IMG/VR virus record: IMGVR_UViG_3300034126_000020
Coordinates: 32,001 to 96,000 of that record
Direction: 5' to 3' (one strand)
Origin: a virus
Taxonomy: Duplodnaviria > Caudoviricetes
DNA length: 64,000 nt
Part shown: positions 1-64,000 of the stretch, piece by piece
Numbering within the stretch: position 1 is the stretch's first letter
Layout: each line of letters starts with the position of its first letter
Translations under genes and position numbers: made by a program
Notes under the pieces: model-generated
What the model was told of the DNA's origin: nothing
Databases searched by the model: none
Seen by the model: the letters and a program-made list of their open reading frames with translations, nothing else

Positions 1-267
1 CTTGGTCACACCGTAGTGCAACTGCATGATCACACCGAAGATGCGTGGCAGGTGGTCGTGAAGCTCGTACGGCATTTGAGCGGTGATGTTCATACGACCA
101 TCCTCGTTCTCTTCGTACTTGACCACCAGCATATCGTCGATACGCTCGTAGCCGACTTCTTCACACTCACTTGGGAGACGAGTGATGAACAGGTCTTTAA
201 ACGGCTCACGGGTGTTAGCCTGAGCTTCTGCAACTTCGCGGGAATCAACGATGATAGTGTAAGTCAT
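1..267 (-). CDS. Hypothetical protein, running off the left edge (partial)
   Basis: Read manually: ATG at 267 after TAAGGAG; MTYTIIVDSREVAEAQANTREPFKDLF... stays open to base 1. Confidence 0.7.
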   Translation of the reverse strand, partial: MTYTIIVDSREVAEAQANTREPFKDLFITRLPSECEEVGYERIDDMLVVKYEENEDGRMNITAQMPYELHDHLPRIFGVIMQLHYGVTK

Positions 268-299
268 GACATGCTCCTTAGCATGGGGTAGGGGTAGGG

Positions 300-662
300 T
301 TAGTGCAAGTGTTGCTTTGTATCAGATACTTCCGCCCAATCAACCGACAGGATGATCTTGGCGCTTTCGATGACCACTTTGGCTCGGTACTCAGGTTGCA
401 GTTCCTGCCGCATGGAGAAGATCGGTATCCCTTGCAACGTATCCGCTAAGGTACGCATGCTTTCAAAGGGGAAGTTGATCTGTTCTGTGTGGAGAACGCT
501 GCCGTCGAAACCAAGGACGTTAATCGTGGTGAGGTAGCCTTGAATGATTTCAATGGCCACCGCGTAGGTGTGAGCGGAAACGAACCCGCTCAAAAGTGTA
601 GAGTGTCCTGTCCAGATCCGAAGAGCTGGAGCAAAGATCGCGACAACAGCGTCGAGGTACAT
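300..662 (-). CDS. Hypothetical protein
   Basis: ORF 300-704; the AAGGAG RBS overlapping the upstream stop favours ATG at 662 (MYLDAVVA...). Confidence 0.65.
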   Translation of the reverse strand: MYLDAVVAIFAPALRIWTGHSTLLSGFVSAHTYAVAIEIIQGYLTTINVLGFDGSVLHTEQINFPFESMRTLADTLQGIPIFSMRQELQPEYRAKVVIESAKIILSVDWAEVSDTKQHLH

Positions 663-672
663 GGGGCTCTCC

Positions 673-837
673 TTAGCGAGAGGGCTTGTTATAGCCAGGG
701 ACATCCTTGATCAGGTGGCCCACGGTGGCACGGACTTGTGCCATCTTCTTTTCTTCTTTACGTTTGAGGTAATACGACATCCCCAAATAGCCGACAAGAA
801 GACCACCGACAGCGCAAGCACCGTAAGTCTTAGACAT
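673..837 (-). CDS. Small single-pass membrane protein
   Basis: AGGAG RBS then MSKTYGACAVGGLLVGYLGMSYYLKRKEEKK: a hydrophobic helix followed by a basic stretch. Confidence 0.65.
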   Translation of the reverse strand: MSKTYGACAVGGLLVGYLGMSYYLKRKEEKKMAQVRATVGHLIKDVPGYNKPSR

Positions 838-889
838 GATGAAGCTCCTTACTAGGTTAGGTTGAGTACTGTATTCCTTACTCACCGCT

Positions 890-897
890 ATCATGTA
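890..897 (-). promoter_or_regulatory. Putative phage early-promoter core (TACATGAT)
   Basis: TACAT-N-A(T/C) with an upstream AT-rich tract recurs in at least 7 intergenic regions in the sense of the downstream genes. Confidence 0.55.
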
Positions 898-922
898 TTG
901 TTGAAAAGAATTCGAATCGAAT

Positions 923-956
923 CGGCATAAAGGCCAGGAGCACTCGCTCCTGGCCT
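923..956 (-). terminator. Intrinsic terminator hairpin followed by TTTATGCCG
   Basis: AGGCCAGGAG/CTCCTGGCCT inverted repeat immediately after the o-spanin stop. Confidence 0.75.
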
Positions 957-960
957 ATGC

Positions 961-1209
961 TTACTTGGGGGCTGCTTTGTTAGCGGCATTGATCAACCGA
1001 ATGTCAGCGTTGCAGTCAGTGAGCGACTGGGTCTGACGGATGTAGGCAGAGGTCATCTGCACCAACTTCTCATCCGGGGTGGCGTTGGTGTACCGTTCAC
1101 CTTTCGGTGGGGACGCAGAACTGCATTCAGGCACTGCTTGGTACTGACGAGTGTCACACCCTGCCAACAGCAGGAGAGCACCCACGAGGATCACTTGAAG
1201 GGCGCGCAT
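961..1209 (-). CDS. Putative o-spanin (Rz1-like outer-membrane lipoprotein)
   Basis: Signal peptide with lipobox LLLAG-C; short Pro/Cys-containing mature part; start overlaps the 3' end of the upstream single-TM gene. Confidence 0.75.
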   Translation of the reverse strand: MRALQVILVGALLLLAGCDTRQYQAVPECSSASPPKGERYTNATPDEKLVQMTSAYIRQTQSLTDCNADIRLINAANKAAPK

Positions 1210-1694
1210 GTCTCGTCCTCATTCTTGATGGAGATGCAATAGGCCTTCCATGCGTTGTTGAGTGACTGCAAGGCAATCTCCTCATTCACAGGGCGCAGTT
1301 CAGACACCTTAGGGTCAAAGGTCTCGGCCTTAGTGATGTCAGTGGTCGGGCAGTTGGATACACGGTCCCGATACTTGACCACTTCCACAATCTGAGGGGT
1401 CGACGCTGAAGGCGGGGCGAGTGGGGTGTTGTTACGGGCAGCACACACCAGATCGACTTGAGCATCCTCCAGTTCATCGAACCACATCTTGTTCTGTTTC
1501 TTGTTCGAGGTGTAAGTCTCGATCTCGGTACGGAGCGAAGCAATGGTGCCATCGCGATCACTGATAGCCGTCTTCTGATCTGCCACCTGAGTGTTCATGT
1601 CCAACGACCAATTGACCCAGTAGGCCAAGGCACCTAGGACGATTGCAATTGCCACAATCCACTTGAGATTGATGAGCGATAATAGCTTACTCAT
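1191..1694 (-). CDS. Putative i-spanin (Rz-like inner-membrane protein)
   Basis: N-terminal TM (WIVAIAIVLGALAYWVNW), heptad-like helical periplasmic segment, Pro-rich hinge and Cys residues; paired with the lipoprotein gene. Confidence 0.7.
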   Translation of the reverse strand: MSKLLSLINLKWIVAIAIVLGALAYWVNWSLDMNTQVADQKTAISDRDGTIASLRTEIETYTSNKKQNKMWFDELEDAQVDLVCAARNNTPLAPPSASTPQIVEVVKYRDRVSNCPTTDITKAETFDPKVSELRPVNEEIALQSLNNAWKAYCISIKNEDETCAPFK

Positions 1695-1741
1695 GAGAAC
1701 TCCTCATAAAGGGGAGAGCCGAAGCCCTCCCCTAGATTCAC

Positions 1742-2113
1742 TTACTCGGCGCAGGTGTCGAGGAAGTTGATGACCAGTGCGGCCACCAATGCAGCAGGGG
1801 TAACGCCCATGCGGGCAGCTTCTTTGATCAGGACTTCTTTCTGCGCTTTGGTGATCTTGCCACCCAGCGATTCAGAACGAGTCAAGCCGCCTTTGGCGAA
1901 GCCTTCGAAGATCTTGGCCAGACGAGCTGGGATCTTGTAGACCTTCTTGGCGGGGATTGCGGTCTTCTTGATACCGTCAGCAGGCGCTACCTTGGCTTTC
2001 GGTTTAGCCTGAGCGGCAGGAGGAACGCTGATCGAAGCAACGCGCGCCTTCTTGGCAGCAGGTTTGGCGGCTGGTTTCTTCTTTGCTGGTTTGGTTTCGT
2101 CGATAACGGCCAT
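1742..2113 (-). CDS. Lys/Ala/Pro-rich protein with C-terminal ribbon-helix-helix-like domain
   Basis: KPAKKKPAAKPAAKK low-complexity N-terminus; C-terminal strand-helix-helix pattern RSESLGGKIT-KAQKEVLIKEAARMG-TPAALVAALVINFL. Confidence 0.55.
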   Translation of the reverse strand: MAVIDETKPAKKKPAAKPAAKKARVASISVPPAAQAKPKAKVAPADGIKKTAIPAKKVYKIPARLAKIFEGFAKGGLTRSESLGGKITKAQKEVLIKEAARMGVTPAALVAALVINFLDTCAE

Positions 2114-2147
2114 GGTGATTCCCTAGATAGTTGGCAGAGGACTTTAA

Positions 2148-2726
2148 TCAGTCCTTCATACTATCCTCGTCATGGCCTTCTCGCAGGGTAAACAGGCTGA
2201 TGGTTCTACGTCCATCCGCGTGGATCACAGGCTCGACGCCAGCCTGACCCATCCGGTCAATCACATCGAACATGATGTTGCTCATCTCCATCTGTACCGC
2301 AGGACGGTCCGACAGTTTATTGAACAGGTGATCGCCGAACTGGAAGTAGAGTCGCTTAGCCTTGATGCCTTGCTCGTGAATGAACACGAACTTCTCCCGT
2401 TGAGGAGTGGGGCTGTACGTCCCCAGGATCATGATCTTTTCACTCCAGTCACACAGATCCCGTGCGATGTCTGTGTAGAACTGAAGCCCTAGATCCTTCT
2501 CGATGTACATGGCACGCACCATGTCGTACATGGAGTCACGTAACATGGCTCTGGCGTATTCAACACCGAGGCCCACACTGAGCCCGTAGAAGATGTAATA
2601 GGTGTGCTTGTCCAACAAGGTCGCGTGAATGCTGTCGCGCAGTACCTTACGATACTTCTTCTTTCTCCGCGGCAACAAGCAAAGGTCCAAGAGCATCCGC
2701 AGACGTTTCATAAGCGTACGTGCCAT
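2148..2726 (-). CDS. Hypothetical protein
   Basis: 192-aa ORF in the minus-strand operon. Confidence 0.65.
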   Translation of the reverse strand: MARTLMKRLRMLLDLCLLPRRKKKYRKVLRDSIHATLLDKHTYYIFYGLSVGLGVEYARAMLRDSMYDMVRAMYIEKDLGLQFYTDIARDLCDWSEKIMILGTYSPTPQREKFVFIHEQGIKAKRLYFQFGDHLFNKLSDRPAVQMEMSNIMFDVIDRMGQAGVEPVIHADGRRTISLFTLREGHDEDSMKD

Positions 2727-3147
2727 CCTTAAAACTCTCCAAACGCTGTTTGAGATCCATGTCCATCACTTCCGACACTGCTTTAGGTAGGCGCCAGATG
2801 CTGACCATGACATTGTTCTTGTGTACTACTGCTCGGCAATTAACCAACTTGCCTTTTCGCCATTCGGGCTTGAAGAATTCTGTTGAAGCGAGGTAAGCGG
2901 CTTCGGTGAATGCGTAGCCAGTCGTGCCCTCACAGACGATGTGCCAGAAGTCGTACTTGTCATCGTCTTTAAACGTCACGTCCCACGTCGAGGCGTGCAA
3001 GGACAGTGTACCGCTGTAGACCCCGAATTGATCACGCGCATCAAGGTCAAAGAAATCTCCACGAACAGCCTCGCTATCGTATAGGTAGTCATCCAACTCC
3101 CGAGAGTCAGGATGCAAGCCTTCACGGAATACCAACAACTTTTTCAT
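2647..3147 (-). CDS. Hypothetical protein
   Basis: 166-aa ORF; overlaps the next gene by about 80 nt. Confidence 0.6.
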   Translation of the reverse strand: MKKLLVFREGLHPDSRELDDYLYDSEAVRGDFFDLDARDQFGVYSGTLSLHASTWDVTFKDDDKYDFWHIVCEGTTGYAFTEAAYLASTEFFKPEWRKGKLVNCRAVVHKNNVMVSIWRLPKAVSEVMDMDLKQRLESFKDGTYAYETSADALGPLLVAAEKEEVS

Positions 3148-3210
3148 GGTGTAAGGCCTTAGCTAGTTCTACACCATCTCATCACTTTTTCTTTATTAAC
3201 GGTGAACCTC

Positions 3211-3678
3211 ATGTCCCACCTGTACCATGGATCTGGCTACAAGCACCCGGAGCTTAAACCCGGCATCATGCACTCTGGTGAATTGCAGCAGTGGGACAAG
3301 ACCGAATCCAACGAGTACCTCTACGCCACCACGTTGATGGAAGAAGCCATTGCTCAGGGGCTGGCTTCAGTCATTGAGAAGCACTGGAACCTTGCTCGGT
3401 ACCAGTCGGCTGGCGATAGCATCACAGTCATCGTAGACGGGCCTCTGCCTACCCTCAGAGAGCTTCAAGCCCTCACGGTGTATCTGTATCGCATTCACTG
3501 GGACAAAGCCACCTGGGTCCTTGTAGACAACCTGCACAACGGGATGTCCAACGAGTACAAGACCAAGCAAGTCATCGGCCCCAAGATGATCGAAAGCTGT
3601 GAAGCAGTGAACTTGAGTGACTGGCTCAAAGGCAAGAAGATCGAGATCAAAGCCAAGTCAGCGTCGATGCGTTGGTAA
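3211..3678 (+). CDS. Putative ADP-ribosyltransferase-fold protein (Arr/H-Y-type-like)
   Basis: Ordered motifs LYHGS ... YLYAT ... VYLYRI ... NEYKT resemble the FYHGT/HIYF/YIYIV/SYRT strands of Arr-like ARTs; lone plus-strand gene. Confidence 0.45.
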   Translation: MSHLYHGSGYKHPELKPGIMHSGELQQWDKTESNEYLYATTLMEEAIAQGLASVIEKHWNLARYQSAGDSITVIVDGPLPTLRELQALTVYLYRIHWDKATWVLVDNLHNGMSNEYKTKQVIGPKMIESCEAVNLSDWLKGKKIEIKAKSASMRW

Positions 3679-3700
3679 CAAAGAAAAAAAGGATGGTAAA

Positions 3701-3726
3701 GACTGGGGACCCGAAGGTCCCCAGTC
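3701..3726. terminator. Bidirectional terminator between convergent genes
   Basis: GACTGGGGAC-CCGAAG-GTCCCCAGTC hairpin (cUUCGg loop on the minus strand). Confidence 0.75.
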
Positions 3727-3733
3727 TATTCCG

Positions 3734-4102
3734 TTACGACATCAGCCAGATCGGCTTGATGTCTTTGAGTGGATATGCATCACCGTCAACAACGATCATG
3801 ACAGTGTCCGTTGAATCGCCCGAGTAGGTGACACCTTGGATAGACCCCATCCCAGCGGGAGTCTTGACCAACATGCCAACCGACGGGTTCCACATGACGC
3901 CTTCGCCATCGAACTCCACTGTGCCACCTTCAGCGTCCGGACTGGCCAGACTCTTCTCTAAGCGAGCGATGATCTCGCTGTTCATTGAGCGGTGGCTGCC
4001 ACGGGCCACTTCTGCGATACGTTCACGCATGCCATCAGGCAGACGGACAACGAACTTATCGGCAGTACGGCTGGAGTAGATTGCTTGTTTCAAAGGACGC
4101 AT
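3734..4102 (-). CDS. amrZ: AmrZ/AlgZ-like Arc-family RHH transcription factor with a non-AmrZ C-terminal domain
   Basis: N-terminus [52 protein letters not shown] is nearly identical to Pseudomonas AmrZ as I recall it; the C-terminus is beta-rich and unrelated. Confidence 0.85.
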
Positions 4103-4172
4103 GGTAAAGCCTCTTGCAAGTGGGACCCTAGAGTCCCGGGTTATGGTGGTGAAGTGCCATTATGGCGATGTA

Positions 4173-4826
4173 TCAACGACCGGTCAAGAAGTTCTTCGCT
4201 TGCTCGTGACTCAGGTTAACCAACCCCTTGCCATTGAAGCGACTACCCGAAGTACTGATCCCGGTGAACTCGTCTCCGCCCATGTGCAGCACGGCAGAGA
4301 CGTTGGACTTGGTCACGTGCAGAATCCCATCAACGCCATCCACGCGGCATTTATGGTACCCACGAGCCAAGTCACCATTGCGAGTCTCGAAGTCCTTCGA
4401 AGACATCTCGACGACTTCAGGACGGCGCAATTTGCTTTCGAACGAACTCCAGAACATCGGAGTCTGATCGGGTTGTACTGGAGTGGTCACCACCCGAGGA
4501 CGGGAGATGCTCACGACCTTTTCACCATGTACACCTTCGAGTACCTCGACGATGGCTGGTGGTACTTCTGCATGGAGGATGTCTTGAACGACGCTCTCCA
4601 TGCTTGGTGCTGGTTCTTGCACTTCGGTTTCCATGACCACCACCTCAACTTCTTGAGTGGTCACGGTTTGCAGGCGAGCGCGCAGAATAGCTTTACGCTC
4701 TTCCATTTGCTCAGCAGTGAGTTTGTCACCGCCAGTACGACCCTTGAGAGTCTTCCAGCCCAGACCGCCTACCAGAGCAGCGGCTACAGCACCAACACCT
4801 ACGATTACGGCTACTTGCTTTTCCAT
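4173..4826 (-). CDS. Membrane-anchored hypothetical protein
   Basis: N-terminal hydrophobic helix VAVIVGVGAVAAALVGGLGW; 217 aa. Confidence 0.7.
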   Translation of the reverse strand: MEKQVAVIVGVGAVAAALVGGLGWKTLKGRTGGDKLTAEQMEERKAILRARLQTVTTQEVEVVVMETEVQEPAPSMESVVQDILHAEVPPAIVEVLEGVHGEKVVSISRPRVVTTPVQPDQTPMFWSSFESKLRRPEVVEMSSKDFETRNGDLARGYHKCRVDGVDGILHVTKSNVSAVLHMGGDEFTGISTSGSRFNGKGLVNLSHEQAKNFLTGR

Positions 4827-4852
4827 GGTGAAACTCCTTCAGTTCCGGGGGA

Positions 4853-5167
4853 TTAGAATGCGTTACGCAGCAGTTCGGCTTGGAATGCTTTATCAGCAGC
4901 CTGCTCCAACAGCTCGTCCACTTTGACGCGGTCTTTCATGCCGATGGTCTTCATGACCAGTTCATCGGATTCTTTCATCAACTCATCAGCCTTGACAGAG
5001 TTGCTCTGAGCCAGTTGCGCTTTCTCTGCACGCTTGGCTTTTGCCACGGCTTGGAATTTACGTTTGCCTTTCCAGCTACGGATGGCATTCTTGATTGCGC
5101 CCCAGATAGAAACTTTCACTTCTACTTGTGGCTTGGATTCTTCGAGTTTACGGATGAGGTCGAACAT
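4853..5167 (-). CDS. Helical, basic hypothetical protein
   Basis: GGAG RBS before ATG 5167 (MFDLIRKLEE...); the longer ORF extension runs through a promoter/terminator region. Confidence 0.65.
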   Translation of the reverse strand: MFDLIRKLEESKPQVEVKVSIWGAIKNAIRSWKGKRKFQAVAKAKRAEKAQLAQSNSVKADELMKESDELVMKTIGMKDRVKVDELLEQAADKAFQAELLRNAF

Positions 5168-5207
5168 GTTGATCTCCATTGATCGGGTTAGGTTGTTACT
5201 CACTGCA

Positions 5208-5283
5208 ATCATGTATTGTTTCAAAAAGTTTGAATCGAATCGGCATAAGAGCCAGGGCAGTTGCCCTGGCTCTATGTCAGCAT
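5208..5283 (-). promoter_or_regulatory. Terminator + TTATGCCG + TACATGAT cassette, near-duplicate of 880-956
   Basis: CTCACTGCAATCATGTATTGTTTCAAAAAG..GAATCGAATCGGCATAA closely matches 881-930. Confidence 0.6.
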
Positions 5284-5579
5284 TTCGTGCAGGCCATCTT
5301 GTAGAATTCGTTATTGATCTCGATGAGCTGATCAATCGATGTAGCGGTATGCAGTGCATCAATGAAGCATCCAGCCGCACCTTGGATGGTCTTCATCAAA
5401 TGCTTGGCGGCTTCGAACTCATCGCCCGAGAGTTTGTCATACGTGGTTCGTTTGACCAGTTGCAACATGACGTTCATGTGACTGGCAGTAATGCGCCCCG
5501 CCATCCAACGCTCAGGGATGTCTTTATGCCCGGGAGAACTGGTATTTGCAAAGGAAGTAGTAACGTGGACGAGTGACAT
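5277..5579 (-). CDS. Hypothetical protein
   Basis: GAGG RBS before ATG 5579 (MSLVHVTTSF...). Confidence 0.6.
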   Translation of the reverse strand: MSLVHVTTSFANTSSPGHKDIPERWMAGRITASHMNVMLQLVKRTTYDKLSGDEFEAAKHLMKTIQGAAGCFIDALHTATSIDQLIEINNEFYKMACTKC

Positions 5580-5624
5580 GAGACACCTCAAATTCAAGAC
5601 TATAGGATTGGTATCTCGGCAAAA

Positions 5625-6500
5625 CAAAAAAAGAAAGAAGTCTTGGGGCAATCGTTCGGACGCACCTCAATGGGAGATCAACCCCACCATAGGAACGACT
5701 ATCGACGATGCCCCGTAACCTTGTGTAGCGCTTGTCTTCCTCATCCCTCGAGCCCTTTCACCAAGTGCGTCATCGCGTAGTGCGAGGCCTTGCGTTAATC
5801 GGTCGTAGGTTTGGATCAGACTGGAGGCCATTGCCATCCAATTCAACCGAACTCAATCGGAATCAATAGTCATCAAATGTGTTCACTGACACGGACTATT
5901 GATTAGCTCTCGTGCACCTTAGGCACGCGCTGGATAGTCCGCTCAGACACTGCCGTGCGATGTCCCTCTGCTGGTTTCACAACGCACGCTTGCGACGCTC
6001 GTGCCATGAAGAGTACACCTTCTAAGCGAGCCATTTCTGGCACCGCCCTTGGGAGAAGACCTTTCCCCAAGTCCTGATGGTGTATCTTATCCGACGACGC
6101 AATTGCGCTCTTCTCTTGCTTAGCGAACGCACGATTGTGCTCTTCCGCTTGGGCAGACAAGGTGACAGCTAGGGCCAACGCCACGAGAGTGGAGAAGCCG
6201 CGGGTTCTGATCAGTAGCTCCTTAGAGGCTTAATTGAACGCTCATGAGTTATCAATGGTCTCCAGTGCTACGGTGCACCTACCGTTCCACGCGCCTTATG
6301 CGTGAGGTAGGGCACCGAAGTCACTGAAACGGATGAAACGGTACCGGTAATGCGCGGCGGGTCATCGGTCTCATTCGGCGGCGTCACGAGTGACACGGCC
6401 TTTAGAAGACGTTGTACTGACGACCAGACGCGGCGCACGGAACCTAAGATCGATCCGAACAATGGCACTATCCTTAGACGATGTCACAGTGCTACTACAT
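5625..6500 (-). ncRNA. Putative large structured non-coding RNA (about 870 nt)
   Basis: No ATG-started ORF with typical codon usage; many nested helices including a GAAA tetraloop; G-U pairs favour the minus strand; TTGTATGTA at the 5' end; terminal stem plus U-tract at the 3' end. Confidence 0.55.
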
Positions 6501-6550
6501 ACAACTCGAGCCAAACGTATTTATTTACCCGGAGTCCTTATGTCCTTGAT

Positions 6551-7147
6551 TTAACGGGGTAATCTTGGCCGGGGAATGTTACGACCACGACGATAACCCG
6601 ACGGGACTTCATCGTCAGCGGCAGGATCGGGATCGGGATAGTCTTTGTTGAGACGTTCAACGATCTCCTCAACCGACATCCAGACGATTGGGTAGTTAGC
6701 GCCCACCGCCATGCCGTTGGTGTCTTGCTGGAACTTCTCCTCATCCTTCCATGCAGCCAAAGCACCCAACAACGAATCACGTGTACTGATCTCAGAACAC
6801 ATGACGTAGGTCGATTGACCCGATGGCAACCCATGGAAGTCCAGCGTCCAGCGCTTTTCATCAGGACTGTTGTTGTTCTTGAAGAGGTCGACCTGTGTGA
6901 TCGCGCCCTGCTTGGTGATCATGAACGCCATCATGGTCATGGAGACACGGGGATGGCTGGCCAGTTTCAAGCGACCGCTCACCACGTCAGCGATGTTCGG
7001 GCCAGTGCCGGACAATGGGTAGATGAAGCCTTCTTTGCTGAAGTACGTGCCGATGTCAGCTTCGAGTACCTTGAAGTGTACGCCTTCGTTGGCCTCGTGG
7101 ACCTCAGGGAACCCGACCATGCCACGGCGGTAGATTAGGAAGTTCAC
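6551..7147 (-). CDS. Hypothetical protein
   Basis: 198-aa ORF, coupled to the upstream peptidase gene by an overlapping stop/start. Confidence 0.7.
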   Translation of the reverse strand: MNFLIYRRGMVGFPEVHEANEGVHFKVLEADIGTYFSKEGFIYPLSGTGPNIADVVSGRLKLASHPRVSMTMMAFMITKQGAITQVDLFKNNNSPDEKRWTLDFHGLPSGQSTYVMCSEISTRDSLLGALAAWKDEEKFQQDTNGMAVGANYPIVWMSVEEIVERLNKDYPDPDPAADDEVPSGYRRGRNIPRPRLPR

Positions 7148-7665
7148 AGAGTAGTCCCCTTGATAACAAATGGCTTCAGACGGCTGGCGTAAATCACATC
7201 GACCTTCGAGCCGGTCAACAGATCCAAACGCTCAACGACTGGCATCGCCGCTTTAATAGTCATGCCGCACTTCAACATGGCAGCGAGTAGCGTACCGCCC
7301 GTCCCACAGCCGTGTGTATGGCCCGCTAAGCGACGAAAGCGCGAACCGTACTGCATGATACCGAATTGCTGGTCACGGGTCATGAGGGTGCCGTGAGTGA
7401 AGCCTTCGATATTGTCTTCCAAGATGTCTTCCAGAGGGACGACGTCTCGTTTGTCGATGACTAGGCGTTCAAGAACAACGCGGAGTTTGAGTTCCAGTTC
7501 ATCACGAATGGACTCGTCGATGGCGGAGCCAGTGGCACCGTAAGCAAATTGCTTATCGCGGCTGATGAAGACTTTGGGACCGTCTTCGAATGTTGTAGGT
7601 ATTACCAAGGCTACCTGTTTACGGTCGCCGATCAGTTTCCCATCATGGTACACAATAGCAGTCAT
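7144..7665 (-). CDS. HslV/proteasome-beta-like Ntn-hydrolase (putative threonine peptidase)
   Basis: M-T-A-I-V-Y start would expose an N-terminal Thr; LIGDRK, GPKV and GCGTGG..LAAMLKCG..A..V.RLDLLTG match the Ntn T1-family layout. Confidence 0.65.
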   Translation of the reverse strand: MTAIVYHDGKLIGDRKQVALVIPTTFEDGPKVFISRDKQFAYGATGSAIDESIRDELELKLRVVLERLVIDKRDVVPLEDILEDNIEGFTHGTLMTRDQQFGIMQYGSRFRRLAGHTHGCGTGGTLLAAMLKCGMTIKAAMPVVERLDLLTGSKVDVIYASRLKPFVIKGTTL

Positions 7666-7682
7666 ACGAACTCCAAAAATAA

Positions 7683-7706
7683 AGAGAGGACCCGAAGGTC
7701 CTCTCT
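7683..7706 (-). terminator. Intrinsic terminator
   Basis: AGAGAGGAC-CCGAAG-GTCCTCTCT hairpin with a T-tract on the minus strand. Confidence 0.7.
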
Positions 7707-7714
7707 ATGCTGGC

Positions 7715-8038
7715 TTAGTAGCCGCCGCGCGATTCACGCAGTTCGGCGTGCGAGCTGCAAGACTTGCGAGGGCTGGACTTTGGCAGTTCGCCCTGAGGGG
7801 CTACGCCGGTTTCGGAGACCAAGGTCACAACGCCAGTTTCGACGTCGATGGCGATGGTGCTGCCGGCCTTGATGGTCTTGTCGTAGTCTTCGACTTCCAC
7901 GGACATCTGGATAGTCTTGTCCACTTGGAACACCAGCTCTTTCTTGTCAGCCTTTGCTACGTAGGCTTCGAAAGGTTTCTTATCCTTGGCCAGGAAACCC
8001 AGGATTGCTTGGTGCTTCTCGATTTCTTTGATTTTCAT
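7715..8038 (-). CDS. Hypothetical protein
   Basis: 107-aa ORF with GAGGAG RBS. Confidence 0.65.
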   Translation of the reverse strand: MKIKEIEKHQAILGFLAKDKKPFEAYVAKADKKELVFQVDKTIQMSVEVEDYDKTIKAGSTIAIDVETGVVTLVSETGVAPQGELPKSSPRKSCSSHAELRESRGGY

Positions 8039-8080
8039 GCAAGACTCCTCAGTCTTTGGGTTGGGTGTAGCAGGGATGGA

Positions 8081-9346
8081 TTAGTTGGCTTGGCCAGCGG
8101 CAGGGTGATGTTTGCTGGACAACATGGCTTCACGACCAGCGAACTCGGTAGCGTTATCACCAGTGGCAACGGGACCCTCGCTCAGGTAGCGACCGATCCC
8201 ACCCGGCTTCTTTTCGTCGTAAGTTTCCGTTGGGGACAACATGGTTGTCGAGCTGTTGTACTCGAAACCGTAGCTCAGCGTGATGTTGAGCTTACGATGG
8301 CCCTGGTAGGTGACGACACGAGTGCCTTCAGATTCTTCCAGGCCTTCGATGTGCAGCTGGGCTTCCTTCAACATCGGATCGGGAGTCTGACCCAGTGACA
8401 GGAAACTGTTGTTGCCAGACTTGCGGCTTTCGGTGATGCGGATGGTCAGGTCGCTACGACTGTGGCGGTTGGAGTAAACCTGATACCCGAAGCCTGCGAC
8501 TTCTTCCGGAGTGTCCAGCACTTCCACACGAGAGACGAACCACTGCATGCGCGGGAAGTCCGGCACGTTGAGGATCTCGCACATGTCGGCCACTTCGATG
8601 GCGTCTTTGCAACCCGCCGACTCACGGATGACGCAGAGCAGGGAGTCGAAGTTCAGCTTGCCGCTTTCACGCTTCACGTACGCTTCGAACGCCTTGTGCA
8701 GATGCTCGGAGACCTGCATTTTGGCCATGATGTCGTGCAGGGTGTCCAGGTCAATGCTGCTGCCAAACCCGATGTTGTAACGGAAGCGCTGAGGGCGGTT
8801 GACCAGGTAGTCAGAGAACTCTTCCGCCTCGTTGCCAGTGATGACGAACATCACGCCCAGGAACGACGTATCGCTGAACAGAGGCAGCAGACGCTCACGC
8901 TCGACCTTTTCACTGTAGGTCTTGCCGAACTCATCAAAGTAGACCATACATGGTCCGATGGCCTTGATGATGATGCTCAGTTCTTCAGCGCCCATGGCCT
9001 CAGTGACCATGATGACCGGCAGGTCTTGCGCGATCATCCAGTTGCCCAGTTCTTCTGCCAGCAGGCTCTTACCCGAACCCTTCATGCCGTGCAACAGAAC
9101 GCCATTGCTCTTACCGAAGCGGTCGTAGCTGGCAGTGATCTGCTTGACGCGGGAGTTGTGCTTACCAAAGCGCAGCTGAGGCAGCGTGAAGGTTGGACGG
9201 TCTTTGACCATGATAATGCCAGGACGACCGATGGACGCCTTGTACACCATGGCCGGCACGTGGTCGATGAGGTTGGACTCATCGTTCATGCGGATGACCA
9301 TGTGGTTGTCGAAGTTGTTGATGCTGATAGAAGCCTTGCGATCCAT
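8081..9346 (-). CDS. AAA+ ATPase
   Basis: Walker A GMKGSGKS, Walker B MVYFDEFGK, sensor ITGN, arginine-finger region NRPQRFRY. Confidence 0.9.
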   Translation of the reverse strand: MDRKASISINNFDNHMVIRMNDESNLIDHVPAMVYKASIGRPGIIMVKDRPTFTLPQLRFGKHNSRVKQITASYDRFGKSNGVLLHGMKGSGKSLLAEELGNWMIAQDLPVIMVTEAMGAEELSIIIKAIGPCMVYFDEFGKTYSEKVERERLLPLFSDTSFLGVMFVITGNEAEEFSDYLVNRPQRFRYNIGFGSSIDLDTLHDIMAKMQVSEHLHKAFEAYVKRESGKLNFDSLLCVIRESAGCKDAIEVADMCEILNVPDFPRMQWFVSRVEVLDTPEEVAGFGYQVYSNRHSRSDLTIRITESRKSGNNSFLSLGQTPDPMLKEAQLHIEGLEESEGTRVVTYQGHRKLNITLSYGFEYNSSTTMLSPTETYDEKKPGGIGRYLSEGPVATGDNATEFAGREAMLSSKHHPAAGQAN

Positions 9347-9397
9347 GGGTAGTTCCTTGGTGAATTTCAGAATGAATGTACGAAGGTAAAGCGCCGA

Positions 9398-10180
9398 TTA
9401 CTCGGCGTTTACGCGGGCGGTCTCTGCGATGGATTCGGCAATCAGGAACGCGAGGTACACGCCCTTGAGTTGCAGCCAGCCGTGGTAGACAGAACCGCCG
9501 TGTTCGGTGAAGCCTGCTGCATCAACGATGTAGCCGATGAACAGCATGGCATTACCCAGCAAGCCTTTGTCGTACGTGGTCGAGTCCAGGGCTGCTTTAC
9601 GGGCTTCTTCAGTTACGATGATCGGGTGGTTACGCTGAGTGTCGATGAAACGACCCAGTGCCACAACAGCACCCGCGTTATCACCACAGCCACATGCACC
9701 ACCGCCGTCTTTCGGCATCACGAGGTTCAGGATCACGGAGTCAATATCGCCGTGCCAGCACTCGTCCTCAACCGGGGTCCAGTTCAGGCCATCATTGTCG
9801 CTGTAGGTCCCGCCTTCAATGCCCACAGTAGACCAGTCCAACATCAGGCCACAGAAGTGAGCCGTGGTTGGGTTGACGTAGAAGCGGTTGCACTTGTCAC
9901 GAGTGACGACCATCAGCTCGGAGTCGATGTAACCGAAAGCGTCTTGCGCCTTCTTGGTGTACAGGACTTCGAACTCGGTGAAGGACGCATCAGCCTTGTC
10001 GAACTTCTCTTTGTTCAGGTAGCCGAGCTTCCAGTCGCCGGGCATATCGAGGAACGTGAAGTTGTCGGACAACTGAGGAATGGTTTCGTCAGTCTTGTGC
10101 ATCAGGACGAACGCGGTGAGCAGTTTGCCCGGAGTTGCGGTTACGTCAGAAGAAGCAGACATGATAGCTTTGTTATCCAT
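9398..10180 (-). CDS. Hypothetical protein
   Basis: 260-aa ORF with typical codon usage, followed by a promoter-like motif. Confidence 0.7.
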   Translation of the reverse strand: MDNKAIMSASSDVTATPGKLLTAFVLMHKTDETIPQLSDNFTFLDMPGDWKLGYLNKEKFDKADASFTEFEVLYTKKAQDAFGYIDSELMVVTRDKCNRFYVNPTTAHFCGLMLDWSTVGIEGGTYSDNDGLNWTPVEDECWHGDIDSVILNLVMPKDGGGACGCGDNAGAVVALGRFIDTQRNHPIIVTEEARKAALDSTTYDKGLLGNAMLFIGYIVDAAGFTEHGGSVYHGWLQLKGVYLAFLIAESIAETARVNAE

Positions 10181-10207
10181 GGTGAGGTTCCTGGGTGTAT
10201 GTGCGGG

Positions 10208-10642
10208 TTAAGGGGTGGCGTTGTGCAGTGCTGCGAGGATGTCTAAGTAGGCTTCCATCGCATCGGCACAGATTTCAATCGGGATGTCTTGCAGGCCGTG
10301 ATAGTAAGGAGCTTCGTTGCGCCCCGCACTACCTAACTTGAAACCGTACAACGGCAGTACAAGAAGGAAACGGTTGATGCCATCGGGATTGGATTCCCAG
10401 TTGTGCATCAGACCAAATACCATCGGACCCACTTTCAGGTAGATGGTTTTACCACGAGCACCCATCATCTTGGTGCTGACTTCGATGACGGGGTTGTCAA
10501 TCACCCAACGCCAGTCCAACAAAAGCTTGCGGAGGTCTTCAACAGTCGGAGGTAACTTCTCAGTCCCCGGGCTTGCATGGCGTCGAATCATTTCGGATTC
10601 AATCAGCTGGACAATCTGTCCGGCCAGTTTACGCATCTTCAT
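10208..10642 (-). CDS. Hypothetical protein
   Basis: AGGGG RBS before MKMRKLAGQ at 10642, just downstream of the promoter motif at 10673. Confidence 0.65.
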   Translation of the reverse strand: MKMRKLAGQIVQLIESEMIRRHASPGTEKLPPTVEDLRKLLLDWRWVIDNPVIEVSTKMMGARGKTIYLKVGPMVFGLMHNWESNPDGINRFLLVLPLYGFKLGSAGRNEAPYYHGLQDIPIEICADAMEAYLDILAALHNATP

Positions 10643-10745
10643 AGTGTCCCCTAGGTAGGTGTATACACGTGAATGATGTAGGGTCACAATCTTTTTGAAC
10701 GGCATAAAGGGCGAGGGGTTGGCCCCCTCACCTCTGGTGCCGCTT

Positions 10746-10997
10746 TTACTCGGCTGCTGCTTCAGCAACCGGCTCGAACGACCAGCTTTCTGCCAATTGC
10801 TTGGCCAGATCGCGGGTGACGCTGTTCGGCGTGCCGTCAACGGTTTCGATGGCGGTGTCTACGATGGTCATGGTGCCTTGGATAGCGAAGTCGATGGCTT
10901 GAGCCTTGTCTTCGATAGCGTTGGCATCACGGCGGATGTCGTTCAGGCAGGTTACAGCGTCAGCACGGGCTTGTTCAGCGGATACAGTCGTGGACAT
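10746..10997 (-). CDS. Small acidic helical protein
   Basis: AGGAG RBS; Ala/Asp/Glu-rich, 83 aa. Confidence 0.7.
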   Translation of the reverse strand: MSTTVSAEQARADAVTCLNDIRRDANAIEDKAQAIDFAIQGTMTIVDTAIETVDGTPNSVTRDLAKQLAESWSFEPVAEAAAE

Positions 10998-11024
10998 CAG
11001 TGATGCTCCTAATGGGTGCAGCGA

Positions 11025-12152
11025 TTATTGTGGGAGTTCGGTGCTTTGAGCAGCAGCCAGTTCGGCCAACTGGTCAGCCAGGGAACCGCCTTGTGGGTCA
11101 GCCAGTTGAGGCTGCTCGGTGAAGCACTTGTCACGCAGGACAGCTTCCAGACCAGCCATGTGCTCGGTCAGGTAACGGGTCCATGGCTCGCAACGGGAAG
11201 CCATTTCGATCACTTCAGCGCTGGTCTTCCAGCCGACAGTGGTGTACTTCTCTTCCAGCACCTTGAACTCCATGTCTTCTTTGACACGGAACACGGCGAT
11301 CACGCCCAGGTGGGTGTTGCCAACGAAGCCTGGCTTCTTCATGTCACGGTCGGACACGAAACCGCACGGCACGACGTTGCTGTTCAGTTCAGCCGGAGCT
11401 TCTGGACGGATTGGCGCTTTGCCGGTGATCAGTTGGAACACCTGAGCCACGGTGGTGCCTTCCAGAACGAAGAAGGTGCCCACGCCTGGGTTGGTCGCAT
11501 CACGGCGCAGAACGAATTCAGGTGCCGGGATCATGGCATCTTTCTTCAGTTCGTCGGTGAGTTCAGCAACCACTTCCATGGTCAGGCCTTCAACCAGACC
11601 CAGACCTTGGCTCAGCACTGCCAGTGCTTCTTCATCGGTGAGCGGACGCTCTTTGTTTTCCGGTGCAGTGAATGCCACTTCTTCGGACAGTTCACGGATA
11701 CCGGAGGTCAGCGTGGTGTAGAAGCTGGACGGCACTTCGTCAACCTGCACGAGTTGACCTTCCTGTGGACCGGCCTCGTAGTGAGGAACCAGATCACGGA
11801 ATTCCAGGTGACCGCCGAAGCCGATGGAGAAACCGTCTTTCAACTGAGCTTCAGCACCTGCCGCACGCTGGTACATGGCCCAGTAAGCGGTATCGCCGAC
11901 GATCTTGCCAGCCAGGGTGTAGAGGATCAGTTGACGAACGTTTTCCAGCTTGTCGATGGTCGAACGACGCATGCCCACGAAACCAGCATCCATTTCCATC
12001 ATCAGGTCGTGGACTTCGTTTGGCTCGTACAGGCGGGCATCACCGGCCATGTTGCCGACCAGGTTGTTTGGAACGAACTCAGGCAGGATGCCGAAGGTCA
12101 TTTCGTCACGCTTGGTGCGGGTGTACAGTTTCGGCATTTGTGCTTCGGACAT
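11025..12152 (-). CDS. NUDIX-fold phosphoesterase (COG4112/YmaB-like) with internal insertion
   Basis: RQLILY..YQR...AEAQL...SIGFGGHLE, GIRELSEEV and GFVSD...VGNTHLG motifs; about 90-aa insert after the NUDIX box. Confidence 0.7.
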   Translation of the reverse strand: MSEAQMPKLYTRTKRDEMTFGILPEFVPNNLVGNMAGDARLYEPNEVHDLMMEMDAGFVGMRRSTIDKLENVRQLILYTLAGKIVGDTAYWAMYQRAAGAEAQLKDGFSIGFGGHLEFRDLVPHYEAGPQEGQLVQVDEVPSSFYTTLTSGIRELSEEVAFTAPENKERPLTDEEALAVLSQGLGLVEGLTMEVVAELTDELKKDAMIPAPEFVLRRDATNPGVGTFFVLEGTTVAQVFQLITGKAPIRPEAPAELNSNVVPCGFVSDRDMKKPGFVGNTHLGVIAVFRVKEDMEFKVLEEKYTTVGWKTSAEVIEMASRCEPWTRYLTEHMAGLEAVLRDKCFTEQPQLADPQGGSLADQLAELAAAQSTELPQ

Positions 12153-12215
12153 GGTGTAACTCCTAATGGACAACGAATGGGATGGATGGGGTGAGCAAGA
12201 CTCACCCCTAACAGG

Positions 12216-14099
12216 TTAGACCGACAGTTGAGACATCGGTGCGGATTCTGCTGCTGGGGCCACTTCTGGCTCGGCAACAGCGTTACGATCACGGATGACC
12301 GGCAGACCAGCAGTCACTGGCTTGATCTTGTAACCGCAGCCATCCACAACGAAGCGGATGTCTTTGGCACCGAACAGCACTTGACCAGCTTCGTTCAGAC
12401 GAGCGTGCAGCGTGATCTTGACTTCACCTTGCTGGTTCGGGTGACGTGGGCCGAAGGTCAGGCCGATAGCCTGTTGTTCTTCAGCACGTGGCACCTGAGT
12501 TTCACGGGAGTAGTCTTCGATCGCACGACGGTGCTCGTACAGTTCGCCTTTGACAGCGTCTGCGAACAGAGCAGGGTGTGGAGCGTACGGCATGGTGATA
12601 CCGCCGAACCAAAGCATCAGAGCTTCGCTTTCAGTGCCTGGGGTGTGGTAGCCGACGATGGTCGACGACGACAGCGACAGGACTGGCAGGATAACGCGAC
12701 CGTTCTGAACGACCGACTTGTCCTTGACCAGCTCTTGAGCACGGAAGTTCTGGTTGTAGGTCCACGGCACGAACGGAGCACGGCGTTCATCAGTGTCCCA
12801 CTTGAAGATCGGCTTGGCGTTCAGATCAGCCATGATGTTCAGCAGCGAAGGTTTCCAGGTCATGTCAGTCATGTCCACGCCCAGGGCGTCCACATGCTTC
12901 AGCACTTCGTTGAAGAAGTAGCCGACGTCCATGACGATCGGTGCTTTGATCTGCTCCACTTCCACACCCTTGCGAGATGCGAACTCGGAGAAGTCAGTTT
13001 GCGCCGACATCTTCTTGCCTTCGATCCAGGTCCAACGCTCCTTGGCTTCCCACAGAGCAGGCACGTCTTTCTCAGACGCTTCACGCTGTTGGAAAGACGG
13101 CAGCCAGTCGTTCTCTTGCAGGAAGTTGGCAGTACGTTCCAGTTGACCCGACGAAGCCGGAGCAGTGGTACGACGGAACTTCACAGCCGAGGTCTGGGAT
13201 TTCCAGAACGACACCAGGCCCAGTTCGTGAGCTTTGGTGCGGTGTTCGTTGGCCATCAGCTTGGCAGCTTCTTTCAGCAGCGCGCCCAGCATGGAACCAC
13301 GCAGTGCAGCCAGCGCCCGGTGTTTCATAGCGAAGACCCAGATGCGGTTGACCAGCAGGGTTTCTTTCTGGTAATCGTTGGCCGAAGTGTACGACACCAA
13401 CGACTGAGCCACTTGCAGGTTCGCCAGCAGGTCAGCAAACGCCTTGATGGTCGCTTCGCTGTTTTCCAGATGGTCCAGGGTACGCGCTTGGAACAACTGC
13501 TCTACCCACATCACGGTCGGAAGGTCGATTTCCTTGGTGAGTTTGATCAGCGAGTTGACGCGGTCAGCCTGCTTGGCCACTTGATCGAAATCGATCTCGC
13601 GGTCCAGACCGGCGTAGCGGTGACGCAGGTAGTTCGGCTGGATGAAGTAGTGCTGCCAGGTATGAGTGCCGTCTTCGGACTTGGTGATGTTCTGGTAGTT
13701 CTTGTACGGACCTTCAGGGTTGAACAGCGTAGTGATACGCCCTTCTTCCACGAAGATCTTCATCAGCTTGACCACTTCCTTGAAGAAAGGATCGGTCACA
13801 GCCTCTGGGTTCCAGAACACCGATTCCAGGCCGTTAGCGCCGTCAGCCACCAGATGACCCACACGGGACATGAAGCGGGAGCACTGGGCGCAGTTGTAGT
13901 GCTGCACGATTTCACGGATGTGATCCGGGTACGCAGCCTTGGCTACCTTCTCGATGGAGAGCAGGTAGTGTTTCATCAACTTCTTGCGCTGCTGGGTTGC
14001 GAAGATCGCACCGACGCCTGGGGCCAGTTTCGATTGCGCAGCGATTTGCAGTTGGTCGAGCGATTCGTGGTACTTGAAAGCTTCAGCAACTTGAGACAT
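12216..14099 (-). CDS. Large hypothetical protein with an HxxCxxC motif
   Basis: 627 aa; HYNCAQCSRF suggests a metal-binding site. Confidence 0.75.
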   Translation of the reverse strand: MSQVAEAFKYHESLDQLQIAAQSKLAPGVGAIFATQQRKKLMKHYLLSIEKVAKAAYPDHIREIVQHYNCAQCSRFMSRVGHLVADGANGLESVFWNPEAVTDPFFKEVVKLMKIFVEEGRITTLFNPEGPYKNYQNITKSEDGTHTWQHYFIQPNYLRHRYAGLDREIDFDQVAKQADRVNSLIKLTKEIDLPTVMWVEQLFQARTLDHLENSEATIKAFADLLANLQVAQSLVSYTSANDYQKETLLVNRIWVFAMKHRALAALRGSMLGALLKEAAKLMANEHRTKAHELGLVSFWKSQTSAVKFRRTTAPASSGQLERTANFLQENDWLPSFQQREASEKDVPALWEAKERWTWIEGKKMSAQTDFSEFASRKGVEVEQIKAPIVMDVGYFFNEVLKHVDALGVDMTDMTWKPSLLNIMADLNAKPIFKWDTDERRAPFVPWTYNQNFRAQELVKDKSVVQNGRVILPVLSLSSSTIVGYHTPGTESEALMLWFGGITMPYAPHPALFADAVKGELYEHRRAIEDYSRETQVPRAEEQQAIGLTFGPRHPNQQGEVKITLHARLNEAGQVLFGAKDIRFVVDGCGYKIKPVTAGLPVIRDRNAVAEPEVAPAAESAPMSQLSV

Positions 14100-14130
14100 G
14101 GGAACTTCCTTTGGTTACGAAATGGATGGA

Positions 14131-14490
14131 TTACTGAACGGATTCGAGAGTAGAGGTCTTGTCAACCAACGTACCGTCGTTGAAGTCGAGAACCCAGAAC
14201 ACCTGTACCACGGCGTGGGTCGCAATGTCAGCAACTGCTGCTTTGTCGCCCATGTCCAGGATGTTAAGGAGCCACACGCCTTCGGGAAGAGCTTGAGCAT
14301 CACTGCTCAGCAGCGACGCATCGTTGGACATGCGAGTAACCAGACCACGAGTCCGGCCGCGTTTAGCAACCAACTCATTGATGGTTTTATCCAGCTTCTC
14401 ACGGAACTCTGGATAAATCGCAGGACACTGTTTGCGCACCATTTCAAAGATGGCATAGATGTCGTACTGCGTAATGGGTGCTGTTGGCAT
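14131..14490 (-). CDS. Hypothetical protein
   Basis: 119-aa ORF in the operon. Confidence 0.6.
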   Translation of the reverse strand: MPTAPITQYDIYAIFEMVRKQCPAIYPEFREKLDKTINELVAKRGRTRGLVTRMSNDASLLSSDAQALPEGVWLLNILDMGDKAAVADIATHAVVQVFWVLDFNDGTLVDKTSTLESVQ

Positions 14491-14500
14491 GACGATGATC

Positions 14501-14773
14501 CTATTTGCCGTTTCCGGCGCGGTCGTAATAACGTTGAAGTTTGGCGTACAGTGAGGCTTTCTGGCGAGTCAGCCTTTTACTGATACCTTTCTGATTGTTG
14601 CACTGGGGGTTCCAGAGCACATCACGCAGGTTGGTGTGTGCCAGCAGGATCTGCACCATGTAGGTGTCGAACAGACGCCGCTTTGGGTTCCAGTGGGACT
14701 TGTCAGCCTTCAGTTGCTCAATGCCGTCAGTCCCAACGTACTGAGAATGTTTCTTGCCGAGTCGTCTGCACAT
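14501..14773 (-). CDS. Small basic hypothetical protein
   Basis: 90-aa ORF whose start overlaps the NUDIX stop. Confidence 0.55.
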   Translation of the reverse strand: MCRRLGKKHSQYVGTDGIEQLKADKSHWNPKRRLFDTYMVQILLAHTNLRDVLWNPQCNNQKGISKRLTRQKASLYAKLQRYYDRAGNGK

Positions 14774-15249
14774 CAGTCAGACCTCAATCGGGTCATGCCT
14801 TCATTTACCTTGAGGCTGGTATAGACCTTTTCCATGTAGTTCTTGAACGGCAGGAACAGAGGTTCGGGCAGCTCAGCCAGATCGTACCAATCCCAGCCTT
14901 CGCACTTCTCAGGTTCGAGGTTCTGCGGTTCGCCTTCGTTGAAACGGGACGCCACAAAGAGGGTAGCGTAATGCTTGTTTTCCTCTTTGAAGTGATCGTT
15001 GGTGAACCCGGCCTGGAACAACGGGTCGTGCAGGACGATACCAGTCTCTTCCAACACTTCACGCTTGGCACAGGTGCCGACCGTTTCACCGAACTCCAGA
15101 TGGCCGCCGGGGACAGAGTAAGTGCCTGCACCATGACTGCCCTTGCGTTTACCCATGAGGATCTTGGTGCCACGCATGATGATGACACCAACACCCACAC
15201 GAACGTGCTGAGCTACATCTGAAACGCCTACATCCGACTTCTCAACCAT
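14773..15249 (-). CDS. NUDIX hydrolase (MutT/NUDT15-like)
   Basis: Complete NUDIX box GGHLEFGETVGTCAKREVLEETG plus the PQNLEPEKCEGWDW C-terminal motif. Confidence 0.92.
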   Translation of the reverse strand: MVEKSDVGVSDVAQHVRVGVGVIIMRGTKILMGKRKGSHGAGTYSVPGGHLEFGETVGTCAKREVLEETGIVLHDPLFQAGFTNDHFKEENKHYATLFVASRFNEGEPQNLEPEKCEGWDWYDLAELPEPLFLPFKNYMEKVYTSLKVNEGMTRLRSD

Positions 15250-15252
15250 TTG

Positions 15253-15540
15253 TTACGTCCTTTTGATATACGCCGCGCCATCGAGGAGGCTCTTGCACAC
15301 CAAACCATGAACTTTGATGCCGCGGGAGTTCTTGGCGGTGTACTGAGTGCGGTAGAAGTTGCGATCACAGCCGAAGTACTGACGGCCACCAACCTCGATG
15401 TCAGTGTAGCCTTCATCTTCCAGCACTTTCTTGGTACCGACTGGGTCTGCGTAACCCATGTTGCCGATAATTACAGCGGCAATGGTCAACAGGGTGATGA
15501 TCTCCGTGATCCCCACCTTGCTCTTACGTGTTCTACTCAT
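15253..15540 (-). CDS. Small membrane-anchored/exported protein
   Basis: Basic N-terminus plus hydrophobic helix; Cys pair in the mature part. Confidence 0.7.
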   Translation of the reverse strand: MSRTRKSKVGITEIITLLTIAAVIIGNMGYADPVGTKKVLEDEGYTDIEVGGRQYFGCDRNFYRTQYTAKNSRGIKVHGLVCKSLLDGAAYIKRT

Positions 15541-15546
15541 GCTTAC

Positions 15547-16632
15547 TTACTCGATTACGTTGCGGACTTGTTTCTTTGGGATCTGGACCGACGTCAGCAG
15601 GTCATAAGCGACGGTGGACGCATGGTCACCTTTCAGACCCAGACGGATCTTCGGGTAAGCCAGTACGATCACGCCGGCTTCGTCTTTGCTGATCTTGCCA
15701 CTGACTTCAATCGCCTGCTTCTTGAAGAAGCCACGCCATGCCTCTGGCAACTCGTGACGATTGATACGCAGGTCGAACATGTCACCGTCCGACGCCTTGG
15801 TCCAAAACGACTCGTACGCCTTCGAGAGAGACAAAGCAGCATCGGCTGTCTTCAACTGGATCTCGAGACCGTAATAGAAGTCGTTGGAGGATGGCTTACG
15901 CTCATTGAACGTCGGTGCAAAGTGCTTCTCTGCCTCGATTGGCGGATTGAGGTACGCTTGCAGTGTCAGGTGGTACGCCAGATCGGCACGACCTGCTTTG
16001 GTCAGGTGGCCTTTCTGTTCAGCGAACCATTGCGGCAGGTTCTTGCGAATCCATGGACGCAGTGCAATCTGGTCACGGATCGATTCAGCCTTGTGGTCAC
16101 CGAAGGTGTCGGAGTACAGCAGCAGACTGCGAGAGGCATCAACCATCTCTTCGGTCATGTTGTACGAGTCAGGTACGATGACGTGAGTCTTGCCGACCTG
16201 TTCCAAATCACGCAGGCACGGCGGTAAGGAATCAATCAGACACAGAATCGTCGGATCGTCATTCGCTGCGGACTTCAACTTGTCCAGCCATTCTTCAGCA
16301 TTGAAAGGGTTAGGTACAGCCGCGGCTTCTTCGACCCATGTCGGGACTGGGCGGTCCCATTCACCGGTGGTGTCCATCAGGTGCTCATCCAGAGGATAGA
16401 GGAGCATGCCCACAAGGACCTTGTTGTAGCGAACGAAGTACTTGCCACCATGTCCGGTGGCGTGCGCCAGCACTTCGATGTTGGCACGATCGGGTAACTG
16501 ACTCAGTGTCTCAGTCTTCATGATGACTTCGAGCAAAGCGTCCATATTACTTTCAAGTTTGATCCCGTCGCCAAACGAGGCTTGCGTGTCGCCGACAGAG
16601 ACGGCGGGATGAAACAGGTTTTGAAGTGCCAT
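15547..16632 (-). CDS. Hypothetical protein
   Basis: Long ORF; likely start MALQNLF at 16632 after AGAG. Confidence 0.7.
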   Translation of the reverse strand: MALQNLFHPAVSVGDTQASFGDGIKLESNMDALLEVIMKTETLSQLPDRANIEVLAHATGHGGKYFVRYNKVLVGMLLYPLDEHLMDTTGEWDRPVPTWVEEAAAVPNPFNAEEWLDKLKSAANDDPTILCLIDSLPPCLRDLEQVGKTHVIVPDSYNMTEEMVDASRSLLLYSDTFGDHKAESIRDQIALRPWIRKNLPQWFAEQKGHLTKAGRADLAYHLTLQAYLNPPIEAEKHFAPTFNERKPSSNDFYYGLEIQLKTADAALSLSKAYESFWTKASDGDMFDLRINRHELPEAWRGFFKKQAIEVSGKISKDEAGVIVLAYPKIRLGLKGDHASTVAYDLLTSVQIPKKQVRNVIE

Positions 16633-16721
16633 GGGTGAGTTCTCTTTGGTTGACATACTTGTTGAAGGGTTCGTTTCTTTTGACATGCGGCATAAACGCC
16701 GCCCCGAAGGACGGCGACGAA

Positions 16722-17201
16722 TCAGCGGTAGGTGTCGTAACTCGGATGCGTGAAAGGCACGCTCTTACGAGAGAGACTACCCAGCAGTTCGGTGCGCTCC
16801 TTACGTTCCAGCAAGTTGATTGCGAAACGTGCAAGCTTCAGCGGAGTGAGATCACCCTGCCGTTCAAAGATGTACCAGTTGTTGAGCTCAACCGCACGGA
16901 AGGCTCCTGGCAATGTGTTGTTGATGTAGCCCTGTACGAGCGTGGCTTCTCGTTGGGTCACACCTTCAAGATCGACGTCAAGGACTTGGAGTTCCTTCAC
17001 TCGGGTTGGACGGTTCTTTGGTGAACCTGTCTTTTCCCACAGCCGTTCCAGTGCCTTCTCGTCTTTGATGCAGAGCCCCCGCTCTACACTGAATCTGACG
17101 AGTGCCATCCCTTGCTTAGCCGGAACTTCTCCCTTGACCAAAAACAGCTCATTACCCGGTTGCCCCAGAATCACCGGTACTACATATTTGCCTTTCGACA
17201 T
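16722..17201 (-). CDS. Hypothetical protein
   Basis: 159-aa ORF downstream of the promoter motif at 17278. Confidence 0.7.
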   Translation of the reverse strand: MSKGKYVVPVILGQPGNELFLVKGEVPAKQGMALVRFSVERGLCIKDEKALERLWEKTGSPKNRPTRVKELQVLDVDLEGVTQREATLVQGYINNTLPGAFRAVELNNWYIFERQGDLTPLKLARFAINLLERKERTELLGSLSRKSVPFTHPSYDTYR

Positions 17202-17359
17202 GGAGAGTTATCCCTTAAAACTCAGCTCGACTCTTATTCTTCACGGTTATGTGTTGGCTTTATTGTCATGCTCGTGGATAATGTAGGGTCATTTAATGAT
17301 TGAGTGGAATACCCAATCATACAATGATACGGAATAAGAGGAGGGCCGAAGCCCTCGCC

Positions 17360-18526
17360 TTATAAAACGGCAGGTGAACCCAGCGCAATGAAGTTACCTT
17401 CAAAGTCCAAGTAGTACGCCGTATAGTTCGGTCCTTCAGTGTTCTTGTACAGTCGACCCGGCGGCAACACAGCACTGTTGTTGGCCTTGCCTGCGTTGAC
17501 CCAAGTGCCGGAGGTGTTGTTCCAGCGCCAGACAGTCAGGTCACGGGTGTCGACGATGTCAGCCTTGGACGTAGGAAGTTTGTTGTTCTTCCAACTGGCC
17601 GCTGGCTGAGAGACCGATGCGTAACCGACAGCGCACTTGCTCAGGAAGAGAGCAGGCAGACTGCCCGACCATGCCACTGCGTTAGGCCATGCCGAACCAT
17701 CAGCACGTGTGCACGTGATCTCGATCAACCCCGAGACACTGCGCTTGGCGTTCAGCTTGATGCCCGGGGCAAGGTCTGCGCCATTGAAGCCCTGAGCAGG
17801 AATGCCCAGTTCTTTGACTGCCAGCACTTGCTGCCCTTGAGCAGTAGTCTGACCTTGGTTGACGATTACCAATAGCTTTGGAGTCTGCCCGTTAGCCACT
17901 TGTCCAAGGGCGTTCATGCCGCCGCCGCTCACCATGACAGTCACGGTGTGCTCTTTATCGCCGACCTTCTTGAAAGCCAAGACCATGCCGATGCCATCGT
18001 CGTCGTTGTTATTCGACTTCATGATGGTCTCGAACTCGTAGCTGTCAAAACGATCCTGACTGACAATGCCGATCACACTGACACTGTTGATGGTCGAAGC
18101 GATACTGTCAGTAGCGCTGTCGTACGACCATCCGTCCAGTTCAGCAGGTACGCTAGGAAAGAGTCCATTGGTGCCATGACTGAACCGAGACCATTTGTTG
18201 TAAACGGTGTCGAAAGAGACTGTACTGCTTTTGAGGTTGGCGATAGCGGTGTCATCCGCCGCCATGCGGATCTTGGTCAGTAGTTCGCCACTGACAAAAG
18301 ACATAGGTGTACCTTCTTCACCGAAGAATGGCAACTCACCTTTACGGCCGTTGATCTGACCGAGGTTCTCTTGCACGACTGCCGCTTGAACTTGAGCCAA
18401 CGTCTTACCGCCCAACATAGCCGCATCAGCAGCTTGTGCAGTGGCATCAAGCTTACTGGAAATCTTTGTACGAATTGCTTTAAGGATGCCATCAAATTTG
18501 ACAGCCAACTGCGATGGGGTAGCCAT
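17360..18526 (-). CDS. Putative tail-fibre/virion protein with lectin-like C-terminal domain
   Basis: N-terminus resembles the fibre genes at 37676 and 41036; NNNDDDGIGMVLAF resembles the DDD motif of TSP_C/ConA-like lectins; TTGTATGTA motif upstream. Confidence 0.6.
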   Translation of the reverse strand: MATPSQLAVKFDGILKAIRTKISSKLDATAQAADAAMLGGKTLAQVQAAVVQENLGQINGRKGELPFFGEEGTPMSFVSGELLTKIRMAADDTAIANLKSSTVSFDTVYNKWSRFSHGTNGLFPSVPAELDGWSYDSATDSIASTINSVSVIGIVSQDRFDSYEFETIMKSNNNDDDGIGMVLAFKKVGDKEHTVTVMVSGGGMNALGQVANGQTPKLLVIVNQGQTTAQGQQVLAVKELGIPAQGFNGADLAPGIKLNAKRSVSGLIEITCTRADGSAWPNAVAWSGSLPALFLSKCAVGYASVSQPAASWKNNKLPTSKADIVDTRDLTVWRWNNTSGTWVNAGKANNSAVLPPGRLYKNTEGPNYTAYYLDFEGNFIALGSPAVL

Positions 18527-18600
18527 TTGTCTGTCCCTGTTGAAAGACGGAGATACATACAATTACAAAAAATAAAAGGAGGGCCGAAGCCCTCCCGTTA

Positions 18601-18951
18601 TTATCTTGCACCGCTCCCCACCCTTTCAAGGCAGTTATGCTCAATCACTTCCTCGTAAGGCGTGTTGGCATTGAAGTCGCTTTCGAAGTACTCGTACGCC
18701 ATGTCGAGGCTGTACGGAAGGATGTCCAGATAGAGCACCCGTTCCATTCCCGACAGTTTGGTGTACCCTTCAACCCGCTCACGCACGTACTGAGGGTAAT
18801 CGAGTCCCGCAGTCTTGGCAGTGATCGCCATGTAAGCGTGTTGCTTCAACAGAGCGCAGTGAGCTGCGGTCATGATGAATTGAGGTTTCTCTTTCTCTTC
18901 AGCAGCGGCGGAGAAGATGCACAGCGACAACAATACCAATAGCCATTTCAT
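18601..18951 (-). CDS. Exported hypothetical protein
   Basis: Sec signal MKWLLVLLSLCIFSAAA; Cys pair. Confidence 0.65.
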   Translation of the reverse strand: MKWLLVLLSLCIFSAAAEEKEKPQFIMTAAHCALLKQHAYMAITAKTAGLDYPQYVRERVEGYTKLSGMERVLYLDILPYSLDMAYEYFESDFNANTPYEEVIEHNCLERVGSGAR

Positions 18952-18958
18952 GATTGAG

Positions 18959-19477
18959 TTACCCTGGGTGTTTCTCGTAGGTGTTGAAGACCAGTCGGTT
19001 ATCGACGTAAGAGGTCTCTACACACTTGTAACCATTCCAGACAGGATCTTCATCCTCTGGTTTGAGTACACGTGCCAACTTGCCTTCAAGAGGATGGTTG
19101 AGGACCATGGTCCGATAGATGGTGTCAGCTTTACCGATGAGTTCATTGAAGATGCCAGCACCTCCGATGACAAAGATCTCTGTCATGTCGAGTTTACGGG
19201 CTTCAGCAAGAACCTGCTCGATGCTGTTCAGAAACTGTACGCTGTCCATACGGCCGAGACGAGGGAGACCTTTCCCGCGAGTCAGCACATAATGGAATCG
19301 ACCCGGCAACAGTCTAGGGAGGCTGTCGAAGGTGTCCATGCCCATGAGTAGCGGCTTGCCCTTCGTCAACTCCTTAAACCGTGCCAGGTCTTCGGGGTGA
19401 TGCCACGGAAGTGGATGGGGGCCGGCATAGCCGATCGCCCCATCTTCGTTCTGGGCATAGATCAGATTGATCTTCAT
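18959..19477 (-). CDS. folA: Dihydrofolate reductase
   Basis: LIYAQNEDGAIG..LPWHHPEDLARFKELTKGKPLLMGMDTFDSLP..LPGR, FVIGGAGIF. Confidence 0.93.
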   Translation of the reverse strand: MKINLIYAQNEDGAIGYAGPHPLPWHHPEDLARFKELTKGKPLLMGMDTFDSLPRLLPGRFHYVLTRGKGLPRLGRMDSVQFLNSIEQVLAEARKLDMTEIFVIGGAGIFNELIGKADTIYRTMVLNHPLEGKLARVLKPEDEDPVWNGYKCVETSYVDNRLVFNTYEKHPG

Positions 19478-19492
19478 GCCTAGTGCTGCTCC

Positions 19493-20101
19493 TTAAACGG
19501 TGGTTTCAACACCATCGACGACAACCTTGACATCAGGCGTCTTGACGTTGGCCTTCTCTTCGGCCTCTTTGCGCTCGCGCAGGATGCGGATCAGTTTCGA
19601 TGCATCCGGCTCGATGTAGAAGTTCAGCGAGGATTCGAAGATGGCGAACTGCTCGTCGTCTTTGAACACCACGATCACTTCCAGGCCGACGCCTTTACCA
19701 GCCGCTTGCCACTGACGCACGAAAGCATGAGTACGCTCGAACTTCTCGTACTCGCCGAGCACCACCTTGGAGACGGCAGTGGACTCTTTCAGGAACATGT
19801 CTTCGTCGATGCTGGCAGCGCGCAGGATGGCAGTCAGTTCCACCTGGCTACGACCGGGCAACGAAGTCCACGGCGATTGCTGGGGAGCGGTCAGACCGGC
19901 GAGGTACTGAGCCACGACTTCCGAATCAGCCCCGAGGGCCGACAGGTCACCGCGGTACAGGACCTTGGTCAGCAGGTTGTCGCGCTTGTAGTGAACGCGG
20001 ACGTTCTGGTTGCCATGGCCGGCTTTACCGGCGAGGGTCAGTTGAACGTCGTCGGTCGCCAGTGGCTTGAGCGCGTTTACGATGGTGTCAAAGATAGTCA
20101 T
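19493..20101 (-). CDS. Hypothetical protein
   Basis: 202-aa ORF with coupled start. Confidence 0.7.
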   Translation of the reverse strand: MTIFDTIVNALKPLATDDVQLTLAGKAGHGNQNVRVHYKRDNLLTKVLYRGDLSALGADSEVVAQYLAGLTAPQQSPWTSLPGRSQVELTAILRAASIDEDMFLKESTAVSKVVLGEYEKFERTHAFVRQWQAAGKGVGLEVIVVFKDDEQFAIFESSLNFYIEPDASKLIRILRERKEAEEKANVKTPDVKVVVDGVETTV

Positions 20102-20556
20102 CAGTAGGTCTTCTTCGGCAGGATGTTGTTGACATTGATGTGGTCGCCGTACTCACGCAGTTGCGTGTAGATGTAGCCGACGGCTTTGTGGTCATCGTCG
20201 AGGATCAGGAGCATCAGGCCTTGTTGTTCCTCAGGCGTGAGTTCCTGGATGACGTGGACTTCGTGGTTGTCGAAGTGACCGATCAGGGAGTTGACTTGAT
20301 CAGTACGCTTGAAGTGATCCGGGTTGGTGATAGCGCCTTCAGGCAGGTCGTACAAGTACTGACCAATACCCGGTGTCACACCCAGAGCATAGCGGTAATG
20401 CTCCGAGCGTGCAGCGGCCAGCAACACCATCGAGCGGACCGTGTCGACCACCATGGACTGGATACCCCAGCCCAATGCCTTGTTGTGATCCGGAGCCTTG
20501 GCAACGGCTTCAGTCACGGTGAGGGGGTGATCGAACATGATCATTTCATTGCTCAT
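20101..20556 (-). CDS. Hypothetical protein
   Basis: 151-aa ORF overlapping the ligase stop. Confidence 0.7.
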   Translation of the reverse strand: MSNEMIMFDHPLTVTEAVAKAPDHNKALGWGIQSMVVDTVRSMVLLAAARSEHYRYALGVTPGIGQYLYDLPEGAITNPDHFKRTDQVNSLIGHFDNHEVHVIQELTPEEQQGLMLLILDDDHKAVGYIYTQLREYGDHINVNNILPKKTY

Positions 20557-22579
20557 TGGTTTCTCCAGTTGCGGTGAGACCGTTATCGGTCGTCAGGATC
20601 GTGGTAAGGGAGTTGGGGTTGGTGAACTTGATCCCATCTTGGATGAAATGAAGTTCTTTGGCCTTCTTGACTTTGTCAGGTCCGGCACCTACGCCCGCAT
20701 AGAGGATGTCGGTGTTCTTGCTGACAGACTTCGTCAACTTACCACCCCGTGAGATCACGTCATCTTCCATTGCGCGTCGTGTCAAACCATCGAAGTCCGA
20801 CCCACTGACGACAACTGTCTTGCCAGCCAGGTCTTGGATCTCAGCTTTCGGGATCACCACATCGGTGTACGTAAAGACGGAGTCCAGAGCGTGCAGGTCA
20901 ACGTCGTTAGCAACGTAGGTCAGCATGATGCTTGTTGCTACCGCTGGGCCAACGTCGTCCACTTCCTGCAACGTCTTGAAGCTAGCCTTACCCAAGTCAC
21001 GGAAAGATGGGAATCGAGCTGCCAGAGCCCTTGCAGTGCTGTCCCCGACATCCGGGATGCCTACCGCGCGCAGCGCTTTGTAGAACGGCAGCTTCTTGCA
21101 ACGGTTCAGACCGGCGATGATCTTGTCCGTCATGGCTTCACCCAAGCCAGCGGCGTAGAAGTCCTGCTCACCCAAGTAGAACAATGAGCTGAACGACCCC
21201 AAAGACCCGACAGCAATCAAGGACTCGACCGCAGCAGGGCCAAGGTTCTTGACATCGATGCCATCACGGCTCACGAAGTACGCCATCCGGTTGATAAGCT
21301 GGGCCGGACAGTTGATCAGGTTGGTGCAGAACAGCTTCACCCCTTCTTCTTTGCCCACATCCCGCTTGGTCACCTTGGAACCACAGCACGGACACTCGGT
21401 CGGTGTGTGAATCAGACCGTGTTGATCCGTGCGCAGTGCCAGCACCACGCTTTCGATCTTCGGAATCACGTCACCACGACGAGAAACCACAACGGTGTCA
21501 CCGATCCGCAGGCCTAGACGCTCGATCTCTTCGAAGTTGTGCAGTGTGACACTGGAGATCGTGACCCCACAGAGCTTCACTGGACGAATCTTCGCTACTG
21601 GAGTCAACACCCCAGTCCGACCCACCTGCACATCCACACTTTCCAGCACGGTTGTGGCTGTCTGAGCCTCGAACTTGTACGCTGTCGCCCAACGAGGGGA
21701 GGTAGAGCGCTGTCCAAGGGTCTGACGTTCAGCAGGTTTGATGAGTTTGATCACCAAGCCGTCGATGTCGTGCCCTAAGTTCGGTCTGTCTTCGGTCACT
21801 TCTTCGATTGTCTCGATGATGTTACCGATGTCACTGGTCAACCCTTCCCAAACCGGCAAAGAGATGAAGAACTGAGACTGAACTTCCTCGCTGAAGAAGG
21901 ACATGGGCACTGAGATCGGTCCGGCAGCAGTATGGATGACCGCATCGTAGGCAATGAAACGAATTCCCATGCCTTGAAGCTGCGCACCTTCCTTCTTCCG
22001 GGCCAAACCGGCCACCATGTTGCGTGGATTGGCGTACACCTTCTTGCCCTGCGCTTCACGCAGCTCACAAACACGTTTAAAGTGCTTGTGTGGCACTACG
22101 GCTTCACCGCGGATCTCCACTTTGCCATCGTAACCCTTGAGTTCTTCTGGCACACCTTCGAAGTACACGGCATTTTCAGTGATGTCATCACCAATGTCGC
22201 CATCGCCACGGGTAGCGGCGTACTTCAGCTTGGTTTTGTTGTACAGCAAGCCAATTGCAAGGCCATCGTGCTTGAGTTCCATCTGCGCATACGCAGCATA
22301 ACCCAAACCGAGGCACCAATCTGTCAACTCTTCCTCGTTATAGACGTTACCGAGGCTGAGCATGGGCGTCAGGTGTTTGATCTTCTCAAACCCACCGTCA
22401 GAAACGGCCCCGACTTGGTTCAACGGCGACAACGGGTCGTCGGTTTCCCCTTCCAGCTCACGCAACTCAGCTTTGAGGGAGTTGTAGACTTCATCATCAA
22501 CGTCTGACTCCCCCTCGTTGTAGTAGAGGTGGTTCAGACGACTGATCTCTGCTCGCAGAGCTTCGATACGGTTGTCCAT
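20546..22579 (-). CDS. ligA: NAD-dependent DNA ligase
   Basis: HLTPMLSLGN, adenylation motif ELKHDG, EIRGE, NPRN, DIDGLVIK, PRWATAYKF, VGRTG, Cys4 zinc finger, HhH repeats and a BRCT tail. Confidence 0.97.
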   Translation of the reverse strand: MDNRIEALRAEISRLNHLYYNEGESDVDDEVYNSLKAELRELEGETDDPLSPLNQVGAVSDGGFEKIKHLTPMLSLGNVYNEEELTDWCLGLGYAAYAQMELKHDGLAIGLLYNKTKLKYAATRGDGDIGDDITENAVYFEGVPEELKGYDGKVEIRGEAVVPHKHFKRVCELREAQGKKVYANPRNMVAGLARKKEGAQLQGMGIRFIAYDAVIHTAAGPISVPMSFFSEEVQSQFFISLPVWEGLTSDIGNIIETIEEVTEDRPNLGHDIDGLVIKLIKPAERQTLGQRSTSPRWATAYKFEAQTATTVLESVDVQVGRTGVLTPVAKIRPVKLCGVTISSVTLHNFEEIERLGLRIGDTVVVSRRGDVIPKIESVVLALRTDQHGLIHTPTECPCCGSKVTKRDVGKEEGVKLFCTNLINCPAQLINRMAYFVSRDGIDVKNLGPAAVESLIAVGSLGSFSSLFYLGEQDFYAAGLGEAMTDKIIAGLNRCKKLPFYKALRAVGIPDVGDSTARALAARFPSFRDLGKASFKTLQEVDDVGPAVATSIMLTYVANDVDLHALDSVFTYTDVVIPKAEIQDLAGKTVVVSGSDFDGLTRRAMEDDVISRGGKLTKSVSKNTDILYAGVGAGPDKVKKAKELHFIQDGIKFTNPNSLTTILTTDNGLTATGETNEQ

Positions 22580-22593
22580 GGTTGACTCCTAAC

Positions 22594-23046
22594 TTACTTC
22601 GGGCTTACCAGCAAGCGAGCCAGTTGGAATACGCGCCGACCCTTTGTAGGATCGCCACGCTCGATGTCGACACTGAGGGCTACCAGCCGCGGAGACGTTA
22701 ACAGGTCATTGTTGACATGGCGTCCACCGTTGTAGTGCACCCTCCCATGTAATACCCAATGTTCATTTTCCTTTACAAACTCGATCGGCTGGAAGAGACC
22801 GATCTGCTTGGACTTCAGGTAACTGTAGATGTCACCGACACCCGAATTGCCCCAGTTACGCTTAGGCCAAGAAGAAAAGATAGGCAGGAAGTCATCCGGC
22901 ATCAACCGGCGGACCTCCTCATCACTCAACGACTCACAGCCTGGCACAACGACGCAGGTAATACTGTCGTGAGCAGGTGCGCTGTTGAATCGATCATGGG
23001 CATCAAAGATGGTGATCTCCTCGAACAGCTTTATTTGTCCCGTCAT
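22594..23046 (-). CDS. Hypothetical protein
   Basis: ATGA overlap with the upstream stop fixes the start at 23046. Confidence 0.65.
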   Translation of the reverse strand: MTGQIKLFEEITIFDAHDRFNSAPAHDSITCVVVPGCESLSDEEVRRLMPDDFLPIFSSWPKRNWGNSGVGDIYSYLKSKQIGLFQPIEFVKENEHWVLHGRVHYNGGRHVNNDLLTSPRLVALSVDIERGDPTKGRRVFQLARLLVSPK

Positions 23047-23393
23047 TTGATGTCTCTGGGGTTGAGGCACAGATAGTCCGTCTCACAACTCTCCTTGACT
23101 TGTTTCAGGAGCGCTGCACGGGCCTTCTTAGCTTTGATCGGATACTCGAACAACCGGATCTCAGCATCCTTGGCGTAAAGCCCGTTAAGGAGCTTACAGG
23201 GATGCTTACCGATGGCGAGCAAGGAAAGTTGTTTGTCTACTTCAGATGAAACGTTCTCGCTTTGGCCCAGATAGAAACGCCCAGTCGCTACATGCTCTAA
23301 CATGTAGCAACCTTGGTTAGTGGTATCGCTTCGTTTACTGCGGCCCGAGGAGGAGTGTAGCCATTTGACAACATTCACCAGGGCGTCAGTCAT
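23043..23393 (-). CDS. GIY-YIG-like domain protein, probably catalytically degenerate
   Basis: GCYMLEH..TGRFYLGQSENV...GKH; the conserved Arg after YxG is replaced by Glu. Confidence 0.55.
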   Translation of the reverse strand: MTDALVNVVKWLHSSSGRSKRSDTTNQGCYMLEHVATGRFYLGQSENVSSEVDKQLSLLAIGKHPCKLLNGLYAKDAEIRLFEYPIKAKKARAALLKQVKESCETDYLCLNPRDIK

Positions 23394-23394
23394 T

Positions 23395-23763
23395 TCAGGT
23401 CTCGGTTTTCATAAGGACGAAGGTCAGGCGTGGTTGGCCTTCCAGTGATTCGGTGATGAAGTCCACACTGCCATCAGGCTGAGTGAAGTTTTCACAACCA
23501 ACTGCCGTACGATAGGCGCCGTTCATGAAGAAGAATGTGCGCAGGAACTCCATCGCTACGTGATAGCAGTCGAAGTCAGGACCAGGACCCATCCAGCCTA
23601 CGTGGGAGCGGAACAGTTTGGCCTCACTGACATCGGTGGTGTACTCGAGCATTGGCTTACCGCCTTCACCGGCACCGAATGTCTTCATGTACTTCTTTTC
23701 TTCGCCTTTGGCTTGAAAGCACACGCGGGAGTTGTAGCAGGCTGGCAGATTGCTCTGTGTCAT
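23395..23763 (-). CDS. Hypothetical protein
   Basis: 122-aa ORF with AGGAG RBS. Confidence 0.7.
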   Translation of the reverse strand: MTQSNLPACYNSRVCFQAKGEEKKYMKTFGAGEGGKPMLEYTTDVSEAKLFRSHVGWMGPGPDFDCYHVAMEFLRTFFFMNGAYRTAVGCENFTQPDGSVDFITESLEGQPRLTFVLMKTET

Positions 23764-23773
23764 GGTGATACTC

Positions 23774-23983
23774 CTAAGCCCACTTGTCGGTGATGGCTTT
23801 CAGTTTGGCGCCCTTCATCACTTCCTTGTACGTGTCGACCTGCTTGAGCTGATCGAACCCCTTACGACACTCCAAGAGCGTACGGGCTTCTTCCGTGGAC
23901 AGAACTTCCCCTTTATTGACGCGCTCCAGCAGGTTGTTCAGGCTGCGCTGGATGTTGGTGATGTTTGCGTCGATGTCTGCCAT
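23774..23983 (-). CDS. Small helical hypothetical protein
   Basis: 69-aa ORF with GAG RBS. Confidence 0.6.
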   Translation of the reverse strand: MADIDANITNIQRSLNNLLERVNKGEVLSTEEARTLLECRKGFDQLKQVDTYKEVMKGAKLKAITDKWA

Positions 23984-24054
23984 GATAATCTCGATGATGG
24001 TGTACTGGTAGTTGTGCGGGAGGCACCCTGCCTCCCTGTTCTTGGTGTATTTGC

Positions 24055-24804
24055 TTAGCGGCAGAACTGCTCGTAACTGACCACTGGGGCTTTCTTCTTG
24101 GTGGCAAAGACGTACTGATCCGCTTGAGGCAAGATCATGACGCCACGTTCACCCATGTCGGCGAACTTGTTCCACCAGCTACCATCTTTGTTGATGCCCA
24201 CCACAGTGATCGGATCACCCTTGATGTCGATGATAGTCTTCTGTTCGATGTCCTTGTCCAGACGGAAGTGAACACCGAACAGCGAGCGTTCCAGATAGGA
24301 GAACTCACGTTTGCCAGTGATCTCGACGCCCAGCTTCTCGTCAACGAAAGAGCAGGTGCGGAAGTCCACCATACGTTTACCCGGCTTGGTAAATTCGTAA
24401 TAGCCGTACCCCGCAGCCCCCGCCACGAGTAACACGACTGCGCTGATGATCAGGATGTAAGTCCGGACCACGGCACGCTTTACCTTCTGCCCACGAGTGA
24501 GGACACGTTCACGAGCATTGGCACCTGGATCGCGCCGAACCATGAGTCGACGCAGATCAACGGAGTCAGTGCCTTCACGTTGCTCAGGTGGAAGAGTCGC
24601 AAGTAAACGCAACTTCTCCACATCAGACATCAACATCGCACCCGAGTTGGTCTGGGCGGTTGCTGGACAATCGTCAGTAGCATCGTGGTAGCTGTAAATC
24701 TCGATCAGGTTACCGTGTTCGTCTTTCAGTGTTTCCACCACAGGGCGACGTTCGGTCATGTCCAAAGAGTCACCTGGGTTAGAATCGTGGAGGTTGTTAC
24801 GCAT
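24055..24804 (-). CDS. Single-pass membrane protein
   Basis: Central TM YILIISAVVLLVAGAAGYGYY. Confidence 0.7.
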   Translation of the reverse strand: MRNNLHDSNPGDSLDMTERRPVVETLKDEHGNLIEIYSYHDATDDCPATAQTNSGAMLMSDVEKLRLLATLPPEQREGTDSVDLRRLMVRRDPGANARERVLTRGQKVKRAVVRTYILIISAVVLLVAGAAGYGYYEFTKPGKRMVDFRTCSFVDEKLGVEITGKREFSYLERSLFGVHFRLDKDIEQKTIIDIKGDPITVVGINKDGSWWNKFADMGERGVMILPQADQYVFATKKKAPVVSYEQFCR

Positions 24805-24920
24805 TACAGTTTCCCCTTACTTTCGGTTATGGTTGTAGTTCCACGATTATAATGTATTGCCTTATAATTTTTAATTACAATCGGGAAAGCGGCATAAAGG
24901 CGGGACTAGCCCGCCTATGC

Positions 24921-25331
24921 TCAACGACGATAGCCAAGATCGGCGTGTGGATCATCTTTCTCTGCCAAGCCTTCAAACACATTGCTGAAGCCTACTGGCA
25001 TGGAGGACTTCAACACCCGGACCTCGTCGTGACTGGGTTTAGGACGGGACATGAGCTTCTTCATCCAGTCCACGTTGAACCCGATGAACTCACGCTTGCC
25101 TTTGACCGAGAGTACGCCACGACGGACATTGAACCGGTTGGCGTAGCTCTTCATGTTTTCAACGGGACCGTTCAGGACAGCGATGAAGACCTCGTTCTCC
25201 AAGTCCGGCATGAGCAGATGAGGCAGGGCTTCGATCAGGTGGGTCTCGGTGATCCCTAACCCAGCAGCAATCGTTAACGCCTCGTCTTCAGAGTCGGCAA
25301 TGATGATACTGATACCGTTTTCATTACGCAT
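24921..25331 (-). CDS. Hypothetical protein
   Basis: AGGAG RBS before MRNENG at 25331. Confidence 0.65.
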   Translation of the reverse strand: MRNENGISIIIADSEDEALTIAAGLGITETHLIEALPHLLMPDLENEVFIAVLNGPVENMKSYANRFNVRRGVLSVKGKREFIGFNVDWMKKLMSRPKPSHDEVRVLKSSMPVGFSNVFEGLAEKDDPHADLGYRR

Positions 25332-25367
25332 TAGATTAACTCCTGAGAAATGTCTATCGGCATAAAT

Positions 25368-25510
25368 GGGCAGCATGAGTTTGAGCCCATGCTGCCCGGT
25401 ACAGGCGCCGTTGAAACGTATGCTACTGGCTCCCGCCGATGCTAAACCGTTTCGGGTTAAGCGTGTGCTGGATCACCCCCTCACTAGACAGAATCTACTG
25501 CCTGTACATA
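25368..25510 (-). ncRNA. Putative small structured RNA with its own promoter motif and terminator
   Basis: 8-bp closing stem GTACAGGC/GCCTGTAC (25399-25406 with 25500-25507) enclosing hairpins; TTGTATGTA at the 5' end; 10-bp terminator hairpin at 25368-25397. Confidence 0.45.
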
Positions 25511-25749
25511 CAATAGGATCGCCCTTATTAGTTTTTGGTTACGAGGGTAATGTATCGTTTGAGTAAAATCAAATCCACTATAAACAGGGGATACAGGCCA
25601 AGGCCTGTATCCCTTCCTTATTTGCTTTGTATCTTTTATAGATACCCCTAGGTATCCGAGGCAGCCAAATGATGTGTAGCTGCTCTCTTTATCTCATCTT
25701 GATTTATTGAGTGTCAGCCGCTCTTTAAATCCACTTCGGGTACCAAGAC

Positions 25750-26265
25750 ATGTCTGACATTTCCCTGCTTTCCAAGGACCAAGTACTTGCCTTGGTCAAC
25801 GAGCAAAACCCGGGTCTCAACCTGACGCATGAGAAAGTCACTTTCGGTGATCCTGTCGCAGCGTCTGGTGAAAACCCGGAACGTAACACTGAACTGGTCC
25901 TGACCGGTATTCCAGGCAAGGGCTTCAAGAACACGTCCACCATCCTCTACAACCGGATCGATCTGGCCCAGTTCGAAGTCCAGATCCCGTCGCAGATCCA
26001 AGTAGAAGGTGACGTCACCATCCAATCCATTCTGGATGGTTTCAACCTGTTCTACGGGGCCAACCTGCAACTGAACGACGTGCGTAGCGACCTCACGTTG
26101 CCAGGCGATCTGACCAGCACTCCTGAAGACTTCACCTTGATCGCTGCGGCAGGCTCGTACGCTTATCGCGGTCAGGTGGTCATCAGCATCCAGATGGCTG
26201 ACCAAGATCTGAACGCTGCTATCACCAAGAAAGTCCTGGATGGCTTGACGCTCTCCCTGAGCTAA
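25750..26265 (+). CDS. Virion/tail structural protein, paralog family (N-domain only)
   Basis: Shared motif LVNEQN..FGDP...NTE.....Y.RIDL. Confidence 0.75.
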   Translation: MSDISLLSKDQVLALVNEQNPGLNLTHEKVTFGDPVAASGENPERNTELVLTGIPGKGFKNTSTILYNRIDLAQFEVQIPSQIQVEGDVTIQSILDGFNLFYGANLQLNDVRSDLTLPGDLTSTPEDFTLIAAAGSYAYRGQVVISIQMADQDLNAAITKKVLDGLTLSLS

Positions 26266-26343
26266 TGGTGCTGGTAGTTGACCAGAACGCGCACTGGGGC
26301 TCTCGGGTCCCAGTGGCATTAGTCTCTTAACCGGGAAAGAATC

Positions 26344-27183
26344 ATGTCAATCTACAGTCAGTCGCCCGACCAGATGGTGCGCGAACTGATCAACAATGCC
26401 AACACCCCACTCGTACCCTTTTCTCCTCAGAACTTGACCTTCGGTAAACCGGCCATCGTGACGGGCAACCCTTTGGTCAACGCTACGGTGAATGTACGAG
26501 GTATCCAGGGTGAGGTCTACGCTGGTCAGCTTGCAATTTCGTACAACCGACTGGACCTTAGCGTCCTGTTCCGCGGTAACTACCGCCCAGAATTCACGGC
26601 ATTGGGTCAGTCGACTCTCTACCGTCTATTGCCTGAGATCAACAAGGCCCTCGGCCTGAACTTGACACAAAACGACTTGACTGACGTTGACCTCAAGTTG
26701 TTGGAAGAAGGTGATCAGGTCAACCTTGAACTACGTGCTAAGCCTGAGTCGTTGGCATTCACGGGTCTGGCCACTATTCTGTTCAACCGTCGTCAACTGA
26801 TGCTGACAGACGTTGTAGCAGTTGAGGCGTATGACGAGTTCAAACATGCCGACCCAGTCCTTGAGGGTTACCTCAGTGCTGGCTTGCTGACGTGGGGCCA
26901 GGATTTCACGATCATCGCCCAGTACCTGAAAGTGAACCGTTACGGCAACAACTACAAAGGTAGCTGGATCGACGAAGCCGGGCTCAGAGCAGGCCTGGCT
27001 CAGTATTTCGGCATCGAGAATTGGCCGAGGATCGACACGAGTGCAAACTCCAAGATGACGATCAGGGATTACGCCACGAAAGATCACCCGGATGCCAACC
27101 GTAACTACCAGCGGGTGGTGGTTCAAACCAGCCTGCGCAGCGACGGTTACTCCGGTACTGCTTTCTTCCACTATAACGCCTGA
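26344..27183 (+). CDS. Virion/tail structural protein, paralog family
   Basis: LINNAN..FGKP..YNRLDL..LF N-domain and C-terminal P.AN..Y.RVVV....G..FFHY. Confidence 0.8.
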   Translation: MSIYSQSPDQMVRELINNANTPLVPFSPQNLTFGKPAIVTGNPLVNATVNVRGIQGEVYAGQLAISYNRLDLSVLFRGNYRPEFTALGQSTLYRLLPEINKALGLNLTQNDLTDVDLKLLEEGDQVNLELRAKPESLAFTGLATILFNRRQLMLTDVVAVEAYDEFKHADPVLEGYLSAGLLTWGQDFTIIAQYLKVNRYGNNYKGSWIDEAGLRAGLAQYFGIENWPRIDTSANSKMTIRDYATKDHPDANRNYQRVVVQTSLRSDGYSGTAFFHYNA

Positions 27184-27196
27184 TCGGAGATGACCC

Positions 27197-28045
27197 ATGT
27201 CTCTTTATAAGAACCCCGTCACGACGCTTTTGAACGTCGTCGGGAGTTACAACGGGATCACGCTTGATCCGGCTGACTTCGATTTCATTGATCCTCGGCC
27301 GAACACCAGCGGAAAGCATCCTGAGCAAAACTCCATCGTTACCATCAAGGCCAACAACGCCTTTGCCCCTTATCAGGGCGAGACGGAAGTCTACTACGTC
27401 CGTCTGGACTTGGCAGACCTTGAGAAGCTGGTCACGATGACCATGAAAGCCCCAAGCGTCACCAACTCCCATGACATCCTGCCTTTCCTGAATGACCGTT
27501 TCGGTCTGAACCTGGAAGAGTCGGATCTGGAACTGGTTGATGCCGTGGACCATGTCGACTACAAGACCGTCCAGTTGACGGCTGTGCCTGGTAGCCTGGG
27601 GTGGATCGGCACCGTGTCTGTTTCGGTGGCGCAGGGTGACATTCCTCTGACCACGTACCTGACAGTGACGGCCCTCAACGGTCTGAACTACCCAACGCCG
27701 TACGCTACGCTGCCGTTTGCGCAGATGTACAGCTACTGGCGTGACTTCTCAGCCCACGTGAATTACCTGAAGACCATCACGGTCGGTCAGGCGATCCCAC
27801 AAGAGCTGGCTGACATCCTCTCCAGCGTCACTGGTGATGCGTGGTTCCTTTCGGGCTACCATGAGTTCAGTCTGGGTAGAGCGCAGGTCATTTGGGCCGG
27901 TAAGGCGGTTGACAACGGCCTGATGAACCCATCGTACGGTTACGGTATTCAGGTTCGCCTGAACCATGACGATGCGTTCGGTATCACTGGCGACCTGATC
28001 ATCCACTTCAGCGATCCGGTAGACCCGTTCGCCGAACCTACGTGA
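27197..28045 (+). CDS. Virion/tail structural protein, paralog family
   Basis: Same N-domain (Y.GETEVYYVRLDL) and L.GLNYP linker. Confidence 0.8.
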   Translation: MSLYKNPVTTLLNVVGSYNGITLDPADFDFIDPRPNTSGKHPEQNSIVTIKANNAFAPYQGETEVYYVRLDLADLEKLVTMTMKAPSVTNSHDILPFLNDRFGLNLEESDLELVDAVDHVDYKTVQLTAVPGSLGWIGTVSVSVAQGDIPLTTYLTVTALNGLNYPTPYATLPFAQMYSYWRDFSAHVNYLKTITVGQAIPQELADILSSVTGDAWFLSGYHEFSLGRAQVIWAGKAVDNGLMNPSYGYGIQVRLNHDDAFGITGDLIIHFSDPVDPFAEPT

Positions 28046-28053
28046 GGTGAGTC

Positions 28054-28857
28054 ATGGACGGACGTGATCTGATTATCCAGATGGTCAACGAACAGAACAC
28101 TCTGTATCGTCCGATTACTCTGGACAACGTGGCAATGTCGCTGCCTGTGAAGAAAGGGCAGAACGATCCCCGCAACACAGGGGTGACGCTCAACGGGGTG
28201 CACGGTAAAGGCTACAAAGGTCAGACGGAGATCTTCTACAACCGCCATGACCTGCCAGAGCTGTTTGATGAAGCGGGCATTACGCCTAACCTTCGTCACA
28301 ATGCCGAGATCACCCCGGCATGGATCATTGATAAGTTGAACAGCAAGTACGGCCTGTACCTTGAGGCCACCGACCTGAACAACATCGATGTCCCCATCTT
28401 CGACCAATTGGAAACCACCAAGCCCATCGAGATCGTCGTCAAAGACAACTCGTGGAACTGGGTCGGTACCATTACCCTCGAAATGACCTTCGGTAACCCA
28501 TTACTGGAAACCGTGGTCTTGGTACAGCTTCTTCCTGTGCTGGAACACCCAGTAGAGTTCAAGGAGCTTCGAGGTCGAAAGTCCGGGTACATGTGCACGT
28601 ACAACTTCGACTTCACAGCCTACAAAGCTGACCTGCAACGTGATCCAAAGAATGGCCGTTGGGCTAACTTCGACTTGGTCATGGCGGCAGGGGCTAAAGC
28701 AGGCTTGCCCGCATGGGGTAATGCAGGCGGGATCGTTGACCTTCCAACCAGTGCTGTGCCAAGTGCCAACCCCAAGTTCCAACGGGTGATGGTTCAGAGC
28801 TACGCCACAGGTTCTGTGATGGGTCCGATCTTATTCCACTACGACCTGGACTGGTGA
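28054..28857 (+). CDS. Virion/tail structural protein, paralog family
   Basis: RNTGV....YKGQTEIFYNRHDL; C-terminal PSANPKFQRVMV...LFHY. Confidence 0.8.
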   Translation: MDGRDLIIQMVNEQNTLYRPITLDNVAMSLPVKKGQNDPRNTGVTLNGVHGKGYKGQTEIFYNRHDLPELFDEAGITPNLRHNAEITPAWIIDKLNSKYGLYLEATDLNNIDVPIFDQLETTKPIEIVVKDNSWNWVGTITLEMTFGNPLLETVVLVQLLPVLEHPVEFKELRGRKSGYMCTYNFDFTAYKADLQRDPKNGRWANFDLVMAAGAKAGLPAWGNAGGIVDLPTSAVPSANPKFQRVMVQSYATGSVMGPILFHYDLDW

Positions 28858-28887
28858 TTCCTGTCCTTTCTTGAGAAGGTTTAGCTC

Positions 28888-29892
28888 ATGGCTATCTATA
28901 GCAAAACGACCAAGCAGATGATGGTCGATCTGATCAATGCGGGTAACCCGCAACTGCCATTCCCAGTCAACGAGATGGACTTCGAGTTTGGGCTACCTGA
29001 GGTCATCGCTGATCCAGGCAATGGTCACAACACCCGTATCCGTGTAACGGCCAAGCCAAACACCAACTACGTCGGCAACGTGCAACTCACGTACCGCCGT
29101 CTGGATGTGGGGCGCATCTTCCGCAACATGACGCTTGAAGTCTACCGTTGGATTGCCAACTCCGGCGCAAGCGGTGCAACGTTGCTCCAGCTCAACGATC
29201 TGTACCCATTGTACAGTGAGAAATACGGGTTCAACTTCACCGTGGGCGAATGGGTTAACCAAGCGCTGTCCGGTCTGAACGGTATCCGTGGTGACTTGTT
29301 CAACATCGCGCCAATCACCACCAACCTGGCTTTCGTCGGGAACGTCAGCGGCAAGTGGACCATCGGTGAACGTACGCTGGAATCCCTGCTGACTGTGGAC
29401 GTGGTTCCAGGTCGTCGCTACCCAGGCGGTAACGACTTCGTCACCCCAGGTCACAAGTACTGGGTCACCCCAGATGGCTTCGATACGGACTACTCGTTCG
29501 CCAAGGATGCTCTGGAAGCGAATACGGTTGCAACCGGCACCGCCGGTGCTATCCGCGGTAACGTCTACGTGGGCGACAACTACGGTGATGGGGCTCAGGT
29601 GACTCGTCAGTACATTGAGAACAACTGCCTCAAGACACTGAAGAACCGCAATGGCGATTTCTACACCGTGGCCACGGCCGGCGGACCTACTGGTATTACC
29701 GAAGGTCTGTCGATCCCGTTCCGCCTCAACGGCGCGTACTTCCGTCGCTACGCCCTGCCACACCCTGACGTTCCAGAAGCCAACTCTGAGTTCTACAACC
29801 GCTGCATGGTAATCAGCATGGCGGATTACTTCGGTGGCGGTGGTCCTCGTGAATGGGGCACTGGTCGCATCTTCCTCCACTACAACGTCTAA
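28888..29892 (+). CDS. Virion/tail structural protein, paralog family
   Basis: LINAGN..FGLP..NTRI..YVG...YRRLDV; C-terminal PEANSEFYNR...IFLHYNV. Confidence 0.8.
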   Translation: MAIYSKTTKQMMVDLINAGNPQLPFPVNEMDFEFGLPEVIADPGNGHNTRIRVTAKPNTNYVGNVQLTYRRLDVGRIFRNMTLEVYRWIANSGASGATLLQLNDLYPLYSEKYGFNFTVGEWVNQALSGLNGIRGDLFNIAPITTNLAFVGNVSGKWTIGERTLESLLTVDVVPGRRYPGGNDFVTPGHKYWVTPDGFDTDYSFAKDALEANTVATGTAGAIRGNVYVGDNYGDGAQVTRQYIENNCLKTLKNRNGDFYTVATAGGPTGITEGLSIPFRLNGAYFRRYALPHPDVPEANSEFYNRCMVISMADYFGGGGPREWGTGRIFLHYNV

Positions 29893-29903
29893 GGGCAGGT
29901 GCC

Positions 29904-30782
29904 ATGACTATTCATTTCAACTCCAAGCAGAGTTTGGTGAACTACATCAACGCTGCTAACAGTTCACCACTGACTGTGGACGAGCTGGACTTCGGTACAC
30001 CACAGCCGACGGCTGGTACGTGGCGCGAAGGGTTGGTCAATGCCAACACTGCAATCAAGATCACTGCTAAAGAAGCTTCGGTATTCCAAGGCTCTCGCGT
30101 GATCTGCTACGACCGCTTGAACCTGCCAGACCTTTCCACATTGGCGAATGGACTGTCGGTCAAGTGCTACCAACCCGCGACCAACTTCGACGTGCTGCCT
30201 GCGTTGTTCCGTCGTTACGGGATCGTGCTGAGCAAGGAAGACTTCATCGAAGAGCCGTTCGCTCACAATGGGGCCAACCCGACACCGTGTGTGTTCAAAG
30301 CCAAGCCGGGCGCTATTGGTTGGACGGGTCAACTGACCGTGATGTCGACCTCGGGTTCTGCTGTTCTGGGCCAACACTTGACAGTGGCAGCACTGCCGGG
30401 TCTGAACTACCCAGTGACCGGTGACGGTTCTCAGGGTTCGGCACTGACCTACCTCTACGGGTATGATTTCACAGCGTACAAGTCGACGCTTGAGAACTAC
30501 CAAGTGGGGACCAAGTTGGGTGCGTCCGATACAGCTCTTCTGGCTGCGATCAAGGCGATCGACACCAACGCCGGTAAGTCGCTGTGGAACTTGGACCCGG
30601 CAAGCACTGCGTGGTCTCTGGAAGGCGCTGAAGTCGTCTACAGCGGTATCAACAGCAACGTCCTGCCAACCAACCAGTCGTACAAGTACGCACTCGGTCT
30701 GTTGCTCAAGGCGACCAACATCACGCCTCCGGGTGTGTGCTACCTCCACTACGACGATCCGTTCGATCCGAACGAGGTGTGA
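29904..30782 (+). CDS. Virion/tail structural protein, paralog family
   Basis: Start MTIHFNSK after GGCAGG; YINAAN..FGTP..YDRLNL; LPGLNYP; CYLHY. Confidence 0.8.
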   Translation: MTIHFNSKQSLVNYINAANSSPLTVDELDFGTPQPTAGTWREGLVNANTAIKITAKEASVFQGSRVICYDRLNLPDLSTLANGLSVKCYQPATNFDVLPALFRRYGIVLSKEDFIEEPFAHNGANPTPCVFKAKPGAIGWTGQLTVMSTSGSAVLGQHLTVAALPGLNYPVTGDGSQGSALTYLYGYDFTAYKSTLENYQVGTKLGASDTALLAAIKAIDTNAGKSLWNLDPASTAWSLEGAEVVYSGINSNVLPTNQSYKYALGLLLKATNITPPGVCYLHYDDPFDPNEV

Positions 30783-30828
30783 GTAAACGGCCCTGGGTAA
30801 CTGGGGCCATCATAAAGGAAGACTGAAG

Positions 30829-31692
30829 ATGTCGTCTTACTACTCAAAACCTCAGGTCGAATTGTTGCTGAAGCTGATTAACGAGTCCAACCCAGGGCTG
30901 CTAGAGCTTCGTGATTTGGTGAACACCCGTCTTGGTCCTCCGACTGTTCGGACACCGGGAGCAGGTGAGATCCAGAACACGTCGATTGAACTCTACGCAT
31001 TGCCTGGGTCGTTCTACATCGGCAAGAAGATCGTTACCTACCGACGAATCGATCTGGCTAAGCTGTTTGCCAACATGACGTTGGAGTTGGACACCTGGAC
31101 AGCGGGTAACCTGCCCCGGCCTACGTGGGTCGCACTGATCAACGAGAAGTACGGTCTTGCGCTGACTGAAGAGGACATGGGCATCTACGGGGCGATGTCG
31201 GAAACGACCAACACCCTCACGGTAGGTCCTTCATCCCTTGCCTACGTCGGTAACTTCCGAGTCCGGTACGTCAAAGGCAAACGTGCCATGGATCAGATCC
31301 TGACGCTAGATCGGTACGCCGGTCTGTATTGGGATAGTTCCTATGTGCAAGGTAAGCCTCTCCTCACTCCGGTGAACTTTGGATTGGACTACAGTCGGTT
31401 TTTCAACATCGACACGATCACGAACGGCATCACGTTGAACGACTCAGGTGCGTTCTACAGTGAGGTCCGGACATTGATTGACTGGTTCAACAAGTGCTCC
31501 GGCATGACGCTGAGTCTGGCCGTGGATAACGCTCTGCCTAACGGAGTGAAAGGCCTGACCATGTCTCGCTTCACGCTCCCGAACGCTAACGTCCCTGAGG
31601 CAAACAGCGCCAAGTACAACCGGGTGTTGGTAATCTCCAGTCGTACCACCAGTTGGTTCGGTGGCAAGATCCTCCTTCACTACAACGTCTAA
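30829..31692 (+). CDS. Virion/tail structural protein, paralog family
   Basis: LINESN..YRRIDLAKLFANMTLE; C-terminal PEANSAKYNRVL..ILLHYNV (closest to 28888). Confidence 0.8.
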   Translation: MSSYYSKPQVELLLKLINESNPGLLELRDLVNTRLGPPTVRTPGAGEIQNTSIELYALPGSFYIGKKIVTYRRIDLAKLFANMTLELDTWTAGNLPRPTWVALINEKYGLALTEEDMGIYGAMSETTNTLTVGPSSLAYVGNFRVRYVKGKRAMDQILTLDRYAGLYWDSSYVQGKPLLTPVNFGLDYSRFFNIDTITNGITLNDSGAFYSEVRTLIDWFNKCSGMTLSLAVDNALPNGVKGLTMSRFTLPNANVPEANSAKYNRVLVISSRTTSWFGGKILLHYNV

Positions 31693-31703
31693 CGAGGACG
31701 CCC

Positions 31704-32189
31704 ATGGCTCTTATTCAAGGTTCAAAAGTTGACCTCGTGTCAGCATTGAACCGGGAGACGCCAGTCGCATTGGACTACACTGGGTTGGTTTTCAGCCCAG
31801 TCGTACCGCTCCAGTCTGATCCGTCCGGCAAGTTGGTCAAGGTGCGTTTGTCGACGCTCCCTACCTACACGTACAGGGGCAGTGATGCTCTTGAATACAG
31901 CCGGCGTAATCTGGCCGATCTACCCGGTATCTTTCCGGTACTCCCACGCTGCGTCCCCGGTGCTACGTTGTACGCCATGTTGGCGGCCTTGGCCGATGGG
32001 ACCAGCATCCTGTTCACGTCTGACGATGTTGAAGACGCACCTGTGATCACCCGTGAAGACGGTAACTATCAGGTTCAGTTGACTGCGAAGGTTGGCTCGT
32101 ATGCCTGGTATGGCACGGGCCTATTGATCTTCCGCAACCTTCCTCACATCTCGTTGGCCATCGTGGACAACAACCTCTCCTGGAGCTAA
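31704..32189 (+). CDS. Tail paralog, N-terminal half of a split gene
   Basis: N-domain motif YRGSDALEYSRRNL; ends at TAA 32187-32189, in frame with the next ORF. Confidence 0.7.
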   Translation: MALIQGSKVDLVSALNRETPVALDYTGLVFSPVVPLQSDPSGKLVKVRLSTLPTYTYRGSDALEYSRRNLADLPGIFPVLPRCVPGATLYAMLAALADGTSILFTSDDVEDAPVITREDGNYQVQLTAKVGSYAWYGTGLLIFRNLPHISLAIVDNNLSWS

Positions 32190-32537
32190 GTGATGCCTAT
32201 CAATTGGATCAACTACTTCTTCCACACTGACTTCAGTGAGCATGCTGAAACGCTGTCTCAGATCCCGAGCGATGTGGAATTGCAGCACGATCAGCGTCTG
32301 GCATTGGCCAGTATCCTGACCAGTGCTGACAAGGGCGTTGGCAAAGACCTGTGGCGCGCTGAGGGTTCCGAGAAGGAATGGAACCTGAGCCTGGCCACGG
32401 TGTTCTACAACGACCGCAACAGCAATCGGTTTGCCACCAATTCCAAGTACAGTCACGTACTGATCTTGGCGTTCGGTCCTGAGTCGGAAGGTCCGACTGG
32501 CAAGCTGTACCTCCAGTACAATCGTGAGGTAGCGTAA
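32190..32537 (+). CDS. Tail paralog, C-terminal half of a split gene
   Basis: NYFFHTDFS...GKDLW...TNSKY...LYLQY aligns by eye with the C-half of 29904-30782; GGAG lies 7 nt before ATG 32193. Confidence 0.65.
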   Translation: MMPINWINYFFHTDFSEHAETLSQIPSDVELQHDQRLALASILTSADKGVGKDLWRAEGSEKEWNLSLATVFYNDRNSNRFATNSKYSHVLILAFGPESEGPTGKLYLQYNREVA

Positions 32538-32539
32538 TC

Positions 32540-34147
32540 ATGTCCATTCCTTTGATGTTTGGGTTCGATGCACTCCCAATTCGGTCTGCCATGTACGCTG
32601 CACACATGAAGGTTGAGGGGTTCGATCAACTGGACCTGATCTCCAGCACCACGAACTGGCTGACCACTCGGATCAATGGTCGGACGTGGTTGACTGCTCA
32701 GCAGACGTTCTACTCCAACATCAGTTCGAACATCACCCGTACGTTCTGGTTGTTCCAACGCTCTCTGAATGAGCTGTTTGGCACCCCGTCGGTCATGACG
32801 AAAGGCGTGATCGGGGTTCGGATGTTTGTAGAGCAGGGTTTCATCGACCGTGGTGCTGTCGCACTCCTCTACATCGGCGGCATTCCGGTCGATGGTATTC
32901 TTCCGACTAAGTTGACTGCTGGCGAGCACTACGTGGAATACGAGATTGATCTCGTGACCTTCACGGTCCGGACTTACCTCAACGCGACGCTGGTCAACAC
33001 GTATCAGTTCGCTGGTGCGGTAGCCATGGCTTCTGTTGTACAACTGGGCATCACTTTTGTCAACCAGCAAAACTTGCCAACGGTCAGCATGCTCAGTTTC
33101 AACGACTTTTACACGACTTACGATAACCAAGACGGTGAAGTCTCTGGTCGACTGGGTCCTGTGAAAGTCCTGCCGCTGATTACGGACAAGTCCACACGTC
33201 CTGCCAACTGGTCGTACTCGGATGCAGACGCTCTGTACAGCTATTTCGACTACGATCAAGATGCGACTGGTGGCCTGTATTCTGGTCATTGCCTGATCCC
33301 TCGGTACACCACTGAAATTGAAGTGGCTGGCCAGTTCAAATGGGACTCAGTGCCTCTCAGTGCCTCACCTCTGAGCTATCAGCGTTTTAACCCGCCAGCA
33401 CAGATAGGTGATTCTTGGGCTGCCGCCACCGCAGCCACAGCGATCCGGGTTAACGTGACGTTCGAACGGGCTAAAAAGGCCGCTGCGTATGCCCTCTACG
33501 GGTACAGTAGCGGTTACGGTGCATTCGACGATTGGACGTTCGAAGGCAGTAACGATGGTCAGGCTTGGACTGTTCTCGATACCCGCGTAGGTTGCGCTGC
33601 GAAGATCCAGAGCGGGACTAAAGCGTATGCGTTCAAGATCGACCCGGCCAAGGTTGGTAGCTATCGCTATTTCCGTTGGAACGTGTCGAAGGTGTTGGTT
33701 GCACCTTCTCAAGCCGGCCGTGTTTACATGGGTCACTTCCAAGTCTTGGGCGACCCGGCTGACGCAGCCCTGAACGGACTGTACGACGGCTTGACCCGCA
33801 GTCCAAACGGTTCGCAGACTGACTTGGATTACCCGGTGGTTCGCACTGGCATTGATGGCAGTGAAGCGAGCTTCGGCTTCAAAGTTCCTGAACTCGGTAC
33901 CAGTCAAGTGTTGGCTGTACGTATGGGCCTCACTGCTCGCCGTGATCAGGCAAGTTCTGAACACATTCGGGCAAAATTGAAGGTCGGTGAAACGGCCACA
34001 GCCGAACGTGTGTTCGAACTGAAACCTCACGCCGAGCGGCAAGACATGTTCCCCATTGCTTTGAAAGCACCTGACGGAACTGCTTGGACCAAAGCGAGCC
34101 TGGAAAGTCTTCAGGTTGTCATTAAATCGAAAAGTGGAGCCAAGTAA
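32540..34147 (+). CDS. Virion protein with lectin-like domain and an inserted discoidin (F5/8 type C)-like domain
   Basis: DDWTFEGSNDGQAWTVLD and YRYFRW discoidin motifs; FNDFY..D..RLGPVKV shared with the next gene. Confidence 0.7.
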   Translation: MSIPLMFGFDALPIRSAMYAAHMKVEGFDQLDLISSTTNWLTTRINGRTWLTAQQTFYSNISSNITRTFWLFQRSLNELFGTPSVMTKGVIGVRMFVEQGFIDRGAVALLYIGGIPVDGILPTKLTAGEHYVEYEIDLVTFTVRTYLNATLVNTYQFAGAVAMASVVQLGITFVNQQNLPTVSMLSFNDFYTTYDNQDGEVSGRLGPVKVLPLITDKSTRPANWSYSDADALYSYFDYDQDATGGLYSGHCLIPRYTTEIEVAGQFKWDSVPLSASPLSYQRFNPPAQIGDSWAAATAATAIRVNVTFERAKKAAAYALYGYSSGYGAFDDWTFEGSNDGQAWTVLDTRVGCAAKIQSGTKAYAFKIDPAKVGSYRYFRWNVSKVLVAPSQAGRVYMGHFQVLGDPADAALNGLYDGLTRSPNGSQTDLDYPVVRTGIDGSEASFGFKVPELGTSQVLAVRMGLTARRDQASSEHIRAKLKVGETATAERVFELKPHAERQDMFPIALKAPDGTAWTKASLESLQVVIKSKSGAK

Positions 34148-34149
34148 TC

Positions 34150-35211
34150 ATGGCAATCAAAGAAATCTTGGGCGCAGATGACTTTCCTCTCGCTGCCCGC
34201 TGGCCAACGTGGCTCTTGCTTGGCAAGGGCGTGGCTCCTTCGGTTAACCAAGGCCTGACCTCCGCTAACACCGGTGCTACTGCCTACAATGGTCGCACCT
34301 GGATGAAAGTGACGGGTAACGCTAACCCCGGTCTTACCGCGCTGCTCAGTGATCTGAAGTTCTCGGTTGCTGAAATGAAGGCCAAGAAGATCTGGCTGGG
34401 TTTCCGCCACGTGATCGGCAGTAACGCCGCTGTAACTGGCGCGGTTCCTATCCTGGGCGTCCAGACCATCGGTGCCGCTGGCACGTTCAACGTGGTGCTG
34501 GAATCGGATCTTCAGCGGGCAACTGATGAAGTCTTCGTTGAATGCTTGATCGACTTGGCAGCAGGTAAGATCGATGGCTACATCGACGGGGCCTTGGTCA
34601 GAAGCGTTGCTACAACTTCGTTGACCGTGGCCAACTTGACGAACATCCGTTTGTTTTACGGTATGTCGTCGGGAGCAGTCGTTTCCGAACTCCATCTGTA
34701 CAACGACTTCTACTGGCTGGTTGATTCCAGTGACGTGGACCAGTTGCCTTCGAACCGTCTGGGGCCGATTAAGGTCAAGACTGCCAAGGTAGCGGGTTCT
34801 GTCCTGCCGAGCGACTGGACTGTTCCGGATGGTCAGACTGCCGACGGTATCCTCGACGCCAGCACCATGGCACCGAACACCGAACTCACGCCAGTGATCC
34901 GTACGTCACCTGCTGAATCGCCTGCCTCGATTGGTTTTGCCAAGCCGGCTGCTGAACTGGCCATCAAGGCAGTGTCGATTGAAGTGTTCGGTTATCGTGA
35001 CACAGGTACCGCTCCGACTCTGCAAGCGCAACTGAAGCAGGGCGCGAAGACAGATACCAAGAAGACCTTCACGACTCCGACATTGGACTACAACCGTGGT
35101 GCAGCGAGTGATCGACTGGGGTGCTTCAACGTTGACCTCAACGGTGCGGCGTGGACCAACGACAGCATCGACTCGCTTGAAGTCCTTATCAACTCCAAAA
35201 CCGGGGCGTAA
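34150..35211 (+). CDS. Virion protein, paralog of 32540 lacking the discoidin insert
   Basis: LYNDFYWLVD..RLGPIKV, P.IRT, WT..SIDSLEV.I.SK..A shared with the preceding gene. Confidence 0.7.
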   Translation: MAIKEILGADDFPLAARWPTWLLLGKGVAPSVNQGLTSANTGATAYNGRTWMKVTGNANPGLTALLSDLKFSVAEMKAKKIWLGFRHVIGSNAAVTGAVPILGVQTIGAAGTFNVVLESDLQRATDEVFVECLIDLAAGKIDGYIDGALVRSVATTSLTVANLTNIRLFYGMSSGAVVSELHLYNDFYWLVDSSDVDQLPSNRLGPIKVKTAKVAGSVLPSDWTVPDGQTADGILDASTMAPNTELTPVIRTSPAESPASIGFAKPAAELAIKAVSIEVFGYRDTGTAPTLQAQLKQGAKTDTKKTFTTPTLDYNRGAASDRLGCFNVDLNGAAWTNDSIDSLEVLINSKTGA

Positions 35212-35216
35212 CCACC

Positions 35217-36737
35217 ATGAGCGAAGCGGCTAATCTGAGGACGGTGCGCGTTCAATACCTTGTCCTCGATGACTCGCCGGCTAAGCTCAGGGACACTCGG
35301 CTTCAATACGCTGGTGACGATAACAATCCCGCCAGCGTACGCCGCATCAACGGCCAAGCCCTTATCATCGACCGCAACCCTCTGAACTTCCGTGATGTAC
35401 GGATGCAGTTTTCAGAGGACATTCAGTCCCCGGCGAGTGTTCGTCGGGTATCTGGACAGATGCTGTTGGTTGATAAGAGCCCTGCCAACGTACGTGATGT
35501 ACGGATGCAGTACTCGAGTGACCAGAGCAACCCGGCCAATTTGCGACGGTTGAATGGTTTCGTCATGACTCGGCAGGTCGATGGCCAACCTGTAAAGGCA
35601 TTGCGACTCCAGTACTTGGAAGTGGTCAACGACCCACCTCGGTTCAGTATAGATCCTTGGCTCCGTCTGATCACTGCAATCAACAGCAACAACAACACCC
35701 GCTTTATCCCGGCACACTTCACGCATGGCAATCCACAGCCAAGCACAGCGCCGAACAAATGGAACACCCAGATGGAGATCACGGCACTGCCCGCCTCCGG
35801 CTTCTCTGGCACGACCACGATCTACTTCCAGCGTTATGCAGTCGGCAGGATCTTCGACGGCAAGACGGCGGTACTTGATCTGGTTGGCAAGGTGGGGACG
35901 CATGACCTGATTCCTCAGATCAACGCTGTCTTCGGCACGACCTTTGTTCCGAACGATCTGGACAACATCCCGATTGACCATGCACGCAACCAATTCACGC
36001 TGCGCATTGCCAGCAACAGTTGGTTCTTCATTCCAGGCAGTGAGACGGTCTATCAGAACGTCGCTGACCTGTCTCTGATGTACAAGACCATTGACCTGCC
36101 TGGGTTCGTTAAGAACACCGGTCCATTGTCGGTGGTGGGGGCGAAGGAGAAAGTCAACGGTATCTATCCAGTACGAGCAGATGACGGTTCGACGTTCAAT
36201 GCGTACGTGGACATGACGACCGATGGCGGCTACTGGGTCCTCTTGGCAGATTGGACCACGGCCATGGGCACCACACTGACGTACAATGAAACTATTGTAC
36301 GAGGGAATGCGTTGAGAGGGTGGTCGCGTGATGCGGCTAACCGTCCTGCTATCCCGGCAGGTAAGATCCTGGACAACCAAGCGTCTCAGTGGATGTTCCA
36401 ATCTGACAGCCCTACGTGGAAGACCCTGTTCGGTAGTTTCCAGAAGGCAGCTCCACTTCCAGCCAACACCATCCTTGGTGCTAACGGGATTGCGGTCGAT
36501 ACTCCTGATGGCCGTCGTACGGTGTACAGTCCTCGTGCAGGATGGTACGCAGACACTGGTTTGGGTATCGCGTTCGGTCTCTGGAGCGCATGGGGGCCGG
36601 GTGGTGGTTGCGGTGGTGCCAACGTGTTCGGCACTACTCGCGAATGCCCAGTTGCTGACGCTGGCGCTTACTCAGGCCATGCCGACTACGTCTACAACAA
36701 GCGTCTCTTTGTCCGGGCTAAATCTTACGAACTGTAA
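35217..36737 (+). CDS. Tail-fibre-like protein: N-terminal 17-aa repeats, paralog N-domain, fibrinogen-like C-terminal domain
   Basis: Repeats of the form xxRxVRxQY....xxPA; LITAINSNN..FSG....YFQRY; AYVDMTTDGGYWVLL (FReD-like). Confidence 0.7.
   Translation: MSEAANLRTVRVQYLVLDDSPAKLRDTRLQYAGDDNNPASVRRINGQALIIDRNPLNFRDVRMQFSEDIQSPASVRRVSGQMLLVDKSPANVRDVRMQYSSDQSNPANLRRLNGFVMTRQVDGQPVKALRLQYLEVVNDPPRFSIDPWLRLITAINSNNNTRFIPAHFTHGNPQPSTAPNKWNTQMEITALPASGFSGTTTIYFQRYAVGRIFDGKTAVLDLVGKVGTHDLIPQINAVFGTTFVPNDLDNIPIDHARNQFTLRIASNSWFFIPGSETVYQNVADLSLMYKTIDLPGFVKNTGPLSVVGAKEKVNGIYPVRADDGSTFNAYVDMTTDGGYWVLLADWTTAMGTTLTYNETIVRGNALRGWSRDAANRPAIPAGKILDNQASQWMFQSDSPTWKTLFGSFQKAAPLPANTILGANGIAVDTPDGRRTVYSPRAGWYADTGLGIAFGLWSAWGPGGGCGGANVFGTTRECPVADAGAYSGHADYVYNKRLFVRAKSYEL
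35232..35625 (+). repeat. About 7.5 tandem 17-aa peptide repeats (alternating two-unit pattern)
   Basis: NLRTVRVQYLVLDDSPA/KLRDTRLQYAGDDNNPA/SVRRINGQALIIDRNPL/NFRDVRMQFSEDIQSPA/SVRRVSGQMLLVDKSPA/NVRDVRMQYSSDQSNPA... Confidence 0.8.
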
Positions 36738-36867
36738 GACATCCGGCATATTCGGGAGGGCTTCGGCCCTCCCTTATTTTTGCATGCCTCATCGTGGAAT
36801 TTTTTACGACGTATCCTATGAGGTCAGGAATTCTTGATCTTTTCGTAAACCTGCATCGGAGATCGCC

Positions 36868-37404
36868 ATGCAACTTGACATCCTCAAAAGTGGCCAAGAG
36901 AACTTCTTGCTGTTGGCTAACACCGCTAACAGCCAGACTCTGACTGCTTCGCAAATGACCATCGGCGCCCCACAGGTGTTCGATGATCCTGAAGACACCA
37001 ACCAGCGCAATACCCAGGTCACCATCTCGGCTCTGCCAGGTTCGACCGAATTCAAGGGCGCGCAGACCCTGCGTTACACCCGTCTGGACGTGGCTGCACT
37101 GGTTGGCGCAAGCTACGAGTTCCAGACCACTGAAGAAAGCACCATCGCCGATGTGATTGCCGGTGTTGCTGCGGCCAAGGGCCTGATCGCTGCCGATCTC
37201 GAAATCACCGAGACCGAAATGCCGACTTGGGACGACGGTACTGTGGACGGCGAAACCGCTCCACTGACCCTGAAGGCCAAGGCTGGTTCGTACGCCTACA
37301 TCGGTACCGTGACCATCAACGTGATCGAGCCAGTTGATGGCCGTGAGCGCTTCGCTGACCTGTACGCCGTACAGGACCTGGACGGTTTCGAAGCTCAGGC
37401 TTAA
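36868..37404 (+). CDS. Virion/tail structural protein, paralog of 25750 (N-domain only)
   Basis: RNTQV..FKG...YTRLDV and AKAGSYAYIG match 25750 (AAAGSYAYRG). Confidence 0.75.
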   Translation: MQLDILKSGQENFLLLANTANSQTLTASQMTIGAPQVFDDPEDTNQRNTQVTISALPGSTEFKGAQTLRYTRLDVAALVGASYEFQTTEESTIADVIAGVAAAKGLIAADLEITETEMPTWDDGTVDGETAPLTLKAKAGSYAYIGTVTINVIEPVDGRERFADLYAVQDLDGFEAQA

Positions 37405-37414
37405 TTCCGTACTT

Positions 37415-37456
37415 GCAGCACAGAGCGAGGGCCAATGGCCCTCGCTCTTTATGCCG
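37415..37456. terminator. Bidirectional terminator followed by TTTATGCCG on the plus strand
   Basis: AGAGCGAGGGCCA..TGGCCCTCGCTCT hairpin between convergent operons. Confidence 0.7.
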
Positions 37457-37663
37457 TTAGCCCAGAAGATTGAGGATGAGACCATCCAGCTTCTTATTGG
37501 TCATGGCAGTGCTCAGATCAACGTCACCGTTGTCATTAGGCATCTCCCATGGGACCCACTTGCCGTCAATCTTGTTGTAGCCTTGCAGTACGTTCTGGTA
37601 AGTACCCTCGACCCTGACAGCAACACCAGTGGATTCGGGATACGTTCCTTGTTTAATACGCAT
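37457..37663 (-). CDS. Small tail-associated hypothetical protein
   Basis: 68 aa; GYNKIDGKWV and NKKLDGL resemble motifs in the tail family. Confidence 0.55.
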   Translation of the reverse strand: MRIKQGTYPESTGVAVRVEGTYQNVLQGYNKIDGKWVPWEMPNDNGDVDLSTAMTNKKLDGLILNLLG

Positions 37664-37675
37664 GACGCACCTCGC

Positions 37676-37927
37676 TTATTGCTGAGGCGGCTGAATGGTC
37701 AGCCAGATGTCACCATCGTTGCCAACAGCGTTGTCAGGTTGCTGAGTGCTGACATGCAGGTCACGCATGGCCATGGACTTGACGCCACCGAGCTTGTCTT
37801 TCTCTTCAGTGGTGTAGTCTTCGGTGGACAGTTGCTTACCGTCTACCTTGTCGACCTTGCCACTTAGCCGTTGCAGGATAAGTGTTGCGTAACGACGAAT
37901 CGCCGTTCTGATCTCTGGGATGTTCAT
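37676..37927 (-). CDS. Short fibre-like protein
   Basis: KVDKVDGKQLSTEDYTTEEKDKL and P....GNDGDIWL are typical phage fibre motifs. Confidence 0.65.
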   Translation of the reverse strand: MNIPEIRTAIRRYATLILQRLSGKVDKVDGKQLSTEDYTTEEKDKLGGVKSMAMRDLHVSTQQPDNAVGNDGDIWLTIQPPQQ

Positions 37928-38019
37928 TAAAAGATACCTTCAGGCGCTGGATAGAAGAAGCCACATAAAATACCCATCACGGGAATACAAAATAGAAGGA
38001 GGGCCGAAGCCCTCCCCTA

Positions 38020-38463
38020 TCACACTTCGAAGTGACCGGCAGCGAACCACCGGACACCGTAGAAGAACATCCCTGCACGCCAACGGGCAATGCCTTCACC
38101 ACGCAGAGCGCGGTAGAAGATCTCGTCAGCTTGTTGGCGAGTCACCTTGACCTGTTCACCATTGACGGTAATGGTACCGCCACTGTATAGCCAGTCATGG
38201 ATCGTCGCAGCCATGTCCCCGTAATCTGCCAGCAGGGCGTACACCGGGAATAGCACAATATTACGCAAGGCATCCAGCGATGCGTAGTTGGTCTTGAAAC
38301 CCTTCGGCACCGTGATGGTCCCGTAGACTTCATCATCAAAGCTGAAGTCCGCGAGCATCAGGTACTCACGCTTACCAATCTGGCGCGTGTCGAAGTTGGA
38401 GAAGCGTTTGAAGTATTTCACTTCAGCGGGGGTGTCTGTAAACTGGGGAAGTGGAATATCCAT
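38020..38463 (-). CDS. DUF1353-like protein
   Basis: ITVPKGFKTNYAS, AATIHDWLYS and ADEIFYRAL...VRWF motifs. Confidence 0.75.
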   Translation of the reverse strand: MDIPLPQFTDTPAEVKYFKRFSNFDTRQIGKREYLMLADFSFDDEVYGTITVPKGFKTNYASLDALRNIVLFPVYALLADYGDMAATIHDWLYSGGTITVNGEQVKVTRQQADEIFYRALRGEGIARWRAGMFFYGVRWFAAGHFEV

Positions 38464-38472
38464 AGCCGTTCC

Positions 38473-41025
38473 TTAGGAGGCGCTGTACTCTTGTGTCTTC
38501 CACACACCAGGCTCCGGACGCATGACAACTGCACCAGTAGTCGTATCGACCATGGCACAGGTCCACCACGACGGGGTGTTCGCCGGGACGTTAGTGTTGG
38601 AGACCTTTAAGGCGTAGAACTTGCTTTCACTGACAGTGATCACAATGTTGCCACGACCGGGTTGGCTGGTGATTAACACACCATCCATTCTGAACTCGAA
38701 GATGTCATCCGCTTGACTGAACAACCGATACGTACCAGCCGGAATGTACAGGTTAGCGTAGTAGTCGAGTTTGAAGTTGCCTGGGACTGACTCAGTTCCA
38801 TAGACCGGTGAGTAGGCCAACCACTTGAAGTCCATGGCCAAGCCAGTCACAGGGTTGATCGGCTTCCAGATCCCATACCCACCATCATCCGCTGCCCATG
38901 CACGACCTGTCGCGTAGTCCTTTACCGCAGCGTTAGGCAAGACAATGGATGCCAAGCCCGTGTCCTTGAAGTAGTCACGCATCAGCTTCAGGTTGTTGGG
39001 CATGTTCAGCACCAACTTGATCCCCAGCCACGGAACCGTGGAGGCAATCTCATCAATGACGGTCTTCATGGCTTTGATCGGCGTCATCGTAGGCTTGTAA
39101 GCCCGGATGATCTTCATTACGTCCCCCAACGCTCGAAGATTGCTGATGTCTGGCTGGAACCGATTGATGGTGATCCCACTGCTGTAACTGATTGGTGAAG
39201 CAATCACGACACTGAATGCGTCATTGTTCTTCACGGCCACTGGACCGACACCACCATTGTCCCAAGCTTGTGTCAGGACGCCTGCGGCGGTCAAACCGAT
39301 ACTGCCTACCTTGACACCATTCTTCATCACGTTGCCCGTAGCCGCAACCCCAGGGTTACCACTGAGCGCGACATTGATCAACGATTGGTTCTTCGCTCCG
39401 ACGTTAAGCTTTTGACCGTTGTCGGCTGTCAGAACCCCATCCGTAAAGGACAGTTTGAAGTTCACCACGTTGTATTCGATCTTGAACGGGATGATCTCAC
39501 CGTTGTTCAAGATGGCCGACACTCGGATGATGGTCTTCCCGTTACCAATGGCAAACGGTTGGACTTGACCTGGAGCTACCGGAGTAAAGGTAGCCACCTG
39601 CACTCGGCTCTCGGAAGCACCAGCGTTGATGCTTTCGTCGTTGGTCATACCTGCATACAACGGGTGATCACCGTAAGTGCTTCGCAGGAACCCGACGTTG
39701 ACCGGAGTACGATCGTAGTTACCGCTGAAGTACGCACCGAACTGGACAATCACTTTGTTTGCAGTGGCAAAGAAAGCACCCGTGGCCAGCGGATAAGCTT
39801 GCGAGATGTTCGTCAGCACAGGACCGTGGTCTGTGACAAAGATCAGACCATTCCCTGCTTCGCGATAAGTCACCAATGCCTGAACTGCTGCGTCGGTGAT
39901 TGCTGCGAATGTAGAGAACGCGGACGACATGAAGAACACACAGGCGTACTGGTCAAGCTCAGCGACTGTAGGGTTCAGTTGCGTACCGGTGTAGTCAGAC
40001 ACGTCTTTGAAGGTGGGCGTGAACCCAACTGCTGCGCAAAGCCGAGTGAGGCTGGTGAAGAACCCTGTCCCATCCGTACCTTTGATAGCGTAGTTCGACG
40101 CGGCTAGCGCATCCCCAAGGATCAGGATCTTGCGATTGCCTGCTGTCACCTTCTTGGGGTTGGCTGTCCAGATAATCGCGTTGTACAGGTACTTAAAGCT
40201 GGCGGTAAGCTGCCCACGAGGGTCGTAGAGCACCTTAACGAGGTTGGTGTAACCCGATGCCCCGACTTCAGTTGAAGAGTTGCCAGGGAGGTCGAGAACG
40301 TCCTTAAACAAGGTCGCCTTGATCGCCCCGTTACGGTCGATGATGTACACGTCGCGAAAACGTGTAGCAAAGTCACCAGCCGTCTCACCTTCGTACGCCA
40401 ACGACCACCTGATGAACGTATGGCCAGCGCACGGACTCAGGTCAAACTCACGGTGGTACCATTGGTTGACCGCCCGGTTACCAAGGTTAGTAGCCGGGTG
40501 AGGGCTCAGGCCGTTCTGGTCCTTGATCACAGAGGAGGCTTGTCCCCAATCCCGCAACGAGTATTGAGTACTCACGCCTGGATCAGCGTTGGTCACCGCA
40601 TCAATGCCCACTCGAGCATCGATACTGTTCTGCGCCATGTCGTACACCAACTTATCACCGGTCGCAATGGTGACGTTCTTGTTGGTGAAGGCGTTGTAGT
40701 AGTACAGGTTAGTTCCTGCACCAGCGCCTTGACACGTCGCTCGGAACTCCATGGAGATCGAGGCGTTGATGCCTTGGATAGGAGCAACGCTATTGTAAAG
40801 CTTCGGGAAGCCCCCATCGTAGACCACGTTACCGTTACCATCCTGCGTCACCGCAATGAATGGGTTTGGTGGAACGAGCTGGTCGTACGCCACGTACTTG
40901 GAGATGGACGGAGGGGCGCCGTTGACGCTGAACTGCAAGCTCTGAACGTTACCGCTCAGGATCATCTTGGCAGTGAACGGTGAGAGGTAATAGCCCTCTG
41001 CAACGTCAAATGAAATATCGGCCAT
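38473..41025 (-). CDS. Large tail-fibre/receptor-binding protein with carbohydrate-binding-like and PA14-like domains
   Basis: 850 aa, beta-rich; DQNG..HP..NL...NQWYHREFDL module; C-terminal IPAGTYRLFSQADD...DG (PA14-like). Confidence 0.6.
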   Translation of the reverse strand: MADISFDVAEGYYLSPFTAKMILSGNVQSLQFSVNGAPPSISKYVAYDQLVPPNPFIAVTQDGNGNVVYDGGFPKLYNSVAPIQGINASISMEFRATCQGAGAGTNLYYYNAFTNKNVTIATGDKLVYDMAQNSIDARVGIDAVTNADPGVSTQYSLRDWGQASSVIKDQNGLSPHPATNLGNRAVNQWYHREFDLSPCAGHTFIRWSLAYEGETAGDFATRFRDVYIIDRNGAIKATLFKDVLDLPGNSSTEVGASGYTNLVKVLYDPRGQLTASFKYLYNAIIWTANPKKVTAGNRKILILGDALAASNYAIKGTDGTGFFTSLTRLCAAVGFTPTFKDVSDYTGTQLNPTVAELDQYACVFFMSSAFSTFAAITDAAVQALVTYREAGNGLIFVTDHGPVLTNISQAYPLATGAFFATANKVIVQFGAYFSGNYDRTPVNVGFLRSTYGDHPLYAGMTNDESINAGASESRVQVATFTPVAPGQVQPFAIGNGKTIIRVSAILNNGEIIPFKIEYNVVNFKLSFTDGVLTADNGQKLNVGAKNQSLINVALSGNPGVAATGNVMKNGVKVGSIGLTAAGVLTQAWDNGGVGPVAVKNNDAFSVVIASPISYSSGITINRFQPDISNLRALGDVMKIIRAYKPTMTPIKAMKTVIDEIASTVPWLGIKLVLNMPNNLKLMRDYFKDTGLASIVLPNAAVKDYATGRAWAADDGGYGIWKPINPVTGLAMDFKWLAYSPVYGTESVPGNFKLDYYANLYIPAGTYRLFSQADDIFEFRMDGVLITSQPGRGNIVITVSESKFYALKVSNTNVPANTPSWWTCAMVDTTTGAVVMRPEPGVWKTQEYSAS

Positions 41026-41035
41026 GACTCAGTCC

Positions 41036-41950
41036 TTAAAGTGGGTGCACGAGGACTTTGACGTAGAGGTCGATAGCCCCGCCGGATTGGTTGGCGATGA
41101 TCACGTAGCGTTCATCCTTGATGCCGTAGCTGACGAAGGCTTCAGCGTTGGCGTACGCATTGAGCAGCGGCGAAGAACCGTTGGTCTCTTTGACCCGCAC
41201 GCAGATCTCAGCCGTCTTCTTGTCGAAGGCAGCATGTCCTGCACCCAACAGGGTCTGCAAGTCGTACTGCTTAACACCATCAACCGCTACCGTGACGTAC
41301 TCGTTGACTGCGATAGCAGTCTGGGCCTTGATGTCGATCAGAGTGACACCGGTGATACGCCCTTTGGCATCCACGGTCATCTGAGGGATCTGGGTCGCCC
41401 CGCCGTAAGTACCTGCCGTCACACCCGACACAGCCAATGTGAAAGCCGCCGTGACGTTAGCGTTACCGTCGAAGTTGACAGTCCAAGCACCATCGCCTGT
41501 GAGGCTGATAGAGCGTGCGGTAGCCAGTCGGGCAGGCAAAGGGATACGTGCAGCGTTGAACACGCCAGTACCGACCTTAGACGCGTCCAGAGATGGGATA
41601 CGGGCTGGGTCAAATGCACCGGTGGCAATCTTGGCTGCATCAAGCGCTGGGATGTCCGCAGCGATCAACAACTCACCATTCACCACTTGGCCTTTGGCGT
41701 TGATGGTGACCTTGGGGTAAGTCCCCGCCGATGCGATGTTGGGGAGCGTGACGGCAATGCCGACGTTGGCCCCACCGTGGATGCTGGCAGAACCGACGGC
41801 ATCGTTAGTGAGGGACAGAGTGAATGGGTTGGTCAAACGGGCAGCGCTTACAGAGGCGGCGCCCTTATCGAGCTTGCTGTCCACCCGCAGAGCAATAGCG
41901 GTCAACAAACCCGCGAGTTTCGTTTTCAGTATATCGAGGCTGGGCGGCAT
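41036..41950 (-). CDS. Tail-fibre protein with fibre repeats
   Basis: GTYPKVTINAKGQV, AADIPALDAAKI.G.F...RIP repeats, LATARSISLTGD, GTYG....TVDAKGRIT. Confidence 0.8.
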   Translation of the reverse strand: MPPSLDILKTKLAGLLTAIALRVDSKLDKGAASVSAARLTNPFTLSLTNDAVGSASIHGGANVGIAVTLPNIASAGTYPKVTINAKGQVVNGELLIAADIPALDAAKIATGAFDPARIPSLDASKVGTGVFNAARIPLPARLATARSISLTGDGAWTVNFDGNANVTAAFTLAVSGVTAGTYGGATQIPQMTVDAKGRITGVTLIDIKAQTAIAVNEYVTVAVDGVKQYDLQTLLGAGHAAFDKKTAEICVRVKETNGSSPLLNAYANAEAFVSYGIKDERYVIIANQSGGAIDLYVKVLVHPL

Positions 41951-42065
41951 GATTTACTACCTTGGTTGAGCCAGTGACGGCCGTTAAAAAGAATCTGTAC
42001 ATATGGATACCTTGGAAAAAATAAATGGTGAGACGGCATAGAGGCGGGCCTAGGCCCGCCTCTTA

Positions 42066-42869
42066 TTAATGACGACGGCTCTCTTCCCAACGGGTGAGAG
42101 TTGTACGGTGCCAGAATGGCGAACGACCTTTGTAGCGATCAGGGACTGGGAACACTGGAGCGTCACCTGGAACACGCCCATCGCGATAGCGAGTGAGGGT
42201 GGTGTCGGAGATGTTCAAGCGATCACAGACTGCTCGGATACTCAGGAAGTCTTGCCAACCTTCATTGAACGAACGCGAGTAGAACTGGTCAATGGAATCC
42301 ACTTCATCATTGATGGCTTCAGCCCATTGGCGGTTCATGGCCGCGTGTGCTTGCTTAGGCAGGCTGTCAATGAAGTGCCGTGCTTTGCCAGTGACCATCT
42401 GCAAGATGCTCTTGAAGCGGGTGACCGTCCCTTGACGCAGGATGGACCCATCGACCTGAATACCGGCAACCAGACAGTCAATCGCTAGCAGGACAGAGTC
42501 GTTGACAATACGCAGACCTACCTTCATTCCTCCATTGCCATGGAAGATCACCAACTCATGCTGCGCCCGAGGTCCGAAGATCTCATCGTTAGCGCCGTGA
42601 TGCTCGACCACACGGTGTACGTCACGGATCATGTTGGTGTAGACCTCCATCATGAGCAGCTCTTTACCCCAGACGTGCAGGTGTTCGTGCTGACGGATGG
42701 AATCGATCTTTTCGGCAGGTACCAACGCCAAGGCATTCCCTGTTAGAAACTCTTCAAGCTGGTACATCGTGTCCTTCCCCCGCTCAGCAGGAACCACAGT
42801 GCGGATGATCTCCACACGGTTGTGTTCCTTGTTGAACTGGAGGATGCCTTGTGCTGTCTTTACGTTCAT
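42066..42869 (-). CDS. Protein with C-terminal AlpA/excisionase-like HTH domain
   Basis: C-terminal FLSIRAVCDRLNISDTTLTRYR...FPVP....RSPFW....L.RWE. Confidence 0.7.
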   Translation of the reverse strand: MNVKTAQGILQFNKEHNRVEIIRTVVPAERGKDTMYQLEEFLTGNALALVPAEKIDSIRQHEHLHVWGKELLMMEVYTNMIRDVHRVVEHHGANDEIFGPRAQHELVIFHGNGGMKVGLRIVNDSVLLAIDCLVAGIQVDGSILRQGTVTRFKSILQMVTGKARHFIDSLPKQAHAAMNRQWAEAINDEVDSIDQFYSRSFNEGWQDFLSIRAVCDRLNISDTTLTRYRDGRVPGDAPVFPVPDRYKGRSPFWHRTTLTRWEESRRH

Positions 42870-42917
42870 GATGGTTCTCACATGGTGAGGAAAGGAGGAC
42901 ATTGGCCCTCCTTCCTA

Positions 42918-43154
42918 TTACTTGGTGTACAGCGGATATCGGCACTGACCTACAATCGAGTAGATCGAGTCAGGGGCGACGCCGTGTTCTTTCTGAGCAT
43001 ACGCCTTGAGGCGCTTGACGGCCCATTCTTTATCAACAGTAGCTCGTGCTTTGAACCAGAAGCTTGCCTGGATCGACAGAACGTGCGTATCGCTACGCAC
43101 GGTGTAGTCAGGACGAGCGTTGGCAATTGGCACGATCAGTTTGAGATCAGCCAT
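42918..43154 (-). CDS. Hypothetical protein
   Basis: 78 aa with GGGG RBS. Confidence 0.6.
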   Translation of the reverse strand: MADLKLIVPIANARPDYTVRSDTHVLSIQASFWFKARATVDKEWAVKRLKAYAQKEHGVAPDSIYSIVGQCRYPLYTK

Positions 43155-43162
43155 GATGCCCC

Positions 43163-43483
43163 CTAGAAGAATACTTCGCCACCCAAATCGTGGAGGTAGA
43201 AGTACGCTTCCCTGTAACTGACACTGTCCACCACAAAGCCAAAGCCGGTTGGCAGTGCTGAGAGGGGATGGTATCCGATGGCGTTGATGAAGAAGGCCTG
43301 CTCAGGGTCTTTTACGATCCGATAGGCTTTGCCCGGCTTGAACCGGTCGACCTTGATCTGGCTCAGGTCTTTGACCTTCTTGAGCTGGACCTTGATCAGG
43401 GTACCCTTGCCGAAACTGGCTTGACGCAGGTCAACGATGGCTTCGTCATCCGGCTCTTCAACAGCAGGAGTCAGATTAGTCAT
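43163..43483 (-). CDS. Hypothetical protein
   Basis: Likely start MTNLTPAVEE, coupled to the upstream acidic gene. Confidence 0.6.
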   Translation of the reverse strand: MTNLTPAVEEPDDEAIVDLRQASFGKGTLIKVQLKKVKDLSQIKVDRFKPGKAYRIVKDPEQAFFINAIGYHPLSALPTGFGFVVDSVSYREAYFYLHDLGGEVFF

Positions 43484-43736
43484 CGTCGCCACCGTCGAGT
43501 TCCCGGTCGAGTTCGCGCTGCTCTTGCTCTTCCGTAGCACGGATAGAAGCCGCTGCATCAGCGTCGTCTTCTGCGTGGATGGCTTCATCCAGATAGATGT
43601 CGCGGATTTGTTGAGGTGTCTTGTTGGCGAATTCGCCGGATGCAACACGGGCATCGAAATCCTCCATGGCGTCGACTTGGAAGTCTTCACCCGCATCAAT
43701 GATCTTCTGGGAAAACGGTTTGTCTTGGTCTGGCAT
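43476..43736 (-). CDS. Small highly acidic protein
   Basis: MPDQDKPF... strongly Asp/Glu-rich; GGAG RBS. Confidence 0.6.
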   Translation of the reverse strand: MPDQDKPFSQKIIDAGEDFQVDAMEDFDARVASGEFANKTPQQIRDIYLDEAIHAEDDADAAASIRATEEQEQRELDRELDGGDDD

Positions 43737-43746
43737 GTTATCTCCG

Positions 43747-44010
43747 TTAGCGGTGGAAGCCACCGCGTGTGAGGTGAGGGATTCGCTGGCTGCGCGGAAG
43801 GCGCTTGGGTTCCAGCGTTGGGATGCGTTGGTAGATCGGGTTGGGCACTTCATAATGCACCGTCACCTGATCGCCCGGTTCAATTCCCGCTGGCATGTGC
43901 ACATGACCATGCTCATCAGTACGAGCGTAGTAATGTTTCCCGTTATCCGGGACATGCTCAGCGTATTGAAACTCTACGGGGTTAATGAGAAGCTGTTTGA
44001 TCTGGTTCAC
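43747..44010 (-). CDS. Hypothetical protein
   Basis: 87-aa ORF, GTG start overlapping the upstream stop. Confidence 0.55.
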   Translation of the reverse strand: MNQIKQLLINPVEFQYAEHVPDNGKHYYARTDEHGHVHMPAGIEPGDQVTVHYEVPNPIYQRIPTLEPKRLPRSQRIPHLTRGGFHR

Positions 44011-44375
44011 GCCATGTTCTCCAGCAATTCGGTGAAACGGTTGTTCAGCTTTACGATGTCCTCCTTCTCGAAGATGAGGAATTGGACTTCGTCTCCATCG
44101 TAGTGACCATCTCGGCCAGTGTAGTGAAAGTCAGTGGGTACCGACATTGCAGGGTTCTTCACCATGGCGAAGATATTGTCCCACAATTCATCAGAACCAC
44201 CACACTCCATGGCACCGGTGCCAGAGATAGCATCGTAGTTCCAGTCGTTGTGGTTTTGACCTTCACTGTGTGGGTACTTGATGAAGACACCTTCTTCGGG
44301 AGAACCTTTGTGTACCTTCGAGTACAGGACTTGGCCTGGAAGGGCTAAGAACTCTGCACGGTTAACAATGCGCAT
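44007..44375 (-). CDS. Hypothetical protein
   Basis: 122-aa ORF with AGGAG RBS. Confidence 0.7.
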   Translation of the reverse strand: MRIVNRAEFLALPGQVLYSKVHKGSPEEGVFIKYPHSEGQNHNDWNYDAISGTGAMECGGSDELWDNIFAMVKNPAMSVPTDFHYTGRDGHYDGDEVQFLIFEKEDIVKLNNRFTELLENMA

Positions 44376-44695
44376 TTCAACTCCTTGACAAGTCGTTCTG
44401 CTTCGGCGTTCATCTCGTCTGTCATGTCACAATCAACATAACTCGCGTAGCCACGCCAAGACTGCCGGTCTTCATCGAAGTCATCCAGTCGACGTTCAAT
44501 GGTTTCACGCAGCGGTTCATAGACAGCCAAGATAGGAGCGAACTGCTCCTTGGTCAAACGAGGGCGCTCAGGGATGTTCCCAAGCGCCTCCGCAAACCCT
44601 AGGCTGATGTTGTTCTCGGGGGCTTCATCGACAACGAGGTTCCATTGCCATGCGACGAAGTCCTCAAGTTTGTACCCAGGGATACTGCTCATCAC
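44345..44695 (-). CDS. Hypothetical protein
   Basis: 116-aa acidic ORF. Confidence 0.6.
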   Translation of the reverse strand: MMSSIPGYKLEDFVAWQWNLVVDEAPENNISLGFAEALGNIPERPRLTKEQFAPILAVYEPLRETIERRLDDFDEDRQSWRGYASYVDCDMTDEMNAEAERLVKELKCALLTVQSS

Positions 44696-44701
44696 GATCC
44701 C

Positions 44702-45055
44702 TCAGTCCATTGGCTCTTCTTCGTCAACCGGATCATTGCCTTCATCGCGCGACGGCGTCAACCACTGTACGAAGGCAGTGTCGTAGTTCTGAGGACGACC
44801 GTAGTCATCTGCCTGGTCGACATGAATGCCCTTGTCATTGACGATGTCGTACCCATCTTCGGACAACTGACCGAGTAGACCGTGCACACCTGCCGCTACG
44901 CCGAGGTTGTAGATGTGCATGTTCTCTGCGGTAACGGGGATCTTCTGTTCACCACGCGGATCGAAGAGGATCTCACCTTCGGTACCACAGGCTTGAGCAG
45001 CACGGCACTCACCGCGATGAACAGTCATCATCAAATCTTTCATTCGTTGGCGCAT
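44702..45055 (-). CDS. Hypothetical protein
   Basis: 117 aa, coupled start. Confidence 0.65.
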   Translation of the reverse strand: MRQRMKDLMMTVHRGECRAAQACGTEGEILFDPRGEQKIPVTAENMHIYNLGVAAGVHGLLGQLSEDGYDIVNDKGIHVDQADDYGRPQNYDTAFVQWLTPSRDEGNDPVDEEEPMD

Positions 45056-45987
45056 TACTTCAACTCCCAGAGCGGTTTGAGTTTCAGGTCCGTGACGAAC
45101 CCTTGGTTATGACGGACAGCCATCAGGTCCTCGTAGGTGATGAGGACCCCGCCACAATACTTGATGATGTAACGATGGAAGTCGTTACTCCGATCGAACG
45201 TTGGCTGCTCCTTCAGACCCCAGACACAGCCTGCCGCATGGCGCCCGTTACGAGAAGACAGCTCTTTGTATACGTGATCACGAAGAGGTCCACCCCAAGG
45301 GATCATGCCTTCGAAACGAGCCTTCTCGTGATACGCCATGACGCCTTCACAATCGCCCTGATTGGTCCACCAGATGTACTCACCGTTAGGATCGACATCC
45401 ACACCATTGACCGGATCTTTTAAGATTGACTGGGGACCCGTCCACATTTCCGTGAGCTGGTTGAAGCGACTCATGTCGACGTCACTGCGCAGCAATGCGT
45501 TGAAAGCCCGGAGTTGGTTGGAGTACCAGATGAACTCAGCTTGTTGCTTGTCCTTCACCTCCTGCGGGCCTTCCAGCCAGAGGTAGTGGAAGCGACGGTC
45601 GATCAGACGACGCATGCCGAAGTCCAGACGACTCATCAGAACCAATGCTTCTTGATTCTCAACGAACGCAAACTCGTCGCAGTACTTGCGGTGATTGTGG
45701 AAGAACTCGAACATCTCATCAATACGTTCCTCGGTGTCCTTGTCCATGACCTCCAGTGTCACCAGAGTCCAGTTAGGCAGTTCTTCGAGGATGAACGCGT
45801 TGAGATCGTCGTGCTGCTTCTGCAACGCTGCCACATCACCGACACGATCCGTATCCAGACCGCGGTTGTATTCGGTGATGAACGCAATCACATCGCCCCA
45901 GACGTGGAACGCATCTTTCTTACGGCTGACGAACTCGTGATGGAGTTCTCGCTGTTGCCAGTTCAGGGCATAAATAGCGTACGACAT
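45055..45987 (-). CDS. Hypothetical protein (N-terminus paralogous to 45989)
   Basis: MSYAIYAL...KKDAF.V..D...FI.E..R. Confidence 0.7.
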   Translation of the reverse strand: MSYAIYALNWQQRELHHEFVSRKKDAFHVWGDVIAFITEYNRGLDTDRVGDVAALQKQHDDLNAFILEELPNWTLVTLEVMDKDTEERIDEMFEFFHNHRKYCDEFAFVENQEALVLMSRLDFGMRRLIDRRFHYLWLEGPQEVKDKQQAEFIWYSNQLRAFNALLRSDVDMSRFNQLTEMWTGPQSILKDPVNGVDVDPNGEYIWWTNQGDCEGVMAYHEKARFEGMIPWGGPLRDHVYKELSSRNGRHAAGCVWGLKEQPTFDRSNDFHRYIIKYCGGVLITYEDLMAVRHNQGFVTDLKLKPLWELK

Positions 45988-45988
45988 C

Positions 45989-46630
45989 TCAAGCCTCCTT
46001 CTGTTCAGTGGCCAGTGTCACAAAGCGCATGGATTGATGGAGCGTCGTGTACGCCTCCACCGATGTCTTGAGGACCTCGATGCAATCCTCGAACATCGAA
46101 GCCCCTGTGATGCTGACGCAGCGACGACTGTCACGGTCAATGTCCGCAATGATCCGACCAAGGTTCATGACAATGCCGTGTGGGTTACTGACCCGAGCCA
46201 ATGCCAAAGTGACGTTGCGATCATTGACGATCTCTCGTGCCTCGTCGATGAGGTGCTCAGTCTCAGGACTGTGGAACTTAACGACTTCCAGCTTGAGGCT
46301 GTCAAACGCCCGGAACAGCTGCTGATGGCAGTGCTCCATCTGAATGTCGTGTACCCCTGCGCCACCCATTGGATCGAACGCGGTGCCCGGGTATGGCTGG
46401 ACCTCATGAGTGTACATCAGCTCGAGGTCATCCGGCACCCGACGCTCTTCAGCATCACGGTGTTCTTTCACAATGAAGTTGAAGAGGTCCTGCTGGACAG
46501 CCAATGGGTCTTTACCAAACGTGGTAAATCGAGAGTCAATGATGGACCGGTAGTCGAGATGATCCGCCAGACCCTCGAGACCGAAGGATGCTGGGTTGTG
46601 ACCGGACAAGCGATAGATGGCATACGGCAT
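45989..46630 (-). CDS. Hypothetical protein (N-terminus paralogous to 45055)
   Basis: MPYAIYRL...GKDPLAVQQDLFNFIVKEHR. Confidence 0.7.
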   Translation of the reverse strand: MPYAIYRLSGHNPASFGLEGLADHLDYRSIIDSRFTTFGKDPLAVQQDLFNFIVKEHRDAEERRVPDDLELMYTHEVQPYPGTAFDPMGGAGVHDIQMEHCHQQLFRAFDSLKLEVVKFHSPETEHLIDEAREIVNDRNVTLALARVSNPHGIVMNLGRIIADIDRDSRRCVSITGASMFEDCIEVLKTSVEAYTTLHQSMRFVTLATEQKEA

Positions 46631-46648
46631 GGTGAGGTTCCTAGGTGT

Positions 46649-47320
46649 TTATTCGGTGGGTTTCGGTTCAGGCCATTCGACTTCAATGGACTTACCGTCA
46701 CGACGGTTTAAGCGATCAATGCTGAGCTTTAAGTAGTCTAGCAACACGATGCACTGGGCTGCATGGAACGTCACCTCCATGCGCTCTGTGAGAGCTTGAA
46801 GGACGATCGTTACCGATGTGCCGTCGACAGTGTGATTGACGTACTTGAAGCCCATGTCCTTCTGTGCAAAGAACATGATGCAATGAAACGGCAACGCTGG
46901 GTTGTTCGCCCCGTCGCCGAATTCATTGATGCAGTTCTCCAAGATGGTCAGTCCATCGACGTCGGTCTTGGGCACGGGTTGACGGCTGGGGAAGACTTCG
47001 ATCTTGCCAACCAACGGAAAGACTTCGTCCTTCTGCGGTATGCGGCAGTTGTAGAACTCGATCTCCCAAGACATCTTGCCATTATTAGGTTGCACAGGTA
47101 CAACAGCCGGCAACCACCAATCAGTGCACTGAGGCATGTCCAGATACCCGTGCCAGCCAGCGCAGATGCTCTGGCCTGCCAACGGATACATGAAGCCTGG
47201 AACGAAGGTCATGTCCGCGACCTTCTTGGCAAAGCCTTTCAGGTACTCCCGTTTGGCAGCGGATGTCGCCTCTGCCTTACGGTCGTTGAACGCAGCGAAA
47301 TCAATGACCTTGCTCATCAC
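46649..47320 (-). CDS. Hypothetical protein
   Basis: 223 aa; starts SKVIDFAAF. Confidence 0.7.
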   Translation of the reverse strand: MMSKVIDFAAFNDRKAEATSAAKREYLKGFAKKVADMTFVPGFMYPLAGQSICAGWHGYLDMPQCTDWWLPAVVPVQPNNGKMSWEIEFYNCRIPQKDEVFPLVGKIEVFPSRQPVPKTDVDGLTILENCINEFGDGANNPALPFHCIMFFAQKDMGFKYVNHTVDGTSVTIVLQALTERMEVTFHAAQCIVLLDYLKLSIDRLNRRDGKSIEVEWPEPKPTE

Positions 47321-48248
47321 TCACCTCTGGAGGCAGTTCTTGCACGTAGCCAGTGTCGTACCCGTCTTCGCCAGGCAAGATGTTGTTCTTGTCGCCGACG
47401 AAGACCTGCATGTAACGGGTCATGCCGGCGTTGACAGCCCCCAACATGCGCGTCGTGGCGACATCGCCCATGATCTGTTCAGTGGCGACTGCCTTCAGCA
47501 ACTCACCAGCAGGACCGACCGTGTAACCTGGAATCGTGAAGGGCACGTTCTCAATGAACCCACCCGTTTCGATGGCCCACTTGGTGACCTTTGCCAACAT
47601 GGCCCCTGAGTTCTGGCCAGCATTGACAATCAGCACCTCGTAACCCAGTTTGCCTTGAGCGCCGTACGTGTAAGAGTACGAGGCCCATTTATCTTTCGGG
47701 TCGTTGGAGAAGACGTTCTGGACAGCAAACCCTTGCTCTGCGGTGGCCATGTCCTGATTACGCTTGAACCAGCTTTTGAACAGAGCCATCTTCTTCGTTT
47801 CGAAGCTACCGGCCTTGTGGTCACCGACCCAACGGAAATAGGTCTGACGATCAAAGTTCACATCGGTGATGAGTGGAGAACGGTACCCGGTGGCAAACAG
47901 TTCACGTTCGTACACCGACATCGCATTGAACTCTTTGTCACCAATCGCCTGCTGCAACCGCAACAGACAATCCGGACTTGGGACCAATTCAGCCTTCGGG
48001 TCGGCCTTCATGAAGAACCAATCGAAGTAGCTGTCGATCTTGTCCGGGATTACTTCAGCATCGCTGACTTCGTTAACCAGACCATTGTGGATCAGGGTTT
48101 CAATGAAGATTTCTTTACGCTCGCCAAGGGTTTCCTTACGAGCGATACCGTGACGTTGGAACGTCTCCCACTTTTCGTAAACGTCCAACGACGAATCGAC
48201 CACAAAGACGAGGAAACCCCAGATCGAGATGTAGGCATTCTTTTCCAT
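47301..48248 (-). CDS. Hypothetical protein with DUF4262-like C-terminal domain
   Basis: SYSYTYG...YEVLIV ... QVFVGDKNNILPGEDGY resembles the DUF4262 pattern. Confidence 0.55.
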   Translation of the reverse strand: MEKNAYISIWGFLVFVVDSSLDVYEKWETFQRHGIARKETLGERKEIFIETLIHNGLVNEVSDAEVIPDKIDSYFDWFFMKADPKAELVPSPDCLLRLQQAIGDKEFNAMSVYERELFATGYRSPLITDVNFDRQTYFRWVGDHKAGSFETKKMALFKSWFKRNQDMATAEQGFAVQNVFSNDPKDKWASYSYTYGAQGKLGYEVLIVNAGQNSGAMLAKVTKWAIETGGFIENVPFTIPGYTVGPAGELLKAVATEQIMGDVATTRMLGAVNAGMTRYMQVFVGDKNNILPGEDGYDTGYVQELPPEVSDEQGH

Positions 48249-48256
48249 GATGGACC

Positions 48257-49048
48257 TCAGCGGTAGGTGATGGACTTGTCGTCCAGATACTTGATGAACG
48301 CCTCGAAGGTATGTTTGAACTCGATGACCGACTCGTGGTTGTCGAGCATGTCTTGGAGCGGACCCGTGCGGAACTCCTCCAAGATGTTGAACACCTCGGA
48401 CATGTCGTAGAGCTTGGCTTCATCTGGAATGATGCCGGACGCAGTTGGAACACGGCGGTCGCCATAGCAACCAACGATAATCGCTGGTCCTTCCCAACCC
48501 ATGTCGATCCACGACAGGTCGGTGTACAGCTTGATGCATGGCAGGTAACATTCGCCCGCCTTGACAAACTGGTACGGCTGACCTTTCTTGATCAACTTAC
48601 TCGCCCACCCAATCTGCTGCATGACATCTTTCATGTAACCGACAAGCTGGTCGCATTTGTCGATGTCTTCAATCCATACACCCGGCGCCTCAATGTCTTC
48701 TGGAGACCGTGGGTAGAACTCGGCAGGGATGGGGAGGTAGTCCATGTGTAAGTGGAAGTTATCCGGCATACAAGTCAACACTTCAATGTGTCGACCATTG
48801 CCACCTACTGGCGAGAAGTGTCCGCTACGGAAGTTAACATAGCTGAACAACTTGCCACGGATCAGGACAGCGTCCTTTCGATTGTTGGCCCGGATGCACG
48901 CCATGATCGCATCGTTATCGAAAGGCGCCACCTTCGGTACTTCTTTTGCCAGTTCAACCAACGCTGCTTGGACATCGTTGGAGGTGGGTTTCTCAAGAAA
49001 GAAGCAATTGCGCAATGCAGTCAGCTGGTCAGCGAGCCAGTTACTCAT
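48257..49048 (-). CDS. Hypothetical protein
   Basis: 263 aa, first gene after the promoter motif at 49080. Confidence 0.7.
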   Translation of the reverse strand: MSNWLADQLTALRNCFFLEKPTSNDVQAALVELAKEVPKVAPFDNDAIMACIRANNRKDAVLIRGKLFSYVNFRSGHFSPVGGNGRHIEVLTCMPDNFHLHMDYLPIPAEFYPRSPEDIEAPGVWIEDIDKCDQLVGYMKDVMQQIGWASKLIKKGQPYQFVKAGECYLPCIKLYTDLSWIDMGWEGPAIIVGCYGDRRVPTASGIIPDEAKLYDMSEVFNILEEFRTGPLQDMLDNHESVIEFKHTFEAFIKYLDDKSITYR

Positions 49049-49079
49049 GGTGTTTCCTAATGGTTAGAGATTCACCGCA

Positions 49080-49087
49080 ATAATGTA
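49080..49087 (-). promoter_or_regulatory. Putative early-promoter core (TACATTAT)
   Basis: TTATTTACAGCAATACATTATTGCGGTG matches the motif at 890, 5208, 10673, 17278, 24849 and 25547. Confidence 0.55.
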
Positions 49088-49105
49088 TTGCTGTAAATAA
49101 GTTGA

Positions 49106-49384
49106 TTAGCGTCGGGTGTCGTGAACCTTATCCAACGAGATGATCTCGCTCACCCCGTAAGTTTCAAACCGACGATGTAGGTGCAGGTAACGCTCAGTGA
49201 CCTCCTTCTGTTGAGTGAAGCGTCCATAGACCGGATCGCCTTCGGTGGTGTTCTTCAAGATGTCGTTGTAGTACTTGAGGTCCTCTTCCATCTCATGCAC
49301 CATTTGGCCATTCAATGGATTGCGTAGCATCTCTTCGTGCTGGGCTGGTGTCAGTGGACCAGTCTCTTCCGGATCGTTGCTCAT
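49106..49384 (-). CDS. Hypothetical protein
   Basis: 92 aa, coupled start. Confidence 0.65.
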   Translation of the reverse strand: MSNDPEETGPLTPAQHEEMLRNPLNGQMVHEMEEDLKYYNDILKNTTEGDPVYGRFTQQKEVTERYLHLHRRFETYGVSEIISLDKVHDTRR

Positions 49385-49845
49385 GATGGTTTCCTCTGTT
49401 TGAAGATCTCACGGCGCTCAGCCTTAGCCAAATCGTTGGAGATTTCTTTGCCGACGTTCAAAAAAGTAAAGGCCATGACACCTTCGAAGAACCACGGTCC
49501 TTCCCACTGACTCTTGTCAGTGATGTTCAGACGGAGCATGGTTTCACGGAGGACTGTCTGAAGACGGTCTTGATAACCCTTGAGGAATGGCGAATCTTCG
49601 GTGATCCCTTCAGGGAATGCATTTTCAAACACCAGCGACATGTTGGGCGACTCTACCTTCAAGTCACGAGTCTGTACGTGCAGGATGTGTGCATTCGGGA
49701 CTTCTGTCTTCACTGAGTAGAAGTGCAGAGATCCATCTGTCTCCTTCCCAACCAGAACCGGATCAAAGCCACGGTAGTTGAGAAGCTTCTCGTCAGAGTA
49801 GTCTGGTTCCTTACCGAACGCTACGATAGTGATGTTGAAAGCCAT
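49381..49845 (-). CDS. Hypothetical protein
   Basis: 154 aa with AGGAGG RBS. Confidence 0.7.
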   Translation of the reverse strand: MAFNITIVAFGKEPDYSDEKLLNYRGFDPVLVGKETDGSLHFYSVKTEVPNAHILHVQTRDLKVESPNMSLVFENAFPEGITEDSPFLKGYQDRLQTVLRETMLRLNITDKSQWEGPWFFEGVMAFTFLNVGKEISNDLAKAERREIFKQRKPS

Positions 49846-49898
49846 ACAGCCTCCTATCGGGATATAAGCCCCGGGGCGAACCCCGGAGCATTAGGTGT

Positions 49899-50204
49899 TT
49901 ACGGGTACGTCACGACGGTGTGGAAGAAGCGCTCATCAAAGTCGTCTTGTTTAGCGGTAGTGAGCATTTGACGGATGTCACGCGGAGTAACGATCCGATT
50001 AGTGTCGATACCAGCACACGCTTGCTCCTGAGTGGCCACGACATACTGGCCATTCAACTGATACGCCAACTCACCCATGGTGTCGAGCGGCTCAGGTGCT
50101 GAAGCAATAATGAGATCAGGGATGTTCGCGAGGGCAGGACCTGCCACTACAACACCGGCACCCAACCCCAACAGACCTAAGAACTTACGGCGCGTGGGCT
50201 GCAT
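49899..50204 (-). CDS. Small protein with twin-arginine (Tat) signal peptide
   Basis: MQPTRRKFLGLLGLGAGVVVAGPALA: RRxFL plus h-region and AxA. Confidence 0.75.
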   Translation of the reverse strand: MQPTRRKFLGLLGLGAGVVVAGPALANIPDLIIASAPEPLDTMGELAYQLNGQYVVATQEQACAGIDTNRIVTPRDIRQMLTTAKQDDFDERFFHTVVTYP

Positions 50205-50496
50205 GGACTACTCCTGCTGGTGGCATCGGATGAAGCTGGAGCATCTCTTTGGTGCACCAGTGCGGGTTCTTGCGCGCAGCGGCCATGGCGCTCTGGTAGT
50301 TGCTGTTCTCAATGGACTCGTAGACCCCTTCGCGCATGCGCTTCACGAGGTCCTCTTGAACGTTGAGACGGTAAGCTTCTGCCAGTGCTTCCACGTCGAT
50401 CTTTGGTTCCGGTACGAACGCCAGTACTGGGGCTGCAATAGCCGCCCCTGCACCAATGGTCAGTAACCGGAGAAACTCACGCCGGTTCGGTTTCAT
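50185..50496 (-). CDS. Small protein with twin-arginine (Tat) signal peptide
   Basis: MKPNRREFLRLLTIGAGAAIAAPVLA: RRxFL plus h-region and VLA. Confidence 0.75.
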   Translation of the reverse strand: MKPNRREFLRLLTIGAGAAIAAPVLAFVPEPKIDVEALAEAYRLNVQEDLVKRMREGVYESIENSNYQSAMAAARKNPHWCTKEMLQLHPMPPAGVVHAAHAP

Positions 50497-50818
50497 CGAG
50501 CGGTTCCCCATCATGGAAAGCTTCTTCTTCGGCTACCGGATGTTCTTCGGTGGCTTTGGATTCTTCTTGCTGCTTACGCACCGCTTGTTCGGTGAAGTAA
50601 ACCGCCGCTTCATGTGCCCCCAATTTGGTCAGCAGGTTGCGTTCTGCGTCCTTCGGGTCTTTCTTGGCCAGGTTCAGGGAGATGAGTTCTTTCATCCCTG
50701 CTTTGCTCGGCAGATCACCATCGGTCTGTGGACCTTTGTTGAACAGCTTAGTGAATACTTCCAGAGCGGCATCGCTCATGGTGTACGCACGAACCTGGTT
50801 AATGTTCTTCTCAGCCAT
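50477..50818 (-). CDS. Hypothetical protein, possibly winged-helix-like
   Basis: Start MAEKNINQ after AAAGGG; GDLPSKAGMKELI....A pattern. Confidence 0.6.
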   Translation of the reverse strand: MAEKNINQVRAYTMSDAALEVFTKLFNKGPQTDGDLPSKAGMKELISLNLAKKDPKDAERNLLTKLGAHEAAVYFTEQAVRKQQEESKATEEHPVAEEEAFHDGEPLDETEPA

Positions 50819-51536
50819 CGGATGTACCCTTTTCTTTAGCGTATTCTTGAAGCCGTACAAGGTAACGGGGAGCGTAGATGTCCCAGATAGCACGACCGGT
50901 TTCTGTGAAGAGTTCTGCGGACTCCATGAACTTGGATTGTCCGACCAGCATCTCCTCATAGGTCACGTCGCGTTTGGCCGCTACCTGTATCTCAGCACGG
51001 AGGTCTTCCATGACGAGAGTAGGGTCGAGGCTCACGGTGGCATAGAGGACATCGCAGTCCCGCATGACCATCTCCAGCTTGTTGCGTGGAGGGATCACAA
51101 ACGGAAACTCGGTGCACTCAATGGCACTGTCAATGACTTCAACGACGCGACTTGGCAAACTATAACCGTTGCGCGCAATTAAGTCCGAGACGAACTCCCG
51201 GGTACTCAGGACATTGTAGTGGTCGTTGTCCTTGCCAGCCGAATGACCGTAGTCATGCAGCAGGGTGACGAACATCAACGCCACAAACGCCCAATCACCG
51301 CCCAGGCCGAGGTCTTCACCTTCAGCCTCCCACATGACTTGGCCAATGTCCCAAACGCCCTTCATGTGCCGGTTGTTGTGGTAAGGTACCTCTGCCGATG
51401 GATTGCGTTTCAGAACATCCAGCAGCTTACCTTCTAAGCGAGACATGAAGTGGTTCAGGGCAGGCATCTTGACGACTACCTGTTCGTGCTGACGCATGCT
51501 CGCAAGGATGGTCTCAAGCGGAAACGTGGCTTTCAT
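50811..51536 (-). CDS. HD-domain (PDEase-like) metal-dependent phosphohydrolase
   Basis: PYHNNRH, LLHDYGH and MRDCD motifs (YHN..H / HD / D). Confidence 0.8.
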   Translation of the reverse strand: MKATFPLETILASMRQHEQVVVKMPALNHFMSRLEGKLLDVLKRNPSAEVPYHNNRHMKGVWDIGQVMWEAEGEDLGLGGDWAFVALMFVTLLHDYGHSAGKDNDHYNVLSTREFVSDLIARNGYSLPSRVVEVIDSAIECTEFPFVIPPRNKLEMVMRDCDVLYATVSLDPTLVMEDLRAEIQVAAKRDVTYEEMLVGQSKFMESAELFTETGRAIWDIYAPRYLVRLQEYAKEKGTSDG

Positions 51537-51754
51537 TAGAACCTCTTCATCTTTCCATCGCGTCCGCGTTGATAGAAAGGCTGCACACGAAGCTTCTTGT
51601 TCGTACGCTCGCCTTGGTCGTTAGGGTGGTCACCATGGAACCGATCATCGCAGCACGGATCAGGACCTAAGTCCATCTCTCCGTAAAGCTCAAGGAGTCT
51701 ATCCGTGCTGTGAGACTTACCGCGCAAGTGACCGATATGGATGTCAGAGAACAT
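51536..51754 (-). CDS. Small His/Cys-containing protein
   Basis: AAGGAG RBS before MFSDIHIGHL; TAATG overlap with the HD gene. Confidence 0.55.
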   Translation of the reverse strand: MFSDIHIGHLRGKSHSTDRLLELYGEMDLGPDPCCDDRFHGDHPNDQGERTNKKLRVQPFYQRGRDGKMKRF

Positions 51755-51765
51755 GTACCCGCTCC

Positions 51766-52254
51766 TTAACCGTTGCTGTAGATGACCCGCTCTACCCCGA
51801 TTGCCTTCAACTGCTCGAACCAGATGCGGTAAGCAGGTTGGAGGTGCTCGGTCCACGTGACCTTCTTGTCACCGTAACCGGTGTTGACGAGTTCTTTGTC
51901 GAAGTCGTAAGCCAGGATCTCATCGACCATCGCCCAGCTGATGCTGTTCTGGTACTCGTGTTCAAAGATCTCCTTGATCTCGTCATCGGCGTCGTCTGGA
52001 AGACCCCGCTTAGCCCACGGAGCGTACTCATCCGGTTCATTGTATTCGTTCGGCGATTGGAAGTCCTGACGAATGGAGTGCAACGCACCAGAGCTCTCCA
52101 AGTTAATGCCCATCGACTTGTCGATGTCGTCCATCATGTCCATCTTGCCGTACGAGTGAGGGATCTCGGGATTGTATCCGAGCCCCTCAGGCAAAATGAT
52201 AAACCACTTGTCACCGATCTTGCGCTGACATACAACCGTTGTGTACGTGCCCAT
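51766..52254 (-). CDS. Hypothetical protein
   Basis: 162 aa, coupled. Confidence 0.7.
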   Translation of the reverse strand: MGTYTTVVCQRKIGDKWFIILPEGLGYNPEIPHSYGKMDMMDDIDKSMGINLESSGALHSIRQDFQSPNEYNEPDEYAPWAKRGLPDDADDEIKEIFEHEYQNSISWAMVDEILAYDFDKELVNTGYGDKKVTWTEHLQPAYRIWFEQLKAIGVERVIYSNG

Positions 52255-52763
52255 CAGTTCGCTCCTTCAGGTGCCGGAGGTACGTAAAACGGATTGCGCT
52301 CACGACTCACCTGGCCATCACGGGCGACCTGAATGTACTGGGCGTCTTCGATCTTCTCAGGAACCGGTTCACGGAACCAGCCTTCCTTGAGCGCAGCGAG
52401 CATTGCATCGATGCCTTTGACCTGCTGCGACCAGAGTGTGCCGCGTTCGCGACGCCAGAGCACGATGCTGAAGTGCTTGTCGAAGGTATCGAGATCAACT
52501 TCGAACTCTTGGTAAATCAGACGAGGGCCTCTGTAGTCCTTGTACGGTCCGTCAGGCACATGGAGGAAGATGTCCTGAAGATGATTGTCACGGTTGTAAT
52601 CGGTGAAGAGGACGTGAGCCACACCGTCTACGGTGACAGGGACCGGAGTACGGGCATCGTCGTCTATCCGTGACAACCGAGGCGTAACGATCAACCGAAA
52701 CCCTTCGTGAAAGCACATAAAGCGATGACGGTCTTCATCAAGTATCGAACGAAGTTTCAACAT
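52254..52763 (-). CDS. Hypothetical protein
   Basis: GGAG RBS before MLKLRS at 52763. Confidence 0.65.
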   Translation of the reverse strand: MLKLRSILDEDRHRFMCFHEGFRLIVTPRLSRIDDDARTPVPVTVDGVAHVLFTDYNRDNHLQDIFLHVPDGPYKDYRGPRLIYQEFEVDLDTFDKHFSIVLWRRERGTLWSQQVKGIDAMLAALKEGWFREPVPEKIEDAQYIQVARDGQVSRERNPFYVPPAPEGAN

Positions 52764-52764
52764 G

Positions 52765-52971
52765 TTACTTCTCCTCAGGAATGGGCTCTTCACATTTCTT
52801 CATGGTCAGGTTGTAGAGGTCTTCAGCAGCCTCAACAATTTCACGACGACCACGTTCACCGCCAGAACCGATGTCCTGACCCCGACCACTCAAGCGAGCG
52901 TTCAGAATGAACTGCAACATGAAGTCGCGTTTAGAGGGGTTAATCAGGGTCTGAGTGGTTTGAGCTTTCAT
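52765..52971 (-). CDS. Small hypothetical protein
   Basis: 68 aa with AAGGA RBS. Confidence 0.6.
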   Translation of the reverse strand: MKAQTTQTLINPSKRDFMLQFILNARLSGRGQDIGSGGERGRREIVEAAEDLYNLTMKKCEEPIPEEK

Positions 52972-52980
52972 GAATCTTCC

Positions 52981-53124
52981 TTAATGAAGCTTGCCGGCCT
53001 TCTTGAGCTGGATAGCCGTAATCTGGTCTTTAGCTTTTTCGATGTCAGGGAGGATAGACCGACTGTCCTCCCTCCACCGTGCCCACCGCTCTTCAGCAGT
53101 GGGCGGCTTCTTTGCCGTGGCCAT
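52981..53124 (-). CDS. Small basic protein (47 aa, not in the ORF track)
   Basis: Manual translation MATAKKPPTAEERWARWREDSRSILPDIEKAKDQITAIQLKKAGKLH; TAATG overlap with the upstream gene. Confidence 0.6.
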   Translation of the reverse strand: MATAKKPPTAEERWARWREDSRSILPDIEKAKDQITAIQLKKAGKLH

Positions 53125-53777
53125 TAGCCCTTCATGAACTTGTCACGACGAGGCAGGATGTCGTTCGACGGTTTGATACCGGTAGGGTTCTCCGTGTAGC
53201 CTTCAAACCAAGGGCCGTTGTTGGGCATGGACAGACGCACGAACTGACGCTTGGTGGTTTCTTCCACCGGCAACGATTCGTGAATGCACGCACCGTCTAC
53301 CCAGTAGACATCACCAGCACCGAAGATAATGGACCCACAGGCACTGAGGTCCATCTGATCCGCTTCACCTTCGCTACCGATCTCACCACGGGCAACACCC
53401 AGCCACGCCTTGCAGTGAGCAGTGCTGGAAACCGTCAGCATGCCATTACCAACACTGCCCCAACCGCCACCGCCACCCCATGCACCACAACGACCCTGGT
53501 AGTAGCCGTCAACGTGCAGACCAGAACGACGCAGTGTCTCACCCGGTTGCAGCTCACGCTCGTCGATGGTCAGGTAACCGATATCGCCCATGAAGCGCGA
53601 TTCAACCATGCCGAACAGGTCGTAGACGAGGTCCATGTACTGGACAGGCACACCGTCAAGGCAACCGAGCTTGACCGGCATCATCATGACGCGCAGGCCA
53701 GTGAAGTCTGGGAACGGCATTGGGGAGTGGTTCCACACCTTGCGGAACGTGGACAGAACTTCAGACGATTGGGGCAT
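53124..53777 (-). CDS. 2OG-Fe(II) oxygenase-like protein
   Basis: LHVDG ... CIHES ... RQFVRL: HxD...H facial triad plus the 2OG-binding Arg. Confidence 0.7.
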   Translation of the reverse strand: MPQSSEVLSTFRKVWNHSPMPFPDFTGLRVMMMPVKLGCLDGVPVQYMDLVYDLFGMVESRFMGDIGYLTIDERELQPGETLRRSGLHVDGYYQGRCGAWGGGGGWGSVGNGMLTVSSTAHCKAWLGVARGEIGSEGEADQMDLSACGSIIFGAGDVYWVDGACIHESLPVEETTKRQFVRLSMPNNGPWFEGYTENPTGIKPSNDILPRRDKFMKG

Positions 53778-54234
53778 AGTGAAACTCCGGTGGTTTGCAG
53801 TTATAGGTCGTGGCGTTTTCGGATTCAACACCGAACTTGACCTTCAGTTCGGCTCCGTTAACGGTGTAAGTGATGCTGTACATGGCAAGGTAGCCAAAGT
53901 CTTTCAGTTGCAGACTGAGGATCTTACCGTCCAGGCCTTTGTGGTGAGAAACATACACCTGCTCAGGATGGACGTTACCTTCCAATTCGAGGTAACGCTG
54001 ACCCACGGGGTTGGTGACGATCACCGTTCTATCCGGGAGTTCACCCAACGGGACACCGTAGGACGTTTCAATGACGCGCTCGAACTTCGCAGCTTCGTCG
54101 ATAGCCGCTTGAGCAACCCGACCGTGAAGCCAAAGCTGTACGGCAGTTTTAACAGCGTCATCAGGTCCTGTGAACTTCTCAACTACGTCAGGATTCTCGA
54201 CATTGTCGACTGGATAGAGCATGAAGAAACACAT
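53761..54234 (-). CDS. Hypothetical protein
   Basis: 157 aa with AAGGA RBS. Confidence 0.65.
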   Translation of the reverse strand: MCFFMLYPVDNVENPDVVEKFTGPDDAVKTAVQLWLHGRVAQAAIDEAAKFERVIETSYGVPLGELPDRTVIVTNPVGQRYLELEGNVHPEQVYVSHHKGLDGKILSLQLKDFGYLAMYSITYTVNGAELKVKFGVESENATTYNCKPPEFHYAPIV

Positions 54235-54243
54235 GGCGATTCC

Positions 54244-54462
54244 TTACTGGGCAGTGGAGATAGAGCAGTTGTCGTGAGCGCCTTTACCGTCAGTCACGAA
54301 GAAACGTATCCCGTGTTCAAACCCGGAATAGATCTTACAGCCCGGCGTCTCACCCAAGTAGCGCATGTTGGGGGATTTGGCGTCATTGCTGGAACGTGCT
54401 TCTTGAGGACCACAGCTCACTACAGCAAATAGCAGGAGCATCAAGATGGGTACATTCTTCAC
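54244..54462 (-). CDS. Small lipoprotein
   Basis: MKNVPILMLLLFAVVS-C lipobox. Confidence 0.65.
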   Translation of the reverse strand: MKNVPILMLLLFAVVSCGPQEARSSNDAKSPNMRYLGETPGCKIYSGFEHGIRFFVTDGKGAHDNCSISTAQ

Positions 54463-54472
54463 GGCGATTCCT

Positions 54473-54718
54473 TTAACCGATGCGCGAGAGTTTCAGGCGC
54501 TGTGATTTGGACATCTGCAACAGAATGCGGGCCAGTGCCTCACCTTCTTTGTCGCCATTCTGGACGGCGTACTCGATGCAGTGTTCTACGTGGTGGTTGT
54601 CGACATTGAAGTCATCAAGAACGATGTGCAGAGAACCCCAAGCTGGATTGTCCAGCCAGTACTCTCTGAAACGTTCGGCAACTTCAGGAACAGTAATAGT
54701 GGCAGATGGCGCAGTCAT
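54473..54718 (-). CDS. Hypothetical protein
   Basis: 81 aa; WGSLHIVLDDFNV. Confidence 0.65.
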   Translation of the reverse strand: MTAPSATITVPEVAERFREYWLDNPAWGSLHIVLDDFNVDNHHVEHCIEYAVQNGDKEGEALARILLQMSKSQRLKLSRIG

Positions 54719-54987
54719 AGCTCACCTTGTTGAGCCAGCACGTCCTTGATAACGTTCAGGTGCGTACTGGCAATCTGGATATGGTCAATGCCGCAAGACC
54801 GACCACTCATGATCGCGACAATGGCTGGATATTTCTTAGGCCGACCGTAAACTTCCATCTCCTTCCAGTCGTCAAACTGTTGCTTGATGGCTTTACGCAG
54901 ACCCGCCTGGGTACGCACGATATACATCGAGCCGCCCAGGTGAGTCATGTTCGGCTGCTTACCTTCCTGCAACCGAGGGGTGGACAT
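54715..54987 (-). CDS. Hypothetical protein
   Basis: AAGGGG RBS before MSTPRLQEG. Confidence 0.6.
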   Translation of the reverse strand: MSTPRLQEGKQPNMTHLGGSMYIVRTQAGLRKAIKQQFDDWKEMEVYGRPKKYPAIVAIMSGRSCGIDHIQIASTHLNVIKDVLAQQGEL

Positions 54988-54997
54988 TGATTGCCCC

Positions 54998-55699
54998 TTA
55001 CTGTTCCGAAGTGTGCTCGGACCCAGTGACGATCTGGATCTTGGTGGCACCGGCGCGCGCAGTCATCACGCTTTCACCAACGGTACGGATACCGGCAGCT
55101 TCGTACACACGGATCGCTGTAGCAGCGTCGATGGCCAGGCGAGTCAAGTCGTCGTTCTCGATGACCAAAGCAAGGTCACTCAGCACGATACCTTTCTTCT
55201 CCAGGGTGTCTTTGGCTGTCTTCAGAATCGCGTCTTCGATTTCTGCCGGGTTGGCATCAACCACGTCGAGATCACGGGTCAGCTCAGTCGTCACCTCACG
55301 CAGCATCTTGTCGATGATGATGTTCTCGGCCATCTCGTAACGGCTGCCGACGGTGTCAGCGGAGAGTTCGAGGGAACCGCCCATCTTGCCGAGGTACCGC
55401 GCTTCGCTGATAAACCGGATCGGATCGGTGATCGTGTAGGTGTACGACATCTTGGCCATACTCAAGACCTTCTTGGAGAATTGGGTCTTGAACTGAGTAT
55501 CGCCAGCCATCGGCCAGTTCGGCAGAGCTACGTTGTAGCCACACGGGTTACCGGTGTGCTTGGGCACGGTAGAGGCAACCGCGAGCTTTTCCCAGTTGGC
55601 GCCACAATTGCTGGTCGACAGTACGTGGACGTTGGACGGGGTACGGCTACAGCCAGCAATGGCCAGCATGAGGAGTACAGCTACTACAACATTTTTCAT
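54998..55699 (-). CDS. Lipoprotein with SPFH/Band-7-like domain
   Basis: MKNVVVAVLLMLAIAG-C lipobox; Y.Y.ITDP..F, IIDKMLREV, EIEDAI...LEKKGIVL and an Ala-rich coiled tail. Confidence 0.65.
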   Translation of the reverse strand: MKNVVVAVLLMLAIAGCSRTPSNVHVLSTSNCGANWEKLAVASTVPKHTGNPCGYNVALPNWPMAGDTQFKTQFSKKVLSMAKMSYTYTITDPIRFISEARYLGKMGGSLELSADTVGSRYEMAENIIIDKMLREVTTELTRDLDVVDANPAEIEDAILKTAKDTLEKKGIVLSDLALVIENDDLTRLAIDAATAIRVYEAAGIRTVGESVMTARAGATKIQIVTGSEHTSEQ

Positions 55700-55905
55700 T
55701 TGAAGCTCCAGAGTTTGATGGTGTAAACGACACCGGCGTAAAGTACAACGATTGTCAGGACTGCGTAGAACAGCCACGTTCCCCAACCCAGCGCGAAACT
55801 ATTGCCGGAGTTTTGAAACGCGGTGTATGCCAGTCCAAGGACGACAACCCAGAAGACCACAACAGCAAACCGAATTGCGTTGCGAGCATGGTTGATAGCT
55901 TTCAT
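55696..55905 (-). CDS. Two-TM small membrane protein
   Basis: Two hydrophobic helices; ATGA coupling to the SPFH gene. Confidence 0.7.
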   Translation of the reverse strand: MKAINHARNAIRFAVVVFWVVVLGLAYTAFQNSGNSFALGWGTWLFYAVLTIVVLYAGVVYTIKLWSFK

Positions 55906-55916
55906 TCCATTTATCC

Positions 55917-57551
55917 TTACACGGCTACCGGCATGTCTTTGGTTAAGGCCGGATGGCTATCGTAGTCAACGATCTTGAGATCGCTGATCTTGAAGCCGTC
56001 AATCGACTTGACTTCAGGATTCAGTTCAAGACGCGGGATGCAGTCCTTCGATTCCAGAGTCAACTGGTGTTCGAGGGCAGCGACGTGGTTGGTGTACACA
56101 TGAGCGTCCACAGCAGCCCACACCAGCTCCAATGGAGCCATGTCGACACATTGGGCTACCATGTGCGTCAGCGTTGCGTACTGAGCCACGTTGAACGGTT
56201 GACCGAGGCCCAGGTCGTTCGAGCGCAGCAGCAGGAAGCAGTACAGACCACGACGATGGATACCGGCTTCGTCCAGGCGGAGATGGAACTCTTCATCAGA
56301 GACTTTCGTCTGAGCCTGATAATGAGTCCAGTCTGTCCAGGTACGCAGTGCCAGATCCATCATGCCAGTCTGACGCTGTTTCTTCTCAAGGTCGTACTTG
56401 GCCAACTCGACCTGATCCTGAGCGATCATGACGCGTTGTTCCAGAGTCAGTTCGTGAGAGATGAACTGGAAGTACAGGTGGCATGGCGGCAAGGCTGCCT
56501 TCCACGTCAGTGCTGGGTTCCAAGCAGACACGATGATGCGACGGCTGTTTGGATCATGCTTCAGGATCTGGATCGCATTGACCAGTTGGTCGATTTCACG
56601 ATGGACCACAAAGCGAGGCAGGTCAGCGATGACAGTGAAGATCTTGCGCAGACCGTCTTCGTCATGGTAGCGAGCCCACAACGTACCGCCGTTGTTATAG
56701 ACGTCGTAGCCTTTATCGCCCACTTCGTCGAACTGCACCTTCACGACATCGGTGCGGACATAGCCTTTCGCAGCGGCCACACGATCCAGTTCAGTCAGCA
56801 GGGCTTCTTCGGTATCAGGCAGTCCTACCGGAGCGACCTCACCGCGGACGGTATAGCCTTGCTTGTGGTATTCGTGCAACCCAGTCTGAGAGACGATCTG
56901 CGTGTCTTGCCAATGACGCCACTGTGGACCGTAACCGCCCGGACCAATGTCACCGTCGATCAGTACACGCAGAGCAATGCCCATCTCGATAGCGATGTAG
57001 TTGATAACCGCTTCAACACTGGCAAAATCTTCCGTGCTGCCGTAAACGGCCACGGTCTTCTGCCCGCTTTCCTTCGTCGTGAGTTTGACGATGCACTTGC
57101 CGTAGGTGTTGATGCCATGGCCTTCCTGAATCTTGGCGAAGTTGTCAGGCGTGGTGAGGTTCACCGTACCGTCGTCACCGCCGATCTTCCGAGTGACCAG
57201 ATGAACGAGTTCATCAAGAGTGCGGTCTTGGTATCTGGCAGTCCCAGGGATCAGCCAGCTGTTCCAGATACCGATCTTCTGGTCACGCAGTTCCTTGATG
57301 CTGGAACTGCCACCGCAGAACCAGAGCATCTCGCGCTCAGCAGTGTCCTGCATGCCCTTGGTAGTCAGGCGAGGCGAACGCTTGTTCAGCAGGCTGTAAC
57401 GTGCCATGCGACCCACTACCGCATGGGTGCCAGTGCCAGTACGGTCGCCCTTGAAGTTGCCGTTGTGCAGCACGTCTTCGACGAGGTTGTGGTACGCGTC
57501 ATCAGTTGGGGTCAGACGAGTGTTAAGGACGAACGGGGTTAACTTGTTCAC
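55917..57551 (-). CDS. thyA: Thymidylate synthase with three large insertions
   Basis: DRTGTGT, LTTK, EMLWF, YGPQWR, IDQL, PNSRRIIVSAWNP, ALPPCH, RSNDLGLGQPFN, DAHVY; 544 aa. Confidence 0.93.
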   Translation of the reverse strand: MNKLTPFVLNTRLTPTDDAYHNLVEDVLHNGNFKGDRTGTGTHAVVGRMARYSLLNKRSPRLTTKGMQDTAEREMLWFCGGSSSIKELRDQKIGIWNSWLIPGTARYQDRTLDELVHLVTRKIGGDDGTVNLTTPDNFAKIQEGHGINTYGKCIVKLTTKESGQKTVAVYGSTEDFASVEAVINYIAIEMGIALRVLIDGDIGPGGYGPQWRHWQDTQIVSQTGLHEYHKQGYTVRGEVAPVGLPDTEEALLTELDRVAAAKGYVRTDVVKVQFDEVGDKGYDVYNNGGTLWARYHDEDGLRKIFTVIADLPRFVVHREIDQLVNAIQILKHDPNSRRIIVSAWNPALTWKAALPPCHLYFQFISHELTLEQRVMIAQDQVELAKYDLEKKQRQTGMMDLALRTWTDWTHYQAQTKVSDEEFHLRLDEAGIHRRGLYCFLLLRSNDLGLGQPFNVAQYATLTHMVAQCVDMAPLELVWAAVDAHVYTNHVAALEHQLTLESKDCIPRLELNPEVKSIDGFKISDLKIVDYDSHPALTKDMPVAV

Positions 57552-57723
57552 TGACAGTTTTCCTTAGGACGGAGACAATGGTGAGCTGGTGGCGCTTTAT
57601 CTTTGCCGCGATGAACTTACGGTGCTTGACCTTACGTTTCATCGACCAGTTGTTGTTGACCTTGGGGTATGTCTGATTCAAGACTTCCCGCAGGTTGATG
57701 GTTTGGGTTTCGACACGTTCCAT
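57523..57723 (-). CDS. Small basic hypothetical protein
   Basis: 66 aa, TAATG coupling. Confidence 0.5.
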   Translation of the reverse strand: MERVETQTINLREVLNQTYPKVNNNWSMKRKVKHRKFIAAKIKRHQLTIVSVLRKTVSEQVNPVRP

Positions 57724-58196
57724 TAGGGACGCCCTGTCAGGAAATGTAGCAGTGCGTCGGTGGCTTTAGTATCACGAGTGATCTTCTCAGCCGTGGCATT
57801 GATCTGTTCTTGAGTCGGTGCTTCTGGATGCACCTCGATCTCCAGCAGGACATACTTGCCCACCCAGAATTCCAGCTCGGCAATCAGGTCGTGACCACCG
57901 ACTTTGGCTTTCTCAGTGGTGTAGAGATACCCAGTGACTTCAGACCAATGGTGCGTACACACTGCCGACACGTTGCCCAGACCCATGACTTGTTCCAAGG
58001 TCAGTTCAATGCACTGCTCCACGGACGTCAGTTCACGATCATTGACCCAGTAGCGCATGGTGACCAGCTTCTCGCTGAACTCATTCATGTACTCTGCCAG
58101 TTCAATGTCATGGACGTGCAGACAGCAATGCTCGCCGTATTGATCCCGGATCTTACCGCCCAAGAGATGGACGTTCCCGGTTACAGTCTGGATCAC
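57723..58196 (-). CDS. Hypothetical protein
   Basis: 157 aa with AAGGAGG RBS and GTG start. Confidence 0.7.
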   Translation of the reverse strand: MIQTVTGNVHLLGGKIRDQYGEHCCLHVHDIELAEYMNEFSEKLVTMRYWVNDRELTSVEQCIELTLEQVMGLGNVSAVCTHHWSEVTGYLYTTEKAKVGGHDLIAELEFWVGKYVLLEIEVHPEAPTQEQINATAEKITRDTKATDALLHFLTGRP

Positions 58197-58306
58197 TTGA
58201 CCTCCTTATGGACCGCACAGCGGTTGTAGAGCGTCTCGTAAGGGAACAGGCCATCAACGATAACGGCCGGTCTGCTACAGAAACGACAGAGGGCGATTGG
58301 TTTCAT
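58193..58306 (-). CDS. 37-aa zinc-finger-like peptide (not in the ORF track)
   Basis: Manual translation MKPIALCRFCSRPAVIVDGLFPYETLYNRCAVHKEVK (CxxC...CxxH); coupled at both ends. Confidence 0.55.
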   Translation of the reverse strand: MKPIALCRFCSRPAVIVDGLFPYETLYNRCAVHKEVK

Positions 58307-58527
58307 CAGACCCTCGGGATACGGATGATGAGTTCCACGTACTCTTCATGGTTAGGGTCAACGAAGGCCACGTTGTCACCGGACTCAGTGAAGCGATGGA
58401 CCGCATCAGCGAGGTCGTTGGGCAGTCCTTCGGAAGCATGAAACCCAGTGCCGTCAAAGATGGCTTCTTCGATGGCTTCGTAATCTTCCAGCGGCAATGC
58501 ACCCACCGGTGCTTCTTCGATACTCAT
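58306..58527 (-). CDS. Small acidic protein
   Basis: 73 aa, strongly acidic; AAGGAG RBS. Confidence 0.65.
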   Translation of the reverse strand: MSIEEAPVGALPLEDYEAIEEAIFDGTGFHASEGLPNDLADAVHRFTESGDNVAFVDPNHEEYVELIIRIPRV

Positions 58528-58847
58528 GCTAACTCCTTAGGAATGTCCATGATCATCCCGAGTGTGTACTCGTGGACATCTACGTCGTAACGCATGTAGT
58601 CCTGAGTCGAGATGGCCAGTTTGTAATCTTTACGGAACTCTTCCAGCAACGCAGGACGTTCCTCGAGAGGCTTCTCCTGAATCTCACGCAGCTTAGCCCG
58701 GACCGCGTAGCAGAACTTGAACAGCTCGGCTTTGGCTTCCGGGTCTTCCTTGGCGTAGAGAGGTTCTTCCCTCAAGTGCCGGACCTGCTTCTTGATAAGC
58801 TTGGACGACTTCCAGTTCTTCAAGGCGAAATCGGTGTCGGTCTCCAT
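58524..58847 (-). CDS. Hypothetical protein
   Basis: 107 aa with GGAGG RBS. Confidence 0.65.
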   Translation of the reverse strand: METDTDFALKNWKSSKLIKKQVRHLREEPLYAKEDPEAKAELFKFCYAVRAKLREIQEKPLEERPALLEEFRKDYKLAISTQDYMRYDVDVHEYTLGMIMDIPKELA

Positions 58848-58850
58848 TAC

Positions 58851-58979
58851 TTACCTCCCAGAGAAGAGCGCAAGGCCAATGGCCAGTACGATCAAGAAAG
58901 CAATACCCTTCAGCACGTTGATTTGACGTTCCCGCATCTTGCGAGCCTCTTTCATTTTCTTCCGATGTTTAGTCGACAT
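58851..58979 (-). CDS. 42-aa membrane peptide (not in the ORF track)
   Basis: Manual translation MSTKHRKKMKEARKMRERQINVLKGIAFLIVLAIGLALFSGR. Confidence 0.55.
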   Translation of the reverse strand: MSTKHRKKMKEARKMRERQINVLKGIAFLIVLAIGLALFSGR

Positions 58980-59379
58980 GCATGTTGTACCAGAACGGTT
59001 TCATTGATGTGATTGCGATGGGTCTGAATAACGCATCGTCGGTGGTGATCCGTGCAATGCAGAAACCCTCACCCCTGACACCCCCTTCCCGATTCATCGC
59101 TGACTGAAGGAAGTAGATGGCATAGTTGCCCACCTGATATCCCGGATGATTTACAAAGTCCCGACGTTGGATGCAAACCAGCATTGGAGCGAAGATCAGG
59201 TGCAGAGCGCCAGTGGCGAACAAGGCATGTACATCTTTGGGCCACGTACCGTCGTAAGTCGGATCAAAGTCCTTGTACGTGTGTATCCGGAATTTAAGCT
59301 GCTCGGCACTCAGGTAGCTCTGTGTGTCGTTTCTTGCCTGTTCCTTGAATGCAGCCAGCGCCGTTTCAAACACACTCAT
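58969..59379 (-). CDS. Hypothetical protein
   Basis: 136 aa, coupled. Confidence 0.65.
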   Translation of the reverse strand: MSVFETALAAFKEQARNDTQSYLSAEQLKFRIHTYKDFDPTYDGTWPKDVHALFATGALHLIFAPMLVCIQRRDFVNHPGYQVGNYAIYFLQSAMNREGGVRGEGFCIARITTDDALFRPIAITSMKPFWYNMHVD

Positions 59380-59663
59380 GGACGACCCTCATGCAGGAGC
59401 AGTACTCGTGCCATGTCCATCAGCTCACACGTGTCAGTGGTCATGAACTCTCGAGCGAACTTGATAGCCCCTTCGGTATCACCCAGGTACTGATCGGTAC
59501 CAGGACCAATCAGGAACAGGTCGTACGGATGGCCTTTCAATACAACGGTGTGGCGTTGCAGCGGGAAGACGCCCGGACGCGTCAACATCGCGATCTTCTC
59601 GGGATCGTCAGTGATCCAGACTTGGGTCGGACCTTCCTGCTTACTGATAAATGTGCGTTCCAT
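59376..59663 (-). CDS. Hypothetical protein
   Basis: 95 aa with GAGGA RBS. Confidence 0.65.
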   Translation of the reverse strand: MERTFISKQEGPTQVWITDDPEKIAMLTRPGVFPLQRHTVVLKGHPYDLFLIGPGTDQYLGDTEGAIKFAREFMTTDTCELMDMARVLLLHEGRP

Positions 59664-59771
59664 GATGGCATCCTCGTGGTTACCTATTTGATAGGTCGGG
59701 TTTGTTCAAAAACACATGTCACACGACATAAAGGCGGGGTTGACCCCCGCCCGTATGTTGGGTTGCCCAGC

Positions 59772-60431
59772 TCAGGCAGCACGCGTGCTGACATTGCGGG
59801 TACCGTGAAACGACTCGCCCAGTTTGAAGTTCGTGTAGAACGCCACGCCGTTGTACGAGTTCTCAACTGAGTCCACACAGTGGATCGGTCGAGTGAAACG
59901 GGCAAACTCGAACGCCGTCAGGTCAAACCGCTGTTGAGCAGTCAGGTCCTTGTAGGCGATCGGTGTCAATACCGATGGCATGCTGCGCAATGCAAGGTCG
60001 ATAGCGTCGTCAGCTTCCTCACCTAAGCTGAGAGTGTCGAGCCAATACATTTCACGGCAGGAGATCTGACTCACCGCACGATGACGGTTGAGAGCCGATG
60101 AGATCTCATGGGCACTGAGGATGGAGATGAACATCAGCTCACCACCCTTGCCGTATTTGACGCCTTCGGCACGCACGTCATCTACTTCGCCCATTGCTTT
60201 GAAAAGGGGATTCCATGTACCGGAGGTCCGGATGCGGAACGGTCGGGCATTGCGCTCTTTAAAGAGCGTCTGGACCGTGGTTGGCACTTTCCGCACATTG
60301 TCGCCGATGACGAAGAACTCCTTCACATCCGGCAGACGCTTAATCATAGCCGCAGCTTCCTCGTAGGAAGTAACGAAAACGATGGCGTGTCCGAGAAGGG
60401 TCGACGGGTTGGCGTTATCTGGAGTTTTCAT
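59772..60431 (-). CDS. Hypothetical protein
   Basis: 219 aa. Confidence 0.7.
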   Translation of the reverse strand: MKTPDNANPSTLLGHAIVFVTSYEEAAAMIKRLPDVKEFFVIGDNVRKVPTTVQTLFKERNARPFRIRTSGTWNPLFKAMGEVDDVRAEGVKYGKGGELMFISILSAHEISSALNRHRAVSQISCREMYWLDTLSLGEEADDAIDLALRSMPSVLTPIAYKDLTAQQRFDLTAFEFARFTRPIHCVDSVENSYNGVAFYTNFKLGESFHGTRNVSTRAA

Positions 60432-60475
60432 GGCTATCCCTTTACTTCTAGGTGGTTATATTGGTGCTGGATGAC

Positions 60476-60781
60476 TTATTCGTCACCCAAAGAGACTGGG
60501 TCTAAAGAGCAGGACATGTGGATGTTGTGCATGAACTTGATGGCTGCTGGAGCCCCCCAAGCACTCGCGCCGACGTCACGGATTTCGAGGCGGATGAGCA
60601 GCTGTGTGAGCCGTACATTCACTTCCTCGGTAACGACAGGGATATAGCGCAACTGCACCGACTTCATGATCCGCCATAGCGGTTTCAGTTCGCTCAGTGC
60701 CACATAGGACTTGACCTTCTCAAGCTCGTTGGTGAATTGCTCCAGCTTGGAAAAGGTGTCGTACCAGACTTGTTCGATCAT
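60476..60781 (-). CDS. Hypothetical protein
   Basis: 101 aa with GAGGA RBS. Confidence 0.65.
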   Translation of the reverse strand: MIEQVWYDTFSKLEQFTNELEKVKSYVALSELKPLWRIMKSVQLRYIPVVTEEVNVRLTQLLIRLEIRDVGASAWGAPAAIKFMHNIHMSCSLDPVSLGDE

Positions 60782-60788
60782 TGTGTCC

Positions 60789-61277
60789 TCATGACCTTCT
60801 TTTAGCTACGAGTTGCAGTTCGTCCTGCCCGGGTTGGGCATGCATTTCGGCATCGGCAGCCTTTTGGGCCATCTCCGCCAACTCGTGCTCGTTGCGAAAG
60901 CGTGACGCTGGTGGGTAAATCACCGGCGGTATGCTAATAATGTTCATGTGACCATCTTCAGTAAGCACCCCACCGCTGTTGGCAGCAATTACAGCCTTGA
61001 CAGCGTTGTACGGGATACTCATGACGTGGGCCAGGTTATCAAACTTGACAGCGATGTTCAGTTCAGTTTCATCGAAGTCCAGTTGTGTCGTGAAGCCAGG
61101 AGCAACGCAGATAATGAAATCATCGCTTTCCTGTTTCAGTGACGCAAGGACCCCGTCCTTCAGAACAGAGTTGTCCACGATCAGGCACGCCTGAACCGTA
61201 CGCTCATTGAAGTAGTCAATGGACGCTCGGATCAGGTGCTTTGCCCAAAGGGACACGGGGGTGCGATCCATAGACAA
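60789..61277 (-). CDS. sspB: SspB-like ClpXP protease adaptor
   Basis: HLIRASIDYF..ACLIVD..IICVAP....LDFDETELNIAVKF....MSIPYNAVKAV.AANSG parallels the SspB core as I recall it; C-terminal LQLVAK resembles the LRVVK ClpX-binding tail. Confidence 0.7.
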   Translation of the reverse strand: MSMDRTPVSLWAKHLIRASIDYFNERTVQACLIVDNSVLKDGVLASLKQESDDFIICVAPGFTTQLDFDETELNIAVKFDNLAHVMSIPYNAVKAVIAANSGGVLTEDGHMNIISIPPVIYPPASRFRNEHELAEMAQKAADAEMHAQPGQDELQLVAKRRS

Positions 61278-61327
61278 ATCCTAAGGTTGCTTGATTCGGA
61301 GTATTGCCATAAGATCACACCCACTCG

Positions 61328-62065
61328 TTACTCTGCACCCTCCACAGCCAGAAACAGGTCAGTGCCTCTGGAACTGGTTGGCTCTGGGACGAAGTAGATG
61401 TCACGATGCTGAGGACAAGTGCCCAAGAACGACAGCGCTGCCAGCTCGATCAGGTCGTGATACCCCTTCTTCGGATAGAAGGTGAAGTTCTGATGGTCGT
61501 GGACGGAACCATAGTGCGAGTTGTTGATGAAGATCTGGTGGTGCCCTTGAGCGAAGTCCAAGGACAGCTCAGCCATCTCGACGAAGTCATCAGAGTACTG
61601 ACTGTTGAACAGCATCGAGAAGATTACCGCAGCCAATGGGCCGAGTAATTTAGGAGTGGCTACAAACTGACACAGGTCGATGTTCTCGAACACCAGACAT
61701 TTCTTCTCCGCTGAACCCCACTGCATGAATCGGTCCCCACCGACTCTGGCCGCCGTCACACCACGCACTTCGACATCGGACTTGATCAAGGCCAACTCGT
61801 CGTCGAAGGACATGATGACGGTGAAGGAGACACCTGGACAACCTTTCAACTCGAACCACTCACGGACCTCGAGCAGTTCATCCTTCATCTGTACGCCGTG
61901 CACGTCCACCTCGTGCTTCACGAGGGTCTTGGCGGTCGCCAGCGTAGCGAAGTGGTCACGGACTGTAGGCGCTTGCTCCACAAGGATCTCAAGCTCCGTA
62001 GCCAAATCAATGACCAGCGCATCCAGCAGGGCCGCAAAGCCCAAAGTGTTAGAACGGTTATACAT
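61328..62065 (-). CDS. Hypothetical protein
   Basis: GGAGG RBS before MYNRSNTL at 62065. Confidence 0.65.
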   Translation of the reverse strand: MYNRSNTLGFAALLDALVIDLATELEILVEQAPTVRDHFATLATAKTLVKHEVDVHGVQMKDELLEVREWFELKGCPGVSFTVIMSFDDELALIKSDVEVRGVTAARVGGDRFMQWGSAEKKCLVFENIDLCQFVATPKLLGPLAAVIFSMLFNSQYSDDFVEMAELSLDFAQGHHQIFINNSHYGSVHDHQNFTFYPKKGYHDLIELAALSFLGTCPQHRDIYFVPEPTSSRGTDLFLAVEGAE

Positions 62066-62471
62066 CGGAACCTCCACGGCGTCCTTCATTGGTTTCGATG
62101 GTGGTGATAGCCCACTCACCTTTCATGTACACGTATTCGTGAGAACCGTGCTCGAAACTCTGTAAATGTCCAACCACATCGCCCGTCGCAAAGTTAGCCT
62201 TGACCGAGAACACGTGAGTGTAGTCCTCGGTGTGGATTGTCCGGCGAGCAATGCCATTTATGATTGTCAGTGCAGGACGTAAGGTGAAGTCCTCGCCCTC
62301 AATACGGACGAGCTCAACGATATGCCTATATGAAGTAACCTTCCTGTTACGAGCCACTGCCAGTTTCTCGTGAGGCTTCCACTGAGACTCCACAGGGGCA
62401 GTAGAGACGAAGTAGTCGCCCTTCGTGGCATGTAGGCTGGCAATGGCCAAGGCCAATGGCTTAGCTCGCAT
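62058..62471 (-). CDS. Hypothetical protein
   Basis: GGAGGA RBS before MRAKPLAL. Confidence 0.6.
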   Translation of the reverse strand: MRAKPLALAIASLHATKGDYFVSTAPVESQWKPHEKLAVARNRKVTSYRHIVELVRIEGEDFTLRPALTIINGIARRTIHTEDYTHVFSVKANFATGDVVGHLQSFEHGSHEYVYMKGEWAITTIETNEGRRGGSDV

Positions 62472-62880
62472 ACGGTTCCTCCGGGATGGTAGCCAAGACA
62501 TCGAAGTACCGCGCCAAGGCATCTTCAGTCAGTGTGTTCTCATCGCCCCACTTGCGACTGGTTTGGTCACGCAACGGCAGGATTTTCTTACCGTCCACGA
62601 GTACGAACACATCTTCAGCCAAGAAGGTCGTCCGGGAAGGCAGCTTGGCAATGGTCTCCCCGGTCGTCTCGGCCTGAAGGTAGATCAGGCGAGCCTTGTT
62701 CTGGAAGTCATCAGGCTTGGCATAGAACTCATCCCAACCAATCGGCTCCTCTTGGGAGATACGGTCGCCCAGCACGACCTGAAGGGCCTTGACATGACGA
62801 AGGGAAGGTACGCAGACGATGATGCGGCCAACAGTAGGTGGCAGAGGGATGAACTCAGACTTACGCATATTGTCGAACAT
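62461..62880 (-). CDS. Hypothetical protein
   Basis: 139 aa. Confidence 0.65.
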   Translation of the reverse strand: MFDNMRKSEFIPLPPTVGRIIVCVPSLRHVKALQVVLGDRISQEEPIGWDEFYAKPDDFQNKARLIYLQAETTGETIAKLPSRTTFLAEDVFVLVDGKKILPLRDQTSRKWGDENTLTEDALARYFDVLATIPEEPYAS

Positions 62881-62983
62881 GGTTTAGCTTCCGGAATAAG
62901 GGGCCAGGAATGTGTTCCTAGCCCGGGTGTTTGTCATAGAGGATGAAACAGTAGTTCTTTAAAACGAAGACAAAAGAAATAGA

Positions 62984-63015
62984 AGGCCTAGTGCGGGGAC
63001 ACCGCACTAGGCCTA
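62984..63015 (-). terminator. Intrinsic terminator
   Basis: AGGCCTAGTGCGG..CCGCACTAGGCCT hairpin with a T-tract on the minus strand. Confidence 0.7.
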
Positions 63016-63019
63016 GGGG

Positions 63020-63382
63020 TTATGCAGTCAACAGCCAGTTGTAACCAGTCCAGACGTAGACGAACAACGCAGGGTACAGGAGGCCACAATCAAGGATGTG
63101 GGTCCAGTACGACTTGTACTCATAGCGCAGTTCTTTGCCTGTGCTGCTGAGGAAGTCTTCGATGTTGTGCACCAGCCACCAGTGATGGTAGAGGTTGACA
63201 AAGAACCGACCTGCGTTGACGAAGGGAATCCGGCCTACTTTGTAATCCACCTGATGAGGGCCCAGCGGAATGCTTCCACTGACTCTCGGGTAAATCGAGC
63301 CGTGCACAATGTACGCGACCAATAGAACGATGAAACCAGACATTGAAGACAGGTGGATAGAGAAGGCCAATTGGGCTCCCAT
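63020..63382 (-). CDS. Multi-pass membrane protein
   Basis: 2-3 hydrophobic segments; aromatic-rich. Confidence 0.65.
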   Translation of the reverse strand: MGAQLAFSIHLSSMSGFIVLLVAYIVHGSIYPRVSGSIPLGPHQVDYKVGRIPFVNAGRFFVNLYHHWWLVHNIEDFLSSTGKELRYEYKSYWTHILDCGLLYPALFVYVWTGYNWLLTA

Positions 63383-63397
63383 GATGCAGCTTACTCC

Positions 63398-63994
63398 TTA
63401 AACGGTTAGGTCAGACTTTGGCGCTTTGTATTCGATCGCCGCGAGTGAGAGGGCATTGACTTCAATGTCCTTATTGAGGACCTGGGCCTTGGTCAGTCGA
63501 CCCAGCACAGTTCCGAGTTGAGCAACGAGTTCATCGACGGTGTGGTTGTCATCGCCTTGTACTTCCATCGCCCATATGAATTCCCCATTAACGACAGATG
63601 GGAACATGAAGCGCTCCATGTCCAACGAAATGTCGATATGAGGAGCATCCAACGTACGAACGACCTTACCGACCACAGTACGGGGCAGAGACATGTACGG
63701 ATCGGTCTCAGAGGCTGCTACGAAGTCCTCTGGGCCGATTTGGAAGCTCACATACAGCGTAGGTGCACCCAAGCTGTTGAACGCGTAGTAGACGTGCTCA
63801 TCCTCGACCATGGTGTACGGCAGGATGTGCACAGCCACCGGGCGATAGCCTTCGGGACACACTTCATCGATGTCCAGATGCTGCTGAATGAATGCATCCA
63901 GTTGGTACAGGCCTTTAGGCGTCTGACGAAATGCCAGACGACCCATCTGCTTGGCTACCTTGGGGGTGTCGCGGACAAAGAGGCGGTTTGCCAT
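63398..63994 (-). CDS. Hypothetical protein
   Basis: 198-aa ORF at the right edge. Confidence 0.65.
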   Translation of the reverse strand: MANRLFVRDTPKVAKQMGRLAFRQTPKGLYQLDAFIQQHLDIDEVCPEGYRPVAVHILPYTMVEDEHVYYAFNSLGAPTLYVSFQIGPEDFVAASETDPYMSLPRTVVGKVVRTLDAPHIDISLDMERFMFPSVVNGEFIWAMEVQGDDNHTVDELVAQLGTVLGRLTKAQVLNKDIEVNALSLAAIEYKAPKSDLTV

Positions 63995-64000
63995 GAGACT

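Follow-up and report, generated by a model that had tools for sequence, protein, structure and literature searches.

A 0.9-kb stretch of a viral genome that had been annotated as free of genes is probably transcribed as a unit of its own into a bicistronic mRNA that is folded throughout and ends in a structured non-coding 3′ tail, in a DT01-like, phiKZ-related Pseudomonas jumbo phage. In the comparison of 12 related jumbo-phage genomes we found conserved covarying RNA structure over positions 6460-5630 on the minus strand of the window (the whole stretch of 64,000 nucleotides that was analysed), two conserved open reading frames, termed ORF-A and ORF-B, running through this structure, and a 3′ part that is non-coding. 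The ends of the transcript, its translation and the role of its fold are inferred.

Locus, homologues and conserved structure

The viral genome to which the window belongs measures 276,810 bp and has direct terminal repeats. Pseudomonas phage pPa_SNUABM_DT01 (DT01) is the one relative in culture, and around the locus the two are ~70% identical at the DNA level. DT01, a jumbo phage related to phiKZ, encodes both virion and non-virion multisubunit RNA polymerases (PMC8541153). The genes surrounding the 0.9-kb stretch all lie on the minus strand, and the features of the locus are summarized in Table 1.

Homologues were reached through three search routes, namely a neighbouring protein, an invariant 20-22-nt motif and a pattern on the flanks of the terminator. 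The last of these gave 11 matches, two in genomes already in the set and nine at new loci, among which only L016 was real. In total, 12 distinct copies of the locus were compared: the window itself, the viral contigs L002, L003 and L007, the metagenomic copies L009, L010, L011, L013 and L014, DT01 (L001), and L005 and L016, the two distant genomes of the set, which are 72%-identical relatives of each other. Pairwise identity ranges from 97% down to unalignable sequence, and the 12 copies represent only about six to seven independent lineages. Within the window's own genome, the conserved blocks of the locus each occur once. Outside the set, the surroundings of the Arc-like regulator gene in Noxifer contain no similar gap in the annotation, the conserved 23-nt and 20-nt blocks had no match in 185,579 bacterial genomes, and the conserved blocks of the locus had none in other isolated phages.

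Table 1. Features of the locus and its neighbouring genes, in window coordinates
Feature	Position	Strand	Description
Upstream neighbour	7147-6551	minus	198-aa gene
Upstream promoter element GGGTAAATAAATACG	6516..6530	minus	A/T-rich...TAC, centred ~-23 from putative start
31-nt motif	6471..6501	minus	TATG core 6501-6498 (putative start G6498), unpaired leader, AAGGA 6475-6471
ORF-A	6268..6468	minus	66 aa, GTG start; homologue of DT01 CDS PA10_00292
D1	6322..6464	minus	six nested helices that build one long, irregular hairpin within ORF-A (RNAalifold consensus)
H1	6260..6320	minus	three-tier hairpin, 5-bp apical stem, 7-nt loop with AAGG; ends at ORF-A stop codon
ORF-B ribosome site and AUC start (6211-6209)	6209..6229	minus	GGAG, 6-8 nt spacer, AUC
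ORF-B	5903..6211	minus	102 aa; predicted signal peptide IRTRG-FSTLVALALAVTL-SAQA, then ~80 residues
D3	5963..6175	minus	multi-helix domain inside ORF-B; helix 6087/6010, hairpins 6071-6048 and 6041-6030
Stop-codon region, alternative pairings	5864..5941	minus	X 5941-5934 with X′ 5899-5892, or X′ with X″
Three tail hairpins	5759..5860	minus	5860-5847, 5840-5822, 5794-5759
84-nt terminator hairpin (predicted)	5638..5721	minus	basal AGGUU/GACUU, internal loop, 10-bp stem, apical GGGG-UUGAUC-UCCC
U-rich tract CUUUCUUUUUUUGUUUU	5621..5637	minus	directly 3′ of the hairpin in 12/12 genomes
ACCAATCCTATAG	5600..5612	minus	resembles a promoter and would serve the gene with ATG at 5579; not part of the RNA
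Downstream neighbour	ATG at 5579	minus	100-aa gene

Structure was scanned with RNAalifold in sliding 160-column windows along a single 10-genome alignment of 2.7 kb. The structure conservation index (SCI) reached 0.22-0.55 over 6459-5628 with up to 15 covarying pairs, against 0-0.14 in the upstream genes and 0.06-0.2 in the downstream gene; identical treatment of these flanking genes gave 0-8 covarying pairs. In three consensus segments, 89-93% of cells were paired compared with 37-52% when the partners were slid, 20-24 pairs per segment had changed on both sides, and no shuffle attained the observed values. Except for H1, the alignments that yielded these consensus structures also served to score them. 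Helices are thus kept by compensatory changes above matched controls, and several occur in three or four different compensating sequence versions. Four sets of helices proposed in the first-pass annotation are all present in the sequence, and RNAalifold recovers each of them when 10 genomes are folded together (H1 at 6320-6260; 6087/6010 with 6071-6048 and 6041-6030; 5941-5934/5899-5892; and the stem 5714-5645 followed by the U-tract).

It is covariation that supports the structure, the single-sequence folding z being unremarkable. Against shuffled sequence, the comparison suggested in the first-pass annotation, the whole 880-nt RNA has a z of -3.1 when read from the minus strand and of -2.8 when read from the plus strand, and the 240-nt values inside the region (-0.8 to -3.4, mean -1.7) overlap those of neighbouring coding windows (mean -0.84, SD 1.6, minimum -5.4). 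G-U pairs, described earlier as confined to the minus strand, account for 11-13% of paired cells in sense and 4-12% in antisense, so that a modest asymmetry survives while the exclusivity does not; SCI is similar on both strands.

The covariance models of Rfam 15, including GOLLD, ROOL, HEARO, raiA, riboswitches and ribozymes, gave 0 matches at the gathering threshold over the whole window. A permissive search of 5400-6700 (E<=5) returned one match only, a 17-bit chance hit, and ARAGORN found no tRNA or tmRNA in the window. The locus thus has no Rfam family, in line with the class having been called unrecognised at first sight, and the comparison then made with GOLLD and ROOL is reduced to an analogy.

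Two reading frames within the fold

The earlier description of the stretch as gene-free was wrong, as ORF-A and ORF-B are conserved in all 12 genomes. In 12/12 genomes ORF-A is open and begins at the same place, which in most of them lies 5 nt downstream of AAGGA; the start codon is ATG in seven relatives and GTG in the window's subgroup. The distance from leader to H1 is 195, 198, 207 or 216 nt, always a multiple of 3. In-frame dN/dS is 0.34-0.76, compared with ~1 in the other frames; substitutions by codon position (72/64/92, p = 0.07) show a weak third-position bias next to the 71/43/164 (p = 1.6e-19) of the downstream gene used for comparison. In L005, ORF-A stays open between the usual start and stop, with a frame shifted relative to both H1 and L016 and a peptide unrelated to the other copies, which hints that being translated is possibly more important than the peptide sequence of ORF-A.

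The body of ORF-A holds two hairpin domains. D1 (SCI 0.50-0.55) has many changes on both sides, the same pair being for example CG, AU, GC or GU, or UA or CG, depending on the genome. L005 too has a long hairpin at this position, formed from unrelated sequence. Because the D1 covariance model (R2) detected neither L005 nor L016, homology of D1 in this subclade is one of fold shape only. H1 was defined from single-sequence folds; 85% of its cells are paired against 33-44% when slid, seven pairs are doubly changed and 0/500 shuffles attain its score. Its apical stem is found as CACGC/GCGUG, CACCC/GGGUG, CACGG/CCGUG and CAUGC/GCAUG, and its covariance model (R1) detects H1 in L016, a genome outside the model, at E=3e-8, with no match in Noxifer.

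ORF-B is likewise open in 12/12 genomes. The GGAG before it is invariant in all 12 and occurs as CUCUAAGGAG in 10, and the AUC start is invariant as well; in L013, a TAG stop lies directly 5′ of the ATC. Indels of 1-2 nt occur in the spacer and indels after the ATC are multiples of 3 nt: the distances from ATC to GGTCT (144, 147, 150 or 153 nt) and from GGTCT to GGACT (118 or 121 nt) keep the frame. Altogether the seven length changes between anchors in the two ORFs are all multiples of three, an outcome with a chance of ~(1/3)^7. ORF-B also keeps a C-terminal motif, RTIQRVPKVH. Its in-frame dN/dS is 0.45-0.86, and its third-position bias is again weak (104/95/124, p = 0.13). Over both ORFs, in-frame dN/dS (0.34-0.86) is always below that of the other two frames, and the weak protein-level constraint is what would be expected if the proteins evolve fast while base-pairing restrains their synonymous sites as well.

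Judged by inspection, all 12 copies of ORF-B begin with a predicted Sec-type signal peptide, having a positive n-region, a hydrophobic core of 10-15 residues and small residues at -3 and -1 (e.g. IRTRG / FSTLVALALAVTL / SAQA-EE). AF2 models a helix at residues 4-28 only (pLDDT 57), with low confidence past this N-terminal helix. A profile search of 1.8 billion proteins found homologues in this phage clade only, and Pfam and PHROGs gave nothing usable for ORF-A, ORF-B or both neighbouring genes; no remote homologue was found for either protein. Spanin, holin and lipoprotein were rejected as assignments for either ORF, since a lipobox cysteine is not conserved and the protein bodies are not rich in transmembrane segments.

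Gene callers placed the start of ORF-B about nine codons late in relatives, or missed the gene. AUC is a poor start codon. A parallel is provided by E. coli infC and pcnB, which initiate at AUU: here too a near-cognate start is kept by selection beside a strong Shine-Dalgarno sequence, which implies deliberately low or regulated initiation. ORF-B differs from them in using AUC, in its product, a predicted secreted phage protein, and in having no known link to IF3 autoregulation.

Inside ORF-B lies the third domain, D3, with 54 RNAalifold pairs, 24 of them changed on both sides, and SCI 0.22-0.30. Of its two hairpins, 6041-6030 reads GCCA-GAAA-UGGC, and 6071-6048 carries the loop AGGUCU on a stem that is CUUGGG/CCCAAG, CUCGAC/GUUGAG, CUCAGC/GCUGAG or CUCGA/UCGAG according to lineage. 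About 165 nt into ORF-B, a candidate anti-ribosome-site sequence, CUUAGAGG, can pair with the ORF-B ribosome site in five lineages, DT01, L013 and L009 not among them.

Putative promoter, non-coding tail and predicted terminator

The putative transcription start lies in a 31-nt motif present in one copy per genome. Over its first 22 nt, 11 genomes agree completely and L016 departs at one base, and all 31 nt are shared identically by the window and L005, though the other sequence of L005 cannot be aligned. In phiKZ, late promoters consist of TATG with the start at the G, while middle promoters carry AAanTTACc around -24, some of them also with TATG (PMC4666361). The locus likewise combines TATG with an A/T-rich...TAC block near -24, as a phiKZ-type nvRNAP promoter would, and its relative DT01 encodes phiKZ-type RNA polymerase subunits (PMC8541153). 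The upstream block, GGGTAAATAAATACG, only approximates the phiKZ middle motif; it is kept in all relatives (as the variant GGTAG-T-rich-TACG in L005 and L016) and is unique within the 276.8-kb genome. As noted at first reading, the promoter motif recurs, TTGTATGTA being found three times in the window, always on the minus strand, where 0.18 would be expected. TATG itself is enriched in intergenic DNA, with 21-29% of sites within the 8% of the genome that is intergenic. A sigma-70 promoter scan gave no match at the locus.

Judging from these motifs, transcription probably starts at G6498. The late expression proposed earlier agrees with the TATG core, but since a middle-type -24 element is present and conserved beside it, "late" is not secure and the promoter could instead belong to the middle class. 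Invariance of the 27 nt that follow the start is a feature that phiKZ late promoters lack. Neither a pairing partner for the leader nor a 5′-3′ closing helix was shared between lineages.

Downstream of ORF-B, the last ~320 nt (5902-5580) are non-coding and form a chain of covarying hairpins. No conserved ORF was found in this tail, whose sole candidate frame has an early stop in L003, and the length after ORF-B varies over 300-333 nt in any residue class. Where ORF-B gives way to the tail, helix X/X′ (CGGACUAU/AUAGUCCG) encloses the hairpin CGUGC-CUAAGGU-GCACG (5927-5911) together with the stop codon of ORF-B. X″ can also take X′ as its partner, which gives a long hairpin at 5901-5864, and either fold forms in all lineages. 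For X/X′, 93% of cells are paired, with just one covarying pair, and X′/X″ occurs as AUCAAUAG/CUAUUGAU, AAAGAUAG/CUAUCUUU and CAGUAUCGG/CCGAUACUG. The next three hairpins are CCGA-UUGAGU-UCGG, GGA(U)GGC-AAUG-GCCUCC and CGCAAGGCC..., in the order of Table 1, and covariation includes CG -> UA at the base of the first and GC -> AU in the second.

The predicted terminator hairpin has the same fold in the window, L002, DT01 and L005. Its stem is found as GGGGCAUCGU, GGGGCACCGU, GGGGCGUCGU, GGGACACUGU and GGGACACGGU, with a 3′ strand that matches each in a compensatory manner, and its interior has two versions, which have been swapped between genomes with 96% identity over the rest of their sequence. 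A G+C-rich hairpin followed by a U-tract is the arrangement of an intrinsic terminator; a simple terminator scanner returned no match at the locus because the hairpin is long and branched at its tip. The U-rich tract is the probable 3′ end of the transcript, which would finish near 5622, past hairpin and tract, as an RNA of ~880 nt. Beyond it, ACCAATCCTATAG is kept in 11 genomes, including L005 as ACCAATTTCATAG, and was not seen in L016.

The first-pass proposal of a large structured RNA thus holds with regard to the ~880-nt unit, its covarying fold, the phiKZ-type TATG and the hairpin with U-tract. It fails in making this a pure ncRNA, as ~510 of the 880 nt are two ORFs with conserved starts, Shine-Dalgarno sites, indels of 3n and, in 12/12 genomes, a signal peptide.

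Role of the fold, rival readings and significance

Assembled into a working model of the bicistronic mRNA, these elements suggest that an invariant unpaired leader of 27 nt would present the ORF-A ribosome site, after which the body of ORF-A would fold into the domains D1 and H1. A short linker would then present the strong GGAG site and near-cognate AUC for ORF-B, whose body would form D3. The fold probably acts in cis, with the two ribosome sites kept in the only open linkers. It may throttle and time the translation of two small, probably envelope-directed proteins, and may shield the transcript and its 3′ end from RNases. The AUC start of ORF-B points in the same direction of regulated translation.

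Small ORFs in an RNA whose conserved fold matters in itself are known from RNAIII/hld, SgrS/SgrT and hok mRNA; in hok, a type I toxin-antitoxin system, translation of the small membrane protein is limited by the folding of its mRNA. The locus resembles these in having its small ORFs embedded in a conserved fold. Compared with hok-type systems, it has two ORFs in a ~0.9-kb RNA and no 5′-3′ closing helix was found. ORF-B, with 102 aa, a cleavable-looking signal peptide and a hydrophilic body, is unlike a toxin of <60 aa, and the leader has no conserved partner, so the locus does not fall among type I toxin-antitoxin systems. GOLLD and ROOL are large ornate RNAs of phages and prophages whose function was unknown at discovery. 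The likeness to them lies in a phage-borne RNA of several hundred nt with many covarying helices; the differences are two conserved ORFs with ribosome sites, restriction to one Pseudomonas jumbo-phage clade and the lack of a covariance-model match. The tail recalls 3′UTR-derived sRNAs and long terminator hairpins, in that a conserved structured non-coding segment shares the terminator of an mRNA and is better conserved than the adjacent coding sequence, but with 320 nt and five hairpin modules it is much larger than is typical. In phiKZ and 201phi2-1, 5′UTR sRNAs have been reported, including one upstream of gp182 (PMC11512511), to which the tail is unrelated.

It is possible, though we hold it less probable than a mainly cis-acting fold, that the RNA is dual-function, encoding both proteins and also acting in trans, either whole or as a 3′ fragment (5902-5622) released by processing. 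Its part could then be that of a 3′UTR-derived base-pairing sRNA, of a sponge or scaffold for proteins, or of a decoy that occupies an RNA-targeting factor of the host. The fold does outlast the protein sequence, as in L005 H1 lies in another reading frame than in other genomes and the D1 architecture is built from unrelated sequence. The tail is also more conserved (identity 0.69-0.73) than the ORFs (0.61-0.67), invariant blocks lie in tail loops and linkers, AAGG(U/C) is repeatedly displayed in hairpin loops, and the invariance of the 31-nt leader far exceeds what a promoter needs. Against this, the bacterial genomes gave no match such as mimicry of a host RNA would produce, Rfam has no family for the locus, and no target, partner or processing site is known. 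The loops, being AAGG(U/C), lack the GGA core of CsrA/RsmA sites, and a CsrA/RsmA sponge was rejected accordingly.

An RNA that is not translated at all, its open frames being by-products of G+C-rich structured sequence, appears improbable. The weak codon periodicity and high dN/dS, the non-canonical start of ORF-B, its mostly disordered AF2 model and another frame of ~50 codons open across the leader in most genomes would all suit it. The pattern of indels and the conserved starts argue against it: 7/7 events within the ORFs preserve the frame while the tail takes any length, both frames are open even in genomes unalignable at the DNA level, the Shine-Dalgarno sites and starts keep a fixed spacing, and the charge-then-hydrophobic pattern of the signal peptide persists despite sequence turnover. 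We give still less credence to an ordinary small-gene operon whose structure is an artefact of alignment and of RNAalifold optimisation on related sequences. Such an artefact would be consistent with single-sequence z values within the range of the neighbouring genes, with pair counts taken from the alignments that yielded the consensus, and with the small number of independent lineages. What makes it so unlikely is that the identically treated flanking genes stay at SCI 0-0.2, that H1, which came from single-sequence folds, was confirmed in a genome outside the training set, and that several helices have three or four compensating versions.

The locus would add to what is known of phiKZ-related jumbo phages, which are therapy candidates and models of the phage "nucleus" and whose RNA biology is little known. 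It provides an RNA family absent from Rfam, defined from 12 genomes, with a domain-by-domain fold that has covariation support, and a fold running through two coding regions is unusual for the mRNA of a DNA phage. The annotation is also corrected by adding ORF-B, a missed gene for a predicted secreted protein, and the conservation of its AUC over deep divergence is among the clearer comparative cases of a non-canonical phage start. Phages available for study are the isolate pPa_SNUABM_DT01 and JPTI55, a relative that is tractable on P. fluorescens SBW25. More speculatively, the locus might represent a class of ornate, ~0.9-kb bifunctional phage RNAs in nucleus-forming-type jumbo phages, where the modular fold (D1, H1, D3 and the five-hairpin tail) would be the selected product and the passage of ribosomes through two fast-evolving ORFs, one of them AUC-gated, would remodel or license it. 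If this tentative reading is true, the fold may for example provide a scaffold, serve as a riboregulator or act as a decoy that counters RNA-targeting defence.

Start codon and ribosome site of ORF-B

The 102-aa ORF-B of the RNA unit appears to be initiated at AUC, judging from the sequence comparison: GGAG and the ATC lying 6-8 nt downstream of it are both invariant in the 12 genomes compared, and in one of them a stop codon immediately precedes the ATC. Gene callers instead place the start at a GTG about nine codons further in, giving a protein of 93 aa, and because of this late start the n-region of the signal peptide is lost. Five clustered tRNA genes (His, Asn, Gln, Asp and Tyr) are encoded on the minus strand outside the window (C1:129966-130957), and this cluster holds no initiator-like or Ile tRNA with a bearing on the AUC start. 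The ribosome site of ORF-B could be sequestered by long-range pairing with a complementary block inside ORF-B, a complementarity that is found in five lineages and is missing from phage DT01 and the metagenomic copies L013 and L009.

Coordinates of the start site, the pairing block and the promoter-like motifs
Feature	Window position	Strand	Sequence or setting
ORF-B start site	6209-6221	minus	GGAG, 6-8 nt, ATC; equivalent site in L001-L016
CUUAGA(A/G)GG block within ORF-B (codons ARLEG)	6017-6036	minus	complementary to ribosome site, 6212-6229
TTGTATGTA, further exact site	18554-18562	minus	after terminator, ~30 nt upstream of gene start
TTGTATGTA, further exact site	25505-25513	minus	head of the other RNA candidate of the first-pass annotation
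ACCAATCCTATAG	5600-5612	minus	between U-tract and ATG (5579) of next gene

Promoter-like motifs and gene order

Beyond the copy heading the RNA unit, the TATG-containing TTGTATGTA occurs exactly at two sites in the window. ACCAATCCTATAG, kept in every close relative and in L005 and not seen in L016, is probably the promoter of the downstream 100-aa gene. In the distant subclade formed by L005 and L016, tail-fibre-like genes (two in L005, L005:2117-3073) form an insertion that separates the RNA unit from the homologue of this gene.

Variation within ORF-A and the terminator hairpin

ORF-A of L005 (L005:3716-3946) carries several indels of non-multiples of three relative to L016, its 72%-identical relative, so hairpin H1 lies there in a different reading frame, although start and stop are unchanged; this could be a genuine compensated frameshift or else an assembly error. 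Inside the terminator hairpin the sequence takes one of two forms, as a comparison of window 5645-5714 with L002:5416-5530 and L014 shows. L002 has the form of the distant L007 and L009 despite being 96% identical to L014 elsewhere, which suggests a cassette-like exchange inside a single hairpin.

What the first reader, a model, noticed from the sequence alone, without database searches (positions are those of the whole stretch)
25358..25554. Second stand-alone structured small RNA unit at the strand-switch point
Seen: between the last minus-strand gene and the tail operon is a complete mini-unit with no ORF. It has TACATTAC (25547-25554) and TTGTATGTA (25505-25513), then a roughly 109-nt element closed by GTACAGGC/GCCTGTAC with internal hairpins (GCT-T-AACC-CGAAAC-GGTT-T-AGC; TAGA-TTCTG-TCTA), then a 10-bp terminator hairpin and TTTATGCCG. 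It shares its 5' motif with the large RNA candidate. Inference: an sRNA, decoy RNA or small ribozyme; the two RNAs could be parts of one system.
Basis: partly seen in the sequence, partly recalled or inferred. Interest (0 to 1): 0.6.

Follow-up and report, generated by a model that had tools for sequence, protein, structure and literature searches.

The report
Jumbo-phage RNA complementary to 16S tail
The gap holds a real, conserved gene for a roughly 149-base folded non-coding RNA, shared by phiKZ-type nucleus-forming giant phages, whose only invariant unpaired stretch is the near-exact complement of the last 15-21 bases of the host's 16S ribosomal RNA, so it most likely binds the small ribosomal subunit where messenger RNAs normally dock.

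Summary
The unit is real. On the minus strand a TATG motif places +1 at 25507. A 109-nt core (25399-25507) follows, then a 10-bp terminator hairpin and a TTTATGCCG tail, giving about 149 nt.

Homologues occur in pPa_SNUABM_DT01, phiKZ/PA7, PhiPA3, PA1C, 201phi2-1, Viktualia, Psa21-like phages and about 20 IMG/VR jumbo contigs. It is single-copy in this genome and has no Rfam match. In 201phi2-1 a published, in-vivo validated terminator (TTS 229,201) falls on the same tail motif.

Covariation supports P1, a P2 hairpin, and a P3/P4 arm with a 4-5-nt loop that is GNRA in most members: 18 of 23 pairs change on both sides, 0/500 shuffles reach this.

New result: the invariant junction UGAGGGGGUGAUCCAGC (25467-25483) complements the 3' end of Pseudomonas 16S rRNA. 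The tract is 15-21 contiguous pairs, -31 to -37 kcal/mol, against -9 for AGGAGG. Substitutions inside it keep pairing. No conserved small ORF follows.

Best reading (about 0.55): a stand-alone RNA that pairs with the anti-Shine-Dalgarno tail of 30S subunits. The closest precedent is the rreB small mRNA, which does carry an ORF.

Caveats: nothing is shown experimentally, Burkholderia phage FLC9 has a degraded motif, and phage genes themselves use SD sites.

First-stage notes flagged look-alike units in another genome (e1-5707370, e1-5707378).

The parts
25547..25554 (-). TACATTAC, a possible early-type promoter-like motif about 40 nt upstream of +1. Related units carry CCCTACATTGT at the same place.
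   Evidence: Read directly and recurs in group-B homologues. It is not enriched in the window, so its function is unproven.
25507..25510 (-). TATG late-promoter-type motif. G25507 is the predicted +1 and the first base of P1.
   Evidence: The sequence CCTATTGTATG is conserved in all DT01/window-type homologues. phiKZ late promoters have consensus TATG with the G as start site (PMC4666361). No TSS was mapped for this phage.
25399..25507 (-). 109-nt structured core of the RNA: P1, P2, junction, P3/P4 arm, junction, P1'.
   Evidence: Covariance-model hit of 131.7 bits, single copy in the genome.
25502..25507 (-). P1 5' strand (RNA nt 1-6, GUACAG). It pairs with 25399-25404.
   Evidence: All 6 pairs change on both sides across the family, e.g. 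CCAAG/CUUGG, GUCAAG/CUUGAC, AAGAA/UUCUU.
25487..25501 (-). P2 hairpin (RNA nt 7-21, GCAGU-AGAU-UCUGUC).
   Evidence: 3 of 5 pairs show compensatory changes, e.g. GUACU/AGUAC in L010. The chimallivirus-type copies have a longer P2.
25467..25483 (-). Invariant junction UGAGGGGGUGAUCCAGC (RNA nt 25-41). It is the complement of the 3'-terminal 17 nt of Pseudomonas 16S rRNA.
   Evidence: 17 contiguous pairs (2 G.U) reaching the last base of 16S, -31.1 kcal/mol. The 16S end was verified. This is the second-best site among about 554,000 positions of the phage genome.
25413..25453 (-). P3/P4 arm (RNA nt 55-95). P3 is GAAACG/CGUUUC, followed by an internal loop, a 2-bp extension, and P4 CGGC-GGGA-GCC(A)G with a GNRA loop.
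   Evidence: The arm folds into a closely similar shape by MFE in 14 of 14 homologues. P3 covaries: GGAAC/GUUCC, GAUAC/GUAUC, GGUAC/GUACC, GGGGU/ACCCC. P4 covaries: GAC/GUC, UGUC/GACA, UUUGC/GCAAA, UUAGC/GCUAA.
25399..25404 (-). P1 3' strand (RNA nt 104-109, CUGUAC).
25368..25397 (-). Terminator hairpin: 10-bp stem GGGCAGCAUG/CAUGCUGCCC.
   Evidence: The stem sequence differs but stays paired in homologues, e.g. GACCCACGUG/CACGUGGGUC in DT01.
25358..25367 (-). Terminator tail AUUUAUGCCG. The predicted 3' end is near 25359.
   Evidence: TTTATGCCG occurs 14 times in the genome against 1.9 expected. In 201phi2-1 the mapped, in-vivo validated TTS 229,201 is the second C of the same motif behind the homologous RNA.
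24921..25331 (-). Downstream 136-aa gene of unknown function (RBS AGGAG, ATG at 25331). It is a neighbour, not part of the RNA.
   Evidence: No Pfam or PHROG hit. It is unrelated to the gene downstream of the DT01 copy.

Best explanation
This is the gene for a stand-alone, roughly 149-nt non-coding RNA, 25507 to about 25359 on the minus strand. It belongs to a family conserved in nucleus-forming (chimallin-encoding) jumbo phages of Pseudomonas and relatives.

How it is made (inferred). The phage non-virion RNA polymerase would start at the G of a TATG late-type motif. This is inferred from phiKZ. Transcription ends at a hairpin followed by UUUAUGCC; that end is shown for the 201phi2-1 homologue and inferred here.

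Fold (supported by covariation). A closing helix P1, a hairpin P2, and a P3/P4 arm whose tip carries a 4-5-nt loop (GNRA in most members) together form a scaffold. The scaffold holds one invariant junction between P2 and P3.

The junction (shown by sequence). UGAGGGGGUGAUCCAGC can form 17 contiguous base pairs with the 3' tail of host 16S rRNA, ...GCUGGAUCACCUCCUUA-3'. That is the whole anti-Shine-Dalgarno tail down to the last nucleotide. Across the family the tract is 15-21 pairs.

Proposed mechanism (inferred, not shown). After leaving the phage nucleus the RNA docks on 30S subunits as an extreme, non-translatable Shine-Dalgarno mimic and occupies the anti-SD tail.

Most likely consequence (weakest step, roughly one in three). 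It acts as a high-affinity decoy that takes a share of 30S subunits out of SD-dependent initiation late in infection. It could equally cap the 16S 3' end against 3' exonucleases or tether subunits.
For: Real and conserved:
- 89% identity to DT01 confined to the element, with unrelated flanking genes.
- Homologues in phiKZ/PA7, PhiPA3, PA1C, 201phi2-1, Viktualia, Psa21-like phages and about 20 IMG/VR jumbo contigs.
- Single copy in its own genome.

Structure:
- 93.8% of cells paired against 75.8% in shuffles.
- 18 of 23 pairs changed on both sides; covariation score 0.485 against 0.149, 0/500 shuffles; slid controls no higher than 0.078.
- The P3/P4 arm is recovered by independent MFE folding in 14 of 14 sequences.

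Stand-alone unit:
- TATG with the G as TSS in phiKZ (PMC4666361).
- TTS 229,201 of 201phi2-1, with termination efficiency above 99% and validation in vivo, falls on the conserved UUUAUGCC of the homologue.
- In PA1C the RNA lies between two genes of the opposite strand.

16S complementarity:
- The 29-nt 16S end GGGGAACCUGCGGCUGGAUCACCUCCUUA is exact in about 40 Pseudomonas records among the 120 rows returned (listed). In P. putida it ends at position 1533 of 1533 of the SSU model.
- All 17 lineage representatives except FLC9 give 15-21 contiguous pairs, -31 to -37 kcal/mol, against -9.2 for AGGAGG.
- In the 17 representatives (FLC9 aside), substitutions at the central position and immediately 3' of CCAG keep pairing. 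The centre is G or A opposite U (GGGGG or GGAGG). The base after CCAG is C or U opposite G. The two bases 5' of the core are A and G/A opposite U in 15-16 of the 17.
- The site ranks second of about 554,000 genome positions.

Non-coding: no conserved start codon or peptide follows the motif.

Precedent: the rreB RNA, with a 17-nt complement to the 16S 3' end, co-sediments with 30S subunits (PMC5711450).
Against: - No expression, binding or phenotype data exist for this phage.
- Predicted accessibility of the motif is only moderate: mean unpaired probability 0.31-0.53, not clearly above the rest of the RNA.
- In the most distant relative, Burkholderia phage FLC9, the scaffold is kept but the motif is degraded to GAGAGGGUGCUCC. 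By hand alignment that gives 11 of 13 pairs with two mismatches. So the scaffold can persist without the full complement.
- The phage's own genes use SD sites: 51% of first-ATG ORFs on the main coding strand have an SD-like 4-mer, against 9% at random positions. A global anti-SD block would therefore also hurt the phage.
- Overexpressed rreB did not slow growth, because ribosomes far outnumber it.
- The RNA is made inside the phage nucleus, which excludes ribosomes, and would have to be exported.
- The P. aeruginosa 16S end itself was not among the rows shown. Its identity with the other Pseudomonas species is from my own knowledge.
Confidence: 0.55

Rival explanations
1. It is a structured phage ncRNA whose invariant junction serves something other than 16S pairing. 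Candidates are a protein-binding site, a tertiary or pseudoknot element of the fold, or a seed against an mRNA. On this reading the 16S complementarity is a by-product.
For: - FLC9 keeps the scaffold but not the motif.
- The motif is only moderately accessible in silico, and G-rich stretches can pair with the conserved CCC before P3.
- An 11-12-nt complement to the motif (AGCUGGAUCACC) sits in the nuclear-shell (chimallin) mRNA of this phage and its relatives.
Against: - 13 of the 14 invariant nucleotides match the 16S-tail complement and the 14th is a G.U-compatible change.
- The match extends through variable flanks to the last 16S nucleotide in most lineages.
- Substitutions in and next to the core are pairing-preserving transitions.
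- The chimallin match comes from the codons of a conserved SWIT(S) peptide. It loses the CCUCC part in DT01 and two of the three IMG/VR relatives compared (TCC to AGC).
Confidence: 0.22
2. It is a cis-acting leader (riboswitch, attenuator or ribosome stand-by site) that controls the gene downstream through the terminator.
For: - In the window, DT01, phiKZ, PhiPA3 and 201phi2-1 a gene follows on the same strand.
- The terminator is about 30 nt before that gene's start codon in the window.
- Published ONT-cappable-seq work classes many such short units as 5'UTR-derived.
Against: - The downstream genes are unrelated between phages.
- In PA1C the next gene is on the opposite strand.
- The terminator of the 201phi2-1 copy was chosen by the authors for termination efficiency above 99% and was strong in a reporter.
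- Terminator sequences vary freely while the core is fixed, and I saw no conserved anti-terminator pairing (by eye).
- Transcription happens inside the phage nucleus, away from ribosomes (established for chimalliviruses; chimallin found).
- No Rfam riboswitch matches.
Confidence: 0.1
3. It is a small mRNA of the rreB type: the long SD drives or throttles translation of a tiny unrecognised ORF.
For: The size (about 150-210 nt) and the 15-21-nt complement to the 16S 3' end are the same as in rreB/rreR.
Against: - Where rreB has its GUG start (right after ...UGAUCCA), this family has GCA, GCC, GCU or GUC.
- The only start-like codon shared by all members is an AUC inside the motif, 2 nt from the SD core.
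- The resulting reading frames are 3 to at least 50 codons long (frames were read over 50 codons only) and share only the first two or three residues, which are fixed by the motif.
- The region after the motif is constrained as RNA helices, not as codons.
Confidence: 0.05
4. It is a chance palindrome-rich spacer with no function.
For: The single-sequence fold z-score is modest (-2.4).
Against: Conservation across at least eight phage lineages with compensatory changes and an invariant 14-mer.
Confidence: 0.01

Closest known systems
rreB / rreR small mRNAs of alpha-proteobacteria (Hahn et al. 2016, RNA Biol, PMC5711450)
   Same: - A transcript of about 165 nt with its own promoter and terminator.
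- A 16-17-nt perfect complement to the 3' end of 16S rRNA that spans the whole single-stranded tail.
- Shown to co-sediment with 30S subunits. The physiological role is still unknown.
   Different: - rreB is chromosomal and carries a conserved 14-18-aa ORF whose GUG start overlaps the end of the complement. The phage RNA has no start codon there and no conserved peptide.
- The phage RNA has a larger scaffold supported by covariation (P1, P2, P3/P4 with a GNRA-type loop).
- No sequence relationship was seen or expected.
- rreB's complement extends 5' of the SD. The phage RNA's extends 3' into helix 45 as well.
Ordinary Shine-Dalgarno sequences of mRNAs
   Same: The same pairing partner (the CCUCC tail of 16S) and the same polarity.
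   Different: - 15-21 pairs against 4-9, and about -31 to -37 kcal/mol against about -9.
- No start codon follows.
- It would act in trans from a non-coding scaffold.
6S RNA (decoy of RNA polymerase holoenzyme)
   Same: The concept only: a stable structured RNA that mimics the normal nucleic-acid ligand of a central machine and so occupies it.
   Different: Different machine, fold and family. No homology. This comparison rests on my own knowledge, not on a test.
Short 5'UTR-type ncRNA candidates of phiKZ and 201phi2-1 from ONT-cappable-seq (PMC10914365, PMC11512511)
   Same: The same phages and the same architecture: a promoter followed within 250 nt by a strong terminator. The terminator behind the 201phi2-1 homologue (TTS 229,201) is one they mapped and validated.
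   Different: - Their main texts do not describe this locus, its fold or its 16S complementarity.
- The conserved sRNA they highlight (sRNA005 / sRNAgp182) is a different locus.
- Their supplementary tables were not available to me, so the RNA may be listed there without a name.
Protein routes to the same site: RMF, ribosomal protein bS21 (also phage-encoded), and synthetic oligonucleotides against the 16S 3' end
   Same: They target or mask the anti-SD region to change initiation (own knowledge; bS21/anti-SD sequestration in PMC7797042 appeared but was not read).
   Different: These are proteins or artificial oligonucleotides, not a natural viral RNA.

Membership tests
Any Rfam 15 family (riboswitches, ribozymes, known sRNAs) | A covariance-model match at gathering score, or at least a suggestive E-value. 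| tested here: not met
   No hit in the whole window at gathering score. At E<=10 in 25200-25800 there is only a 14-bit chance hit elsewhere in the gap.
rreB/rre-type small RNAs with extended SD | At least 16 nt of contiguous complementarity to the 3' end of the host's 16S rRNA. | tested here: met
   17 pairs in the window RNA and 15-21 across the family. The 16S end was verified.
rreB/rre-type small RNAs with extended SD | A conserved small ORF whose start codon directly follows or overlaps the complementarity region. | tested here: not met
   No canonical or near-cognate start at a usable spacing is shared, and no peptide is conserved.
rreB/rre-type small RNAs with extended SD | Physical association with 30S subunits. 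| not testable with these tools
   Needs gradients or binding assays. Shown only for rreB itself.
Riboswitch or transcription attenuator | A conserved aptamer coupled to an expression platform with mutually exclusive terminator and anti-terminator pairing. | tested here: not met
   Terminator stems vary freely in sequence while the core is fixed. I found no conserved alternative pairing by eye. The 201phi2-1 terminator has efficiency above 99%.
Riboswitch or transcription attenuator | A consistent functional class of downstream genes on the same strand. | tested here: not met
   The downstream genes are unrelated. In PA1C the next gene is on the opposite strand.
Chimallivirus late transcription unit (nvRNAP promoter plus conserved terminator motif) | A TATG with the G as start site. 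| tested here: inconclusive
   TATG is present and conserved, with its G as the first base of P1, in the window/DT01-type copies. The phiKZ-type copies have TATAG instead. The consensus is from PMC4666361. No TSS data exist for this phage.
Chimallivirus late transcription unit (nvRNAP promoter plus conserved terminator motif) | A hairpin followed by the phage's conserved UUUAUGCC terminator tail. | tested here: met
   Present at 25358-25397. The motif is 7-fold enriched in the genome. A mapped TTS falls on the same motif in 201phi2-1.
Chimalliviridae (host genome of the RNA) | Encodes the nuclear shell protein chimallin. | tested here: met
   A 636-aa protein at G000 164696-166606 (minus strand) matches phrog_4795 'nuclear shell protein' at 1.7e-59. 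Orthologues of 78-88% identity occur in DT01 and three IMG/VR relatives.

The most novel reading that the evidence does not exclude
A virus-encoded antisense RNA is aimed at the ribosome itself. On this reading, nucleus-forming jumbo phages, including the model phage phiKZ, make a scaffolded RNA that pairs with the entire single-stranded 3' tail of host 16S rRNA, and in some members a few bases of helix 45 as well. It would thereby cap, park, tether or silence 30S subunits. That would be the first natural trans-acting 'anti-anti-Shine-Dalgarno' riboregulator, and a new layer of ribosome takeover alongside the known phage proteins.
Probability: 0.45. Interest if true: 0.9.

Novelty: new variant of a known kind. 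Interest (0 to 1): 0.8.

Why it matters
If the RNA binds 30S subunits, giant phages that wall off their DNA in a nucleus also reach out to the host's ribosomes with an RNA, not only with proteins. The hypothesis is directly testable in phiKZ, PhiPA3 and 201phi2-1. All three are laboratory models with gradient, antisense-knockdown and cryo-EM methods already in use.

It would also give a function-bearing example for the many unnamed short transcripts seen in jumbo-phage transcriptomes. It would give the enigmatic rreB-type RNAs a viral counterpart. And it would offer a natural, compact 30S-binding RNA scaffold for synthetic biology.

Even if the ribosome link fails, this is a new, widely conserved structured RNA family absent from Rfam. 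Several genome records currently cover it with spurious small protein annotations.

Tried and rejected
- Rfam: whole window at gathering score and the gap at E<=10 gave nothing relevant. There are no tRNA or tmRNA genes in the window.
- Riboswitch reading: I started from this because the layout is promoter, folded leader, terminator, RBS. I dropped it because the downstream genes differ, PA1C has no downstream gene on that strand, and the terminator is constitutively strong.
- Chimallin mRNA as the true target: the best 16S-tail complement in the genome lies antisense inside the nuclear-shell gene. The shared 14-mer comes from the codons for S-W-I-T-S. DT01 and two of the three IMG/VR relatives compared use AGC for the last Ser, which breaks the match. 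I judged it a coincidence.
- Enterobacterial variant: a scan for GGGGGTGATCCAACC, which would fit the E. coli-type 16S end, found 16 contigs. None was above 200 kb and none matched the model. So there is no host-matched covariation test across genera.
- MAFFT-only alignments mis-register P3 and P1 between subgroups. RNAalifold on them recovers little. I used a covariance-model alignment and separate arm folds instead.
- TACATTAC as a shared or enriched promoter motif: not enriched.
- Supplementary tables of the two ONT-cappable-seq papers are not held. Ceyssens 2014 is not held.
- Literature searches for a phage RNA complementary to the anti-SD found none. They did find rreB.
Full report
**What is there.**
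All elements below are on the minus strand.
- TACATTAC lies at 25554-25547.
- TTGTATG lies at 25513-25507.
- A 109-nt stretch at 25507-25399 is closed by GUACAGGC/GCCUGUAC.
- One linker base follows, then a hairpin with a 10-bp stem at 25397-25368.
- The tail AUUUAUGCCG lies at 25367-25358.
- About 20 nt further on come an AGGAG ribosome-binding site and the ATG (25331) of a 136-aa gene of unknown function.

The unit therefore sits in a divergent gap. On one side is a minus-strand operon: the 136-aa gene, a 249-aa gene, an endonuclease and an NAD-dependent DNA ligase. On the other is a plus-strand array of paralogous DUF7941 virion proteins. The window is part of a 276,810-bp phage genome with terminal repeats. 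That genome encodes a nuclear shell protein, chimallin, so it is a phiKZ-like nucleus-forming jumbo phage.

**Transcription unit.**
- phiKZ late promoters have the consensus TATG, with the G as the start site (PMC4666361).
- Here and in all close homologues the conserved CCTATTGTATG puts that G exactly on the first base of P1.
- The tail TTTATGCCG occurs 14 times in the genome against 1.9 expected. It is the phage's general terminator tail.
- In 201phi2-1, ONT-cappable-seq mapped a terminator at 229,201. The authors chose it for termination efficiency above 99% and validated it in vivo (PMC11512511).
- That position is the second C of the same TTTATGCC, directly behind the homologous RNA.
- By analogy the RNA here ends near 25359 and is about 149 nt long. 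The start is inferred. The end rests on a homologue.

**Family.**
- A BLAST search of 1.4 kb around the site hit only the element itself, at 89% identity, in Pseudomonas phage pPa_SNUABM_DT01. There it lies between unrelated genes under a spurious 40-aa CDS on the other strand.
- Pattern scans of IMG/VR, further BLAST searches and a covariance model built here found copies in many other genomes:
  - about a dozen IMG/VR contigs, most of 250-277 kb;
  - PhiPA3, PA1C and relatives;
  - phiKZ, and the identical PA7;
  - 201phi2-1 and Viktualia;
  - two 320-kb contigs;
  - a 269-kb contig (L220);
  - a Psa21/D6-like 305-kb contig (L248);
  - a group of contigs, three of them 310-315 kb, related to Burkholderia phage FLC9.
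- It is single-copy in this genome.
- In PA1C it lies between two genes of the opposite strand. It is therefore a gene in its own right and not merely a leader.
- In the phiKZ-type phages it neighbours the gp203-like SNF2/DarB helicase. Elsewhere the neighbours differ.

**Fold.**
MAFFT alignments mis-register the subgroups. I therefore built a model from seven close sequences with a hand-set structure and let it align 17 matches.

| Measure | Observed | Control |
|---|---|---|
| Cells forming a standard pair | 93.8% | 75.8% in shuffles |
| Pairs changed on both sides | 18 of 23 | - |
| Covariation score | 0.485 | 0.149 in shuffles (0/500 reach it) |
| Covariation score, partner slid 1-3 columns | - | 0.078 or less |

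The alignment was fitted to the model, which favours the structure. As an independent check I folded the P3/P4 arm of each of 14 sequences alone, and a closely similar shape came back every time. Examples of compensation:
- P3: GAAACG/CGUUUC (window), GGAAC/GUUCC (DT01), GAUAC/GUAUC (PhiPA3), GGUAC/GUACC (201phi2-1), GGGGU/ACCCC (phiKZ), GGUC-GC/GCGACC (group B).
- P4: CGGC/GCCG, CGAC/GUCG, UGUC/GACA, UUUGC/GCAAA, UUAGC/GCUAA.
- The P4 loop is mostly GNRA (GGGA, GAGA, GUGA). A few members have GGGAA or GAGAA, and phiKZ has CAGGA.
- P1: GUACAG/CUGUAC, CCAAG/CUUGG, GUCAAG/CUUGAC, AAGAA/UUCUU.

**The invariant junction.**
Between P2 and P3 lies the one long stretch that never varies among the GGGGG-type members: GGGGGUGAUCCAGC, or U at the last position in phiKZ. 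It is the complement of the 3' end of bacterial 16S rRNA.
- Verification of the 16S end:
  - The 29-mer GGGGAACCTGCGGCTGGATCACCTCCTTA is exact in many Pseudomonas genomes.
  - In P. putida it ends at position 1533 of 1533 of the Rfam SSU model.
- Extent of pairing:
  - The window RNA (nt 25-41, 25483-25467) can form 17 contiguous pairs, two of them G.U. These reach the very last base of 16S, at -31.1 kcal/mol.
  - Across 17 lineage representatives the tract is 15-21 pairs and -31 to -37 kcal/mol, against -9.2 for AGGAGG.
  - In phiKZ it runs 21 nt into the 3' strand of helix 45.
- Pattern of substitutions. In the 17 representatives (FLC9 aside), changes at the central position and just 3' of CCAG keep pairing with a fixed partner:
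  - The central base is G, or A in L220 and L248, opposite U.
  - The base after CCAG is C or U opposite G.
  - The two bases 5' of the core are A and G/A opposite U in 15-16 of the 17.
- Rank in the genome:
  - In a scan of both strands of the 277-kb genome this site ranks second of about 554,000 positions.
  - The third-best site is 5 kcal/mol weaker.
  - The top site lies antisense in the chimallin gene. It is explained by the codons of a conserved SWITS peptide. DT01 and two of the three IMG/VR relatives compared lose it through a synonymous Ser codon.

**What it is not.**
- It matches no Rfam family.
- It is not a small mRNA. No start codon at a workable distance is shared and no peptide is conserved.
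- A riboswitch or attenuator reading is unlikely:
  - The downstream genes are unrelated, and absent on that strand in PA1C.
  - The terminator is strong.
  - Terminator stems drift freely without a conserved alternative pairing.
  - Transcription in these phages takes place inside a ribosome-free nucleus.

**Mechanism.**
- Shown:
  - a conserved fold supported by covariation;
  - a terminator, shown in a homologue;
  - an invariant 16S-tail complement.
- Supported by precedent: the rreB RNA of Bradyrhizobium carries a 17-nt complement to the 16S 3' end. It co-sediments with 30S subunits, and that binding depends on the extension (PMC5711450).
- Inferred: the phage RNA binds the anti-SD tail of 30S subunits in trans, as a non-translatable super-Shine-Dalgarno held by a scaffold.
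- The consequence is open. My first choice is a high-affinity decoy that withdraws part of the 30S pool from SD-dependent initiation late in infection. Capping the 16S 3' end against 3' exonucleases is an alternative, since most members pair to the terminal base. Tethering subunits is another.
- Points against a global block:
  - The phage's own genes use SD sites (51% against 9% background).
  - rreB overexpression had no growth effect.
  - Predicted accessibility is only 0.31-0.53.
- A further caveat is Burkholderia phage FLC9. Its scaffold is clearly homologous, but the motif reads GAGAGGGUGCUCC, an interrupted complement. Its metagenomic relatives keep the perfect 15-mer.

**Novelty.**
I found no description of this RNA, its fold or its 16S complementarity.
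- The phiKZ and 201phi2-1 transcriptome papers discuss other loci in their main texts.
- Their supplementary lists were not available, so the transcript may be listed there unnamed.
- The hallmark, a long 16S-tail complement in a small transcript, has a precedent in rreB. I therefore rate it a new variant of a known kind.
- It is a new structured family, non-coding, viral, and present in the main model jumbo phages.
- First-stage notes of this scan flagged look-alike units in another genome (e1-5707370, e1-5707378). They did not note the 16S link.

Noticed in passing
G000:C1:164696-166606 (minus strand; outside the window, locus L152:297-2207): The nuclear shell protein (chimallin) gene; phrog_4795, 1.7e-59. 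Its mRNA contains GCUGGAUCACCUCC, identical to 14 nt of the 16S 3' tail. This comes from the codons of a conserved DNSWITSLL peptide. DT01 and two of the three IMG/VR relatives compared use AGC for the Ser, so the full match is not conserved.
   Followed up: yes
L290:400-520 (Burkholderia phage FLC9, LC667451.1 about 308,200-308,320, minus strand): This is the most distant homologue of the RNA. P2, the P4 hairpin and the AAAACCUAUAUUACUA junction are kept, but the 16S-complementary motif is degraded to GAGAGGGUGCUCC. Its uncultured relatives (L019, L021, L023-L025) keep GGGGGUGAUCCAGCC. It is worth comparing with the Burkholderia 16S 3' end.
   Followed up: partly
L001:2968-3090 (DT01 PA10_00263); L031:1017-1106 (Viktualia CDS0006): Short 'hypothetical protein' CDSs of 29-40 aa are annotated over the RNA gene: opposite strand in DT01, same strand in Viktualia. 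These are very likely mis-annotations. HPP-Temi, phiHQ, HHBS36_1 and PS119XW also list hypothetical proteins under the match.
   Followed up: partly
window 25586-25615: A perfect 11-13-bp palindromic hairpin (GGGGATACAGGCC AAGG CCTGTATCCC) lies in the same divergent gap. Both strands score as terminator-like. It sits upstream of both divergent units and its role is unknown.
   Followed up: no
window 25750-28857 (+): At least four consecutive paralogous virion structural proteins of family DUF7941 / phrog_1037 (171, 279, 282 and 267 aa) start the plus-strand operon.
   Followed up: partly
window 20546-22579 (-) and 23043-23393 (-): An NAD-dependent DNA ligase (phrog_3869, 2.5e-172) and a small endonuclease (phrog_13862) lie in the operon downstream of the RNA.
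   Followed up: no
L029:1395-1402 (phiKZ) and L248 equivalent: In phiKZ-type phages a TATATTAC early-promoter-like motif sits between the RNA's terminator and the next gene (PHIKZ204). That gene therefore has its own promoter, which again argues that the RNA is a separate unit. The promoter consensus is from my own knowledge.
   Followed up: no
PhiPA3 L014:1586-1660; phiKZ L029:1328-1400; 201phi2-1 L015:1586-1646: phiKZ-type copies carry an extra hairpin between P1 and the terminator (for example CCGACCUCU-AGAU-AGGGGUCGG in phiKZ). The window/DT01-type copies lack it.
   Followed up: no
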